NCBI RefSeq assembly: GCF_006345805.1
Contig: NC_043009.1
Span: forward strand, 54,808,001 to 54,872,000
DNA length: 64,000 bases
Source: Octopus sinensis
Lineage: Eukaryota
Reading direction: 5' to 3'
Shown here: positions 1 to 64,000 of the stretch, piece after piece
Layout of the letters: each line of letters begins with the position of its first letter
How positions within the stretch are numbered: the stretch's first letter is position 1
The notes under the pieces: model-generated
The model's input: only the letters and a program-made list of their open reading frames with translations
What the model was told of the DNA's origin: nothing
Database searches by the model: none
Program-made: the position numbers and the translations under genes

Positions 1-278
1 TTTTTTTGTTTCTTTTTCATTTTTATACTTTGTAGTTTCGATTCAGATTCTCAGAGAGATACAGATATATATGTGTGTGTGTGTGTGTTACCATTTGTAA
101 ATGAAAGAAGAGAGCACTAAATACATGTGGTGTATAGTTTTATGTATGTTTTTATTTAAACTAAGATTTCAATTGTTATTCATTCTCTTCCACTATCTGC
201 AATCTTTCAGAGCATTGACCAAAAGATCACAGGGCATGAAACTCAAATAGCGACCAAAATCTGTGTTTAAAATACACC

Positions 279-281
<3 letters not shown>

Positions 282-376
<95 letters not shown>

Positions 377-545
377 TATATATACACACATATATATAAT
401 ATATATACACACACATATACATACATATATATACATACATACATATATATACATACATACATATATGTATATATATATATATATATATATACATACATAC
501 ATATATGTATATATATATATATATATATACATACATACATATATG

Positions 546-579
<34 letters not shown>

Positions 580-771
580 ATATATATTACCTTTGCCCAT
601 ATAATAGAGTAAATGAATTGATTGCATCGCAATCCTTAACATTTATGTATTAACTTTATTGGGTACTTCACTAGCAGTATATTGGATATATGTTATCCCA
701 TGGAGGGTTGCATTTACAACACCTAACTCAATTTGTATGTACATACATACATACGTACGTACGTACGTACA

Positions 772-803
<32 letters not shown>

Positions 804-807
804 AACA

Positions 808-843
<36 letters not shown>

Positions 844-846
844 TAT
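282..846. repeat. Compound (TA)n/(CA)n/(TACA)n microsatellites (282-587 and 738-846)
   Basis: Read directly from sequence; the YI-rich ORFs here are artefacts of it. Confidence 0.95.
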
Positions 847-890
847 GTAACAAAGTGGAGTTGTAGGGTACCGCACGAGTGGAATTATAT

Positions 891-1277
891 ACGAAAGAAG
901 GTTTGAAAATGCAATTTTAAAAGATGTTTATTTACTTTACCGGTTTCACTCTTTGGGAAAAGATTGTCAAAAGTAACATGTAGAAGTTTGGTTGCGTTAA
1001 TCATTGGTTGTTGCAAATTGCTACATTACATATATACAGTCTTTGGTAACAAGGACATGTTAAGGACATAAAAAAGTTTGAACTTGTTAAACTTTTTTAT
1101 GTCTTTAACATGTCCTTGTTACCAAAGACTGTATATATGTAATGTAGCAATTTGCAACAACCAATGATTAACGCAACCAAACTTCTACATGTTACTTTTG
1201 ACAATCTTTTCCCAAAGAGTGAAACCGGTAAAGTAAATAAACATCTTTTAAAATTGCATTTTCAAACCTTCTTTCGT
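891..1277. repeat. Long inverted repeat: 189-bp arms (891-1079 and 1089-1277), 9-nt spacer
   Basis: Arms are reverse complements with one mismatch (G1064 vs T1104). Confidence 0.95.
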
Positions 1278-2178
1278 GTGTGTGTATATATATATATATA
1301 TGTATGTATGTATGTATGTATATACTGAGAGAGAGAGAGAGGTGAGTGTTAAGTTACTTTGTATGTGTTCAGAAGCTGAAGCAGTTGTAATTCTAGAAAT
1401 GATAAACTACAGTCAACAAACAAACAAACAACAACAGCAGTAGTAGTAATAGTAGTAGTAGTAATAATAGTAGTAGTAGCTTGTCTGTGTGTCTCTACGG
1501 CAACTGTCTCTCTACAAATGACAGATACTAGTTTATTGACATTGTCCATTCTAAGCCGAGATGACATTGCTTTTGCTGAATTCTTCATTTTTTTCCCCCC
1601 AGTTTTTGACAGAGAGAGAGAAGATTGGGAGAGGAGAATGGAAGGGCAGGAGGGAGGAAGGGAAAGGGCTATTCAAGAGAGGGATCTTTTTTTTTCTTGT
1701 TGTTGTTGTCATAATTATTATTATTTAAATATTCATTTGACTATTTTGTTGTCTTTTTAATTTCTCTGTTTTTTTTTCTTCTTTTGACTGTTTATCTTTT
1801 CTTACTTACACACACAGACAAACACAAGCATGCACACATACACAAACACACACACACACACACGTACATACAGTGTGTGAATCCTTCAAAATGAAGATCA
1901 TTTTATTATATCCTGTGTGTAAATATGACAGTGGAGGAGGTGAGGGTGAGTGGAGACTACTTCATTTGGGTGGCTTGGGGAAAAAAGGGCTATCTTATTC
2001 ACTTATCTTTACATATATTTATATTTATATTATTATTATTATTATTATTAACATTACATTTTGTTCACATTTTTTTTTTATATTGATTCTCTAAAACTGG
2101 TACCAATGTTCGGTGGGTTTTTGTATGAAACAGTCACAACTGAAGTGAATTAATTCATTTGGTTTGGTTTGGGTCTAT

Positions 2179-2346
2179 TCAGCTGGCCACCTGTGCAGAA
2201 ACCTCTGGTAAAGGCAGGACTCGGTTCAATTGGCTGTAACACTGCACACAGACTGGTGCATGGCGTTTGGGGAAATGACCTGGCAGAGGTAGATGAGCAG
2301 CGATACAACGGGTACAAAACACCTCACCACACTTCCAACAATGGTA
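2179..2346 (-). CDS. MTMR6: MTMR6-like last coding exon: second half of FYVE-like domain ([14 protein letters not shown]...[23 protein letters not shown])
   Basis: 168 nt, acattttag acceptor, TGA stop at 2181-2179, three CxxC pairs. Confidence 0.9.
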   Translation of the reverse strand, partial: YHCWKCGEVFCTRCIAAHLPLPGHFPKRHAPVCVQCYSQLNRVLPLPEVSAQVAS

Positions 2347-5300
2347 CTAAAATGTAGAAGAAAAAAAAATTTGATAATTTTGACAGATAGATAAAAAAAT
2401 TTTAATAAATAAATGGATAAATAGACATCATAGAATCATGGTAAAAGTAGAAACAAACAAACTCTGAAAAAAAAAATGGTTAGTTATAGGGAATTGGAGA
2501 CAATATATAGAGCAACAGCCTAGACATTTATCAAAAAACTGAATTCCAAGATGGATGGAATTTAAACCCAAATGTTAAGAGCAGTTTAAAACATACATTG
2601 GAGAACACGTCTCACCAAGAAACAGCTGTATAGAAATCACCTGCTTGTTTCCATCATTATAAGGAAAAGGCACTTGTGCTTTGCAGAACATTGGTGGCAA
2701 GCTAAACAAGTGACCTATTGCTATGGATGCCAAAGCATTGCCATACTCAAGCAGCTCATCAGAACACAACATATGTAGATCAATTCATCGGAGACACTGG
2801 ATCCCTCTCTGAACACCTCTCTCGACTAATGCAAGACCGAGATGGATGGCATGCACAAGTTGAAAATATTTGAGCAAGCTCAACTAGACGGTGATGAAGA
2901 CATTCTACATTCGTGATAGAAGAGAAGGTAACAAGAACCAGGGGAATGACAAGTTATACTGGCCTCAGTAGCATTTGGCCCTGAGGATTGACCAAAGCCT
3001 TGTGAACAGATTTGGTAAATAGAAACTGAAAGAAGATTGGTGTGTGTGAGTGAGAAAGAGTGAGAGAAAGAGAGAGCATGCCTTTGTCTCCTTGTCTTGT
3101 CATCACATGATGGTTATAAATGAGCAATCACTCATTTCCAATCTTCCATAAAAAATATATCTGGCCATTGGAAAATATTACCTGGCTTGGCAACAGGAAG
3201 GGCATCTGGTCATTGAAAAATCTGCCTCAACAGATTATGTCCAACCCATGCAAGTATGGAAAAGTAAATGGCGGCGGTGGCGGTGATATCCGACGATGAC
3301 AACAGGTGTGTTACTATTAAATGTTTGATCAGGTATCTCTGTGACATAGACTTGCTATTCTTAGTCTGACCTTGGTGTCAAATCATACATTCTACAGGCT
3401 CTGTTTCTCAGTTGTTCAATGTGGAAGCTTTTATACATTTTTATTCAAGTGTTGGGCTTCATGGAGGCAAGGTGGCTTGAGGTCCTTTTGAGCATTGGGC
3501 CTCATGGAAGCAAGTGGCTGAGTTCCTTTTGAGTGTTTGGCCTCACTGAGGCAATCATCAAGACCTTTGGCATTATATTGTGCTTGAGAAGAAGACCCAT
3601 CAAACCACGCAAAAGTGCATGGCAGATACTGGTGTTACACAAATAGCACCCATGTCTGTGGCATGTAAAAACACCATTACACTCTTGGAGTGGTTGGCGC
3701 TAGGAAGAGCATCTAATTGTAGAAAACCATGCCAAATCAGACTGGAGCCTAGTGCAGCTTTACAGCATGGCAGCCCAGTCAAACCGTTCGACCAATGCCA
3801 GCATGGACAATAGACATTAAATGCTGCTGATGATGATGATTAGAGCATTGACATGTTAGGTGCAGATCATTTGTACTCTGGGAAACCTCCCACCCAAAAT
3901 AATATTTTAAATAAAAGAAAGAATAACAGGACAACAGAAAACACACATACCCTACTGTCACACTGTACATATGCATACTGTCACATTGGACAGTATGATA
4001 TTGCTATTATATTGGATATATCCATACTGTCTCACTGGACATACTGTCACACTGGACATCTGCATACTGTCATATTGGACATGCCCATACAATCACATCA
4101 AACATATCCATACTGTAGAAAATTTCCAAAATTAAAAAGTAAAACAAAAATTATAAACTAATCGAAAAAGTTTGTTACCTTCTTTGAAAAATGTTCAAAA
4201 GAATATGCACAACTACAGTTTTGTACATTCCGGAATGGCTTCCAGTCAATAGCAACGGACGCTAATTCTTCATAGAGTTGAGCTTTTGTGAGGGGTTCGG
4301 AACTGCCAGTGACGCTTGTCAAAGACACTACACTGGATACCAGGCCGTCATCAATACCTGAACGAGACAACTGGGAACTGGATTCATCAAAGCCAGATTC
4401 AGTGTCACTCTTACCAGCAACGTGATTGTTTTCTGATTCAAAGGACTTGGTGAGGGTTAAGTTGGTACTGCTTAACTTATCTCCACCATTCTCTTCGGTA
4501 GGTTCTGTCAGTAAAACACCGTCAAGAGAGTCCATAGACGAGAAACACTGTAGCTTACGCTGGATCACTTCCTCAGAAATACCCATTCGTTTGCAAAGGT
4601 CATTGATTCTCTGAAAGAAAGAATAAAAAGAATAAAAAATCTATGTAAAGCACGGCAGTTCTCTATGAAATTTAAATTCAAATAATTATTTCAAATTTTG
4701 GCACAAGGCTGGAAATTTTGAGGGGAAGGGCCAATCAATGACATTGACCCTTGTGATCAACAGGTACTTTAAAAAAAAATTTTTTTTTTACCTGGAAAGG
4801 ATGAAAAACAAAGCTGACAGAACTAGAATTCAGAATGTAAAAAGTTGGAAGAAATGCTGTTATCTTGACAGTTAAAGATACTGGCCCAAGGTGCTACATA
4901 GTAGGACCGAACCCTAAAGCATATAGTTGGGAAGCAAACATCTTTACCACACAGCCATGCTAGGACTACTTGTATGTCATGCCTGGCACACAAAAACATT
5001 GCTCCATAACCACCTCACCCCCACTATTTTCAACAATAGCAATGTTTATGTAGGCAAAAATTCAACAAACTGTTACACAAAAGACCATATAAAAGCTATC
5101 GACTATTCAACTGCCCAGAAGTACCTCTAGTACCCTTGGACATGCTTGTAAAATAGAAAAACAGTACAGCACCCAGGACTTTCAGAAAAATATTTTTTTC
5201 ACACTCAGAATTGTCAAAGCATGGAATAAACTACCCTTGTTGATGAAACAAAGGAGAAAGATCCTTCTCGGGTGTTATAGATTCCTAGGGCTGGTTTCCC

Positions 5301-8300
5301 AGTTTCTGAGGCATTGGTGTGTATATTCCCTGCATGGAGGAGATGCCAGTCCATCACAGGATTATTCATTTTTGCAGCTGAGTGGACTGGAGCAACATGA
5401 AATGAAATGTTTTCTTCAAGAACACTATATGTCACCTGGCCCAGGAATCGAAATCACAATCTTAGGATCAAGTGGAGTCATGTGCCTCCACTCTTGTTGC
5501 ATCCTTCAAAAATTCCAAGCTGCCCGAAATTCACCAACACTATCTCTGATGTGCCCATGCACGCTTTTCTCTCTATGGCTCTTTTGCTGTTCATTTTACT
5601 TTCTCCTTGTATTTAATTCTGTGTATTAAACATGTACTTTTGGCTATCATAGATGTCTGTTTTTACTTGACTTATTACTGCTTTCTATTCCCTTCTCTTA
5701 CCCACTTCTAAGGAGGTGGTGGTGGTGGTGGTCGCTGCCACCGCCGTCATCATCATCATCATTAAATATCTTGCTTTTTGTCTTTTTACTTGTTTCAGTC
5801 ACTGAACTGTGGCCATGCTGGAACACTGCCTTGACGGGGTTTTAGTCAAACGAATTGATTCTAATAATTATTTTTTAAGTCTGGGACTTACACTATCAGT
5901 CTGTTTATGCCAAACTGCCAAGTTATAGGGACGTAAACAAACCAACATTGGTTGTCAAGTAGTGGGAAAGGGACAAAGATAAACACATGCTATGCTTCCA
6001 CACAGTTTCCATCTACCAAATTCACTCACAAGGTATTGGCCCAGGACTATGCCAGAAGACACTTGCCCAAGGGATGGAACCCAGAAGCACATGGTTGCAA
6101 AGTGAGTTTCTTAACTACAAAGCCCCATCTGTGTCAGGTATTTCATATCAAGTATTTTGTGAGCAATAGCATTGATTGAATAAATGAATGAATCAATCAA
6201 TCATTGGCTTACAGCATTTCCAATGTCAATAATGACAAGACAATGTTTACGTAACTTGGATGCAATAAATACTACCCAATATTTTTGTTTGAAAGTACCT
6301 GTTATCCAGAAGTTAATTTTTATTGTGGAAAAATCTAATATTTGGTAAAATTTGTTCAAGGTGGAAGGCAAAAGAAAAGGAAGACTTCTGCCAAAGTCTA
6401 AAACACTTACCATTTCCAGTAACCGTATATGGTCTTCAAGGGAGCTGCTGTGTTCTTTAGCTGTTGCCAATGTATCCATTATTTCTTCTCTAGGATGCAC
6501 ACCAGTGTCAAAGCGGTTATACATTCCTTTCCAAAACCTACAAAGAAAGTATAAGAATGAAGATTTGTTCTTATTGTTAGATTGATATTAAAATTATGTG
6601 CTAAATTCTAACATTTTGGCAACAACTTTACTACATTACAATTTCATATGGAAAATATTGTTTCTGAATTTAACTCTTTAGCAATTAATCCAGCCATACA
6701 TGGTCCAAATATTCTTCCTGTTTCATGTTTGAACCAGACAGATCTGACCTCTCACATCTATCCTATAATGTCATTCTAAAAATAAGTAAATCACATCATC
6801 AAAATCTCTAAGCTACAAGATAATGCATGATAATAATTCAAAAACAATGTGAATAAATAAGCGTTATATTTGACAAAGTAATCTGAATGCTAAAGGGTTA
6901 ATAAAAAGAAAATTATTTATTCTTTTTATTTTGTTTCAGTCATTTGACTGTGGCCATGCTGGAGCACCGCCTTTAGTCGAGCAAATCGACCCCGGGACTT
7001 ATTCTTTGTAAGCCTAGCACTTATTCTATCGGTCTCTTTTGCCGAACCGCTAAGTAACGGGGAAGTAAACACACCAGCATCGGTTGTCAAGTGATGTTGG
7101 GAGGATGAACACACAAACACAAACATACACACATATATATCTATACATATATACGACGGGCTTCTTTCAGTCTCCGTCTACCAAATCCACTCACAAGGCT
7201 TTGGTCGGCCCGAGGCTATAGTAGAAGACACTTGCCCAAATTGCCATGCAGTGGGACTGAACCCAGAACCATGTGGCTGGTAAGCAAGCTACTTACCACA
7301 CAGCCACTATAAACTTTGTACATGAAATGAGTTTGAATAAATGAATAAAGCATACACCATAGATTGAATGCAATACTCCCTACCTCTGTACATGGACTGG
7401 ACCTAGTTCTAAATTTCTCTTCATCAACATTCCTACTGTGTCTCACATCTCAACGACAACACTAACTAATTTGGTCCAATCCTTTCTCTTTAAAACATCA
7501 TACCACAGATAATCATTCCTCACCCTCTTACTAGCCATATTGATTTGACCAGTCTTTGAGGCTTGTATAGAGCATACCACTGCCTCCCTCTTAATGACAA
7601 ATCTCTGAGGACCTGCTAGAAAGATTAGACACTTTAAGGCGGCGAGCTGGCAGAAACATTAGCACGCCGGGCTAGATGCTTAGCAGTATTTCACGTTCTG
7701 AGTTCAAATTCCGCCAAGGTCGACTTTGCCTTTCGTCCTTTCGAGGTCAATAAATTAAGTACCAGTTTCGCCCTGGGGTCGATGTAATCGACTTAATCAC
7801 TATGTCTGTCCTTGTTTGTCCCCTCTATGTTTAGCCCCTTGTGGGCAATAAAGAAATAAGACAGATTAGACACTGCTTCCCTCTTAATGAGCAGTGTTTA
7901 GGAGATTGTGAAGATTATAGACATTGCTTCCTCCTCACAGACCAGTATCTGACAGCCTGTGAAGGGGATCTGACACAGCTTCTATCTTCTTCACTTTTGT
8001 AATTGGACGTAAAATCTTACTTCTTAACTGAAAGTTAAATATTTAAATAATTCAAGATAGTTACATCATATAATGGGAAATATATAATGAATAATAGCTA
8101 ATAACATGCAAACATGCGCTAAAGAAATAAACATAAATGGTAAAGCCAGTATATGTTATACCAACAAAACGATACTCAGAACAAATGTATTTTGAGAGTG
8201 TAAAGTTATTCCCCTTCAATGTTCAATGGAAAAAGCCATTTCTCGACTCTAGTATATTTTATTCATAAGACACAAAGTTAGACATAGGAGTGGCTGTGTG

Positions 8301-11049
8301 GTAAGTAATTTGCTTAACAACCACATGGTTCCGGGTTCAGTCCCACTGCGTGGCACCTTGGGCAAGTGTCTTCTACTATAGCCTCGGGCTCACCAAAGCC
8401 TTGTGAGTGGATTTGATAGGCGGAAACTGAAAGAAGCCCATTGTATATATATATATATATATATATATCTGTGTCGGTGGCACATAAAAACACCATCCGA
8501 AGACCCGGCAAGACTAGTCAGGCCATATCCCATGGCCCCTACCTGGGACGTAGTCAGTCCACCTGTGCATACCTTCCTCCTTGTGATACTTGTGAAGGCC
8601 TGTTGAGGCAAGTGAAAATCAAAATGAAATCAAAACAAATCAAATCAAATCAAATCAAAACAAATCAAAATAGATGAACATTAATGGAATTGTATCTTTG
8701 TGGTACCAGTGCCGGTGGCACACAAGAAAACCATCCGAACGTGGCCGTAGCCAGTACCGCACCGACTGGCCTCCGTGCTGTGGGCACGTAACAAACACCA
8801 TCCGATCGTGGCCGTTTGCCAGCCTCATCTGGCACCTGTGTCGGTGGCACATAAAAACACCATCCGAAGACCCGGCAAGACTAGTCAGGCCATAACCTGT
8901 GGCCCCTACCTGGGACGTAGTCAGTCCACCTGTGCATACCTTCCTTCTTGTGACACTTGTGAAGACCTGTTGAGGCAAGTGAAAATCAAAACAAATCAAA
9001 ATAGATGATCATCAATGGAATTTGTATCTTTGTGGTACCAGTGCCGGTGGCACATGGCACACAAGAAAACCATCCGAACGTGGCCGTAGCCAGTACCGCA
9101 TCGACTGGCCTCCGTGCTGTGGGCACGTAACAAACACCATCCGATCGTGGCCGTTTGCCAGCCTCATCTGGCACCTGTGTCGGTGGCACATAAAAACACC
9201 ATCCGAGCGTGGCCGTCTGCCAGCCTCGTCTGGCACCTGTGTCGGTGGCACATAAAAACACCATCCGAGCGTGGCCGTTTGCCAGCCTCGTCTGGCACCT
9301 GTGTCGGTGGCACAAAATCACCCACTACACTCTCGGAGTGGTTGGCGTTAGGAAGGGCATCCAGCTGTAGAAACACTGCCAGATCTGACTGGACTGGTGC
9401 AGCTTTCGGGCTCCCCAGACCCCAGTTGAACCGTCCAACCCATGCTAGCATGGAAAGCGGACGTTAAATGATGATGATGATGATGATGATGATGTTTGAG
9501 TATCTGAGTTTGTCCCCCCAACATCGCTTGACAACTGATGCTGGGGTGTTTACATCCCCGTAACTTAGCGGTTTGGCAAAAAGAGACCGATAGAATAAGT
9601 ACTAGGGTTACAAAGATTAAGTCCTGGGGTCGATTTGCTCAACTAAAAGGCGGTGCTCCAGCATGGTCACAGTCAAATGACTGAAACAAGTAACAGAGTA
9701 AAGTTGAATTCGTTTTTAATAGGTGGACACAGTCAACTAAATCTACCTCAGCGAAACTGGCCCTATGCTCCTTATAGGGTAATGTGGACTAACCATAATG
9801 CATGTTGATCCCTTTGTCCAACATTATAAATAGGGTTTTAGAAATAATTTACCCTGTCTAACCTGCGAGATCTAGTTTCTACTTCAAGCTGTCCAGCAAA
9901 ACCAATAAAATTTGACACCCCAATCGTAAGCACCAAAATCAATCTTAGAATGAGGAGACACCAAACTACTTACAGGGTGTTCAGTTCTGTAATTAGCTAA
10001 TGTATGATGACGGGTGAAATAAGATAAAATGAAGCAGGACATAAACATACCTGAAGATTTGGGGGCAAGTGTTCGGGAAAAGCAACCCACTTGCTTTAGT
10101 TGCCATGTTATCCTTCTGGAAAATGGGGTTGATGAAGTCGTTCATGTACTTATGGATGTAACCCCAGAGGGAGTGTGTTCTTTCTGACAACCTGTAGATA
10201 AAGAGAAGAGAAACAAAAAAAGAAAATTAAATCGAAATTTAGAGAAAAAAACATTCGACTGGAGGAGATATTGATGGTGGAAGAAACATTTAATGAGGGG
10301 TCTGCAAGTAATACAGCAAGGAGGTGAGATATGGTGAGGGTAATGATTTCAATATAAAACTACATTGCTTTTATTGTGTTAATATATTTAGATAGTGGAT
10401 TGTACAGAAATAGTAGACAACAATAAAAACAAAAAACAAATGTTCTCTTTCTCTCTTTCCACCCTCTCTCCAACTCCCTCCCTTCTCTGTTTACTGAGTT
10501 CAAACCTTATCAAATTTGACTTTACCTTTTGATAAGGGAGTTTCAATGAATTAATTCAAGCTGCTAGCAATAGCAGTCAAATCTCCTTGAAACTACATCC
10601 TACCATCAGGAAAAAGGCAAGATACATATTACTGAAGGTGGTGAACTGGGAGAATTGTTAGCATACCGAGTTCGAATTCTGCTGAGGTTGACTTAACCTT
10701 TCATCCTTTTGAGGTCAACAAAATAAGTACCAGTTGAGGGTCAACGTAACTGACTTACCACCTCCCCTGGACTTGCTGGCCTTGAGCCAAAATTTTAAAC
10801 CATCATTATTATTATTATTATTTGTCTGTCTTTACATTCTCTGAGTTCAAATTGTGTTAAAGTCACCTTAGTCTTTCATCCTTTCGAGGTTGATAAAGTA
10901 AGTACCAGTCATATACTGGGATAGATGAGATCGACTTCCCACCTCCCCCAACATTTCAGGCCTTGTGCTTTTACTAGAAAGAAGGATTATTATTATATAT
11001 TATTATTATTATTATTACTATTATTATTATCATTATTATTATTATTATC

Positions 11050-11093
<44 letters not shown>

Positions 11094-11274
11094 CATTATT
11101 ATATTATTATTTGTCTGTCTTTACATTCTCTGAGTTCAAATTGTGTTAAAGTCACCTTAGTCTTTCATCCTTTCGAGGTTGATAAAGTAAGTACCAGTCA
11201 TATACTGGGATAGATGAGATCGACTTCCCACCTCCCCCAACATTTCAGGCCTTGTGCTTTTACTAGAAAGAAGG

Positions 11275-11312
<38 letters not shown>

Positions 11313-11340
11313 TATTATTATCATTATTATTATTATTATC

Positions 11341-11384
<44 letters not shown>

Positions 11385-11403
11385 CATTATTATTATTATT
11401 ATC

Positions 11404-11435
<32 letters not shown>

Positions 11436-11451
11436 CATCATTATCATTATT

Positions 11452-11501
<50 letters not shown>

Positions 11502-11566
11502 TATTATTATTATCATTATTATCATTATTATTATTATCATTATTATTATTATCATTATTATTATTA

Positions 11567-11612
<46 letters not shown>

Positions 11613-14600
11613 CATTATTATTATTATTATTATTGTCATTATTATTATTATTGTCTTTATTATTATTGTTGTTGTTATTATTATTATTATATTATTATTA
11701 TTGTTATTGTTATTATTATTATTAAGGTGGCAAGCTGGCAGGACTGTTAGCATGCTGGAAAAATGCTTAGCAGCATTTCGTCCATCTTTACATTCTGAAT
11801 GTGAATTCTCGCAGGGTCAATGAGTACAGGTTAAGTACTGAGGTCAAAGTAGTCGACCTCCACCTCCCCTCAAAAAAGCTAGCCATGTGCCAGCCAAAAT
11901 TTGAAATCATCGTTGCTGCCACCACCATCACTACCATCATTGACTTTGCCTTTCATCTTTTAAGGGTTGATAAAATGGTACCAGTCAATTGATTATAGCC
12001 CCTACCTGCAAAAATAACCGGAATTGATTATATACCCTACCTGCAAAAATAACTGGGTTCGGTTATATCCCCTACTTTGTACCTATATTAGAAACAACTA
12101 TTATCATTACTGTTATTATTACCAAAGATGTTTTAATGAACCAATGAAGAAGGTTATATGTGTTTGCTTAACCCCTTTTTATAAAAAAGAGAGACACATA
12201 TCCATTTCTAGATAAATTATGTCTGATGGAAGTAGATAAAGAAACAAGATGACTGCCACTACAGCATCTTTGATTCCAGTGCCAAACTGGGTACAATGAC
12301 AACAATATTAAGTTATTCATACCTTAGATCAATACGATCCTTCTCACAGTTTCCAATAAAGGTACCATATTGACATGAGAAAACATGATCGTGAAGAACC
12401 AGCAGGAAACGTTCGTTGAATTGAAAAGCACAGGGGTACTGGTGGGTCATCTGCCATACTGCGTCAATGAATTGTGTGAACACCGGGGAAACTTCTTTAG
12501 GGTCCACTGTGCCCAGAAAACCACATCGGTCTGTAAACTTATGTCCAAAAGCCAGCCATTCTTTTTCAATAAGGTCCTGAAATAGAATTAGAATTGTAAT
12601 GTATCATGAAATGATTTTTAGGGCTTAAAACAGCCAAATAATTGACAAAATAATATAATTATAATTCCTGATAAAAGACAATTGACAATAATGAGTTGAT
12701 TATAATTTTGAAGCATACCAAAGTTGACAGATTGTGTTAGAGAAAGACAGAGCTATATTAGTACACATTGTGATAGTGCAACTGTTAGGAGGCCACCAAT
12801 CTAAAGATGAGATATTTATAAAGCCTGTAAACAGGCAGTTTTTAAGAGGGCATGTGTGTGTTTTTGTTTCAAGTAACAATATAAAAATGCTTTTTTTTTT
12901 TTTAATGATGTGGAGCAGATGTTGACTCACCTGAAATCCTTTTAATGTTCTATAGTAAGGGTCCAACATGAGAGAAGCCAAAGAACATGTTTGAGCTGTG
13001 CGGTCCCAACCATCTGAACAGTGTACAAGGACACTGACACCTTCAGAGACAGCCTTCAAAATATAACGGGGAAAAGATGATTAAACTGATAGGAACAAAT
13101 CAATTACACACACCTCACAACACACACATTTACACTTCAACAATCAAATACACACACATCTGACCACACACATACACACTTCACCACACATGCACTCATA
13201 CCTCACCATGCACATACATACATCTTACCATACACACACACACACCCTGCCACACACTTTGCCACATACATACACATACCTCACCATAGGTATGCACATC
13301 TCACTACACACACACACCTCTCACTGCATACTCTCTTTTACTTGTTTCAGTCATTTGACTGTGGCCATGTGAGCACCGCCTTTAGTCAAGCAAATCGACC
13401 CCAGGACTTATTCTTTGTAAGCCTAGTACTTACTCTATCGGTGTCTTTTGCTGAACCGCTAAGTTATGGGGACATAAACACACCAGCATCAGTTGTCAAG
13501 TGATGTTGGGGAGACAAACACAGACACATAAACACATACATACATATATATATATATATACATATAAACGATGGGCTTCTTTCAGTTTCCGTCTACCAAA
13601 TCCACTCACAAGGCTTTGGTCGGCCCGAGGCTATAGTACAAGACACTTGCCCAAGGTGCCACGCAGTGGGATTGAACCTGGAACCATGTGGTAGGTAAGC
13701 AAGCTACTTACCACACAGCCACTCCTACGCCTGTGCATATACATGCCTTTATTGTTGCCAATGTCTCTATAACTCCATTTTTAGTGGAGAATGTACAGCC
13801 AGAGAAATTTCTATTGCTAATATCTATACAGCCTTTGCTAATCTGTATAGTTCTACTTTAATTTAACCCTTTAGCATTCAGTTTAATCCACCAAATGCAA
13901 TGCTTTTGCATTCACATTGTTTTTAACTAACCATGCATTAGCTCATAGCTTTGTGCTTTCGATGATGTGATTGTTAATTTTTAGAATTACACTGTAGGGT
14001 AGATTTGAGAAGCTAGATCTGGCCAGTTTGAACATAAGACAGGCAGAATATTTGAGCCAGATATGGCCAGTTTAAATGCTAAAGAGTTAAATAGAGCAAA
14101 AGAAGTTAAAATCAGAGTAAGTAAATATTAGCCTCGGCACCTGTGCAGGTGGCACGTAAAAAGCACCCACTACACTCACGGAGTGGTTGGCGTTAGGAAG
14201 GGCATCCAGCTGTAGAAACACTGCCAGATTAGACTGGGCCTGGCGCAGCCTACTGGCTCCCCAGACCCCAGTTGAACCGTCCAACCCATGCTAGCATGGA
14301 AAACGGACGTTAAACGATGATGATGATGATGAAGACACACAGAAAAGAAATTATAAAATACAGAGAGTGGATTTGCTGTATGAATCCCAAACTTGAATTA
14401 ATGGCATTAGGAAGAAGGTAGAGGAATCATTTTCTTGAATACTTCACAACAGAGACATCTAATAGCTGAGTGTGACTGCAATGTAACATACAGCCGAACA
14501 CCAATATATCATAAATCTTTTATCTTTTAATAGTTTTAGTCATTGGACTGCAGTCATGTCGCAGTGGTAACCATAGAAAGCATGCCAAATCAGACTGGAG

Positions 14601-17600
14601 TCTGGTGCATCCTGCCAGCTTGCCAGCTCTGGTCACACCATCCAACCATTGCCAGCATGGACAATGGACGTTAAGTGATGATGATGATGAAGTTGACTAC
14701 AGTACTTACTTATTTAAGTCTGGTACTTATTCTATCAGTCTCTTTTGCCAAAAATGCTACATTACGGGACATAAACAGACCAACACTTGTTGTCAAATAG
14801 TGGTGGGGAGACAAACACACACACATGACAGGCTCTGATAGTTTCTGTCTACCAAATTCACTCACAAAGCACTGGTCAGCCTGAGGCTAAAGCAAAGGGT
14901 GCTACACAGTGAGACGGAACCCAAAAAGCATGTGGTCGCAATGCAAGCTTCTTCTTAACCACAGCTCAAACCAACAACAACAACAAAAATAGAAAAAACA
15001 GATTTACTTTAGCAATGAAAACTGAAGTTTCCATGACAGCTCGCACATGCTTTAACCAGCCACTGCTCTCCAGACCTGATAGGAATGCAGACATGGAAGG
15101 ATTCTTCAACTCACAGACTGAAAAATGGAAAAAGAAAAAAATAAAGGAAAACCATAACAAAGAATTAATAAAGACAAAAAAAAAAGATACAAAAAAGATA
15201 CAATAATAAAACAAGAAAAATAGCAGCAAATGACAGAAGCTGACTTGCATATAATTAGTTTGGTTTACTTTTGGTCTGAAGAAGAGAATTTTGTGAGAAA
15301 CAGTTAATAAAACATTTATATGAAATAAGTAGGCTTTAGTATAACCAATAGGTACTAAATCATTCAGCGAATACTCATTCAAAGTAAACAGAGATAATAA
15401 TTTCTTTTGTCTTGGCACACAAGACTCTTGTTTTCATTGATTTTGTCCTTCTAAGTGGTATATTATTGGCATATTGATTTCTTCCTTGGACACAAGGCCA
15501 AATTTCATTCAAGTAGGGCATTATAGATAACTGGATCAGCTCCAGCATATGACACACACACCTACATTAAGTTCTCTGAGGTAAGATAAAATTTTGAAAA
15601 GATACAACAGAGACAACTGCACAATCCATCTCAGTATTTTACTGAGACGTATATTATCTCCTTTGAAGGGGGCAAGTAACAGTGACATTTGAACTCAGAG
15701 ATAAAACTTCATAATGTAAGACATTTAGTTTGATTCTTTATTGTGTTTGCCAACTCATTGTTTTGTGGTAAGTAGCTTGCTTACCAGCCACATGGTTCCG
15801 GGTTCAGTCCCACTGCGTGGCATCTTGGGCAAGTGTCTTCTACTATAGCCTCGGGCTGACCAAAGCCTTTTGAGTGGATTTGGTAGGCGGAAACTGAAAG
15901 AAGCCCGTCGTATATATATGTTTGTGTGTCTGTGTTTGTCCCCCCAACATCGCTTGACAACCGATGCTGGTGTGTTTATGTCCCCGTAACTTAGCGGTTT
16001 GGCAAAAGAGACCGATAGAATAAGTACTAGGCTTCCAAAGAAGAAGTCCTGAAGTCGAGTTGCTTGACTAAAGGTGGTGCTCCAGCATGGCTGCAGTCAA
16101 ATGACTGAAACAAGTAAAGGAGCAATCTGAGGAAGATGACGTCATTCTTGACCCAAGCAAGATTTGAACATGAAGATGTAAAACAGCAAACAACATGCTT
16201 TAGCTCATTGTCTTACAATAAAAAAAACAAGTAAAGTAAATTCACAGACATTATTGTCTTGGGTCTTAGGACTCTTAGGGCCAGTTACCTGGTTTCCATA
16301 ACATATAAATGACTGGATTCACAACATTTGCACCTGAATGGGACACAACTCCATTGCAGGGCTGCTCATTTACAGCTGAGTGGACTGGAGCAATGCCATA
16401 TGAAATGAAGTATTTTGCTCAAGAACATAACACATCACTCAGTCTGGAAATAGGAAACCATGATTTTGCAATCATGAGTGCAACACCTTAACCACTAAGC
16501 CATGCACTTTCACTGTCTTACAGCACATATGTTATTAATTTTTATACTCTTAGGAGGATGATGTCATGTTTGACCACACCAACAATTTGAGCTTGTAAAT
16601 CTAAGACATCAAATCATCTCTAAGTCAATGACCAAGCCTATACCTTTGGCAGCACCTGTAAGACCTTCTTCAGGTTAACTGAAAATTATTGCCGACTGCT
16701 TGTGGCCAAGCTTTATTTTAATACAATGAATACAAGTTTAATCCTTTGCCTGTCCTGTGTATCGCATGTGAGACACAAGACATATTTCCCTATCATCCAT
16801 GCATCATATACAATACATGAGTAACTTGGTGCTTATGAAAGGATGTTTTATCTTTCTTACTCAGAGCATATGAAACAAGGGCTAACTAAAAATCTGAAAA
16901 CAAGCATGTTAGTGTAAGACAAACTTATAAAAATACTTTGGAACAAAGGGTTAAAGAGGTGAATTATTGACCTTCATGATCACTGGTTCAAATCTCATAA
17001 CAACCATTGTGCAATATATATCTGAAAATATATGGTATGTAATTTTGCTTGCTTTATTTTGTTTGTCAGATGAACAAAACAGCCCTAGTCCAACTTCATT
17101 GTTAAATGGTTAGCAGTAGGAAGATTATCAAACTATTGTCTGGAAGAGCATCTCATTCTTGTTAACATCAATATATATGTATAAAAAACACACACACATC
17201 ATCATCATCATCATCGTTTAACGTCCGTTTTCCATGCTAGCATGGGTTGGATGGTTTGACCGGGGTCTGGGAAGCCAGGAGGCTGCACCAGGCTCCAGTC
17301 TGATCTGGCAGTGTTTCTACAGCTGGATGCCCTTCCTAACGCCAACCACTCAGTGAGTGTAGTGGGTGCTTTTTACGTGCCAGGGGAGGCTGGCAACGGC
17401 CACGATCAGTTGGTGGTTTTTATGTAACACCAACATGGAAGCCAGTCAAGGCGGCGCTTGACAAATACAGAAAAAGATGTTCGGTTATTTGTTACTGATG
17501 TGAGCTCAAAATGTGATTCAGTGGAGTGTAGCAGATGAGTGACACTACATATGAGTCAATGCTTTATCTGTTGCCAGAGTGAACTTAAAATGTGGATCAG

Positions 17601-20037
17601 CAGAGAGGAGTAGTTGAGTGACACTTTGAGTTAAAATATCTATTGCTAGTATGAACTCAAAATGTGGATCACAGGGACATAGTGAATGATTGACTCAGCT
17701 AATTTCAGTAGCAAGTTAATAAGTGTTTTTTTTTAATTAACTTAACCCTTTTGTTACTATGCATCTGTTGAAATACACTGCCTCTATTTTGATTAATCTT
17801 AAAAATAATCTTGTCCTTTTTAATCTGGTGTTTGGAACAAGAGGCTTAACCACAGATGTTCTATATAAAAGTAAACAAAGGTTATTCAATGAAAAGGATC
17901 GATCAGCAAAGTTGAAGATCAATATTCAAATTGAATTGAAATTTAATTTAGGGATTGCTCAAAATTGAACAGTAAATAACTGTTGTTGTCATTATTTAGC
18001 CCGGGGTCAATCCCAACTGAAGGGACCTATAATCAAAGATGCTTTAGCCCATCCTTTTCTCAAAGCATTGCTCATATAGAGGTTCATTACCCAATACATT
18101 CCTCCTTTGATAGAATCTTAACTGCTATTTCTACCAGGCTAAGTAACTACAAAAAAATTTCCTTGTTAGATTTTGAGAATTCAAGTTATAAATTGGAGAT
18201 GCAAATAGGATGATTAAAGGGGAAAAAAATTTCAAAAGTGAGCAAATAGTGAGAACTGAACCCATGTTTTCTTATTGATATCATAGTGCTTTAAATGTGA
18301 TAAAAAAAATCAATACATTGGTACTATCGACAAATCAGAAAGAAGATCAATGCATTGGGATAATCAGTAAACCAAAAAATCAATATGTTGGTACTATCAA
18401 CAAGCAGGCAATCAATCCATTTGCATCATAAACAACAAGATCAATATATTCGCACCATCATCAAATAAATCAATAGAAACAAGCCAATAAGAGAGTTTCT
18501 ACATAGTTGCTAAAGCTGCTAGAAATAACAGCCAAATATCACTTATGCTACACACTATCACCTTAAAAATGACACATTGGGTAAAGTAATCTGGATTATG
18601 TTGTCTGAAAAAATATAGGATGGCCATGGGTGGTATATCTTTGATTAAGGTATCCTTTATCGAGGCTTACCTGGGGTTAAACAACATCAAGAGAATTAGT
18701 ACCAACATCACTCAGAAGATCGATAGAATTGGATCAATATAGTTCAGTTAAAGTGAAAATATATTTCCAGACACAGACAGCTACAAGGTTAAAAGTTTAT
18801 TTCTTACTGACGGTGTCATGTTGAAATCTTGGGTAACGTACTTAACTTGTCTAATTATAAATTTAACAGTATAAATTTATATAAGACATCAAGAAGCATC
18901 AATTCAATACAGAAAAGTGCAATCCCATGAGATGCTGATTAACAAATAGCTGGGACCCGAACAGATGCTACTATGAAAGGTTAGATTAGACCTGGGATCA
19001 ATAATGACTGAGAGGTGGTCCCTCAAACCCCCAAACCCTGGAACTACCAGATGAAGTTTAAAGTCACACCTAGGACATAGACATATATACCATAAATCCT
19101 CGAGTATAATACGCAGGGGATTTTTAGGGGGCTGTACCTATGAAAAACTTAAACCTTGTGTATAATACGCACCCCTTCTCTAACTTGAGTCGTGCATAAT
19201 TAAGCCAGCAGCACCTAGTCGAACAAATACTTCCGCATATGCATAATACAATAATGGTGATGTTCTTAACTGTTATATGGGAATGTAAATATGTTTGCAA
19301 ATTGCTTTTGTTACATGTTATTCTGTGTTCTGAATACTTTAATTTTAATAAATGGTGCTTACTGCAAGTTATGGATGATTCTTTTATGACTTCATTGGAA
19401 GGCTTCATCAGGCCCAGTCAGATCTGGCAGTGTTTCTACGGCTGGATGCCCTTCCTAACGCCAACCACTCCGTGAGTGTAGTGGGTGCTTTTTACGTGCC
19501 ACCGGCACAGGTGCAAATGCGTCTGAATAAACATTGCCGGACAGCAAATAGAGACTAGGACATTGCTTAGAAAATATTTTTCATTTTAAGCCTCGTATAT
19601 AGTACGCACTAGGGATTTTGACCTTTAAATTTTTTTTGGGGGGGGGGGGGGGTGATGCGGATTATACACGAGGATTTATGGTAATAAAAGATTAAAATAC
19701 CTTCAAGAAGTTTTTGTAAGCTACTCCTCATCACATGGATATTCTCAATTCCCAAAAATTGGAACTTGATGTTGGAATAGAAGCTTTCCTTTTCATAGCC
19801 TTTCCCAGCAGCTTTGTTAGCAACAGCATTGATCTACAAAAACAATGACAACAATTCTTTTAAGGATTTAATCTTTTTGAGTCAAATATATATATAAAAA
19901 TAAAAAATACAAACAAATTAGGTAACATTTTTTCTTTCCAACCTAAAATAATAAAACTGTTTCAAAAACAAAAATGTAATCATAATCATCACCTTTTCAT
20001 TGTTTTACAACCCACTTTAACACAGCATTGATAATGT

Positions 20038-20068
<31 letters not shown>

Positions 20069-23000
20069 GATGATGATCCTTTCCACCAAAGGCACAAGGC
20101 CTGAAATTCTGAGGGAGGAGGCTACTTGATTATATTAACCCCAGTGCTCAAAAGGATGACAGGCACAGTTGGCCTCAATGGGATTTGAACTCAGAATGTG
20201 AAGTACAGATACAAATACCACAAAATATTTTTCTGGTGCTCTAACACTGTTTGGGCCGAACGGAAATACAAAAACTATTACAAGATAACAACAGTAGGAC
20301 CAGTAAAAAGATTAAACAAAAGAGAGCTGATAAATATAATGAAGAACTATAAAAAATATATATATACAAGAAAAAAGCAAAAGCCTTCCCCAAATACAGA
20401 AGGAAAATAAAGTAAAAACAGGAGACCAACTACATTGAAATAACAGATTTTGATAAGGACAAATCAAGAACTGTAAAAGTAAAAAAAAAACCCCAGAAGA
20501 CAACACCAAAATGAATTACCAAAATATACTGGAGATACAAATAGAAAGAAAGACTACTCCATGGCCAAAATCCTGTCAGACTTGACAGAGAGAAACTAAG
20601 CTGGAGTGATAGCTAACAATGGCTCAAAAGCCCTGGATTAAACATAAGCAAAAACAGAAGGCCTGACACTGCACAAGACCAGTGTATTGCTACACACATG
20701 TACAAAAATACAACAGTAAAAGAAGGTGCTAACAAAAAGTGCAGATAAAATAAGTACCAGTCAAGTACTGGGGTTGATGTAATCAACTTCCCCCTCCCCT
20801 CAAAAACTACTGGCTCTGTACCAAAATTTGAAACAATTATCCTCCCCGTCCTCCTCATTATGCGCAAAGTGACAAAACCGTTCAGTGTCCAGACATTGCT
20901 GACTTGTGGGATATGTCGGACAGCTGCTTTCACATGTGGGACAGATCCGTCTGTTGGCTGAGTCCATAGTGATGACTGCCCCACCACTCTCTTTCAATAG
21001 GACAGGCAAGGCAGTTTTCCTTTGCTTAGTGGCTGTGGTGAAAGAGGTTCTCTGGTGGATGAGGCTGAAATACATGAGGACAGATACTTATCTCTTTGGT
21101 GGAGGTCTCATTGACTTCCTTGAGTTTCACTTGGAAAGGAAATCAAAGGTGGAGAGGGAAGCGCTGTCCTCAAGTAGGTTTATTGAAAGGTGGGTGAAAG
21201 TAACGAAAATGACAAGAGTGGATGGTACCTCTCTAAGTGTAGACCTACAAGTCAGAGAAAGGGAATCAGAAGGGGGACTTGCTCTTGGTGTTCAGAGATA
21301 TCTCAGACAGTGGGGTTCCTTGATTATCCCTAGAGGCCATCCTGAATTAGGAAGGCTACATCTCTATCATCCACCTGCTTTTTTTTAACCGTGCATACCA
21401 TGTATATTTCCTTTCCTTTTCATTGTACACCATGTATGCTTTTTTTCTTTCATATTATTTGATCATTCCATTATATGTAAATCCCTACACTTTGTGTCTG
21501 TCTTTGTATTGTCTCTCTCATCCACCCTGCTGACAAATAAATGAAATTATTATCATTATTATTATTAGTAGTAGTAGTAGTAGTATCATTACTACTACTA
21601 CTACTACTACTACTAGTGTTGGGTTAAAGTGAGTTGATGTAAAGCAATGAGAATGTCATGATAGTAACACCTTTTATTTTTTGTATTTTTCGTATGCAGC
21701 CAGCAAAATGAAATGGTTAACTACATCATCTCTGGCTGTCCAATATCATTGCCAAGTTTGAATATATGCACAGACACGATCAAATTGATAGCTATACCCG
21801 TTGGACAATACGCCAACAATTCAATGTGAAAGCAGATAAGAAATGGTATAAATATGTACTAAACACACAACTGGGCAATGACAAAGTTACAATCATCTGT
21901 GAAATGTCTAATCAAACTGATAGAGAAATCAAAGCAAACTTCCTGGAAAGAATAATCAAATGTGAATGAAAATGCATGCATGCTCATAGACATCATGATT
22001 CCCTCTAGTGTAAACATTGCCTGAAAGGAAGCAGAGAAACTATCCAAATACAAGGATTTCGAAATTGAAGAAAAGCGAGATATGTAAAAGTAAAAACAGT
22101 ACAATTAATAAATGGAGCACTGTGTTTATTTTCAGGAAAATATGAGCAAAAGTATGAGACGTACCAGAGTTCACAATGTTACTGCCACTAAAATAGCTTA
22201 ACTAGATATAGCCTAACCACCTGATGAGTGGCTGTGTGGTAAGTAGCTTGCTTACCAACCACATGGTTCCATGTTCAGTCCCACTGCATGGCACCTTGGG
22301 AAAGTGTCTTCTACTATAGCCTTGGGCCGACCAAAGTCTTGTGAATGGATTTAGTAAACAGAATCTGAAAGAAGCCTGTCGTATATATATATATGTATAT
22401 ATGTGTGTGTTTGTGTGTCTGTGTTTGTCTCCCCAATATTGCTTGACAACCGATGCTGGTGTGTTTACGTCTCCGTAACTTAGCGGTTCGGCAAAAAAGA
22501 CCGATAGAATAAGTACTAGGCTTACAAAGAATAAGTCCTAGGGTCGATTTGCTTGATTAAAGGCGGTGCTCCAGCATGGCCGCAGTCAAATGACTGAAAC
22601 AAGTAAAAAAAAAACAACAACTATTACAACAAATACTATGCACAATCATTACCCAACAATATAACCAACTAGCATTCCATCAAGGGTTTCAGTTGATCCA
22701 ATCAATGGAACAGCCTGCTTGTGAAAGTAACATGCAAGTGGCTAAGCACTCCACAGACACGTGTACCCTTAACATAGTTCTTAGGGAGATTCAACATGAC
22801 ACAATGTGCCAAGGCTGGCCCTTTGAAATACAGGTACAACTCATTTCTGCCAGCTAAGTGAACTGGAGCGATATAAAATAAAGTGTCCTCCTCAATGTAA
22901 GCCAAATACCCTGACCATTTAACCACATGCCTTCAAACCCAACAGTATAACACAAACATATACTCCTAGATATTCAACATTCCTGTATGCCTGTGCTACA

Positions 23001-26000
23001 TGGACACTGACAGCAGAAATCAAAAGAAGAATCCAGGCTACAGAGATGAAATGCTTCAGGAGGCTTTTGAGAATATCATACACAGATTGTGTCACAAACA
23101 AGGAAGTGAAAAGAATAAATAAGGCAGGCAATAGGGCCCTATGAGGAACTTCTTGCCACAGAATGAAACACAAGCTCAGGTGGTCTGGGCATGTCACCCA
23201 CTTATCAGGGATGCCCAAAACAATCCTTCAGGGAACAGTCAAAGGTGGCAGATGCAGAGGCAGACAGAGAAAGAGGTGGGAAAACAGTATTTGTGAGTGG
23301 ACAGGCCTAAAGATAAGAGACAGTGTGAGAGGCAGAAGACAGAGATGGGTGGAGGGATCTGGTAGCAAAGTCATTAGTGGTGCCCTAATGGTCAACCAGA
23401 CTATAGAATGTGTAACGTAATGTAAATCACCATAATACCAATAACTCACACAACTGAAAACCATTAATGCTAAGCAAACAAAACATTATACACAATACAT
23501 ATGCACAGGCTTGGCTGTGTGGTTGAGAAGGTCACTTTGCAAACATGTGATTTCAGGTTCAGTATCACTACGTGACACATTGGGCATGGGTCTTCTACTA
23601 TAGCTCAGAGTTGACCAATGCCTTGTGAGTGAATTTAGTAGACAGATATCGTATGGGAAACTGTCATGTGCATACACGTGCACATGTGTGTTACTGACAT
23701 GCAAATTGTGTCGTTCCTTACCAGCCTTCTGTGGAAACATGTCTGGTCATGGGGGAATAATTACTTTACTTATAATAAAAACAACAAACAAACAAACTGC
23801 CAATCAATAAGATGAGGAAATTAAAACAGATTAGTTCAGGAGTAGATAGAGAACTGGTGTATTTTGGTAACTTATGACTTTCTTTAGAGAGACCTTACCT
23901 GTAAATAAACTTAACTAGATTTTAGTATTCACTGTGTGTAATGGGAATGTGTGTGTGTGTGTGTGCATACATTGAGTGTGCATGTGCATATAAATGTGTG
24001 AACCTGTGCATTTGTACATGAGTGATGAAGATAAATGCATGTTTCTTTGAACATACATGTGTGTGTGTGTGTGTCTGTGTGTCACGCATTACATGATTAT
24101 GCTACTGTCATTCCAAAGTGCTTTGCGATTTGTTAACAGAAAAGAACTAAATAACAGCCTTGAAAGAAAGTTGTGTGTTTTCTATGAAGTTCCAATGAAT
24201 ACAAAAGAACTCAAAGCAAGCAGGAATAAAATAAAATGCAATTGAGGGGATAAAAAAAAATGTAATTTTTTTTTTCATTTATTACTTTTTTTCTTTTTTT
24301 TTTGTTGCTGTTCTTAAAATCTGTTTCAGATGATAAAAGAGACAAATAGTACATCGTCAGTTTCTTTTCAACTCACAACAAATTTCCAAATCTCCAACCC
24401 CTTACCTCTACAGTTATCCTTACTTTCTTTCTTTTCCCCCATTCAGCCTCACCCTATCACACATGCCCCCCCCACACACACACACATGCATGCATGCATA
24501 CACACACAAACATACATGCAGGCTTGCATGTATGAATGTCAAACATTTCTTCTCTTGGGTCATTTCACAGGATTTGTTGCAGGTATAGGTGAGGGTATAT
24601 GAATATGTGTATGCATGTGTGCACATGTGTGTGTGCATGCATGCATGTGTGTGTATGCATGCATGTGTGAGTGTGTGTGTGTAAAAGACACCACATGAAA
24701 AGGCAATTATTTTTTTTAATGAGGCAGTCATCACACCAGAATTAATGAAATTGTACAACATTATATAATCACTGTAATTGACAATGGATCCTTCACTGGT
24801 TTCCACAACAAGCATTCATTATTTGTTTGATCAGCTGAACTGCCTGCTCATTAAACTGGCAAAGTAAATGACTGATTATTTCACAGACGCGTGAACCCAT
24901 AACATAATCCTTAGGCAGAATTAGCAGAAAAGTGGCTGAGTATTCCAAAGACACGTACTCCCTTACAATAATTCTCAGGCAGTATCAGTATGACAATATA
25001 TGACAATGTTAGTTAGACCTTTGGATTAGACCAGCTACAAACCAAATGAAGGGGCTTCCACACAGTTTCTGCTTTAAATTTCCACATGCACTAAAAACTA
25101 TTTTCCATGAATATGTGCTGCTGCAATTGGGATGCATCTGATACACCCATGCATCTTTTAGCTGCTGTTGTTGTTGTTTCTACAGCATTCACATCATTTC
25201 TATTTCCTCTGCTGCTCATGCACTGTGGTTACAATCACACCATGCACTGCGGTCACTATCACTCCTTCTGCCATACTTCAATATCTACTACTATATATTT
25301 GTAACTAATGCCTTACAGCTAAGGCCACTACATACACATCATCTCCACTATGACCACAAGGATGCCCTTCCTAACATCAATGGCATTCAAGAGTACACTG
25401 GATATTATGGGAACAACAGCAGAGAAGTCGTTATGCACTCAATATATTGGGTTGGTGCATAATTACTGCAGCTTTTTTTTCAACAAATTTTATTCAGCAA
25501 AAACAATAACAATATTTAACAAAACATCTTTAAATGATGCTCTGACTGTCTGCCAAGCAAATGGGAAGCAGTAATTGAAGTAGATGGTGAATATGCTCCA
25601 GAATAATCATTTAAAGATGTTTTTGTTGAATAAAATTTTTTGAGAAAAAGCCACAATAATTATGCACCAACCCAATATATATGCTTGGGCACAATATGAA
25701 AATTCCCCTCCAAAAAATTGATGTTAGTCTGCTTTTCCAAGATATTTTTTATGGAGAACGGACGTTAAACGACGATGATGAACTTTAATTTAAGAAACTT
25801 TTTATTCAAATATTGTGACTATGTCTTCTACCTTTTTACTTGTTTCAGTCATTAGATTGTGGCCATGCTGGAGCACTGCCTTGAAGAAATTTTAGTTGAA
25901 TGAATCAACCCCAACACTTAATTTTTTGCTAAATTTGGTGTCTATTTTATTGGTCTCTTTTGACAAACTACTAGGATACAGGGACATAAACTGTTGTCAA

Positions 26001-26381
26001 GCAGTGATGGGGAACAAACACGTGTGTGTGCACACACACATACATACATACAGGATGGGCTTCTTCTAGTTTCCGTCTACCAAATCCACTCACAGGCTTC
26101 GGTCAGCCCAAGGCTATAGCCAAAGACACTTGCCCAATGTGCCATGCAGTAGGATTGAACCCTGAACCATGTTGTTAGAATGCAAGCTTCTTACCACAGA
26201 GCCAAACCTGTGTCTATAAAAATAACCAGTATCAAGAATCTTTTGCAAAAACACTTTTTTTTTTAAATGTGTGTATACTCTCTCACTCTCTCACACACAC
26301 ACACACACACAAACACACACAGAATAGTAAAAAGTAGAACGAGAAGAAAAGGACAAAAGAGAAATGTACTTGTATTGTGGT

Positions 26382-26419
<38 letters not shown>

Positions 26420-29400
26420 AACCCAAATCAACTATAGACAAGTTAATCAATAAACTTTTCAAAAAACTTGGAAACAATTTTGGCAGTTTTCCTCCATAGA
26501 TTTACTTGAAAATATCCCAAACATACTCAAGATGCCAGAAAAGTAATTGGTTTACATCTGGACATCTCTAATGATGCCTAAAACGGTTTGGAAATTAATT
26601 GACACCAAAGGAAATTGTAATAATTAAAATAAAATAAAAATAAAAACAATTTTTTTTTTAATGACTATTTACATTAGACACCGAGTTATTTCTGTACAGA
26701 ACGGGAAAATAGGAAAAACGTATTTATTTATTTATTTATTGAATATCATCATTATCAGCATCATCATCTTTGTCATCACTATTATCCTAGTCATCAAGCA
26801 GAAAGCTGGCAGGATTGTTACTGTGCCAGACGAAAAATGTTTCACAGCATCTCTTCTGGCTCTTAACATTTTGAATTCAAATACAGCCTTTCATGTTTTA
26901 GGGGCCAATAAAAAAAAAAACATACCAGTCAAGCACTGAAGATGATCTTACTAAATTACTCCTCTCCTTGGAATTGCAAGCCTTGTGCCAAAATTAGAAA
27001 GGCTTATTATCCTAGTCATCATAATAGCCATCATCATCATCATCACTGTTGTCAACATCATCATAAGTGCTGACATCATTATCTGCTAAAAGCAGTCTTT
27101 GTAGGAAACGGTTGGAAAATGACTGCCAACATTAGTTAGAGGCTGAATGCGTTCTATCAACAGTGTCTACACAGAATACTCAAGATCCTAAAATGATAGA
27201 CGTCGCCCTTTCCAAGCCTAGCTAGGCTCGTGGGCCCAGTTTCCTGGTTTCTGTGTCGTATGTGTTCCCCCCAGCTGGACGGGACGCTAGTCCATCACAA
27301 CGTTACTCAAGAAACAGGAAGAGAGAGTGAGAGAAAGTTGTGGCGAAAGAGTATAACAGGGGTCGCCACCACCCCTGCCGGAGCTTTGTGGTGCTTTTAG
27401 GAGTTTTCGCTCAATAAACAACACAACGCCCAGTCTGGGAATCGAAACCGTGATCCTCCGATCGTGAGTCCGCTGCCCTAACCACTGGGCCATTGCGCAT
27501 CCACACTCAAGATCCTACAGTAACAGAATTACAAAACTGTAATGCCTTGAGAAGATCCACTCCATGCAGCCAGTAGGCAATCATAGCAGAAAGAAGGTGA
27601 AACTTGCATGCCAAGTTTCTCAACTGCCTAAAGGACAAATACTGAAGATAGCTATACAATGTGTACCACTAGAAGGACAAAGAAAAATAGAAGGAGGCCC
27701 AAGAAGACATGGTATGCCACTTTCAAAGAAGATCTGAAGCAACTTAGCATCACCTGGGAAGATGCAAGCCACAATTCAAAACTGGAATTGTTGGAGATAT
27801 TTTAATGCTTTATGTAGAGGCCAACTGTGCTGCAGAACTAAGGCTAAAGCTAAGGCACTGTTATCTCCATCATCATTATTTCAATGAATTTCAATTTTTT
27901 GTTGTTGGGTCTCAGAGGTAATGACAAGTGACAGACTTCTAGTAATTTGCTGTGCTTGAGAAGACACATCTGTGGCCAGTGCCGGTGACACGTAAAAGGC
28001 ACCAGTGCCAGTGACATGTAGAAGGCATTTATGCCAGTGGCACATAAAAGACACCCAGTACACACTGTAAAGTGGTTGGCATAGGGAAGGATATCCAGCC
28101 ATAGAACCCAAGCCAAAACAGACTTGAGCGTGGTGCATATCTCTGGTTTACCAGCTCCAATCAAGCTGTCTAACCCATGCCAGCATGGAAAATGGACAGT
28201 GTATGATGATGTTTTATTCAAACTGTTCTTATAACGGACTGAATTACTTAACTACTTTTCCTAAGCATAGTGATCCATCAAATCTTTGGGATCACAAAGT
28301 AATGTTTCGGCAAATCCCTGACCATCACAAGGGATCACTATGGCAATATTACTCACACAGTTTGAAATGTGATGTTGCTCATAGTAAGTACCATAAATCC
28401 TCAAGTATAATCTGCATTTTTTCCCCAAAATTTAAAGGTCAAAATCACTAGTGCGTACTATATACGAGGTTAAAAATGAAAATTGTTTTTTAAGCAATGT
28501 CCGAGACTCTATTTGCTGTCCAGCAATGTTTATTCAGATGCATTTTGTGATGTCGGGCGTGAAAATACCTTAAGCTAAGCCTGAAAGCAATGAAGTCATA
28601 AAAGAATCATCCATAACTTGCAGTAAGCAACATTTATTAAACGTTATTACTGTTATTTCTTTATTTTCTGCAAACAAAATGCACAAAAAAGCTACACGTT
28701 TGCATTATGTTATATATACAAAAATAATAAAGGATGTTACCGTATACAGTTTTACAAACCAAGGACGTTATATAAACCTCCTTGACTCAAGTCAGAGAAG
28801 GGGTGCGTATTATACACAAGGTTTAGGTTTTTCAGAGGTACAGCCCCCTAAAAATCACCTGCATATTATACTCTAGGGAGGACTATACTCAAGGATTTAT
28901 GGTAATGAATCTCTATACACACACCACACCTCACAGAGCACCAAGATCACCATCAACAAACAGAAACAACAAAATCGATATATCGAACTAGAACCTATCG
29001 ACTCTTGACCCAAAAGTCTAATACATTACCTACTGGGCCACTTTGATCCTCACCCTAACCTCACTTCTTACACAACTACACACACCTCTACAACTTTAAA
29101 ATCATCACCATGACCACCACCACTACCACCATATACCACTCTATCTCCAACACGATAGAGTGGCATGCAGTGGTGATGGCAATAGTGTAGAGGTGAGATG
29201 ATGGTGGTGGTGGATGTGATTTACAGGTGACATGGTGGGGGTGATGATGAGGGGTGTAATGGTTTAGAGGTGATGGTGGTGGGTGCAACGGTGAAGAAGG
29301 GGAGTGTGTACATTGTGGTTGAAGGCAAGGAGCAACAGTTACAACTACACAGTAGTGGAAAATGGAAACATGGTGGAAGTTACAGTGGTATGGCACTGAC

Positions 29401-30001
29401 CACTGTGCATGAAAAGTAGTAGTAGTAGTGGTGGTGGTGGTGGTAATATGAATGTTGTGGAAGCAGTAGCAGTAATAATAGCAGCAGCAGCTTCTAGTGT
29501 GAGACAGAGAAGGGGGTGGAGTAGAAAGTGAGAGAGGATGAGTAGAAAGAGAGAGGGAGTGAGAGCAAGTAGAAAGAAAAGAAAAGTGATTAAGTAGAGA
29601 GAGAAAGAATGAGAGTAAGGTGAGAATGAGAGTAAGTACGGAGAGAGGAGAGAGATGGGGACAGAGAGAGAGAGAGAGAAATCAACAAGATGAATGATGA
29701 AGCCTGAGAGGGAAGAAATAATGGTGTTCTTCAACAAAAATTCATTGAAAGACCATTGCCAACACCAACAGTAATGTTGTCTTTTAATGATGCCATTGTT
29801 TCACTAAGTAGGGTTTAGTGTAATTAAACGTAGCAACCATTAGAGACAGCGCCATCTATCAACCATTAAGTATTTGTTTTGCAGCTTCATAAAATGTTTA
29901 AAATGAGGAGAGAAGGGATCAATATGCACACACGCCCACACATCTAAACATACACACACACACACACGTAGACACTTACCTATACATATCTACATGTGTC
30001 T

Positions 30002-30076
<75 letters not shown>

Positions 30077-30442
30077 TTCACATATATATATATATATATA
30101 TTGGTAAAAATGGTAAGATAACAAAAGAAAGAAAGAGACCTCAATATTATGTAAATAGAGGAAATTTATCTATAAAATAATATGTTACAATTACTCAATA
30201 GTCAAGATAAAACTCTGAGTTTTATCTTGACTATTGAGTAATTGTAACATATTATTTTATAGATATACATATAAGGCAAATTAAAAACAAAAACAAATGT
30301 CAAAATATGTACACACAGTGAATATATTAGGTTGACGGTCTGTTTAAGATGGGTATATATAGAGATTTAGATATGTGTGTATGTATATACACACACAGAT
30401 AGACAGCCAGTTACATATATACAAATACACATGCATCTATAT

Positions 30443-30484
<42 letters not shown>

Positions 30485-33400
30485 CATTAGTACATGAAGA
30501 CATAAGTATATATTTTATATATATGTAACAAGGATTCGATAGTGTTTGACATGTATTTTCTTAACTTTATTTTTTTTTAAGTTTATATTTAATTTACTAT
30601 ACACACACATGCCTATATATAGGTGCGTGTCTGTGTGTGTACATACACACAATGTCAAACTGTTATATAAGCTTTCTAAAAATAGCTCTTTGATACATCA
30701 AATATTAAGAGAAAAATCAATTGTATTTATCAACACTATCGCTACATACACGTGTGTGTGTGTGTGTGTCTAAATGTGTATGCTTAAACATAGACATTTG
30801 TTTTTATTTATATATTTGTGTGTCTGTGTGTGTGGAAAGAGAGAGGGAGAGAGAGGCAGGTAAGACATAAACATACATGAAACACCAGACATACACAATG
30901 TATACGCGTGCACACTTGAGCGAGACATTTACCTCTGCTGCTGAGCATGCTGTTCACAGTTGACTGAACAAATTTGACTGATGTGCTGCTATACATTCTA
31001 CAGCATGACTCCAGCAAGGCAGATAAAAGGTGGGAATGGGGAAGGATGGAGTGTGGTACCTTAGCAATCCAAGAACTCTACAGCAACTTGGGAACCTCTG
31101 TGGGGTTGCTCAACTTGCTAGAAATAGCAATCGAATCTCATGGAAACATCTTTAGGAAAGGACACGTAGTCCAGGGTACACAATTGTTAGAACAGGTGAT
31201 ATAGGCACAGGTATGGCTGCATGGTTAAGCAGGTTCCGTCCCATTGCATAACACCTTAGGTAAGTGTTTTCCACTATAGCCTCAGGCTAACCAATGCCAT
31301 GTGAATGAATTCAGTTGACAGAATTGGTCTAGAAGCCCATCATGTGTGTGTGTGTGTGTGTGATCTCCACTGCCACCACTTGACAACTTGTGTTGGTTTG
31401 TTTATATCCCTTTAATTTAGTGAGTCAGCAAAAGAGAACCAGTCTCAGACTTTAAAAAAATAAGTACTAAAGCCAATCTCTTCACATGGCCTTGCTATTT
31501 GCTTTTGAGCCAAATTAACTAACTAACTAACTAACTAACTAAAACCCTTCAAAGCCATGCCCCAGCATGGCCACAGTCCAACGACTAAAACAAATAAATA
31601 AAAGAATGAATAAATAAATAAATAAACAAATAAATAAAAGAATAGAAGAATAAAAGAATGGTAATAATCACTTGGATACCTTTTAATTAGAGGTCATTTC
31701 AATCAGGGCTGACCTGGTCATCAACAGCAATCACCCACAGGGAAAAAACTGTAACTCCATATAATTGAGGGACGGGAATTTTATAGTTTTGACAGGTTAA
31801 AGTTCAAATTTCGCGGTGCCATGAGCTATCAGAGCGTAAAATTTGCCAAAAACAGCAACCCCAAATCATGGGAACACTTAGATAAGTTCATTTAATAAAA
31901 ATCAATACACACACACACACACTTGATAAAACATACTAAATAGTGATGTTGAATCTTGAGATGTTGAGATTCTAAAACAGGACCCTCTGTCTTATGTCAG
32001 CAAGAAGAAGAAAACAGGAATTATGGTGAGCTAATGATGACTACAAATATACATGCATGCATGCTCACAACTGCATATACACACAGGTACATACAGTCTT
32101 ACATTGATTTCCTGCAAATTCAAACATACATAACATATTGCTGCAGCATGCACTATTACAGCTAGATGCTGTTCCTGCTGTTTAATCATTCAACTGTTCA
32201 ATCATTCAACTACACACCAAGAAAGCTTGCTTGTTTCGTAACTAGACAAAAATAAAGCAGGTGGAATAGCTTCTCTTGCTTTGAACAATATACTATTGCA
32301 TTCACCAATCCAACATCTTAATTTCATAGTTATTACAGTTCACTCCCCATTCTATATCAAGAGACTAGATATGTAGGTGTGAAAGTACATGACCTAGTGG
32401 TTAGTGTGAGGGTTAAGTGTTGCGATACCACTTTTGCTTGGTGTAAAGGCTCCAGTTGTCAGTGCAGTAAAACAGGTTGCAACTTGGTGTGCATTATTAG
32501 CTTGTTGTTCTCCCAGATTCACTTTGTTAGCCTGGTGTGGTTCAAAGCTGTTCTTCTGTTAATCTGAGACTTTATAGAGAGACTAACTCTGATAGTGGAG
32601 CCAAGGTAAGTAAACTCACAGGCTACCTTAACCTAACAATTATTGATCATAACATTAGGATGTAGAAGGGCTGGCATGGTACTGCCAACGATGGGGAGCA
32701 TTGGTGGATCTAGTCAGCTCTATGCACAATGACACCTCTGGTTTCACTAACCTGGGATGACCTCAACCCCATCAAGCAAGAGCATGAAGCAAGCAAGAAA
32801 CAACATGAGGAAGTTGCTTAATATTTTGAATCAACATTTTAGTCTTCTTCAGACTGTTAATCAAGTTGAAGTCTTGGCAGACTGTTGAGAAGCAGTCCAT
32901 AGGCATTGCAGCTGCCTTTAGAATATGTTACTGGTGTTGTGCTGTCTGAAAACAAGATGTCCCTGACAAGTACTTCATGTACTTTAGATTCGTCTCTCAG
33001 CTAGGAGCAACTAAGCAGCTTCTTGTCCAATCTGGTGCAAAGCCAAGTCCAATCAGTCAATGTTCCAAAGATATGCTTCGGCATGACAGCAAAGATGATG
33101 TTGAACAAGGAAAAGGCTAGCACACAGCTGTCCTGTTTTAAACCATTATGGATCCTATATCCCTGCAAAAATAAATATTCACATAATCTCATTCTGACTA
33201 TTTTATAAAATTTGATATGTGAGTGTAAGAAATCAAACATAGTATAGGCTTGACATAGCTTCTTGACAAATGCTTGACTTGCTCAATGTAGTAGCTAATC
33301 TCCCTCAATAAACTATCTAATGGTTAATGAAACATTATTTGTTTATTATGTGGATGTAAACCTAATTAGTTTAGTAAACATTGTTTACAATTAAAAACCA

Positions 33401-34854
33401 AATTACAATGAGACTGTTTCAGAAACCATGCTGATATAATGCTTGGCATGATTAACACTCTTTGAACTAATTATCAACCAAGATGACTGCTTCCACCACC
33501 ACCACCACCACAACTACCACTACCAATAACAACAATACTATAAGGTACTAAAGAGGCGCGAGTTGATGAGTCCCTTTAATAAATTACATGTTGAATGTGA
33601 ATAGGTGCAAGTATGGGTAAGTGGTTATGAAGTTCAATTTGCAACCACATAGCTTCAGGTTCAGTCCCTTGTGTAGCACTTCAAGGAAGTGTCTTCTACT
33701 ATAACCCCATGCCAACTGTCTTGTGGATGAATGTGTGTGTGTGTGAGTGTGCATGCATGCAGAGTGTATGTGAGAGTGCATGCATGCAGAGTGTGTGTGA
33801 GTGTGCATGCATGCAGAGTGTGTGTGAGTGTGCATGCATGCAGAGTGTGTGTGAGTGTGCATGCATGCAGAAGAAAGTGCATGAATTGATATTCCACAGT
33901 TTTGATTGTCACTGTCTGAGTGTAAAGAGCAATATGATATTTCCATTCCTTGTCACTGTTTAAACCAATCACTCCATGCTTTCAAAGAACTATGGAATAA
34001 CAAAATAATCCCTGGCTTGAAATAGAGATATAGGTTAGAGACAGGAGGAGCATCCAGCAACAAAACCCTGCCTCAAACAAATCTTTACCCAACCCATATT
34101 AACTTGGAAAAACATATTAGATAAATGATGAATGACTGAAACTAATATAGAAACAGAAAATAATGAGGAACTGTCAACAAAGTGTAAACAGTTTAATCTT
34201 TAATGAAGCAAGTTTTTTTTGGGGGTTTTACAATAACAGGACATTTTGTTCTATTTAAAATTTGATTTATTATGTTACATAATGAGAATTCTAGTTTGTG
34301 GAGCAGTGAACTTCAATTTGATTTTAATGTTATTCAATAAATAATACCTGTATAGGCAATCATTAATCACAGGTGACAACCATATGGACCAACCAACAAA
34401 CTAAAACATGAATCTTCATGATAAATATCTGACGTGTTTTGGGGAAAACAAATGATAAATGGATTTTAGAAACAGTAATACCTATGTTCTAGAAATAGTG
34501 ATACTTTTATTTAACAAAAAATAAAAATACAGTAATAGGTATATTTTAGAAATGCCATAGAAACATATATGGTGGGGTTGGAGGAGGGGAATGACACCAG
34601 CTTCGCAGTATTTACAAATAAAAAAATATAATAAAAGCTAGCAACATACATAATGCCTGTGGCTTAACAGCCACCATAAGAACTGACAACAAAAAAAACA
34701 TGTAGGCACAAGCATGATGGCGTGGTTAAGAAGCTTGTTTTGCATTCACATGGCTACAAGTTCAGTCTCACAGTATGACATTATGGGCAAGTATCTTCTA
34801 CTTTAGTTACAGGCTGACAAATGCCTTATGAGTGAACTTGGTAGGTGTGCAAGC

Positions 34855-34926
<72 letters not shown>

Positions 34927-37900
34927 ATATATATCATCACCATCATCACCGGCACAAGAGCCAGTCAGGCGGTTTTGGCAATGACCATGCTCATGTTCAA
35001 AAGGTGTTTTTACATGCTACCTGCACAGGAGCCAGTCCAGCGGCACTGGCCATGACCACGCTTGAATGTTGTTTTTCACATGCACCGGCACATGGGTGTT
35101 TTTTACATGTCACCAGCACTGGCCACAGCTATGAATTCACTTAGCATGACATGTCTTCTCAAGCATAGCAATTAGCCAAAAGTCTTGGTTACTTGTTATT
35201 GTCTCCATGACACTCAACAACTGAAAATCATATTTTGTGCAGTGCATTCTATGTCTTCCTGAGTCCACCTATTCCACAGGCTCCCTCCACAAGTAGAGAT
35301 CAGCACTTCTTTATGCAGATGTCCTCATCCATATGCAGAGCGTGACCATGCTAGCTCAGTCTTCTCTCTTGCATACTGCATCTGATGCCTCAAAGTCACT
35401 AATAACTATTCAGCTCTACAGCTTAACAAACATGCAGTTGCAGGTTCAATCCTACTGTGCAGCACCTTGAGCAAGTGTCTTCTATTATAGCTGTGGGCCA
35501 ACCAAAGTCTTGCAAGTGAATTCCACAGACAAAAACTGAAAGAAGCTAGTGGCATCCATGCATGCATGCATGTGTGTTTGTATCCCTTTGTCTTGACATT
35601 GTGCACTGATTGTAAACAAAGTCATCATTTACCCCAAAATGATGGTGCTCCTTTGTAATTTCCTGTGAAAGCATGTCTGATCATTGATCTGTTCATGATT
35701 GAACGATTGGGGGGAACTATTACAGTGATTGGAAACGAGTGAGAGTCGGCGATAAGAAGATCACCTGGCTGTAGAAAAGTTACCTCAATGAATTTCATCA
35801 GACTCATGCAAGCATGGAAAAATGATCATTAAAATGACGATAACAATGATGATGATGATGACAACAACATCAAAGATGGTGAGGATGTCAAAGAGAATGA
35901 TAAAAAGAAACAACAATGATGATGACAATGATGATGGTGTTGATGATGATGATGATGATGATGGCAGCCGCTTCTATAAATTTCCTGTGATAATCAATTA
36001 ATGGATGAGAGAGATAAGTGCGAAGCTACGAATCAAAGAGTGAATCTGTCTTCTATACTGCCACCATAACCTGACATTTTGACAGATCTACACTGACAAC
36101 AACTATACACGGGATACATTAGTTAATAGGATAACTTTTAGAAACACAAGCCAGACTTTACAATCTCTCTAGATTGGATGAACACAGAAATGGTTAAAAA
36201 TCTCCGAGTTTACAGAGCAAATTAATTAACCCATTATTTAATTTAATTTGATCTCATCAGATATTTACCACCATTATCATCATCATCACTGTCATTGTTT
36301 GAATGTCCATTTTCATGCTTGCATGGGTCAGAACAGCATTTCATCGAGATGGATTTTCTAGAGCTGAATGCCTTCCCTACCACCAACCCTCATCCATTTC
36401 CCAGTAAATTAATCTTTATCCATAATCAGATATGAGATTGGGAATGAAGGACAGTGTTTGCATAACAGAGACATTCAGTTACTACGATCACACAGTGTCA
36501 AGGCAAGGAGACAGTAACACAGAATTTTTGTTGGAGGTAATAATGGCTTCTTTTATTGGTCAGAAGGTGACCAATGGTGTTAGAGACAATATAAGGATGA
36601 AACAGAGATACAAAATGATTGAGGGTTTACACTGAGTAAGAAGGAATTGACAAAAACATCTGATTTAACAATAAAATTTCATCATATTTTCCAATAGTGA
36701 GGAGAGAGAAATACTAGGATATTTTTCAGAAAACTTCTCAAGAGCCTTGGATCATTCTACCGCATCAAAGACCTCAAAGGTGCTCTCTATGTGTTTCTTT
36801 CCTCCTGCTTAGAAAAACTTAGTGGAGCTTGTTAGAATTTGAACCCAGAAATGTTGTTAAGAATTTTGCCTGGCATACTAACAATTCTGCCAACATACCT
36901 CCTTAGGAGGAGGAGGAGGAAGAGGAGGTGATGGTAACGGCAGTGGCGGCGGTATGTAAAATCATCATGCTGCACACCTATGGTTGTGATGCATATGCCT
37001 GGTGTACCCTTATCAGACAGGTAGTAACGATGGGTGTATTGGGCTTTGTATATCTGTACCACAGGTTCACATTGATGGCATGCACTGCTCTCTCAGTTGA
37101 TAATAATAATAATAATGATGATGATTATTATGGAAATGATGGTTTCAAGTTCTGGCACAAGACTAGCAAGTTCAGGGGAGGGGGTAAGTCGATTACATAG
37201 ACCCCAGTATTCAACTGGTACTTATTTTATTGACCCCCAAAACGATGATAGGCAAAGTCAACCTCAGCAGATTGTGAATTCAGAATGTAAAGACAGACGA
37301 AATGTGCTAAGTGACCTAATAATGCAATGCTTTTTGTTTGCTATTCCTACAACTCTATAACAATAAGAATAGAAATACGAAATATGTGAAAGAAGATGAT
37401 GATTGGAAAAAGATGCAAATATTATATATCAAAACAATAAAAAAATAGTAATAAATAAAGAATGAAGGAGACAGAGAAGACAACAGAGACAGGGAATGAA
37501 GGAGGAGAAGAGAAGATTAGTAAAGAAAAAGGAAAAAAAAAACAATTTAAGGAGAATAACAAAGGATAGTAAAAGAAAAAAAGAAATGGTATAAGAAAAT
37601 GAAGAAAATGAATGGAAAGGAGAAAAATGAAAGAAAAAGGAAAAGGAGTTAGAGAGAGAGGGGGAAAGAGGAGACAGAGACAGAGATAAAGAGAGAAAAA
37701 GTGAAAGTGGGCAGGAAACCAGAGGAGCAACAATCATGTATCTTAGAAAACAACTCATTAAAACAAGGAATTTGAAGTTCTTCCAATTCGTAGAATTTTT
37801 GCCTGAAAACTCGGCAACTCATAAATGATTTTATTGGTGTCTGCCGTTTTTTGTCTTTTTATCATTATTTTTGATAGATTATAAACATCTATCAGAATGG

Positions 37901-40900
37901 CAACTTTATTGAGGTGGGGAAAAGATTTCAAAAGAGAGAAAAGAAAAAAGGAGTTCTTTGTAAAGAACTTTTACTAATTTTCCCATTGTAATCATTATCT
38001 TATGTAGAGACAAAAGTGTAAACAGCTAAATAGGGGAACAACAAGCAAGCACCATAAAAGGGGAGCCTTTATATGGTGTCTCATTCTGTAAGAAATAGCC
38101 AAATCAAGGTGGCGAGCTGGCATACTTGTTAGCACACCTGGCGAAATGCGTAGCCATATTTCGTCTGCCGTTACATTCTGAGTTCAAATTCCGCCAAGGT
38201 CGACTTTACCTTTCATCCTTTTGGGGTCGATAAATTAAGTACCAGTTATGCACTGGGGTCAATGTAATCAACTTAATCCCTTTGTCTGTCCTTGTATGTC
38301 CCCTCTATGTTTAGCCCCTTGCGGGCAATAACGAAATAAGAAATAGCCAAATCACACCTTGTTATAAGCCAAGAAGGAAGCCTTGGTGGTTCCTTGTCCT
38401 GTAAGAAATAGCAACCAAATCCCTCTCCAAGCACATTCCATTGTCATAAATAAATAAATAAATAAATAAGGAAGGAAATGCCACATAATATAGCCCTAGA
38501 TGTACACCATAATAAAGATGAGATGGTCATGGATAGAATTCCTTTCATCTATCATAAGTCTCCTTGACCCCTGAACTACCTGCAGCTAAACCACAATGAC
38601 AAAAGATTGAGGGTGCATAACCTGTTAATATTACAACGCCGCCTCGACTGGCTTCTGTACCGGTGGCACATAAAAAGCACCATCCGAACGTGGCCGATGC
38701 CAGCACCGCCTCGACGGCTTCTGTACCGGTGGCACATAAAAAGCACCATCCGAACGTGGCCGATGCCAGCACCGCCTTGGCTGGCTTCCGTGCTGGTGCA
38801 TGTTAAAAGCACAACCGATCGTGGCCGATGCCATGCAAGCACCGCCTCGACTGGCTTCTGTACCGTGGCACATAAAAAGCACCATCCGAACGTGGCCGAT
38901 GCCAGCACCAGCCTCGACTGCTTCTGTACCGGTGGCAACATAAAAAGCACCATCCGAACGTGGCCGATGCCAGCGCCGCCTCGACTGGCTTCTGTACCGG
39001 TGGCACATAAAAAGCACCATCCGAACTGGCCGATGCCAGCACCGCCTCGACTGGCTTCTGTACCGGGGCACATAAAAAGCACCATCCGAACGTGGCCGAT
39101 GCCAGCACCGCCTCGACTGGCTTCTGTACCGGTGGCAACATAAAAAGCACCATCCGAACGTGGCCGATGCCAGCGCCGCCTCGACTGGCTTCTGTACCGG
39201 TGGCACATAAAAAGCACCATCCGAACGTGGCCGATGCCAGCAACGCCTCGACTGGCTTCTGTACCGGTGGCACATAAAAACACCATCCGAACGTGGCCGA
39301 TGCCAGCACCGCCTCGACTGGCTTCTGTACCGGTGGCACATAAAAAGCACCATCCGAACGTGGCCGATGCCAGCACCGCCTTGGCTGGCTTCCGTGCTGG
39401 TGGCATGTTAAAAGCACCAACCGATCGTGGCCGATGCCAGCACGCTCGACTGGCTTCTGTACGGTGGCACATAAAAAGCACCATCCGAACGTGGCCGATG
39501 CCAGCACCGCCTCGACTGGCTTCTGTACCGGTGGCACATAAAAAGCACCATCCGAACGTGGCCGATGCCAGCGCCGCCTCGACTGGCTTCTGTACCGGTG
39601 GCACATAAAAAGCACCATCCGAACGTGGCCGATGCCAGCACCGCCTCGACTGGCTTCTGTACCGGTGGCACATAAAAAGCACCATCCGAACGTGGCCGAT
39701 GCCAGCACCGCCTCGACTGGCTTCTGTACCGGTGGCACATAAAAAGCACCATCCGAACGTGGCCGATGCCAGCGCCGCCTCGACTGGCTTCTGTACCGGT
39801 GGCACATAAAAAGCACCATCCGAACGTGGCCGATGCCAGCACCGCCTCGACTGGCTTCTGTACCGGTGGCACATAAAAAGCACCATCCGAACGTGGCCGA
39901 TGCCAGCGCCGCCTTGGCTGGCTTCCGTGCTGGTGGCACATAAAAAGCACCATCCGAACGTGGCCGATGCCAGCACCGCCTTGGCTGGCTTCCGTGCTGG
40001 TGGCATGTTAAAAGCACCAACCGATCGTGGCCGATGCCAGCACCGCCTCGACTGGCTTCTGTACCGGTGGCACATAAAAAGCACCATCCGAACGTGGCCG
40101 ATGCCAGCACCGCCTCGACTGGCTTCTGTACCGGTGGCACATAAAAAGCACCATCCGAACGTGGCCGATGCCAGCGCCGCCTCGACTGGCTTCTGTACCG
40201 GTGGCACATAAAAAGCACCATCCGAACGTGGCCGATGCCAGCACCGCCTCGACTGGCTTCTGTACCGGTGGCACATAAAAAGCACCATCCGAACGTGGCC
40301 GATGCCAGCACCGCCTCGACTGGCTTCTGTACCGGTGGCACATAAAAAGCACCATCCGAACGTGGCCGATGCCAGCGCCGCCTCGACTGGCTTCTGTACC
40401 GGGGCACATAAAAAGCACCATCCGAACGTGGCCGATGCCAGCACCCGCCTCGACTGGCTTCTGTACCGGTGGCACATAAAAAGCACCATCCGAAGTGGCC
40501 GATGCCAGCACGCCTCGACTGGCTTCTGTACCGGTGGCACATAAAAAGCACCATCGAACGTGGCCGATGCCAGCGCCGCCTCGACTGGCTTCTGTACCGG
40601 TGGCACATAAAAAGCACCATCCGAACGTGGCCGATGCCAGCACCGCCTCGACTGGCTTCTGTACCGGTGGCACATAAAAAGCACCATCCGAACGTGGCCG
40701 ATGCCAGCACCGCCTCGACTGGCTTCTGTACCGGTGGCACATAAAAAGCACCATCCGAACGTGGCCGATGCCAGCGCCGCCTCGACTGGCTTCTGTACCG
40801 GTGGCACATAAAAAGCACCATCCGAACGTGGCCATGCCAGCACCGCCTCGACTGGCTTCTGTACCGTGGCACATAAAAAGCACCATCCGAACGTGGCCGA

Positions 40901-42127
40901 TGCCAGCACCGCCTCGACTGGCTTCTGTACCGGTGGCACATAAAACACCATCCGAACGTGGCCGATGCCAGCACGCACCGCCTCGACTGGCTTCTGTACC
41001 GGTGGCACATAAAAAGCAACCATCCGAACGTGGCCGATGCCAGCACCGCCCGCCTCGACTGGCTTCTGTAACCGGTGGCACATAAAAAGCACCATCCGAA
41101 CGTGGCCGATGCCAGCACCACCGCCTCGACTGGCTTCTGTACCGGTGGCACATAAAAAGCACCATCCGAACGTGGCCGATGCCAGCGCCGCCTCGACTGG
41201 CTTCTGTACCGGTGGCACATAAAAAGCACCATCCGAACGTGGCCGATGCCAGCGCCGCCTTGGCTGGCTTCCGTGCTGGTGGCATGTTAAAAGCACCAAC
41301 CGATCGTGGCCGATGCCAGCGCCGCCTCGACTGGCTTCTGTACCGGTGGCACTAAAAAGCACCATCCGAACGTGGCCGATGCCAGCGCCGCCTCGACTGG
41401 CTTCTGTACCGGTGGCACATAAAAAGCACCATCCGAACGTGGCCGATGCCAGCGCCGCCTTGGCTGGCTTCCGTGCTGGTGGCATGTTAAAAGCACCAAC
41501 CGATCGTGGCTGATGCCGGACTTCCCTGGCACCAGTGCAGGTGGCACATAAAATGCACCCACTACACTCGCGGAGTGGTTGGCGTTAGGAAGGGCATCCA
41601 GCTGTAGAAACACTGCCAGATCAGGCTGGAGCCTGGTGCAGCCCCTGGCTTCCCAGACCCCGGTCGAACCATCCAACCTGTGCTAGTGCGGAAAACGGAC
41701 GTTAAACGATGATGATGATGATGATTCTCATCATGTTTCCAGGTTGAACATATTTGACTTCTAATGTTCAATTCCCCAGTTTCTATTTCAGTAAGACATC
41801 TAAAGTTGGAGTGGGACAATGCAGTTTACAACTCTAAGCACTGTCAGCTCTGTGAAATGCAAAGCAAACCAACATTTATGCAGCTGCTCAACCTGTTTGA
41901 ATTATAGTAGCCAACCTCCTGCAATCTGTTCTTTATTGTCTTGAAACATTGGAGTGGAGTGATCAACATCACACAACACATGTGCAAGAATTCAGGTTGA
42001 ATAGTAATGGGAACCTTAATTAATTATATTTCTGTTATTTAAATATTGAGAAGTCTATGGGTACTGTTACCTCCCCTTTAGACAAAATGATCTTTTAAAA
42101 AGTTGTCAGAAAAAAATTACCAAAATG

Positions 42128-42161
<34 letters not shown>

Positions 42162-42731
42162 ATGTGTGTTTTGTTCTGTTCCAAATATTGGCAGGATAAA
42201 AAACAAAAAAAGACAATATAAACTACTCCCTCCTGTAAGAGATAAATATCATTTATTATACAAAGGATTTAAATTCAAGCTACCATAAGTTTCATGCTTT
42301 TGAAATACAATTGTCTGACCATTGTATTTTAGCATGTTGTGTATTTCCAAGCAGTCCAAGCATAGTTGTATGTTGTGTATTTCCAAGCAGTCATTCAGAC
42401 TACACACACACACACACATGTATATGAGTAAGTGGAAAGATGAAAGAGAGTGGCACTCAACATATCTAGTAGGAGATACATATACTTTTAAATAAGTTTG
42501 ACTCCGTCTCATATGACTTAGAGCTTCATGAGCATGCAAAGCTGAACTATTTCATTACATATTAGAAGAGAATGCTCTCTCTCTCTCTCTTTCCTTCACA
42601 CACATGCATACTTATTTTTTAAGATGCTAAAGTGCAATTTTTAAGCATTTGTCTACTATTTCAAGTATGCTGAATGACCACATAAGTACACTTACAGGGA
42701 TTTCAGAGGCTGGTGGTTTTCAGCTACCCCA

Positions 42732-42775
<44 letters not shown>

Positions 42776-45700
42776 CAATCAGGAAAAGATGATGATCTAC
42801 AGCCTCAGATGTATGACTATTTGTAAAGAAATACCAGTCAGCTTTAAAGACAAGATCCACTTCTATCTAAATTGTCAACTGACCAATCATATTGAAATTA
42901 TCTCTCTTGCTTATTGTTTTTTTAGATTTTATGCTTCCACTGAGAGAGTTCTTATTTTATACACCTGTAAAGTGAATTTTAATCCCAATTAAATCAAGAT
43001 TTTTCAATTCACTATATTACATATAATATACTGTACCATGTTTCATTTCATTTCATTTCAAACCAGTCAAGACTTGTACTATCACAATTATAGGTTTTTA
43101 ATTTGCTTTTTTTTTAAACTTATTTTTGGCATTGTTTTGCTTCAGTGCATTCTTCTTTGCCTTTAGTCAATATGAATGTTTTGTCGTATATTCATCCCTA
43201 GTTAGGTAACACTGGTAGAATATGCTTATGATCAAAAGATGTTTCTTATTTATCCCAGAGTTTAACACTGAATGAGTAGGCGTGTAATTGAAAGATGTTC
43301 CAGCCATGCCCATCACATTTTTCTTACTTAAGCATAATGTACGTAGGACTATATTATCCCATATGTCATCCTTTTTTTAAAAGATAGTAAAGTGGGATTT
43401 GGCAGTGAAAGGGAGAGAGAGAAAGATAGAGACCTGACCAATATTTCTAGCAGGGAAGTTGACCATATAATCATCATCATCGTTTAACGTCCGCTTTCCA
43501 TGCTAGCATGGGTTGGTCGATTTGACTGAGGTCTGGTGAACCAGATAGCAGTACTAGGCTCCAATCTTGATCTTGCAGAGCTTCTACAGCTGGATGCCCT
43601 TCCTAACGCCAACCACTCCGAGAGTGTAGTGGGCGCTTTGACATGCCAATGGCACGAGGGCCAGTCAGGTGGTACTGGCAACGGCCATGCCCAAATGGTG
43701 TTTTTTATTTTTTTATTAACTTTTATTAACTTTTCAATAGTGATGTTTTAGTAGTCAAAAAAAAAAAAAATAGAGAAAAAAAGCATTTGTGTACATGTGA
43801 GTGTATTAAAAGAATTAGCAATGTATGAGTTATCTGTAAACATGCACATATGTCTTAATGAGTATCACAGTAGTGATATTTGCTGTACCAAGGATGATTT
43901 ACCCTAAGTGGACCAAACAAATGGTTAACCTTTAGCCTTACCTTTGGTCGGGTGTCAACCACATACATAAATGATGACTCCGGGTTCGCTCTCAAAATGG
44001 CATTGAGCATCTGTTCATCTTCCACGCATCGAGCACTGAATCCAGCAAGTGGTTGACTGCATCGGCAGATAGCAGCCTAACAAAGAAAGAAGATAGATTG
44101 ATTTTTTTTAACTCAGCAAGAAATAGAAAATGATTGTCATATGTAATAGTAGTTTCAGGAAAACAGAAACAAAAACAAAAAAAAAAGAATAGGAAGAAAG
44201 GAAAATGCTTTTCAATCCATCTTTTTAACCCTTTAGCATTTAAACTGGGTTTATTCCATCCAAATATTCAAATGACCTGCTCTGGCCTCTCACATCAACC
44301 ATACAATGTCATTCTAAAATTAAACAATCACACTATCAATATCTTGAACCTACAAGACAATGCATACATGAACAAATACATAAATAAGCATTACATTTAA
44401 CAGAAGAATCTGAATGCTAAAGAGTGAAACATTCAAGAGAAAATATAGTTAAAAATGGTAAACAGGAATGAGTGTATTACTGCTAAACAATAATCAGTTA
44501 AAATAATTGGCAGTGTACCTCTATCTCTCTCTGTTTGTTCATTCTCAGAATGGGAGATAACCTTGATTGTACAGGATGTAACTTCCTTGGATTTTTTATA
44601 AAGCAACTAGAGTGTTACTTGTCAATATAGCAGGCTAATGTTAGGAATATACTTTTGCCACAGAGAATATTATTGGTATTGATAACATAAGTTATCCATC
44701 ATGTAATATAAAGCACTCTAGCTGAAAGATAATTATCAAAACACAGAGCCTGTCCTAACCAGACTATACTCATTATTAACCTGAGCCCAGTTTCGATGAG
44801 GTTATCAATCATGAGTAGACATTTCTTGTTCCACTACATTAAATATATTGGTTTCAAATTTTGGCACAAGGCCAACAATTTTGGGGGAGATGATTACGTC
44901 TACCCCAATCCTCTCTCCTCCTCTTCATCGTCGTTATCATTTAACAACCATTTTTTTCATGCTGGCATGGGTTGGACAGTTTGACCAGAGCTGGCAAGCT
45001 GGACATGGTTCCAGTCTGATTTGGCTTGGTTTCTATGGCTAGATGTGCTTCCTAACACCAACCACTGGGTGCTTTTTTATGTGGCCCTGACACAGATACT
45101 TTTTACAGGGCACCTGCACAGGTGTATTCACATGATGGGATCCTGAACAGTTTCTGTTCACCAAATTCTACTCCCAAGATATTGATCAGCCTGGGATTAT
45201 AACAAAAAACACTTCTTCAAGGTACAGTGTAGTGGGATTAAACTAAAAACTGTATTGTTGTGAAGCAAACTTTCTTAACTACACTACCACACCTGAGATT
45301 GTTTGGTGAGGTTACTGCTTAACAGTCACTAATGAATTAAAATTTCTTAGCTCATTACATCAAACCTGTTCAAAAATATTCTGGCTATGTTCATCTACTT
45401 TTATATGCTTTTTGTATACTTAAGACTATTTTATTTAATGTGCCCTTCTTTTTGTCTTTAAGACAACAGGATATGATTTGAAGGAGATTTGGTTGCTATT
45501 ATTAGCAGATTGACTAACCATGTGGTTTCAGGTTCAATCCTTCGGCAAGTGTCTTCTATTATAGCCCTGGTCTAACCAATGCCTTGTGAGTGAATTTCTT
45601 TGATGGAAACCGAGTGAAACCCTATTACACACACACACACGCATGTCCATGTTGTGTTTGTCCTCATGACCCACAACTTAACAGCCAGTGTTGGTTTGTT

Positions 45701-46484
45701 TACATCTGTGCAACTTAATGGTTCAGTAAAAAAGATAAATAAAATAACTACCAGACTTAAAAGCTAAGTACTAGGGTCAATTTGACTAAATCCTTCAAGG
45801 TGGGGTCCCAGCATGGTTGCAGTTCACTGATTGAAACAAGGAAAAGGTGGATCAAGATTTGAACTCATCTGGTTGGTGCCGAGTAAAATGTCTTAAAAAA
45901 CTGAAACTAGAAATTGCTTTGTTTTGTTTTAACTGTTGCCTGATGCCCCGATGTCTGAGAGGGAAAAAAGGAGATGGTTGGATGAAAACCCCATCACTTG
46001 AGACAGCAACTCTGTTTTATTCTTTTAAAATAGGTTCCTTATTTTTTTTATCTTTTACTAGGTTCAGTCATTGGACTGTGGCCTAGCTGGAGCCCCACTT
46101 CCAAGGGTTTTAGAGAAACAAATTGACTTCAGTACTTCAAATGATGTGGGGGGGAAAACACAAATGCACACATATGCACACATGATGGGACTCCCCTGTC
46201 AAAGATGATGTATGAGCATTCAGCTTTGCCAATCAGCCTGCACAAATGATTTATTTATAGTGATCAAATGTTCGTGCTGCACATTAGCTCACTCTTTCCT
46301 TCAAATCAACATTGCCTGAACTGGTTCATATTGTACCATGCATCAGGTGTTGAAGTGGCCACAGAGCAATGCGAGATGAAGTGTTTTGTTCAAGAACACA
46401 ATGCACCACCCAGTCTAGGAATTGAAATCATGATCTAGCGATTGTGAGTGTAACACCCTAACCACTAGGTTTTAAATATATATA

Positions 46485-46545
<61 letters not shown>

Positions 46546-47548
46546 CACACACACAATGGGACTCTGCTCAGTTTCCATCAACAAAATTCAATCACAAAGC
46601 ATTGGTTAGCTCAAGGGTATAGTAGAAGGCACTTGCTGAAAGTGCCACACAGTAGAACTGAACCCCAAATCACATGGTTGCAAAACAAGCAGCTTAACCA
46701 CACAGCCATACCTGCATCTACTTTTTTTTTCTTTTTTTTTTTTTTGTCTTTGTTGGCAAAAGCTAACTAGATTTCAATTGATTTCTATTACTGGACAGTA
46801 GACCTCACCAATCAATTAGATGACGGCAGAACTTGGCATCACCTCAGTGAATTAAAGAACCATCAAGATACTGATATTAGGTAAGATTACATCCATAAAT
46901 ACATTTGCATTATATATATAAATCATTGTAAAAGTTTTGATTTCAGGAATTAAAAGAGAACTAGGTTGGCCAAACAAATATAGTGCTTTTTGTTTACCAA
47001 AGTTATAATGCTGTAAGTCTCAATCAGATGAGAATTAAACAAGACAGATTATTTAGAAGTAGCTCATAAGACTTAAAGCTGACCAGAGTTTCTCTGGTCC
47101 TTGCTAAAATGATTAAAATATTATTAGTAATTGAAGCTAATGTTGTCTTCCGCCCACAGCATAATTGTTTAATTAGCTTTTTGCTGTTTGTAACATTAGA
47201 TATGTTTGAGGTAATTTAACTGAATTGACTACAGAGCAGACTAGAAGAAGATTAAATAATCTATACTGTTGCTCATATGAAGCATAAAACAAAAGTTTTC
47301 ATTCAATTAATCAGATACTGCATTGAGGGATGGTCTACGCAACTGCTTTATGCATTGGTGGATATTGAGAGATTAAACTGGCTATGGGCACAGGTGTGGC
47401 TGTGCGGTTAGGAAAATTGCTTTCCAAACACTTGGTTCCGAGTTCAGGCCTACTGTGTGGCACCTTGAGCAAGTGTCTTCTACTATAGCCCAGGGTCAAC
47501 AAAACCTTGCGAGTGGATTTGGTAAACAGAAACTGAAAGAATCCTATC

Positions 47549-47594
<46 letters not shown>

Positions 47595-47627
47595 ATGATA
47601 AGCTTCTTTCAGTTTCTGTTATATATA

Positions 47628-47661
<34 letters not shown>

Positions 47662-50600
47662 CTATATATACATATATAAATAATAATTATAATAATAATG
47701 ATCCATGAATGGAATTTATAAATATTGTAATGTATTGCTACATGCATTTCCACAAATCCATTATACATCCACTGTTTCCAATGTTAATATCCTATTGCCC
47801 GAAGAAATGAACAGATGAGCTATGAGCCACCCAATGTCAATAAATACTATGGACTGTATGGTAATCATCTCAGGAACACAGACTATGATCTTAAGAAACA
47901 TGTGATTTGTGGAAACGCGCATAGTAATGCATTAAAATATTTATACATTCCAACTATATTTATCCTACATTATATCGACCACAGCTTGGTGCAACCTCAA
48001 AAAAAAAAAAAAAACAGTTATTGCCAGTTGGTATCATTAGTCTGTAGCTGGCAAAATAAAACAGAAGCTTTTATATGCATATTCAAAATGTTTCCCATAA
48101 ACGAACTGAAAGAGTGTCTGTGTGTGTGTTACTGTTTCCTTGTTTTGACATCATGTAATTGTTATAAACAAGCATCACTGCCATACAAGTGTTGTTCTTC
48201 ATTATGAATCTGCAGTGGAAACATGTCTGACCATGGGGAAATATTACTTGGAAACAGGGAAGGGTTGGTGAAAGGAAGGGCATCTGACCATAGAAAATCT
48301 GCCTCGACAAATTCTGTCCAACCCATGTGAGCATGGAAAAAAGTCATGATAATGATGGTGGTAATTACCATTTGGATTTCCTCAAAGAAGATATCCTTAA
48401 GAAATCTCAGTTTTCAAGAACGACTTCATTAGAGACTTATAGAATTAGTTATGATGCTGATGGATGATTTAGTTGGATTTCTGTTAATCTTACATTTCTG
48501 AAACACACAAAACACAAAGGGCAAAGGTAGAATCTTGGCTGCTTAAAAGATCTTAACCCAGTTTCTTTGATCAAAAGCTTCTAACGTCAAGAGATTAATA
48601 ATGAAGTCATCATCACAACATCATCATCATTAAACAGCCACTTTTCCATGCTTGCAACGGTCAGACAGAACTTATTGAGGCAGATTTTCAACAACTAAAT
48701 GCCTTTCCTGTTATCAACCCTTACCAGTTTCCAAGTAAAAATAATATTTCCCCATATCCAGACATGCTTATTCTGGAAGACTGGAAATGAATAACCTTGA
48801 TTGCATAACAATATTGGTTAGACAAAGATACACACACACATTTTCCCCATAGCCAAACACATTTTTTATAGAAGTCTGGAAATGATTAACATTGCTTGCA
48901 TGCTGATGATGATGGCTGCTTACATTATGTGATGTCAAGACACAGGTACACACAAGCACAGACATGCACACACACACATGCATACATATTTGGCCAATAA
49001 CTGAACAAGTCAACATTTTATGTGTGTTTTTACTATGCATTCTTTTGTCATCTTTCTGTGCATATTTTACTCATGTATATCTATAATACATTAAAAGTTA
49101 GTTTGAATCTTGCTTGCTTGCTTGCTTGCTTGCAATGTTACCCAGCCAAACTGGCACACAATGGGAAAATACTATAAATTAAGTTTACTCTGAAATGTTA
49201 ATATGAACAGAACAAAACAAGTTTCATGTAAATCGGACAAGTAGTTTTAGAGGTATTAGAGGTTTGTGGGTATAAATACCCAAAACGGTGCATAATGGGA
49301 AAATATTCCGAAAATAATCTTGATCTTGAAAGGGAAGAAACTCTTATCTTGTGATTAGACAGTGACTTGACTACGAAAAACTACAGCGTTTTACAGCAAA
49401 TGTTTCTATTTTTGATTTTTAATCCTTTAGAAATATTTTTGAGTGAATGTGATTTCAAAACTGTAAGTTGTTTGTACAATAAGTATTTATATTTTAGCTT
49501 TCTTTAAACAGAATATCTTAATGTTTTTTTTAATTATTTTCAAGTGAATATCATTACAAAATTTTTTTTTGCATATTTAAAAAATATTTTAAAGTGAAAA
49601 TGACTTTAAAAATATGGTAAATATTTCATGAAAGACCCGTTCATAACCTCGGTGTTTTTTTTTAAAGCTATTTTGGAACACAATGAGAGCCATAGAACCA
49701 ATATGTTTTGTTAGATATCACAAAGGAATCAAGGAAATAGAGGTTTCTACATAACAGAACAGATGATTTACTACCACCATCATCACTATGGGAACAAAAA
49801 CAACTGCCGCCACCACCACCACCACTACCAATACTACTACTTACAACACTTATGGGAGCTGTAAACATTTTGAAAGTAAAAAATTCCAACAGGATGGTCT
49901 CCCCAATTTCAATAGGTTTAAAAAAAATTTTTTTTAGAACACAATGGGCACCACAAACCAAAGTGTTTGTTAGTTATCACAAAGAAATCATAAAAACTTC
50001 TGTTTCTACATAAAAAAAAATAATGGTAATCTACTGCTGCCAATGCAACCAGTTAATGATTATATGTTGTGACCATTACATTAGTGCTTGTAAAAAAACA
50101 GTAATTGGGAAAAATGCTAAACCAATTAACAGAAGGAACTATAATTAGATACATAAGGATTAATTAGTTTCTCCACCATGATTCTGTAGCTTAATTTTTA
50201 TATTAGTCTTTTACAAAGAACGTTCAATCACCGATAATCACTTTAAATGTAAAATGTTATCAGCAGAGAAATTCTGCACTTTTTTGGGGGGGGGTTGATA
50301 GAAACTGAGCTTTAAGTGAAAATCCTGAAAGAGAGCAATCATCATTTAACATCCATGTTCTATGCTGGTATGGAGTGGACAGTTAGATAAGATCTGCTAG
50401 GTCCAAGGACTGCATCATGTTCCAGCGTTTGTTTTTGGCATGTTTTTTACAGCTGGATTCCCTTCCTAAAGCCAGCCACTTCACAGTATGTACCGGGTGC
50501 TTTTTTCTTTCTTTTTTGGGTCACCATCACTAGCGAGATCACCATTCAGGTTACAAGGCCACGAACCCTAGGAGGCAACTTCAATGAGGAGTAAACAGGG

Positions 50601-50915
50601 ATGAAGTATGTGAGAAAATGGCCAGAACAGAATGAGTTTTTTTTGGGTTTTTTTTTTTGCTGTAGAGGAGCTATATGGCTTTTGTTAATTTTTTTATTTG
50701 TTTCAGTCAATTGACTGCAGCCGTGCTGGGGCACTGCTTTTAATCAAGCAAATCGACCCCAGAACTTATCCTTTGTAAGCCTAGTACTTATTCTATCAGT
50801 CGCTTTTGCTGAACCGCTAAGTTATGGGGACAAACACAGACACACATTCATACCCACACACGTATGTGTGTGTGTGTGTGTCTGTGTATGTATATATATA
50901 TATATATATATATAC

Positions 50916-50949
<34 letters not shown>

Positions 50950-51440
50950 ATATATACAATGGATTTCTTTCAGTTTCTGTCTACTAAATCCACTCACAAG
51001 GCTTTGGTCAGCCTGAGGGTATAGTAGAAGACACTTGCCCAAGGTGCCACACAGTTGAAATTACACACTTGTAATTTCAATATGGAAATCCAGGGAACAT
51101 TAAAAAAACATTTAAAAAAATGTAGTTGGTAAGCAAGCTATTTACCACACAGCCACTCCTGTCAATAGAGTTTTTCTCTTTTTTTGTACATTGGGAGGAA
51201 GTGGCTACATTTAAACACAAGTACATTGGTAAGTATGAGGGTTAAATTTGATAACCACTTGAATTTTGTGTCAGTTTCATATTGAACTTACAAGAAAGAT
51301 ATAATACTTACTGAATTGTTTCGATGATAGTAGGACAACACAGGAAGACGGCCCCTGCTTCGGAACTTAGAGCTACCAACAAGAACTGGTGTGGTAGCTG
51401 ATGCTGGGACGTACAAGAAGCGGGGATAAGTATCACAGAT
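2179..51440 (-). CDS. MTMR6: Myotubularin-related PI3P/PI(3,5)P2 3-phosphatase, MTMR6/7/8 subfamily; 10 coding exons in window, 5' part missing
   Basis: Exons 51312-51440, 43942-44076, 19701-19833, 15008-15117, 12931-13053, 12323-12576, 10051-10191, 6411-6537, 4179-4610 and 2179-2346 join in frame (1752 nt) with GT-AG boundaries. Motifs include [91 protein letters not shown] and [12 protein letters not shown]. The symbol is approximate: probably co-orthologous to vertebrate MTMR6/7/8. Confidence 0.95.
3420..3840 (+). mobile_element. Decayed 3' end of RTE-like LINE (family C): ORF end, degenerate 3' UTR units, (GAT)n tail
   Basis: gtgcttgagaag ORF-end motif, ggagtggttggcgctaggaagagcatc and gatgatgat tail; about 42-bp internal repeats at 3450-3550. 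Confidence 0.65.
4179..4610 (-). CDS. MTMR6: MTMR6-like exon: coiled-coil end, Ser-rich linker and first half of FYVE-like domain ([22 protein letters not shown])
   Basis: 432 nt open frame, tttctttcag acceptor, gtaaca donor, phase 0/0. Confidence 0.88.
6411..6537 (-). CDS. MTMR6: MTMR6-like exon ([42 protein letters not shown]), start of coiled coil
   Basis: 127 nt, ctttgtag acceptor, gtaagt donor, phase 2/0. Confidence 0.92.
6670..6901. mobile_element. About 230-bp MITE with TTAA ends and C(C/T)CTTTAGCA terminal inverted repeats (piggyBac-like)
   Basis: ttaactctttagca...tgctaaagggttaa; related copies at 13863-14090 (opposite orientation) and 44225-44428. Confidence 0.75.
6921..7308 (-). 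mobile_element. tRNA-derived SINE family A, near full length
   Basis: A-box-like TGGCTGTGTGG and B-box-like GGTTCAGTCC in the head, central (TA)/(TG) tract, tail cagtcaaatgactgaaacaa; many copies in window. Confidence 0.85.
7634..7862 (+). mobile_element. SINE family B with 12-bp TSD
   Basis: aaggcggcgagctggcagaa...gagttcaaattccgcc...aataaagaaataag flanked by AGATTAGACACT (7622-7633, 7863-7874). Confidence 0.88.
8285..9705 (+). mobile_element. SINE A split by a family C LINE 3' fragment (8469-9492) inserted in its central (TA)n
   Basis: SINE head 8285-8468, insert ends in (GAT)n at about 9492, SINE tail resumes gtttgtccccccaacatcgcttgacaac and runs to about 9705. Confidence 0.88.
10051..10191 (-). 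CDS. MTMR6: MTMR6-like exon ([26 protein letters not shown]...[10 protein letters not shown])
   Basis: 141 nt, ctacag acceptor, gtatgt donor, phase 2/2. Confidence 0.92.
10630..11960 (+). repeat. Chain of SINE B fragments separated by (TAT/CAT)n tracts, including a 289-bp-period tandem duplication and a 450-bp (TAT/CAT)n microsatellite (11275-11722)
   Basis: Identical ~165-bp segment starting at 10821 and 11110; poly-I/Y/H ORFs here are artefacts. Confidence 0.85.
12323..12576 (-). CDS. MTMR6: MTMR6-like exon ([19 protein letters not shown]...[18 protein letters not shown])
   Basis: 254 nt, tatttcag acceptor, gtatga donor, phase 0/2. Confidence 0.95.
12931..13053 (-). CDS. MTMR6: MTMR6-like catalytic exon ([41 protein letters not shown])
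   Basis: 123 nt, intact CX5R motif CSDGWDR, tattttgaag acceptor, gtgagt donor, phase 0/0. Confidence 0.95.
13331..13732 (-). mobile_element. SINE family A, full length
   Basis: Collinear with 6921-7308 and 59712-60118. Confidence 0.87.
13863..14090. mobile_element. TTAA MITE copy (piggyBac-like)
   Basis: ttaaccctttagcatt...aatgctaaagagttaa. Confidence 0.75.
14134..14335 (+). mobile_element. Family C LINE 3' terminal fragment
   Basis: One repeat unit, then ggagtggttggcgttaggaagggcatccagctgtagaaac...ggacgttaaacgatgatgat. Confidence 0.85.
15008..15117 (-). CDS. MTMR6: MTMR6-like exon ([37 protein letters not shown])
   Basis: 110 nt, tttttcag acceptor, gtaaat donor, phase 1/0. Confidence 0.94.
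15765..16120 (+). mobile_element. SINE family A, 5' end slightly truncated
   Basis: High similarity to other family A copies. Confidence 0.85.
16340..16512 (-). mobile_element. tRNA-headed SINE family E fragment
   Basis: Reverse strand gtgaaagtgcatggcttagtggttaagg...ttcttgagcaaaatacttcatttc...gctccagtccactcagctg; related pieces at about 5330-5510, 22680-22930 and 46190-46470. Confidence 0.7.
17198..17460 (-). mobile_element. Family C LINE 3' fragment
   Basis: Reverse complement of 14134-14335 plus one more repeat unit. Confidence 0.85.
19090..19681. mobile_element. Non-autonomous DNA transposon with TA TSD (Tc1/mariner/pogo-type), containing a nested family C fragment at about 19405-19520
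   Basis: TA|CCATAAATCCTCGAGTATAATACGCA ... TGCGGATTATACACGAGGATTTATGG|TA; second copy in opposite orientation at 28391-28902. Confidence 0.85.
19701..19833 (-). CDS. MTMR6: MTMR6-like exon ([44 protein letters not shown])
   Basis: 133 nt, ttgtag acceptor, gtattt donor, phase 0/1. Confidence 0.94.
20330..20745 (+). mobile_element. Decayed RLE-type (R4/Dong/NeSL-like) non-LTR retrotransposon, part 1
   Basis: Frameshifted WLKSPGL...KTEGL...[25 protein letters not shown], the region preceding the CCHC knuckle; the 5' boundary is approximate. Confidence 0.65.
20840..21540 (+). mobile_element. L1/Tx1-like LINE 3' fragment
   Basis: Decayed zinc-knuckle region [14 protein letters not shown] followed by ORF 20906-21388 ([20 protein letters not shown]...ERWVKVTKM) and an A-rich end; family assignment from recognition only. 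Confidence 0.5.
21692..22140 (+). mobile_element. Decayed RLE-type non-LTR retrotransposon, part 2 (CCHC knuckle and restriction-like endonuclease)
   Basis: [17 protein letters not shown]...YMHRHDQI...QTDREIKAN...MLIDIMIP...EKLSKYKD, matching the CCHC plus PD-(D/E)xK layout. Confidence 0.75.
22224..22610 (+). mobile_element. SINE family A, full length
   Basis: Head, (TA)(TG) tract and tail all present. Confidence 0.87.
22960..23420 (+). mobile_element. RTE-clade LINE 3' fragment (post-RT region)
   Basis: [34 protein letters not shown]...KLRWSGHV...[19 protein letters not shown], with frameshifts. Confidence 0.85.
25447..25675 (+). mobile_element. Mariner-derived MITE (229 bp) retaining the transposase C-terminus
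   Basis: TA TSD; terminal inverted repeats TTGGGTTGGTGCATAATTA / TAATTATGCACCAACCCAA; internal [20 protein letters not shown] resembles the mariner C-terminal motif. Confidence 0.88.
25830..26212 (-). mobile_element. SINE family A, diverged
   Basis: Recognisable tail, core and head. Confidence 0.75.
27085..27850 (+). mobile_element. Decayed RTE-like LINE 3' fragment interrupted by SINE D
   Basis: Residual [23 protein letters not shown]; sequence is continuous once 27191-27517 is removed. Confidence 0.6.
27191..27504 (-). mobile_element. tRNA-derived SINE family D (314 bp) with 13-bp TSD
   Basis: Head GGATGCGCAATGGCCCAGTGGTTAGG...GGTTTCGATTCC; TSD ACTCAAGATCCTA at 27178-27190 and 27505-27517; internal GTGATGGACTAGCGTCCCGTCCAG recalls a V-SINE core (unverified). 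Confidence 0.88.
27900..28210 (+). mobile_element. Family C LINE 3' end including ORF terminus
   Basis: ggtctcagaggtaatgacaagtgac...gctgtgcttgagaagac (AVLEKT), then repeat units and tail. Confidence 0.7.
28391..28902. mobile_element. Second copy of the TA-TSD MITE, opposite orientation
   Basis: TA|CCATAAATCCTCAAGTATAAT ... ACTCAAGGATTTATGG|TA; internal segments match 19090-19681. Confidence 0.85.
30167..30265. repeat. Perfect palindrome with 49-bp arms and 1-nt centre (30216)
   Basis: tatctataaaataatatg...ataaaactc T gagttttat...catattattttatagata. Confidence 0.95.
31201..31640 (+). mobile_element. SINE family A, diverged, with internal (CTAA)n and (TAAA)n
   Basis: Head ataggcacaggtatggctgcatggttaag and recognisable tail. 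Confidence 0.7.
32600..33290 (-). mobile_element. RTE (BovB-like) reverse transcriptase fragment, decayed
   Basis: [27 protein letters not shown]...CTRLDKKL...[16 protein letters not shown], a degenerate GxKQGCVLAPxLF and FADD region. Confidence 0.8.
33737..33870. repeat. 27-bp minisatellite, about 5 copies (gtgtgcatgcatgcagagtgtgtgtga)
   Basis: Read directly; yields a 9-aa periodic ORF. Confidence 0.9.
34945..35400 (-). mobile_element. Family C LINE 3' region: RTE-like ORF end directly followed by degenerate 60-67-bp units
   Basis: Reverse strand reads as decayed [14 protein letters not shown]...VEG...GRLRKT...AMLEKT, then gctgtggccagtgctggtgacatgtaaaaaacaccc units. Confidence 0.7.
38107..38336 (+). 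mobile_element. SINE family B with 18-bp TSD
   Basis: TAAGAAATAGCCAAATCA at 38089-38106 and 38337-38354. Confidence 0.9.
38638..41515 (+). repeat. 67-bp tandem array, 43 units, about 60% GC, 6-7 CpG per unit
   Basis: Unit ccgcctcgactggcttctgtaccggtggcacataaaaagcaccatccgaacgtggccgatgccagca; units counted by anchor. Confidence 0.97.
41516..41724 (+). mobile_element. Family C LINE 3' terminus contiguous with the 67-bp array
   Basis: cccactacactcgcggagtggttggcgttaggaagggcatccagctgtagaaac...ggacgttaaacgatgatgatgatgat. Confidence 0.9.
43471..43700 (-). mobile_element. Family C LINE 3' fragment
   Basis: catcatcatcgtttaacgtccgctttccatgctagc... reverse of the family tail. Confidence 0.83.
43942..44076 (-). 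CDS. MTMR6: MTMR6-like exon ([45 protein letters not shown])
   Basis: 135 nt, ctttgttag acceptor, gtaagg donor, phase 0/0. Confidence 0.94.
44225..44428. mobile_element. TTAA MITE copy (piggyBac-like)
   Basis: ttaaccctttagcattt...gaatgctaaagagtgaa; collinear with 6670-6901. Confidence 0.7.
50695..51160 (-). mobile_element. SINE family A with B-box region replaced by a ~70-bp filler
   Basis: ccaaggtgccacacagt | filler 51056-51124 | gttggtaagcaagctatttaccacacagccactcct. Confidence 0.78.
51312..51440 (-). CDS. MTMR6: MTMR6-like exon ([43 protein letters not shown])
   Basis: 129 nt, ttttccag acceptor, gtaagt donor, phase 0/0; missed by the ORF track because it is short. Confidence 0.93.
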
Positions 51441-52359
51441 CTGGAAAACAAAAGCAACATTGACATAAATATTTCAGTGAAAAATTAATTAACCAAACAT
51501 TGGTAATTTAATGATTAAAAAAAAAAAGAAAGTGAAGCCCAAAGATATCTTTTATCTTTTAATTGTTTCAGTCATTTGACTGTGACCATGCTGGGGCACT
51601 GCCTTGAATTACTTAATTGAACAAATTGACCCAAATATTATTTTATAAGTCTGATATATTTATTCTATCAATCACTTTTGCCAAACTACTAATTTATGAG
51701 GATGGAAACAAACTAACACCAGTTCTCGAAGGCACACCCACACACACATACATACAGGCTTCTACACAGTTTTCTATCTACCAGATTCATCACAAAGCAT
51801 AGTAGAAACATTTGCTTAGGATGCTATACCGTGAGACTTGAACCCAAAAGCATATGGTTGCAAATAAGCTTCTTAATCACTGAGTCATACTTGTAATTTC
51901 AATATGGAAATCTTGGGATCATTAAAAAAACTAGTTTCCATTGAAGAACACTTAGAGAATATTGACATAGGGGAAACTGTATCGGTTTTATAAACTGGAC
52001 TAGTTTGGTTTCAGGCCTATTTGCAACTGTCAGTTTTACCAACGATGGCAAATTGATTATTGGTCTTTGTGAAAACCACAGTTGTTTCCCAATCTAAAGT
52101 AATCAAAACACTAAGTGTTTATTGTCCATGAATTGTTTTCCTATATATATATATATATGTTGAAAGAAATCAATCACCAGCTTCTACTGAAACACAATCC
52201 ATACTTTAAGAGACAATTAATACATAAAGGCAGCAATCACTCAATATAAAGCAATAACAAGTCTTCATTCAATATTGCTGCTCTTATTATCCATGTCATC
52301 ATTAAGGTGATAAGCTGTCAGAATTGTTACTGCACCAGGCAAAATGCTTAGCAGCATTT

Positions 52360-52783
52360 ATTATTTCTTTATTGCCCACAAGGGGCTACACATAGAGGGG
52401 ACAAACAAGGACAGACAAAAGGATTAAGTCGATTACATCGACCCCAGTGCGTAACTGGTACTTACTTAATCGACCCAGAAAGGATGAAAGGCTAAGTCGA
52501 CCTCAGCGGAATTTGAACTCAGAATGTAAAGACAGAAGAAATACCTATTTCTTTACTACCCACAACAGTCTAAACACAGAGAGGACAAACAAGGACAGAT
52601 AAACGGATTAAGTTGATTATATTGACCCCAGTGCATAACTGGTACTTATTTAAAATCAACCCAGAAAGGATGAAAGGCTAAGTCGACCTTGGCAGAATTT
52701 GAACTCAGAACGTAAAGACAGAAGAAATACCACTAAGCATTTCGCCCGGCGTGCAAACGTTTCTGCCAGCTTACTTCCTTCAG
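52360..52783 (-). mobile_element. Head-to-tail SINE B dimer inserted into an older plus-strand SINE B
   Basis: 18-bp TSD AAATGCTTAGCAGCATTT at 52342-52359 and 52784-52801. Confidence 0.85.
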
Positions 52784-54974
52784 AAATGCTTAGCAGCATT
52801 TTTTTCAGCTCTTTACACTCTAAATTAAAATTCTGCCAAGGTTGACTTTGCCTTTCATCATTCCTGAGTTGATAAAATAAAGTACCAGTTGAGCACTGGG
52901 GTCAACATAATCGCCTAACCTACACCCTTAATATAGCAAACCTTGTGCCAAAATTTGAAATAATTATTCATGTCATCATTGGTGTCATTGCTTAGTATCA
53001 GATTCTAAATAATGGTCTGACATTTTCCTCCATGACTGCATAAGAGGTTTGGTTTTATATCTGGATTTCCTTGCTACTAAACACTAAATAACAAAGTAGG
53101 AGGGGGAGACTATGTTTTTGCAGGAGTTAATCATAAGCTTTGCTTCATGATTTGCTCACTTTGTTTAGAACTACAGCTCACTGGTTTTGCTGAGAGGCAC
53201 AACATCATGACTTAAGTGAGAGGCACAACACACTGTTGATTGTAAGATCTGATGAACATCTGATTGTAAGATCTGATGAACATTAAACTTGTAACCACAT
53301 TGGTATAGGCTGGACAAACGATGATTAAACAATAGCTTCTTTGGAAAAAAAGAAAACAATCTGCAATAGAGAAGCATTCTGTGCAAAGACAGATTTATCG
53401 TTCATCCACTTAATGCCATGGAAACCAGAAACAATTACCACTGTTACCATGGATATTTGGGATTCAGAAAATAATTTGCAGATTAAAAGAGGCTTCAGTT
53501 CAGAAATTAGGAGAAGTATGAAGCTATTCCTTAGTCATCATTACTCTTAGGTCTGCTCGAACTTATGTCAAGGGCAACAGTTATGGATCAAACAACAGTA
53601 AAATGGTTCTACAGCTAAGACATGCATAACTCAGAGAAGAGCTGAACCCTAGCCATGTATCACACATGTCCACCAGAACATGACCATGCCTTGATGTCAA
53701 ATAAACCAACATTTTTCCCACCTAAGGATTAAATAAACCCTGTGCCTCAAAGATAAGCTCAAGAGAGCAGAAAACTAGCAGAGCAAACCACTCTTGTGTC
53801 TTACCCAATGATTACCAATATGCATGACAGATGAAGACAGAGAGAAATAGTCAAAATTATCCAATGTGTTCATTTTTTCTTTTAAATCTTTTAGCCTTCA
53901 AATTTTTTCTATCAAATGTTGTCATCATAGAAGAAAGTGCCAATGGTGTGGATTTGTTTAATATGGGTCTCAACTTGCCAAGAAGTGACCCACATACTTG
54001 GTTTCATGACCTTCCTCTGTGCTACATATAGAATGATACATGCTGGATCCAGTTATGAAACAGCAACAGACTGTTACTGACCCAGTTATAGTTTTGAGTG
54101 GCATCTTCAGTAGCAAGTCTATCATGTGTAGCCCTCTTCATCCGCTGGTTCAGGCATTGATATCTGTTATAATTATAATCTGTTTGTTCCACCATTGGAG
54201 TCTTTGGGGGTTGGTTGCACCTATTCTGGGTCCTCATCCTTGACCTCAACACCACGGATAGCCCTACCAGGAGTTTAGAACTCCCAACAGCATTGCTCTC
54301 AGAGTTACTGGTCTACGCAAGCCCCCCCCCCACGTTGCTTTGAATTAATCACACATTGAGGTTTTAATGAGGTAACTGCTAATTTTTAGAATGATATTGT
54401 GGGGTTGGTGTAAGGAGCCAGGTGTGGTCAGTTTGAACATAAACCAAGTCGAATATTTTGGTGGGATATGGCCAGTTTAAATGCTAATGGGTTAAGGTGG
54501 TTGAATTTGATTTGAGGACATCTGACTGCTATTTCTAACAAATTGAGCAACTGCATAGAGGCTTCTTTGTTGGCTCATAACTGACAGCTATTACATTATT
54601 ACTGAAATTGAAGCTGTCCCTCTTGGATAAATAAACTTGTAATTAGTGGTGGGGGGATATCTATTACAGTTAGTGTAACATCACAACTGTCAATTATAAA
54701 GTATTAAACTTCTAATGGGAATTAGAACAGTCAACATATAATTCAGCAATAATTAACCTTCCACGTGCAGGAGGAAGAAAAAGAGGAGGAGAGTAATGAT
54801 GATGAGAAAGAAAAGGTAGTGGTGGTAGCAGTGGTGACAGTAGTGGTGGTAGCAGCTGCAGCAGTGGTGATATTTAATATTTACACACACACACACACAC
54901 ATGAATATATATCATCATCAATTTTACATTTGTTTCTTCATGCTGGTAAGAGTCAAATGGACTGTCATGGTTGG

Positions 54975-55300
54975 AGTCAGCTTTCATGCCGGTGGCACGT
55001 AAAAAGCACCATCCGTTCGTGGCCGTTGCCAGCCCCGCCTGGCCCCCGTGCCAGTGACACATAAAAAGCACCATCCGATCGTGGCCATTTGCCAGATTCG
55101 TCTGGCACCTGTGCCGGTGGCACGTAAAAAGCACCCACTACACTCATGGAGTGGTTGGCGTTAGGAAGGGCATCCAGCCGTAGAAACATTGCCAGATCAG
55201 ACTGGGCCTGGTGCAGCCTTCTGGCTTCCCAGACCCCAGTTACACCGTCCAACCCATGCCAGCATGGAAAGCGGACGCTAAACGATGATGATGATGATGA
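54975..55300 (+). mobile_element. Family C LINE 3' fragment with about 3 repeat units
   Basis: ggtggcacgtaaaaagcaccatccg units, family tail and (GAT)n. Confidence 0.85.
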
Positions 55301-58300
55301 TTACTGCTATACTAGATGGGCCATAGAACACGTGCTGCTTATATAATCCATATTTTTTTACATGGTTTCTACAGATAAATGGACAGATGTTCTGCCTGTC
55401 AACAACCACTTTTCAGGATGTAATTTATAATGGCACCAACACTAGAGGGATTGTCGTTCCCCAGCAAGACAAAAAGTCTGCTCTATACTGTCTTGTTTTC
55501 TGTGAATAGTAAAGAGAGTACTAAAGGATGGTCAGAGTGTGAGGATAACACAAGACTATAATTTTGGTAATAAAGTAATAGCTGTCAGTCATGAGTCAAC
55601 AAAAAAACCCTCTATGCAGTCGCTCAATTTGTTAGAAACAGCAACCAGATGTTCTTGTATCTACATCCATTCAAAGCCTCACTGTGACTCTGGTTTTATT
55701 CTAGACAAAAGAATCTTCAAACTGTTATAGTAGTGAACGAACAAAGGTTTTATTGGAAGTAGCAGGACATGGAAGAGTTTTTCTTTTCTTTTCTTTTCTT
55801 TATTTTTTTGTTTTTATTTTTAGAATTGTTGTAGCTGACGTGAATGATTTAGGTGTGTGCCAATATGTGGTTAAGAAGTTCACTTCCCAATCATGTGGTC
55901 TTGGGTTCAGTCCCACTGCACAGAACCAGAAGCAAGTGTCTTCTGACATAGCACCAGGTCAACAAAAACCTTGTTAGTGGATTTAGTACAAGGAAACTGA
56001 AAGAAACCCATTATATCTGCGTGTGTGTGTACATATATATCCCTGATTTGACATCATGTGATTATTGTAAATGAGCATCACTGTCATACAAGCCTTGCTG
56101 TCCAGAGAAAGAAAGAGACAGACAGACAGACAGAAGAGAGTGGTGTGAGAAGAAATACTGACTCATGTTTAATTTTTTTTTGACCTGAAGCAATGAAGGC
56201 AATGTGAACTCAGAGCATATAGGGCCAGAATGAATATCCTAAAGCATTTTATTCATGCTCTAATATGCGTAATATATGTACATAGGTGTGTGTGTGTACA
56301 TTACATGCAAACAGAAGAGAGAGATTGTTAGATAATTATGTTGACAGAATGCTAGGCAGATAAAATATGAGTTCAATGAAATCAATTATTTGTGCGTGTG
56401 CTCACACACATACACTTACATATGTATGTTTGCATGCATACACATGCACACATGAGAGAGAGGGGGGAAGGGGTTGACAATTTTTTTTACTAAATTTTGT
56501 TTTTCCCCAGTGAAGAACGTACCAATCAACATAAACCAGTGATTAGTGACATCAGGGTAATAGCTAGATGGATCTGGACAAGATGATGTACAGAAGGAGA
56601 GTATAAAATTTGAAAGATTCCTCAGTTTGGTCAGATGTAGATTCAAAGATGTATTGATGCATATATCATATGTTAAAGTATAGAAGCCTTACAATAATTA
56701 CTATAAGACATGTTGAAGGCCACAGACTAAAATTTGTGGAAAGAGAAAGGAGGTCCCAGTCAAGTGGAATGTGACAGGATGATGAAAAGTTATAAAAGAT
56801 AAGAAAACAGGCTTGGAAAAATGGAAGAAAAAGGGAGAGGGAGCTATGGGTTATTTTGATGACTTCTTCATTGTCGCCAAAACTGATTGGGACAGGGCAG
56901 CAATATGTTTTGGCAGGGGTGTGGTGGCAGGAGTGATTTAAATTTTAAAGTAAAATCTTCCATCAAGGTTTTATGTTGATTTAAGTTCCGAGTGCCAGTT
57001 CAGTATCAACAAAGTTGTTATGTAGAGATCTTCATTGTTAGGTAGCTAGAAGAGAAACTAGATGTCAGGTATAAATAGCAAGGGAAGAAGTAGAAATTAA
57101 GGGCTCATACATGAGAATTATAGGCATGAGGTATGCAGAGATTGCAAAGCAGTGTGTCTGTATAAATCAGGATACTGTGGGTGGAGTATTCATGTAATGA
57201 TTACAGTGCACTTGCCATTGACATTAATAAGAAGGGGTGGGTTGTGGAAATACTGTTACAAGGGGTTACTGAGTGAGGAGAATTCATGGTAGAATGAAGA
57301 ATTGCTTCATGTGAGATCCAACAGAGGAGCAAGTTATTGAAATCAACAGGTATATGATCAAAATGGCCATGAAGGACATGAAGTAAGGGAAAGCAACCAG
57401 ATCATCAGGGTTTGTTCTATCCTTCATCTTTTACTAGTTTCAATCATTGGACTGTGGCCATACTGGGGCTCTACCTTGAAGGGTTTAGTTGAACAAATCA
57501 AACCCAGTACTTACTTTTCAAGTCTGGTACTTATCTCAAACAAATTAGCACCATTTGTCAAGTAGTTGTGAGGGACAAACACAAATACATATGATGGGCT
57601 TCCACACAGTTTCCATCTACCAAATTCACTCACAAGGCACAGGTTGGCATAAGGCTATTGTAGAAGACACTTGCCTATGGTACCACACAGTGAAACTGAA
57701 TCTGAAGCTATGTCTTGGCAATGCAATGGAAAATGGAAATAGCTGGTAGAGTATGATATGCACTATTCATTCACATATTCAATCAGGTAGTACAGAAAGA
57801 TGTTATACCCAATGCCCGCCATTGCAGAAAATTCATCAGTCACTACTTCCATTTTCCCAAATAATGTAGCCCATTCAAATGTAAAATTATGGTGATGGTA
57901 CACACAAAGCCATTTAATTAATTAATATAAGTGTGCATATACACACATATATGTATAGTGTAACATATATAATACATAATATGTATTATATATAATATAT
58001 ATATAAATGTAATATAAATTATATAATATCACATATAAATATATATATAATTGAGGTAGGGGTTGTAATATATATATATATATATATATGATGATAAAAT
58101 GATATATTTACAAATACACAATGTTGGAATGAAATAGGATAATTGATTTGATAGAAAGGAGATAGACAAGGTGGGCATAGGCACACAAAAATACAACACA
58201 TGTACACACATGTATATGCACACACACACACACACGTAAACAGAATCACAGAAATACACACATAAGCACATACCCATACATTGTGTATAGGAAAGATCAA

Positions 58301-58835
58301 TAGGAATAGAGAATAAACAAAGATAGAGATAGAGAGGGGGGAAGAGAGAAGAGGGATATATAAAACAAATGAAAGAGAGAGAGAGAGACTTGTAGCATGT
58401 GTATGTGTGTGTAGAAGTGGACAAATAAATATATCTATCATATAGGAAAACTGACATTTTTACTGATGCTTGTTTTTCATCTGCACCATTGTCACCACCA
58501 CCACCACCACCACCACTACCACCATCACCATCATCATCATCATCAGTGTTATAATTAGTGACAAAAGATGAGTACAGACTTATTGTCTGGAATGGCAAAT
58601 AGTGAGAGAATGCCACTGCTGTCTTGATTTGATTTTATGAAAATATTTCTGTCCTGTAACATTATAAGCCATGACAATATAAGTCACACAGTGGGCATGG
58701 CGGGGGGTGGTGGGTGAAAACTGGAAAACTCAATACAGAGATGGCTGGATGCTTGAGGAAGGGAATAGGTAGGATAGATGTGTGTGTGTGTGTGTGTGTG
58801 CATATATATATATATACACACACGCACACACACAA

Positions 58836-58868
<33 letters not shown>

Positions 58869-59711
58869 CACACAAACATATTTTTATATTTCCCCCATTG
58901 TATATTAACTTCTCCAAACCTCTCGCCTAAAGTCATCTTTCTCCCTCCAATTTCACTTTTTAGCTCAGCAGGGTCTTTGATCTTGCAAGAAACAAGGGGA
59001 CCTCAGTAATGCTGGTGCTATACTCAGTTGAGTGGATGCTATACTCAGTTGAGTGGTTGGCAAATCAAGCAGATGCAACACAGTGCCGAGACGACTCTTC
59101 AGTTTAGTCATGAGCAAGGCAACATCTATAGTACTGGTGCAACTTAGAAATACACCCACCACATATTGTAAAGTGATTGATGTTAGGAAGGGCACCCAGT
59201 TGAAGAAACCATACCAAAACTGAGACAGTGTGGCAAAAATGTGGTCCTCTAATGCATCAGATCCTGTCCAACTGTTCAAATCCTGCCAACAAGGGAAGTG
59301 GACATAAGAAAAACTTATGACAATATATACATGTAACATATGGTATAATTATAAACATGGCTGTGTGGTTAGGGAGCTTGCTTCCTAGCTACATGGTTTC
59401 GGGTTCAGTCCCACTGCATGGCACTTTGGGTAGGTCTCTTCCACTATAGCACCGAGCCGACCGGAGCTTTGTGATTGAATTCGGTAGGTGGAAGTTACTG
59501 CCGTGTGTGTATATGTGCGTATAGCTGCTCAGTGCCTCTCCGAAAGAGAGAGAGAGGGCAAATTTTAGCCATTTCTCCGCAGACTGAAAAAAATGATGAA
59601 CAATCTTAATCACTTTTCGAATCTTATTGGGTTCTCATCAGAGGCGTCTACATCATTCTGACATACTCCAGAGAAACAAGCAGCCAAACTGTCTATATAC
59701 TCTCTTTTTTC

Positions 59712-60118
59712 TCCTTACTCTTTTACTTGTTTCAGTCATTTGACTGCAGCCATGCTGGAGCACCGCCTTTAGTCGAGCAAATCAACCCCGAGACTTATTC
59801 TTTGTAAGCCCAGTACTTATTCTATCGGCCTCTTTTTGCTGAACCGCTAAGTGACGGGGACGTAAACACACCACCATCGGTTGTCAAGCAATGCTAGGAG
59901 GACAAACACAGACACACAAACACACACATATATATATATATAATATATATATATATACGACAGGCTTCTTTCAGTTTCCGTCTACCAAATCCAGTCACAA
60001 GGCATTGGTCAGCCCGGGGCTATAGCAGAAGACACTTGCCCAAGATGCCACGCAGTGGGACTGAACCCGGAACCATGTGGCTGGTTAGCAAGCTACTTAC
60101 CACACAGCCACACCTGCG
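59712..60118 (-). mobile_element. SINE family A, full length, CpG-retaining (young)
   Basis: Close to the apparent family consensus from head to tail. Confidence 0.9.
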
Positions 60119-60620
60119 CCTATATACTCAACATATTTCTATTTAATTGTTTCAGTCAAAGGATTACAATTATGTTGGAGAACCACCTTGAAGTATTTCA
60201 GCTGACTAAATCAGCTCCAGTGATTCTTTTTTTTTCTCTTGGCAAACCATTAAGTTATGGAGACAGATATAAATCAACACAGTAGTGACAGAAAAACACA
60301 AATACAAAGATATAAACATCATGTGATTGTGTGTCTGTGTGCATGCATATATACATATATACGTACATATGTACGTACATACATACATATAAATAAATGA
60401 AAATGAGTTAAGAGAGGCCAAGAGCATGTGCTTGAACAACAAAGACAACGATGTATTAAATACCATTACAAAATCTTTGATGGGTTCTACTTCAAAGCCA
60501 TTGAAGCATGGCAGGGCCTTGTATTCTGCTTTGTCTAACTGATTTAGTTCAATGAAGCATCTAAAAAAAGATGTGATATAATGTATTTTTCTTTCTACTT
60601 GTTAATGATGCAGACGTGCC

Positions 60621-61050
60621 TAGGTGCAGGCATGGCTGTGGAGTTAAGATGCTTGCTTCTCAACCATGTGGTCTTGAGATCAATCCTGCTGTACAGCACC
60701 TTCAGCAAGTGTCTTCTACAACAGCTCATGGGATTCTTGTGAGTGGATTTGATAGAAACTGAAAGAATCCCATGATGTGTGTGTATTTCACTGTGCTTGT
60801 GTGCACCTTTGCATAGAGATCATGTGATTGGTTGCAAATGAGCACGCACCATAGTCATACAAGCAAGGTTGTTCACCTCCAGTCTTCTGCAGAAAACGTG
60901 TCTAGCCAAGGGGAAGTATTACCCAGCTTGGAAACAGGTAAGGGCTGGCAAGAGGAAGAGCATCCCACCATTGAAAATCTGCCTCAACAAATTCCGTCTG
61001 ATGCATGCAAGTATGGAAAAGTGGGCATTGAAACAATGATGATGATGATG
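60621..61050 (+). mobile_element. SINE with family-A-type tRNA head and LINE-C-like 3' tail (family G)
   Basis: taggtgcaggcatggctgtgg head; tail ggaagagcatccc...gaaaatctgcc...gcatgcaagtatggaaaagtgggc...gatgatgatgat; similar tails at about 3080-3300, 48140-48360, 36240-36540 (-) and 48600-48830 (-). Confidence 0.65.
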
Positions 61051-61062
61051 GTGGTGGTGTAT

Positions 61063-61220
61063 AGGCATAGGAGTGGTTGTGTGGTATGTAGCTTGCTTAC
61101 AAACTACATGGTTCCGGGTTCAGTTCCACTGCGTAGCACCTTGGGCAAGTATCTTCTACTATAGCCTCAGGCCGACCAAAGCCTTGTGAGTGGATTTGGT
61201 AGACAGGAACTGAAAGAAGC

Positions 61221-61277
<57 letters not shown>

Positions 61278-61492
61278 ATATGTTTGTATGTCTGTGTTTG
61301 TCCCCCCAACATCGCTTGACAACTGATGCTGGTGTGTTTACGTCCCCGTAACTTCGCGGTTCGGTGAAAGAGAATGATAGAATAAGTACTAGGTTTACAA
61401 AGAATAAGTCCTGGGGTCAATTTGCTCGACTAAAAGGCAGTGCTCCAGCATGGCCACAGTCAAATGACTGAAACAAGTAAAAGAGTAAAGAG
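61063..61492 (+). mobile_element. SINE family A, full length
   Basis: Head, long (TA)n and tail ending aaagagtaaagag. Confidence 0.88.
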
Positions 61493-61857
61493 TATGATAT
61501 CAGTGTTGTGTTGTACGCATATCTATGGAGAGTCCATGGAGAGTATGTCAGACCACTTCAAGACATTCAGCATGATGATTCTGTATGAATTTAAAGTTGG
61601 TACAAGTCGGAATATAGTAGGTTGTTTCTACTAGGGTCAGAGTAACACTTCTGATATCATTGCAGTTATTTCAGTAGTGGTAACCATGCCAACAGCAGCA
61701 GAAATAGTATTTGTAGAAGCAAAATTAAACAACACAACAACAACAAAAGCTGCAATGACATCAACAATAACAGCAGGAACAATATTATGTAACCAATGAC
61801 AGACAGTCACAATCTCTGCAATAGTGACATTGGTAACATAAATGATACAAGACTGCC

Positions 61858-61896
<39 letters not shown>

Positions 61897-62160
61897 GGTG
61901 GTGGTGGTGGTGGTGGTGGTGGTGGTGGTAGTAGTAGTAGTAGTAGCTGCAGCAGTGGGTGGAGGTGATAGTAGTAGTAGTGGTAGTGATATGGTGGTGA
62001 TGGTAGTAGCAGTGGTAGTGGTAGCAGTCGAAATAGTAGTTGTGTTGTTGATGGTGGTGGTAGTGGTGGTGGTGATGGAGCTAATATAGCAACAATATCA
62101 CCATCATCATCATCATCATCATCATACATTACACAATCGCAATATCATCATCATCATCAT
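61858..62160. repeat. (GTA)n/(GTG)n/(CAT)n trinucleotide tracts
   Basis: Read directly; poly-V and poly-P ORFs are artefacts. Confidence 0.92.
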
Positions 62161-62569
62161 TTGCTGCAATGGTAGCAAAATATTGTCACTACTGTTGCCA
62201 ACAATAGCAGAAACACAAACCAACACAGGAGACTCTATATCACTAGACCTGCTAGAAATAGCAGCTGTCTATCAAATCACATTTTACTATCTTGAAAATG
62301 GGTATGTTGGATATCATGGTCCTGGGTTCCCAGCACACAGGACAAAGATGAGATGGTCGTGGTTGGAATTCCTTTGATCAAAGGTCTATTTGATCAGGTA
62401 TGACCTAAGCCTAAACAATTACAACAACATCAGAAATAGTGTAGCCAGTGAGAGAGCTTGTATATGGTTACTCAAGTGCTAGAAATAGCTACCAACTAAT
62501 CTACATCGACCTTGATCACACCCTAATGCCTGAAAGAAAGGAAGGATATATTGGATAATTTCATCATGA

Positions 62570-63005
62570 GTGTAAGGATGTGGTTAAGAAGTTCACTTTG
62601 CAACCACATGGTTTCAGGTTCAGTCCCACTGTGTGGCACCTTGGGCAAGTGCTTTCTGCTATAACCTTAGGCTAACAAATGCCTTGTGAGTAAATTTGGT
62701 AGATGGAAACCGTGTAGAAGCCCATTGTGTGTGTGAGAGAGAGACAGAGAAAGTGTGTGTATGTGTGTGTGTGTATGCATGCAAGCACAAACATCTATCT
62801 TTGTGTTTATCTCTTACCAATTTGACAATCAGTGTTGGTTTGTTTACATCCCTGTAACTTAGTGGTTTGACAAAAAGACATTGACAGAATAAGTACTAGA
62901 CTTTAAATAAGCATTGCGGGGGTGGAAGTGTCAATTTAATTGACTAATCCCTGCAAAGCAATGCTCTAGCATGGCTTTGCAATTGAATGACTGAAATAAG
63001 TAAAA
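62570..63005 (+). mobile_element. SINE family A, diverged
   Basis: tgtggttaagaagttcactttgcaaccacatggtttcaggttcagtccc...gactgaaataag. Confidence 0.75.
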
Positions 63006-63213
63006 AAAAAAAAAAATATATGCAAAAAAATTATTTGTGGTTGGAACATCTTTTGGTCATAGGTCTGTCAGATCAGGGTTGACCTGGGGTTAAACAAATA
63101 CAACAAAAGAAACAGTATTGTAACCTCCAAATGATCATCACCATCAATATTACCATCATCATCAACAGCAGCAGAAACATAAGCAAAAAATTACTTTTTT
63201 TTCTTTTTAGGCA

Positions 63214-63950
63214 TAGGTGCAAATATGGTTCATAGGCACAAGCATGGCTCATAGGCGCTACCATGGCTCATAGGCACAAGCATGGCTCATAGGCACAAGC
63301 ATGGCTCATAGGCGCTACCATGGCTCATAGGCACAAGCATGGCTCATAGGTGCAAGTATGGCTCATAGGTACAAGCATGGCTCATAGGTGCAAGCATGGC
63401 TCATAGGTACAAGCATGGCTCATAGGTACAAGCATGGCTCATAGGTACAAGCATGGCTCATAGGTGCAAGCATGGCTCATAGGTACAAGCATGGCTCATA
63501 GGTACAAGCATGGCTCATAGGTACAAGCATGGCTCATAGGTGCAAGCATGGCTCATAGGTACAAGCATGGCTCATAGGTACAAGCATGGCTCATAGGTGC
63601 AAGCATGGCTCATAGGTGCAAGCATGGCTCATAGGTACAAGCATGGCTCATAGGTACAAGCATGGCTCATAGGCACAAGCATGGCTCATAGGTGCAAGTA
63701 TGGCTCATAGGTACAAGCATGGCTCATAGGTACAAGCATGGCTCATAGGTACAAGCATGGCTCATAGGTACAAGCATGGCTCATAGGCACAAGCATGGCT
63801 CATAGGTGCAAGTATGGCTCATAGGTACAAGCATGGCTCATAGGTACAAGCATGGCTCATAGGTACAAGCATGGCTCATAGGCACAAGCATGGCTCATAG
63901 GTACAAGCATGGCTCATAGGTGCAAGCATGGCTCATAGGTGCAAGCATGA
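63214..63950 (+). repeat. 19-bp minisatellite, about 38-39 units (taggtacaagcatggctca), running into a SINE head at the window edge
   Basis: Period 19 read directly; variant cores tacaa/tgcaa/cacaa/cgctac. Confidence 0.95.
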
Positions 63951-64000
63951 CAGCATGGTCAAAAGGCTTGCTTTGCATCCAAATGGTTTCAAGTTCAGTT

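What the first reader, a model, noticed from the sequence alone, without database searches (positions are those of the whole stretch)
891..1277. 189-bp near-perfect hairpin about 0.9 kb downstream of the MTMR stop codon
Seen: arms 891-1079 and 1089-1277 are reverse complements with one mismatch around a 9-nt spacer, flanked on both sides by (TA)/(TACA) microsatellites. Minus-strand AATAAA hexamers occur before it (about 1902-1907), inside the distal arm (927-932) and after it (about 655-660). Known: coleoid cephalopods have very extensive ADAR A-to-I editing, and long perfect duplexes are preferred ADAR and Dicer substrates. Inference: a long 3' UTR isoform using a distal poly(A) site would carry an editable or siRNA-producing duplex that a short isoform lacks. 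In DNA it is an AT-rich cruciform candidate. It may have arisen as a fold-back of a transposon end.
Basis: partly seen in the sequence, partly recalled or inferred. Interest (0 to 1): 0.7.

Follow-up and report, generated by a model that had tools for sequence, protein, structure and literature searches.

The report
Young DNA palindrome downstream of MTMR gene
A real, nearly perfect 387-bp DNA palindrome sits in a microsatellite cluster about 0.9 kb past the end of a myotubularin-related gene; it looks like a recent, probably functionless insertion or duplication lying beyond the gene's main poly(A) site, so it is a structural curiosity, not a demonstrated RNA-editing or siRNA device.

Summary
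Arms 891-1079 and 1089-1277 are reverse complements with one mismatch (G1064/T1104) and a 9-nt spacer. Shuffled sequence gives stems of only 9-10 nt. The element is non-coding, has no other copy in the 64-kb window, no target-site duplication, no protein or Rfam relatives, and no match in any DNA collection scanned.

The neighbouring minus-strand gene is an MTMR3/4-type phosphatase with a FYVE finger (stop codon 2181->2179). Its first AATAAA lies 271 nt after the stop and is followed by a (GU)n-rich downstream element. It is much the best poly(A) site. A related species (L003) has its first AATAAA at 281 nt.

That species also has a TA/CA microsatellite cluster at the same distance downstream, but no palindrome and nothing arm-like. 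The palindrome is therefore a young, lineage-specific addition to unstable microsatellite DNA, beyond the likely 3'UTR end.

Most likely it is a by-product of fold-back (snap-back) synthesis or a templated insertion. A MITE-like transposon is the main rival. If read-through transcripts include it, it would be an ADAR substrate. siRNA production is disfavoured because molluscs lack a dedicated endo-siRNA pathway. Cruciform extrusion is disfavoured by the 9-nt spacer and only moderate AT content. No transcription or population data could be obtained.

The parts
891..1079 (.). Left (gene-distal) arm of the palindrome, 189 nt
   Evidence: the repeat finder I1; direct comparison
1080..1088 (.). 9-nt spacer GAACTTGTT. 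It is partly self-complementary (AAC-TT-GTT) with a bulged G1080, so the true symmetry axis lies between 1084 and 1085
   Evidence: Sequence read directly; the DNA fold closes a 5-nt loop
1089..1277 (.). Right (gene-proximal) arm, 189 nt, transcribed first on a minus-strand read-through transcript
1064..1064 (.). The only arm mismatch: G1064 opposite T1104 (C.A on the gene-sense RNA, G.U on the antisense RNA)
846..890 (.). 45 nt of unique sequence between the left microsatellite and the palindrome. It ends in AATTATAT and is single-copy in the window
282..845 (.). Left part of the microsatellite cluster: (AT)n with CA/TACA interruptions at 282-587 and (TACA)26 at 740-845
   Evidence: TRF; census
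1278..1324 (.). Right flanking microsatellite (GT)4(AT)n(GTAT)n. Joined to 883-890 it recreates the AATT..(GT)n(AT)n motif typical of the orthologous cluster in L003
927..932 (-). Minus-strand AATAAA inside the second-transcribed arm; it would be paired with 1236-1241 in the hairpin
   Evidence: pairing follows from the palindrome geometry
1902..1907 (-). Proximal AATAAA, 271 nt after the stop; the best poly(A) signal
   Evidence: conserved position in L003 (first AATAAA 281 nt after its stop)
1808..1863 (-). (AC)n on the plus strand, which is a (GU)n-rich downstream element of the proximal poly(A) site on the minus strand
   Evidence: TRF; GU content 0.74
2179..2346 (-). Last coding exon of the MTMR3/4-type gene (FYVE finger C-terminus ...QVAS*), stop TGA at 2181->2179. 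The 5' boundary at 2346 was read by eye from an AG acceptor
   Evidence: orthologous exon in L003 at 13055-13294

Best explanation
This is a genuine, evolutionarily young, lineage-specific, non-coding 387-bp palindrome lodged in a TA/TACA/GT microsatellite cluster. It lies downstream of the MTMR3/4-type gene and beyond the gene's main, positionally conserved poly(A) site. I think it most likely arose as a replication or repair accident. (TA)n-type repeats stall forks and break. A free 3' end then snapped back on a tiny central inverted repeat (AAC-TT-GTT), copied its own nascent strand for about 190 nt, and was rejoined to the microsatellite with no more than 1 nt of homology. The copied strand was either local or had been templated from elsewhere. 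The product is a neutral structural variant with no dedicated function. As consequences, not purposes: any read-through transcript of either strand would fold into a 189-bp A-form duplex and be promiscuously deaminated by ADAR, and the DNA is a potential but spacer-damped hairpin or cruciform site. Shown here: the structure, its youth (one substitution and one central indel), its single-copy status in the window, the absence of a TSD, its absence from a related species that has the same downstream layout, and the strength of the proximal poly(A) site. Inferred: the fold-back mechanism, neutrality, and the fate of any transcript.
For: The structure is far beyond chance. The arms differ by 1 substitution in 189 nt, and symmetry runs nearly to the centre with one bulged base; this geometry is what snap-back priming on a short hairpin produces (small loops, median 3-5 nt, PMC7467729). 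No TSD of 2 bp or more at any boundary shift, only a 1-nt T homology. No second copy of the arm in 64 kb, and the flanks are unique. No coding potential or protein relatives. No Rfam family reaches its gathering score. The related-species locus L003 is collinear through three exons and has the same layout of stop, AATAAA at about 280 nt, and microsatellite cluster from about 760 nt, but no near-perfect palindrome and no arm-like sequence. Joining the two flanks recreates a motif, AATT N0-6 (GT)n, that occurs 11 times in L003's cluster and once elsewhere in the window. The proximal poly(A) site is much the strongest.
Against: No ancestral single-arm or empty allele could be recovered, so fold-back synthesis is inferred from geometry only. 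If the empty-site reading is right, neither arm is native to the locus; that fits a mobile element or an ectopic template better than a simple local inverted duplication. The 3-bp central inverted repeat is a weak primer. L003 is distant (74-79% identity in exons and unalignable outside them), so absence there shows only that the feature is not anciently conserved. Neutrality is assumed, not tested. Copy number in the rest of the genome is unknown.
Confidence: 0.42

Rival explanations
1. It is a copy of a palindromic MITE or foldback-type non-autonomous DNA transposon, possibly born by fold-back of one transposon end, that recently inserted into the microsatellite cluster.
For: It is small (387 bp), non-coding, made entirely of inverted repeat, and AT-leaning, which is the general shape of palindromic MITEs such as Made1 (PMC1784062). 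MITE-type entries are annotated in Octopus vulgaris (65 families, PMC13282606). Joining the flanks gives a natural-looking empty site, so both arms may be foreign to the locus. The left flank ends in TA and the right flank starts TG, one transition away from a TA duplication.
Against: There is no intact TSD even though the arms are 99.5% identical, and a very recent insertion should still have one. The termini (ACGAAAG...) resemble no canonical superfamily end that I know of. There is no second copy in 64 kb, whereas a SINE-like family has at least 20 copies there. No hits in any protein or DNA collection, though those collections hold almost no cephalopod DNA. Symmetry running to within 2 nt of the centre is unusual for MITEs, which normally have a unique core.
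Confidence: 0.27
2. One reading: the palindrome is part of an alternative long 3'UTR of the MTMR gene, where it serves as an ADAR hyper-editing, nuclear-retention or stability element that the short isoform lacks.
For: It lies on the gene's downstream side, 901 nt after the stop, with no intervening gene seen. A 189-bp near-perfect duplex is an ideal ADAR substrate (established biochemistry). Octopus A-to-I editing is concentrated in intron and 3'UTR hairpins (PMC9699675). A minus-strand AATAAA lies downstream of it at 660->655.
Against: A strong proximal poly(A) site lies 271 nt after the stop, with a (GU)n downstream element, at a position matched in L003. The distal hexamers have weak contexts. 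The required UTR of at least 1288 nt (about 1540 nt to the 660 site) is roughly 4 times the reported octopus median. The palindrome is absent from a related species and nearly free of arm divergence, so there is no sign of long-term selection. The gene's introns already contain many inverted SINE-like pairs that would serve as ordinary ADAR substrates.
Confidence: 0.1
3. It is an assembly or sequencing artefact: a fold-back chimeric read, or a polishing error, created the second arm.
For: Palindromes next to long microsatellites are hard to sequence and assemble. Fold-back chimeras are a known read-level artefact (my own knowledge). No independent copy of this locus from the same species could be obtained.
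Against: The palindrome is internal, with different unique sequence on each side. The window has no gaps, and long arrays are resolved (N = 0; a 2.9-kb array of 67-bp units), which suggests a good long-read assembly. The arms are short compared with read-scale fold-backs. The arms differ by a substitution and a central indel, which a mechanical fold-back copy polished by the same reads would not be expected to show.
Confidence: 0.1
4. It is a hairpin-RNA (hpRNA) or young miRNA-type gene producing Dicer-dependent small RNAs.
For: It has the shape of a long perfect hairpin. There are sub-threshold Rfam matches to perfect-hairpin plant miRNA precursors (MIR1509, 62.7 bits).
Against: All Rfam matches are below the gathering scores (87-100 bits) and reflect generic hairpin shape. 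Molluscs, including O. bimaculoides, show no dedicated endo-siRNA pathway or siRNA-type Dicer (PMC12479628). The arm has no detectable target gene or relative. The stem is far too long and too perfect for an animal miRNA precursor.
Confidence: 0.03

Closest known systems
Fold-back inversions / short inverted duplications primed by ssDNA hairpins (yeast foldback GCRs, PMC7467729; human inverted duplications, PMC3907307)
   Same: Two inverted copies are joined through a very short spacer that contains a small inverted repeat. There is little or no homology at the outer junction. The site is in break- and stall-prone repeat DNA.
   Different: The described cases are large, chromosome-scale rearrangements that need secondary stabilisation. 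This one is a 387-bp interstitial event with normal sequence on both sides, so it needs a second switch back or capture at a break. No ancestral allele is available to prove it.
Palindromic MITEs (e.g. human Made1, source of the mir-548 family, PMC1784062) and foldback elements
   Same: A short, non-coding element made almost entirely of inverted repeat that folds into a long hairpin if transcribed.
   Different: There is no target-site duplication, no second copy in the window, no recognisable superfamily terminus, and almost no unique core.
Human palindromic AT-rich repeats (PATRR11/17/22, PMC1851657)
   Same: A near-perfect palindrome in the 190-600 bp size range, single-locus, in repeat-rich DNA. 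It is expected to vary in size and symmetry between individuals.
   Different: It is only 69.5% AT, with no AT-rich core. It has a 9-nt central spacer, the kind of feature that abolished cruciform extrusion and instability in PATRR22-quasi. No rearrangement data exist.
ADAR-edited inverted-repeat hairpins in 3'UTRs (inverted Alu pairs in mammals; 3'UTR hairpins in C. elegans, e.g. PMC4317174)
   Same: A long intramolecular dsRNA-forming inverted repeat on the 3' side of a protein-coding gene. It would be promiscuously edited if transcribed.
   Different: Those hairpins are built from two dispersed repeat copies with 10-20% arm divergence and long loops, and they are known to be transcribed. 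Here the arms are 99.5% identical and single-copy, with a 9-nt loop, and they lie beyond the best poly(A) site with no transcription evidence.

Membership tests
MITE / foldback DNA transposon | Terminal inverted repeats | tested here: met
   The whole element is an inverted repeat. This is trivially met by any palindrome.
MITE / foldback DNA transposon | Target-site duplication flanking the element | tested here: not met
   No direct repeat of 2 bp or more at boundary shifts of 0-3 nt. There is only a 1-nt T homology, and TA/TG is one mismatch short.
MITE / foldback DNA transposon | Multiple dispersed copies in the genome | tested here: inconclusive
   No other copy in the 64-kb window or in 20 kb of a related species. 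The rest of the genome was not available, and the public collections scanned hold essentially no cephalopod DNA.
MITE / foldback DNA transposon | Small size and no coding capacity | tested here: met
   387 bp. The longest open frame is 45 codons, with no Pfam or database relatives.
Fold-back (snap-back) inverted duplication | Inverted copies joined by a short spacer that contains a small hairpin-forming inverted repeat | tested here: met
   The 9-nt spacer contains AAC-TT-GTT, and symmetry runs to a TT centre with one bulge. The stem is only 3 bp, so as a primer it is weak.
Fold-back (snap-back) inverted duplication | An ancestral or allelic state with a single arm at the same locus | not testable with these tools
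   No same-species or close-species copy of the locus could be retrieved. L003 is too diverged to align outside the exons.
PATRR-type palindromic AT-rich repeat | Near-perfect palindrome of about 190-600 bp | tested here: met
   387 bp, 188 of 189 positions paired; size range from PMC1851657.
PATRR-type palindromic AT-rich repeat | Markedly AT-rich sequence | tested here: not met
   69.5% AT against 61.4 +/- 7.5% for the window; 8.5% of window tiles are as AT-rich; the profile along the arm is flat at 63-74%.
PATRR-type palindromic AT-rich repeat | Central symmetry without a spacer (needed for cruciform extrusion and instability) | tested here: not met
   A 9-nt spacer plus a mismatch 16 nt from it. 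The comparable PATRR22-quasi did not extrude and was not unstable (PMC1851657).
ADAR-edited 3'UTR inverted-repeat hairpin | Long intramolecular dsRNA-forming inverted repeat | tested here: met
   RNA fold of -309.8 kcal/mol, a continuous 189-bp stem.
ADAR-edited 3'UTR inverted-repeat hairpin | Lies within the mature transcript (3'UTR) | not testable with these tools
   No RNA data. The sequence leans against: a strong proximal poly(A) site at 271 nt, at a position matched in L003.
ADAR-edited 3'UTR inverted-repeat hairpin | Clustered A-to-G differences between RNA and DNA | not testable with these tools
   No RNA-seq access.
hpRNA / endo-siRNA locus | The host has a Dicer/Argonaute pathway that processes long hairpins into siRNAs, and the locus yields 20-24-nt duplex reads | not testable with these tools
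   No small-RNA data. The literature argues against such a pathway in molluscs (PMC12479628).
miRNA precursor families (Rfam MIR1509, MIR1511 and others) | Score at or above the Rfam gathering threshold | tested here: not met
   Best scores are 62.7 bits against 87 and 50.6 against 100.

The most novel reading that the evidence does not exclude
A newly born, lineage-specific 189-bp perfect hairpin has been captured by a neural or otherwise regulated long 3'UTR isoform of an MTMR3/4-type phosphoinositide phosphatase gene. There it acts as an ADAR hyper-editing, nuclear-retention or stability switch. That would be a cephalopod counterpart of inverted-Alu 3'UTR regulation, caught at its origin, and would show that snap-back insertions at microsatellites can create regulatory dsRNA elements de novo.
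Probability: 0.06. Interest if true: 0.5.

Novelty: new member of a known kind. Interest (0 to 1): 0.22.

Why it matters
As it stands, very little. It is one more young palindrome in repeat-rich animal DNA. It is useful mainly as a marker of microsatellite-associated instability and as a region to treat with care in assembly and PCR. It would matter more if long-UTR transcripts cross it, because it would then be an unusually clean natural ADAR substrate: 189 bp, one A.C mismatch, single-copy. That would allow study of promiscuous editing and dsRNA handling in an animal that edits heavily and apparently lacks an endo-siRNA pathway. If a single-arm or empty allele is found in the population, the locus would document how short interstitial palindromes are born.

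Tried and rejected
1. I looked for other copies of the arm in the window with blastn at word size 7; only chance matches of 24 nt or less turned up.
2. I searched the 5.8-billion-protein collection with the longest arm reading frame, and with a composite of all non-microsatellite reading-frame segments from 590-2180. Neither found anything, so no Logan/ENA contig carrying the locus could be reached that way.
3. An exhaustive HMMER search with the arm ORF gave one spurious hit, to a bacterial SpaA-repeat adhesin.
4. Exact look-ups of window ORFs 2179-2322(-), 1152-1328(+) and 1349-1588(-) were not on record. The window's own genome is not in the collection.
5. Two independent arm k-mers (31 and 27 nt) gave 0 hits against the metagenome, prokaryote-genome and viral collections, as expected for animal DNA.
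6. Logan contigs L001/L002 (SRR11869390/91) come from a related species (about 82% DNA identity). They cover only the 4158-4586 exon. No paper mentions those run accessions.
7. Rfam gave only sub-threshold generic hairpin or microsatellite matches.
8. I tested whether the mirror symmetry extends beyond the arms. Both sides run outward into (AT)n(GTAT)n, but there is no symmetry beyond that (score 14 against a shuffle mean of 17.8 +/- 2.6). The larger-palindrome idea is dropped.
9. I looked for a paralogous empty site; the flanks are single-copy in the window.
10. A Helitron reading (which would need no TSD) is rejected by eye: there is no 5' TC or 3' CTRR end and no A/T host flanks.
11. A viral hairpin telomere or ITR is rejected: no viral ORFs lie nearby.
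12. The stop-codon coordinate used in my script was 2 nt off. The correct stop is 2181->2179, and distances in this report use the corrected value.

Full report

Yes, in every particular. The repeat finder reports arms 891-1079 and 1089-1277, 189 nt, 99% complementary, 9 nt apart. A base-by-base comparison finds one mismatch, G1064 opposite T1104, and the spacer GAACTTGTT. Complementarity stops abruptly at 890/1278.

The minus strand folds as RNA into one continuous stem at -309.8 kcal/mol, against -74 +/- 5 for shuffles (z = -50). The plus strand folds as DNA at -222.6 kcal/mol (z = -44.5). Dinucleotide shuffles of 20 kb yield longest perfect stems of only 9-10 nt.

There are two refinements:
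- The spacer is itself nearly palindromic (GTTT-G-AAC TT GTT-AAAC), so symmetry runs to a TT centre with one bulged G1080. The two arms therefore differ by one substitution and one central 1-nt indel.
- The element is only moderately AT-rich: 69.5% against 61.4 +/- 7.5% for the window, with no AT-rich core.

**2. Surroundings**

The minus strand carries a myotubularin-related phosphatase gene. An exon at 12700-13059 encodes the [10 protein letters not shown] active site (Pfam Myotub-related, E = 9.6e-21). The last two exons encode a FYVE finger (E = 8.5e-13), which makes it MTMR3/4-like. The TGA stop is at 2181->2179, 901 nt from the palindrome.

The window is repeat-rich:
- A SINE-like family of about 345 bp has at least 20 copies, several as inverted pairs inside the gene's introns.
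- There are long tandem arrays.

The palindrome arm is unrelated to any of these, and there is no second copy of it in the window. Its flanks are also single-copy. The palindrome sits inside a dense cluster of TA/TACA/GT microsatellites spanning about 282-1324.

**3. Is it in the 3'UTR?**

This could not be tested directly. The sequence evidence leans against it being in the main transcript.
- The first AATAAA, 271 nt after the stop, is followed by CA and a (GU)n tract. GU content at +10..+60 is 0.74, with 24 TG/GT dinucleotides.
- Every distal hexamer has an ordinary context, with GU 0.34-0.54.
- The hexamer at 932->927 lies in the second-transcribed arm and would be base-paired as soon as it was made.
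- A UTR of at least 1288 nt would be needed to include the hairpin, about 1540 nt if the 660 site is used. The median 3'UTR measured in Octopus vulgaris is 350-380 nt (PMC9699675).

**4. A related species**

The protein collection held no annotated orthologue, only single-exon calls on short contigs. One cluster member, P0011, lies on a 56-kb ENA contig, from which I fetched 20 kb as L003.

L003 is collinear with the window through three exons at 74-79% identity. It encodes the same C-terminus...HAPVC...ASQVAS*.

Its layout downstream of the stop matches the window's:
- The first AATAAA is 281 nt after the stop.
- There are several hundred nt of unique sequence.
- A complex TA/CA microsatellite cluster starts about 760 nt after the stop.

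L003 has no near-perfect palindrome. All its inverted repeats are 70-80% microsatellite self-matches. It has nothing resembling the arm. Non-coding sequence does not align at this distance, so this shows only three things: the palindrome is not an old conserved feature, the microsatellite cluster is positionally conserved, and the proximal poly(A) signal is at a matching position.

One further hint comes from the motif AATT N0-6 (GT)n. It occurs 11 times in L003, all within that cluster, and once elsewhere in the window. Joining the palindrome's two flanks recreates it as AATTATAT|GTGTGTGT(AT)n. This suggests a clean 387-bp insertion with no more than 1 nt of junction homology. My rough estimate of the chance probability is about 0.06. 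An alternative boundary at 846 gives an equally natural (AT)n(GT)4(AT)n junction, so I treat this as suggestive only.

**5. What it most likely is**

The element is a young, lineage-specific, non-coding palindrome in unstable microsatellite DNA. The evidence for its origin is as follows:
- The arms are almost identical.
- Symmetry runs almost to the centre.
- The spacer is short and contains a small inverted repeat.
- There is no target-site duplication.
- The site is in fork-stalling repeats.

Taken together, these fit snap-back (fold-back) synthesis best. Fold-back inversions are known to be primed by short ssDNA hairpins with loops of a few nt (PMC7467729). The copied strand may have been local or templated from elsewhere, and it was then rejoined by end joining.

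I put this at about 0.42. The main rival is a MITE or foldback transposon copy, at about 0.27. That reading fits the shape of the element and the possible clean empty site. It is contradicted by the missing TSD in such a young element, the lack of a unique core, and the absence of other copies in the window, although genome-wide copy number is unknown.

An assembly artefact (about 0.1) is unlikely. The palindrome is internal, has different unique flanks, lies in a gap-free window with long arrays resolved, and its arms are not identical. It still cannot be excluded without the reads.

**6. What it does**

Most likely nothing that has been selected for.

If either strand is transcribed through it, a 189-bp duplex forms. 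About 130 adenosines are in paired positions. By established ADAR biochemistry such a duplex is promiscuously edited. On the gene-sense RNA the single mismatch is A.C, a favoured ADAR context (my own knowledge). However, any transition in a perfect palindrome gives A.C on one strand and G.U on the other, so this carries no weight.

siRNA production is disfavoured. A survey of 32 molluscs, including O. bimaculoides, found no dedicated endo-siRNA pathway or siRNA-type Dicer (PMC12479628).

Cruciform extrusion is disfavoured by the spacer. A PATRR22 variant with a 9-nt spacer and a few near-centre mismatches neither extruded under physiological conditions nor was unstable (PMC1851657). The moderate AT content points the same way.

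The gene already has ordinary ADAR substrates in the form of inverted SINE-like pairs in its introns.

**7. Comparison with known kinds and novelty**

It works like, and probably is, a small interstitial fold-back inverted duplication or insertion.
- It resembles palindromic MITEs in shape but fails the TSD test.
- It resembles PATRRs in size and perfection but fails on AT-richness and central symmetry.
- It resembles 3'UTR inverted-repeat ADAR substrates in potential RNA structure, but its inclusion in a transcript is unknown.
- No Rfam family reaches threshold.

It is a new instance of a known kind.

**8. Verdict**

Interest is low (0.22).

The most novel reading not excluded is a newly born hairpin recruited into a regulated long 3'UTR as an ADAR-dependent switch. 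I give it about 6% probability.

The organism was not independently identified.

Noticed in passing
window 13371-13715 (+) and 15764-16082 (-); also 6962-7300/8297-8474 and 59758-60104/61080-61445: A SINE-like family of about 345 bp has at least 20 copies in the window (65-92% identity), in both orientations. One inverted pair (85-93% complementary, about 2 kb apart) brackets an MTMR coding exon at about 14990-15090 (minus strand, '..[26 protein letters not shown]'). This is an inverted-Alu-like arrangement that could form intronic dsRNA, and so is a candidate for ADAR editing or exon circularisation.
   Followed up: partly
window 38639-41517; related units at 9122-9314 and about 8.4-9.5 kb and 54.9-55.2 kb: A 2.9-kb tandem array with a 67-bp period (42.9 copies, 93% matches). 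It creates long spurious ORFs ('[18 protein letters not shown]...'). Shorter arrays of a related 62-bp unit lie elsewhere in the window, next to SINE-like copies.
   Followed up: partly
window 10808-11724: (ATT)150 at 11275-11724 overlaps a 289-bp x 2.1 tandem duplication (10808-11400, 98% matches). It lies inside an MTMR intron.
   Followed up: no
window 63212-63949 and 52362-52731: A minisatellite with a 19-bp period (38.8 copies, 93%) and a 184-bp x 2 tandem duplication.
   Followed up: no
L003 14055-14920 and 15240-15540, compared with window 282-1324: A complex TA/CA microsatellite cluster lies at nearly the same distance downstream of the MTMR stop codon in two species whose non-coding DNA no longer aligns. 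In L003 it is built from a recurring ATAATT(GT)n(TA)n unit in both orientations. Positional persistence of a microsatellite cluster over this divergence is unexpected.
   Followed up: partly
L003 19080-20456: The related-species contig carries retroelement ORFs about 6 kb downstream of the MTMR gene: a faint zf-CCHC hit, then RVT_1 reverse transcriptase running off the end of the locus.
   Followed up: no
window 270-850 and 1270-1345: The (TA)n/(TACA)n microsatellites give many sub-threshold Rfam matches to mir-297, mir-466, mir-1277 and mir-3149-type models. These are low-complexity artefacts, not miRNA genes.
   Followed up: yes
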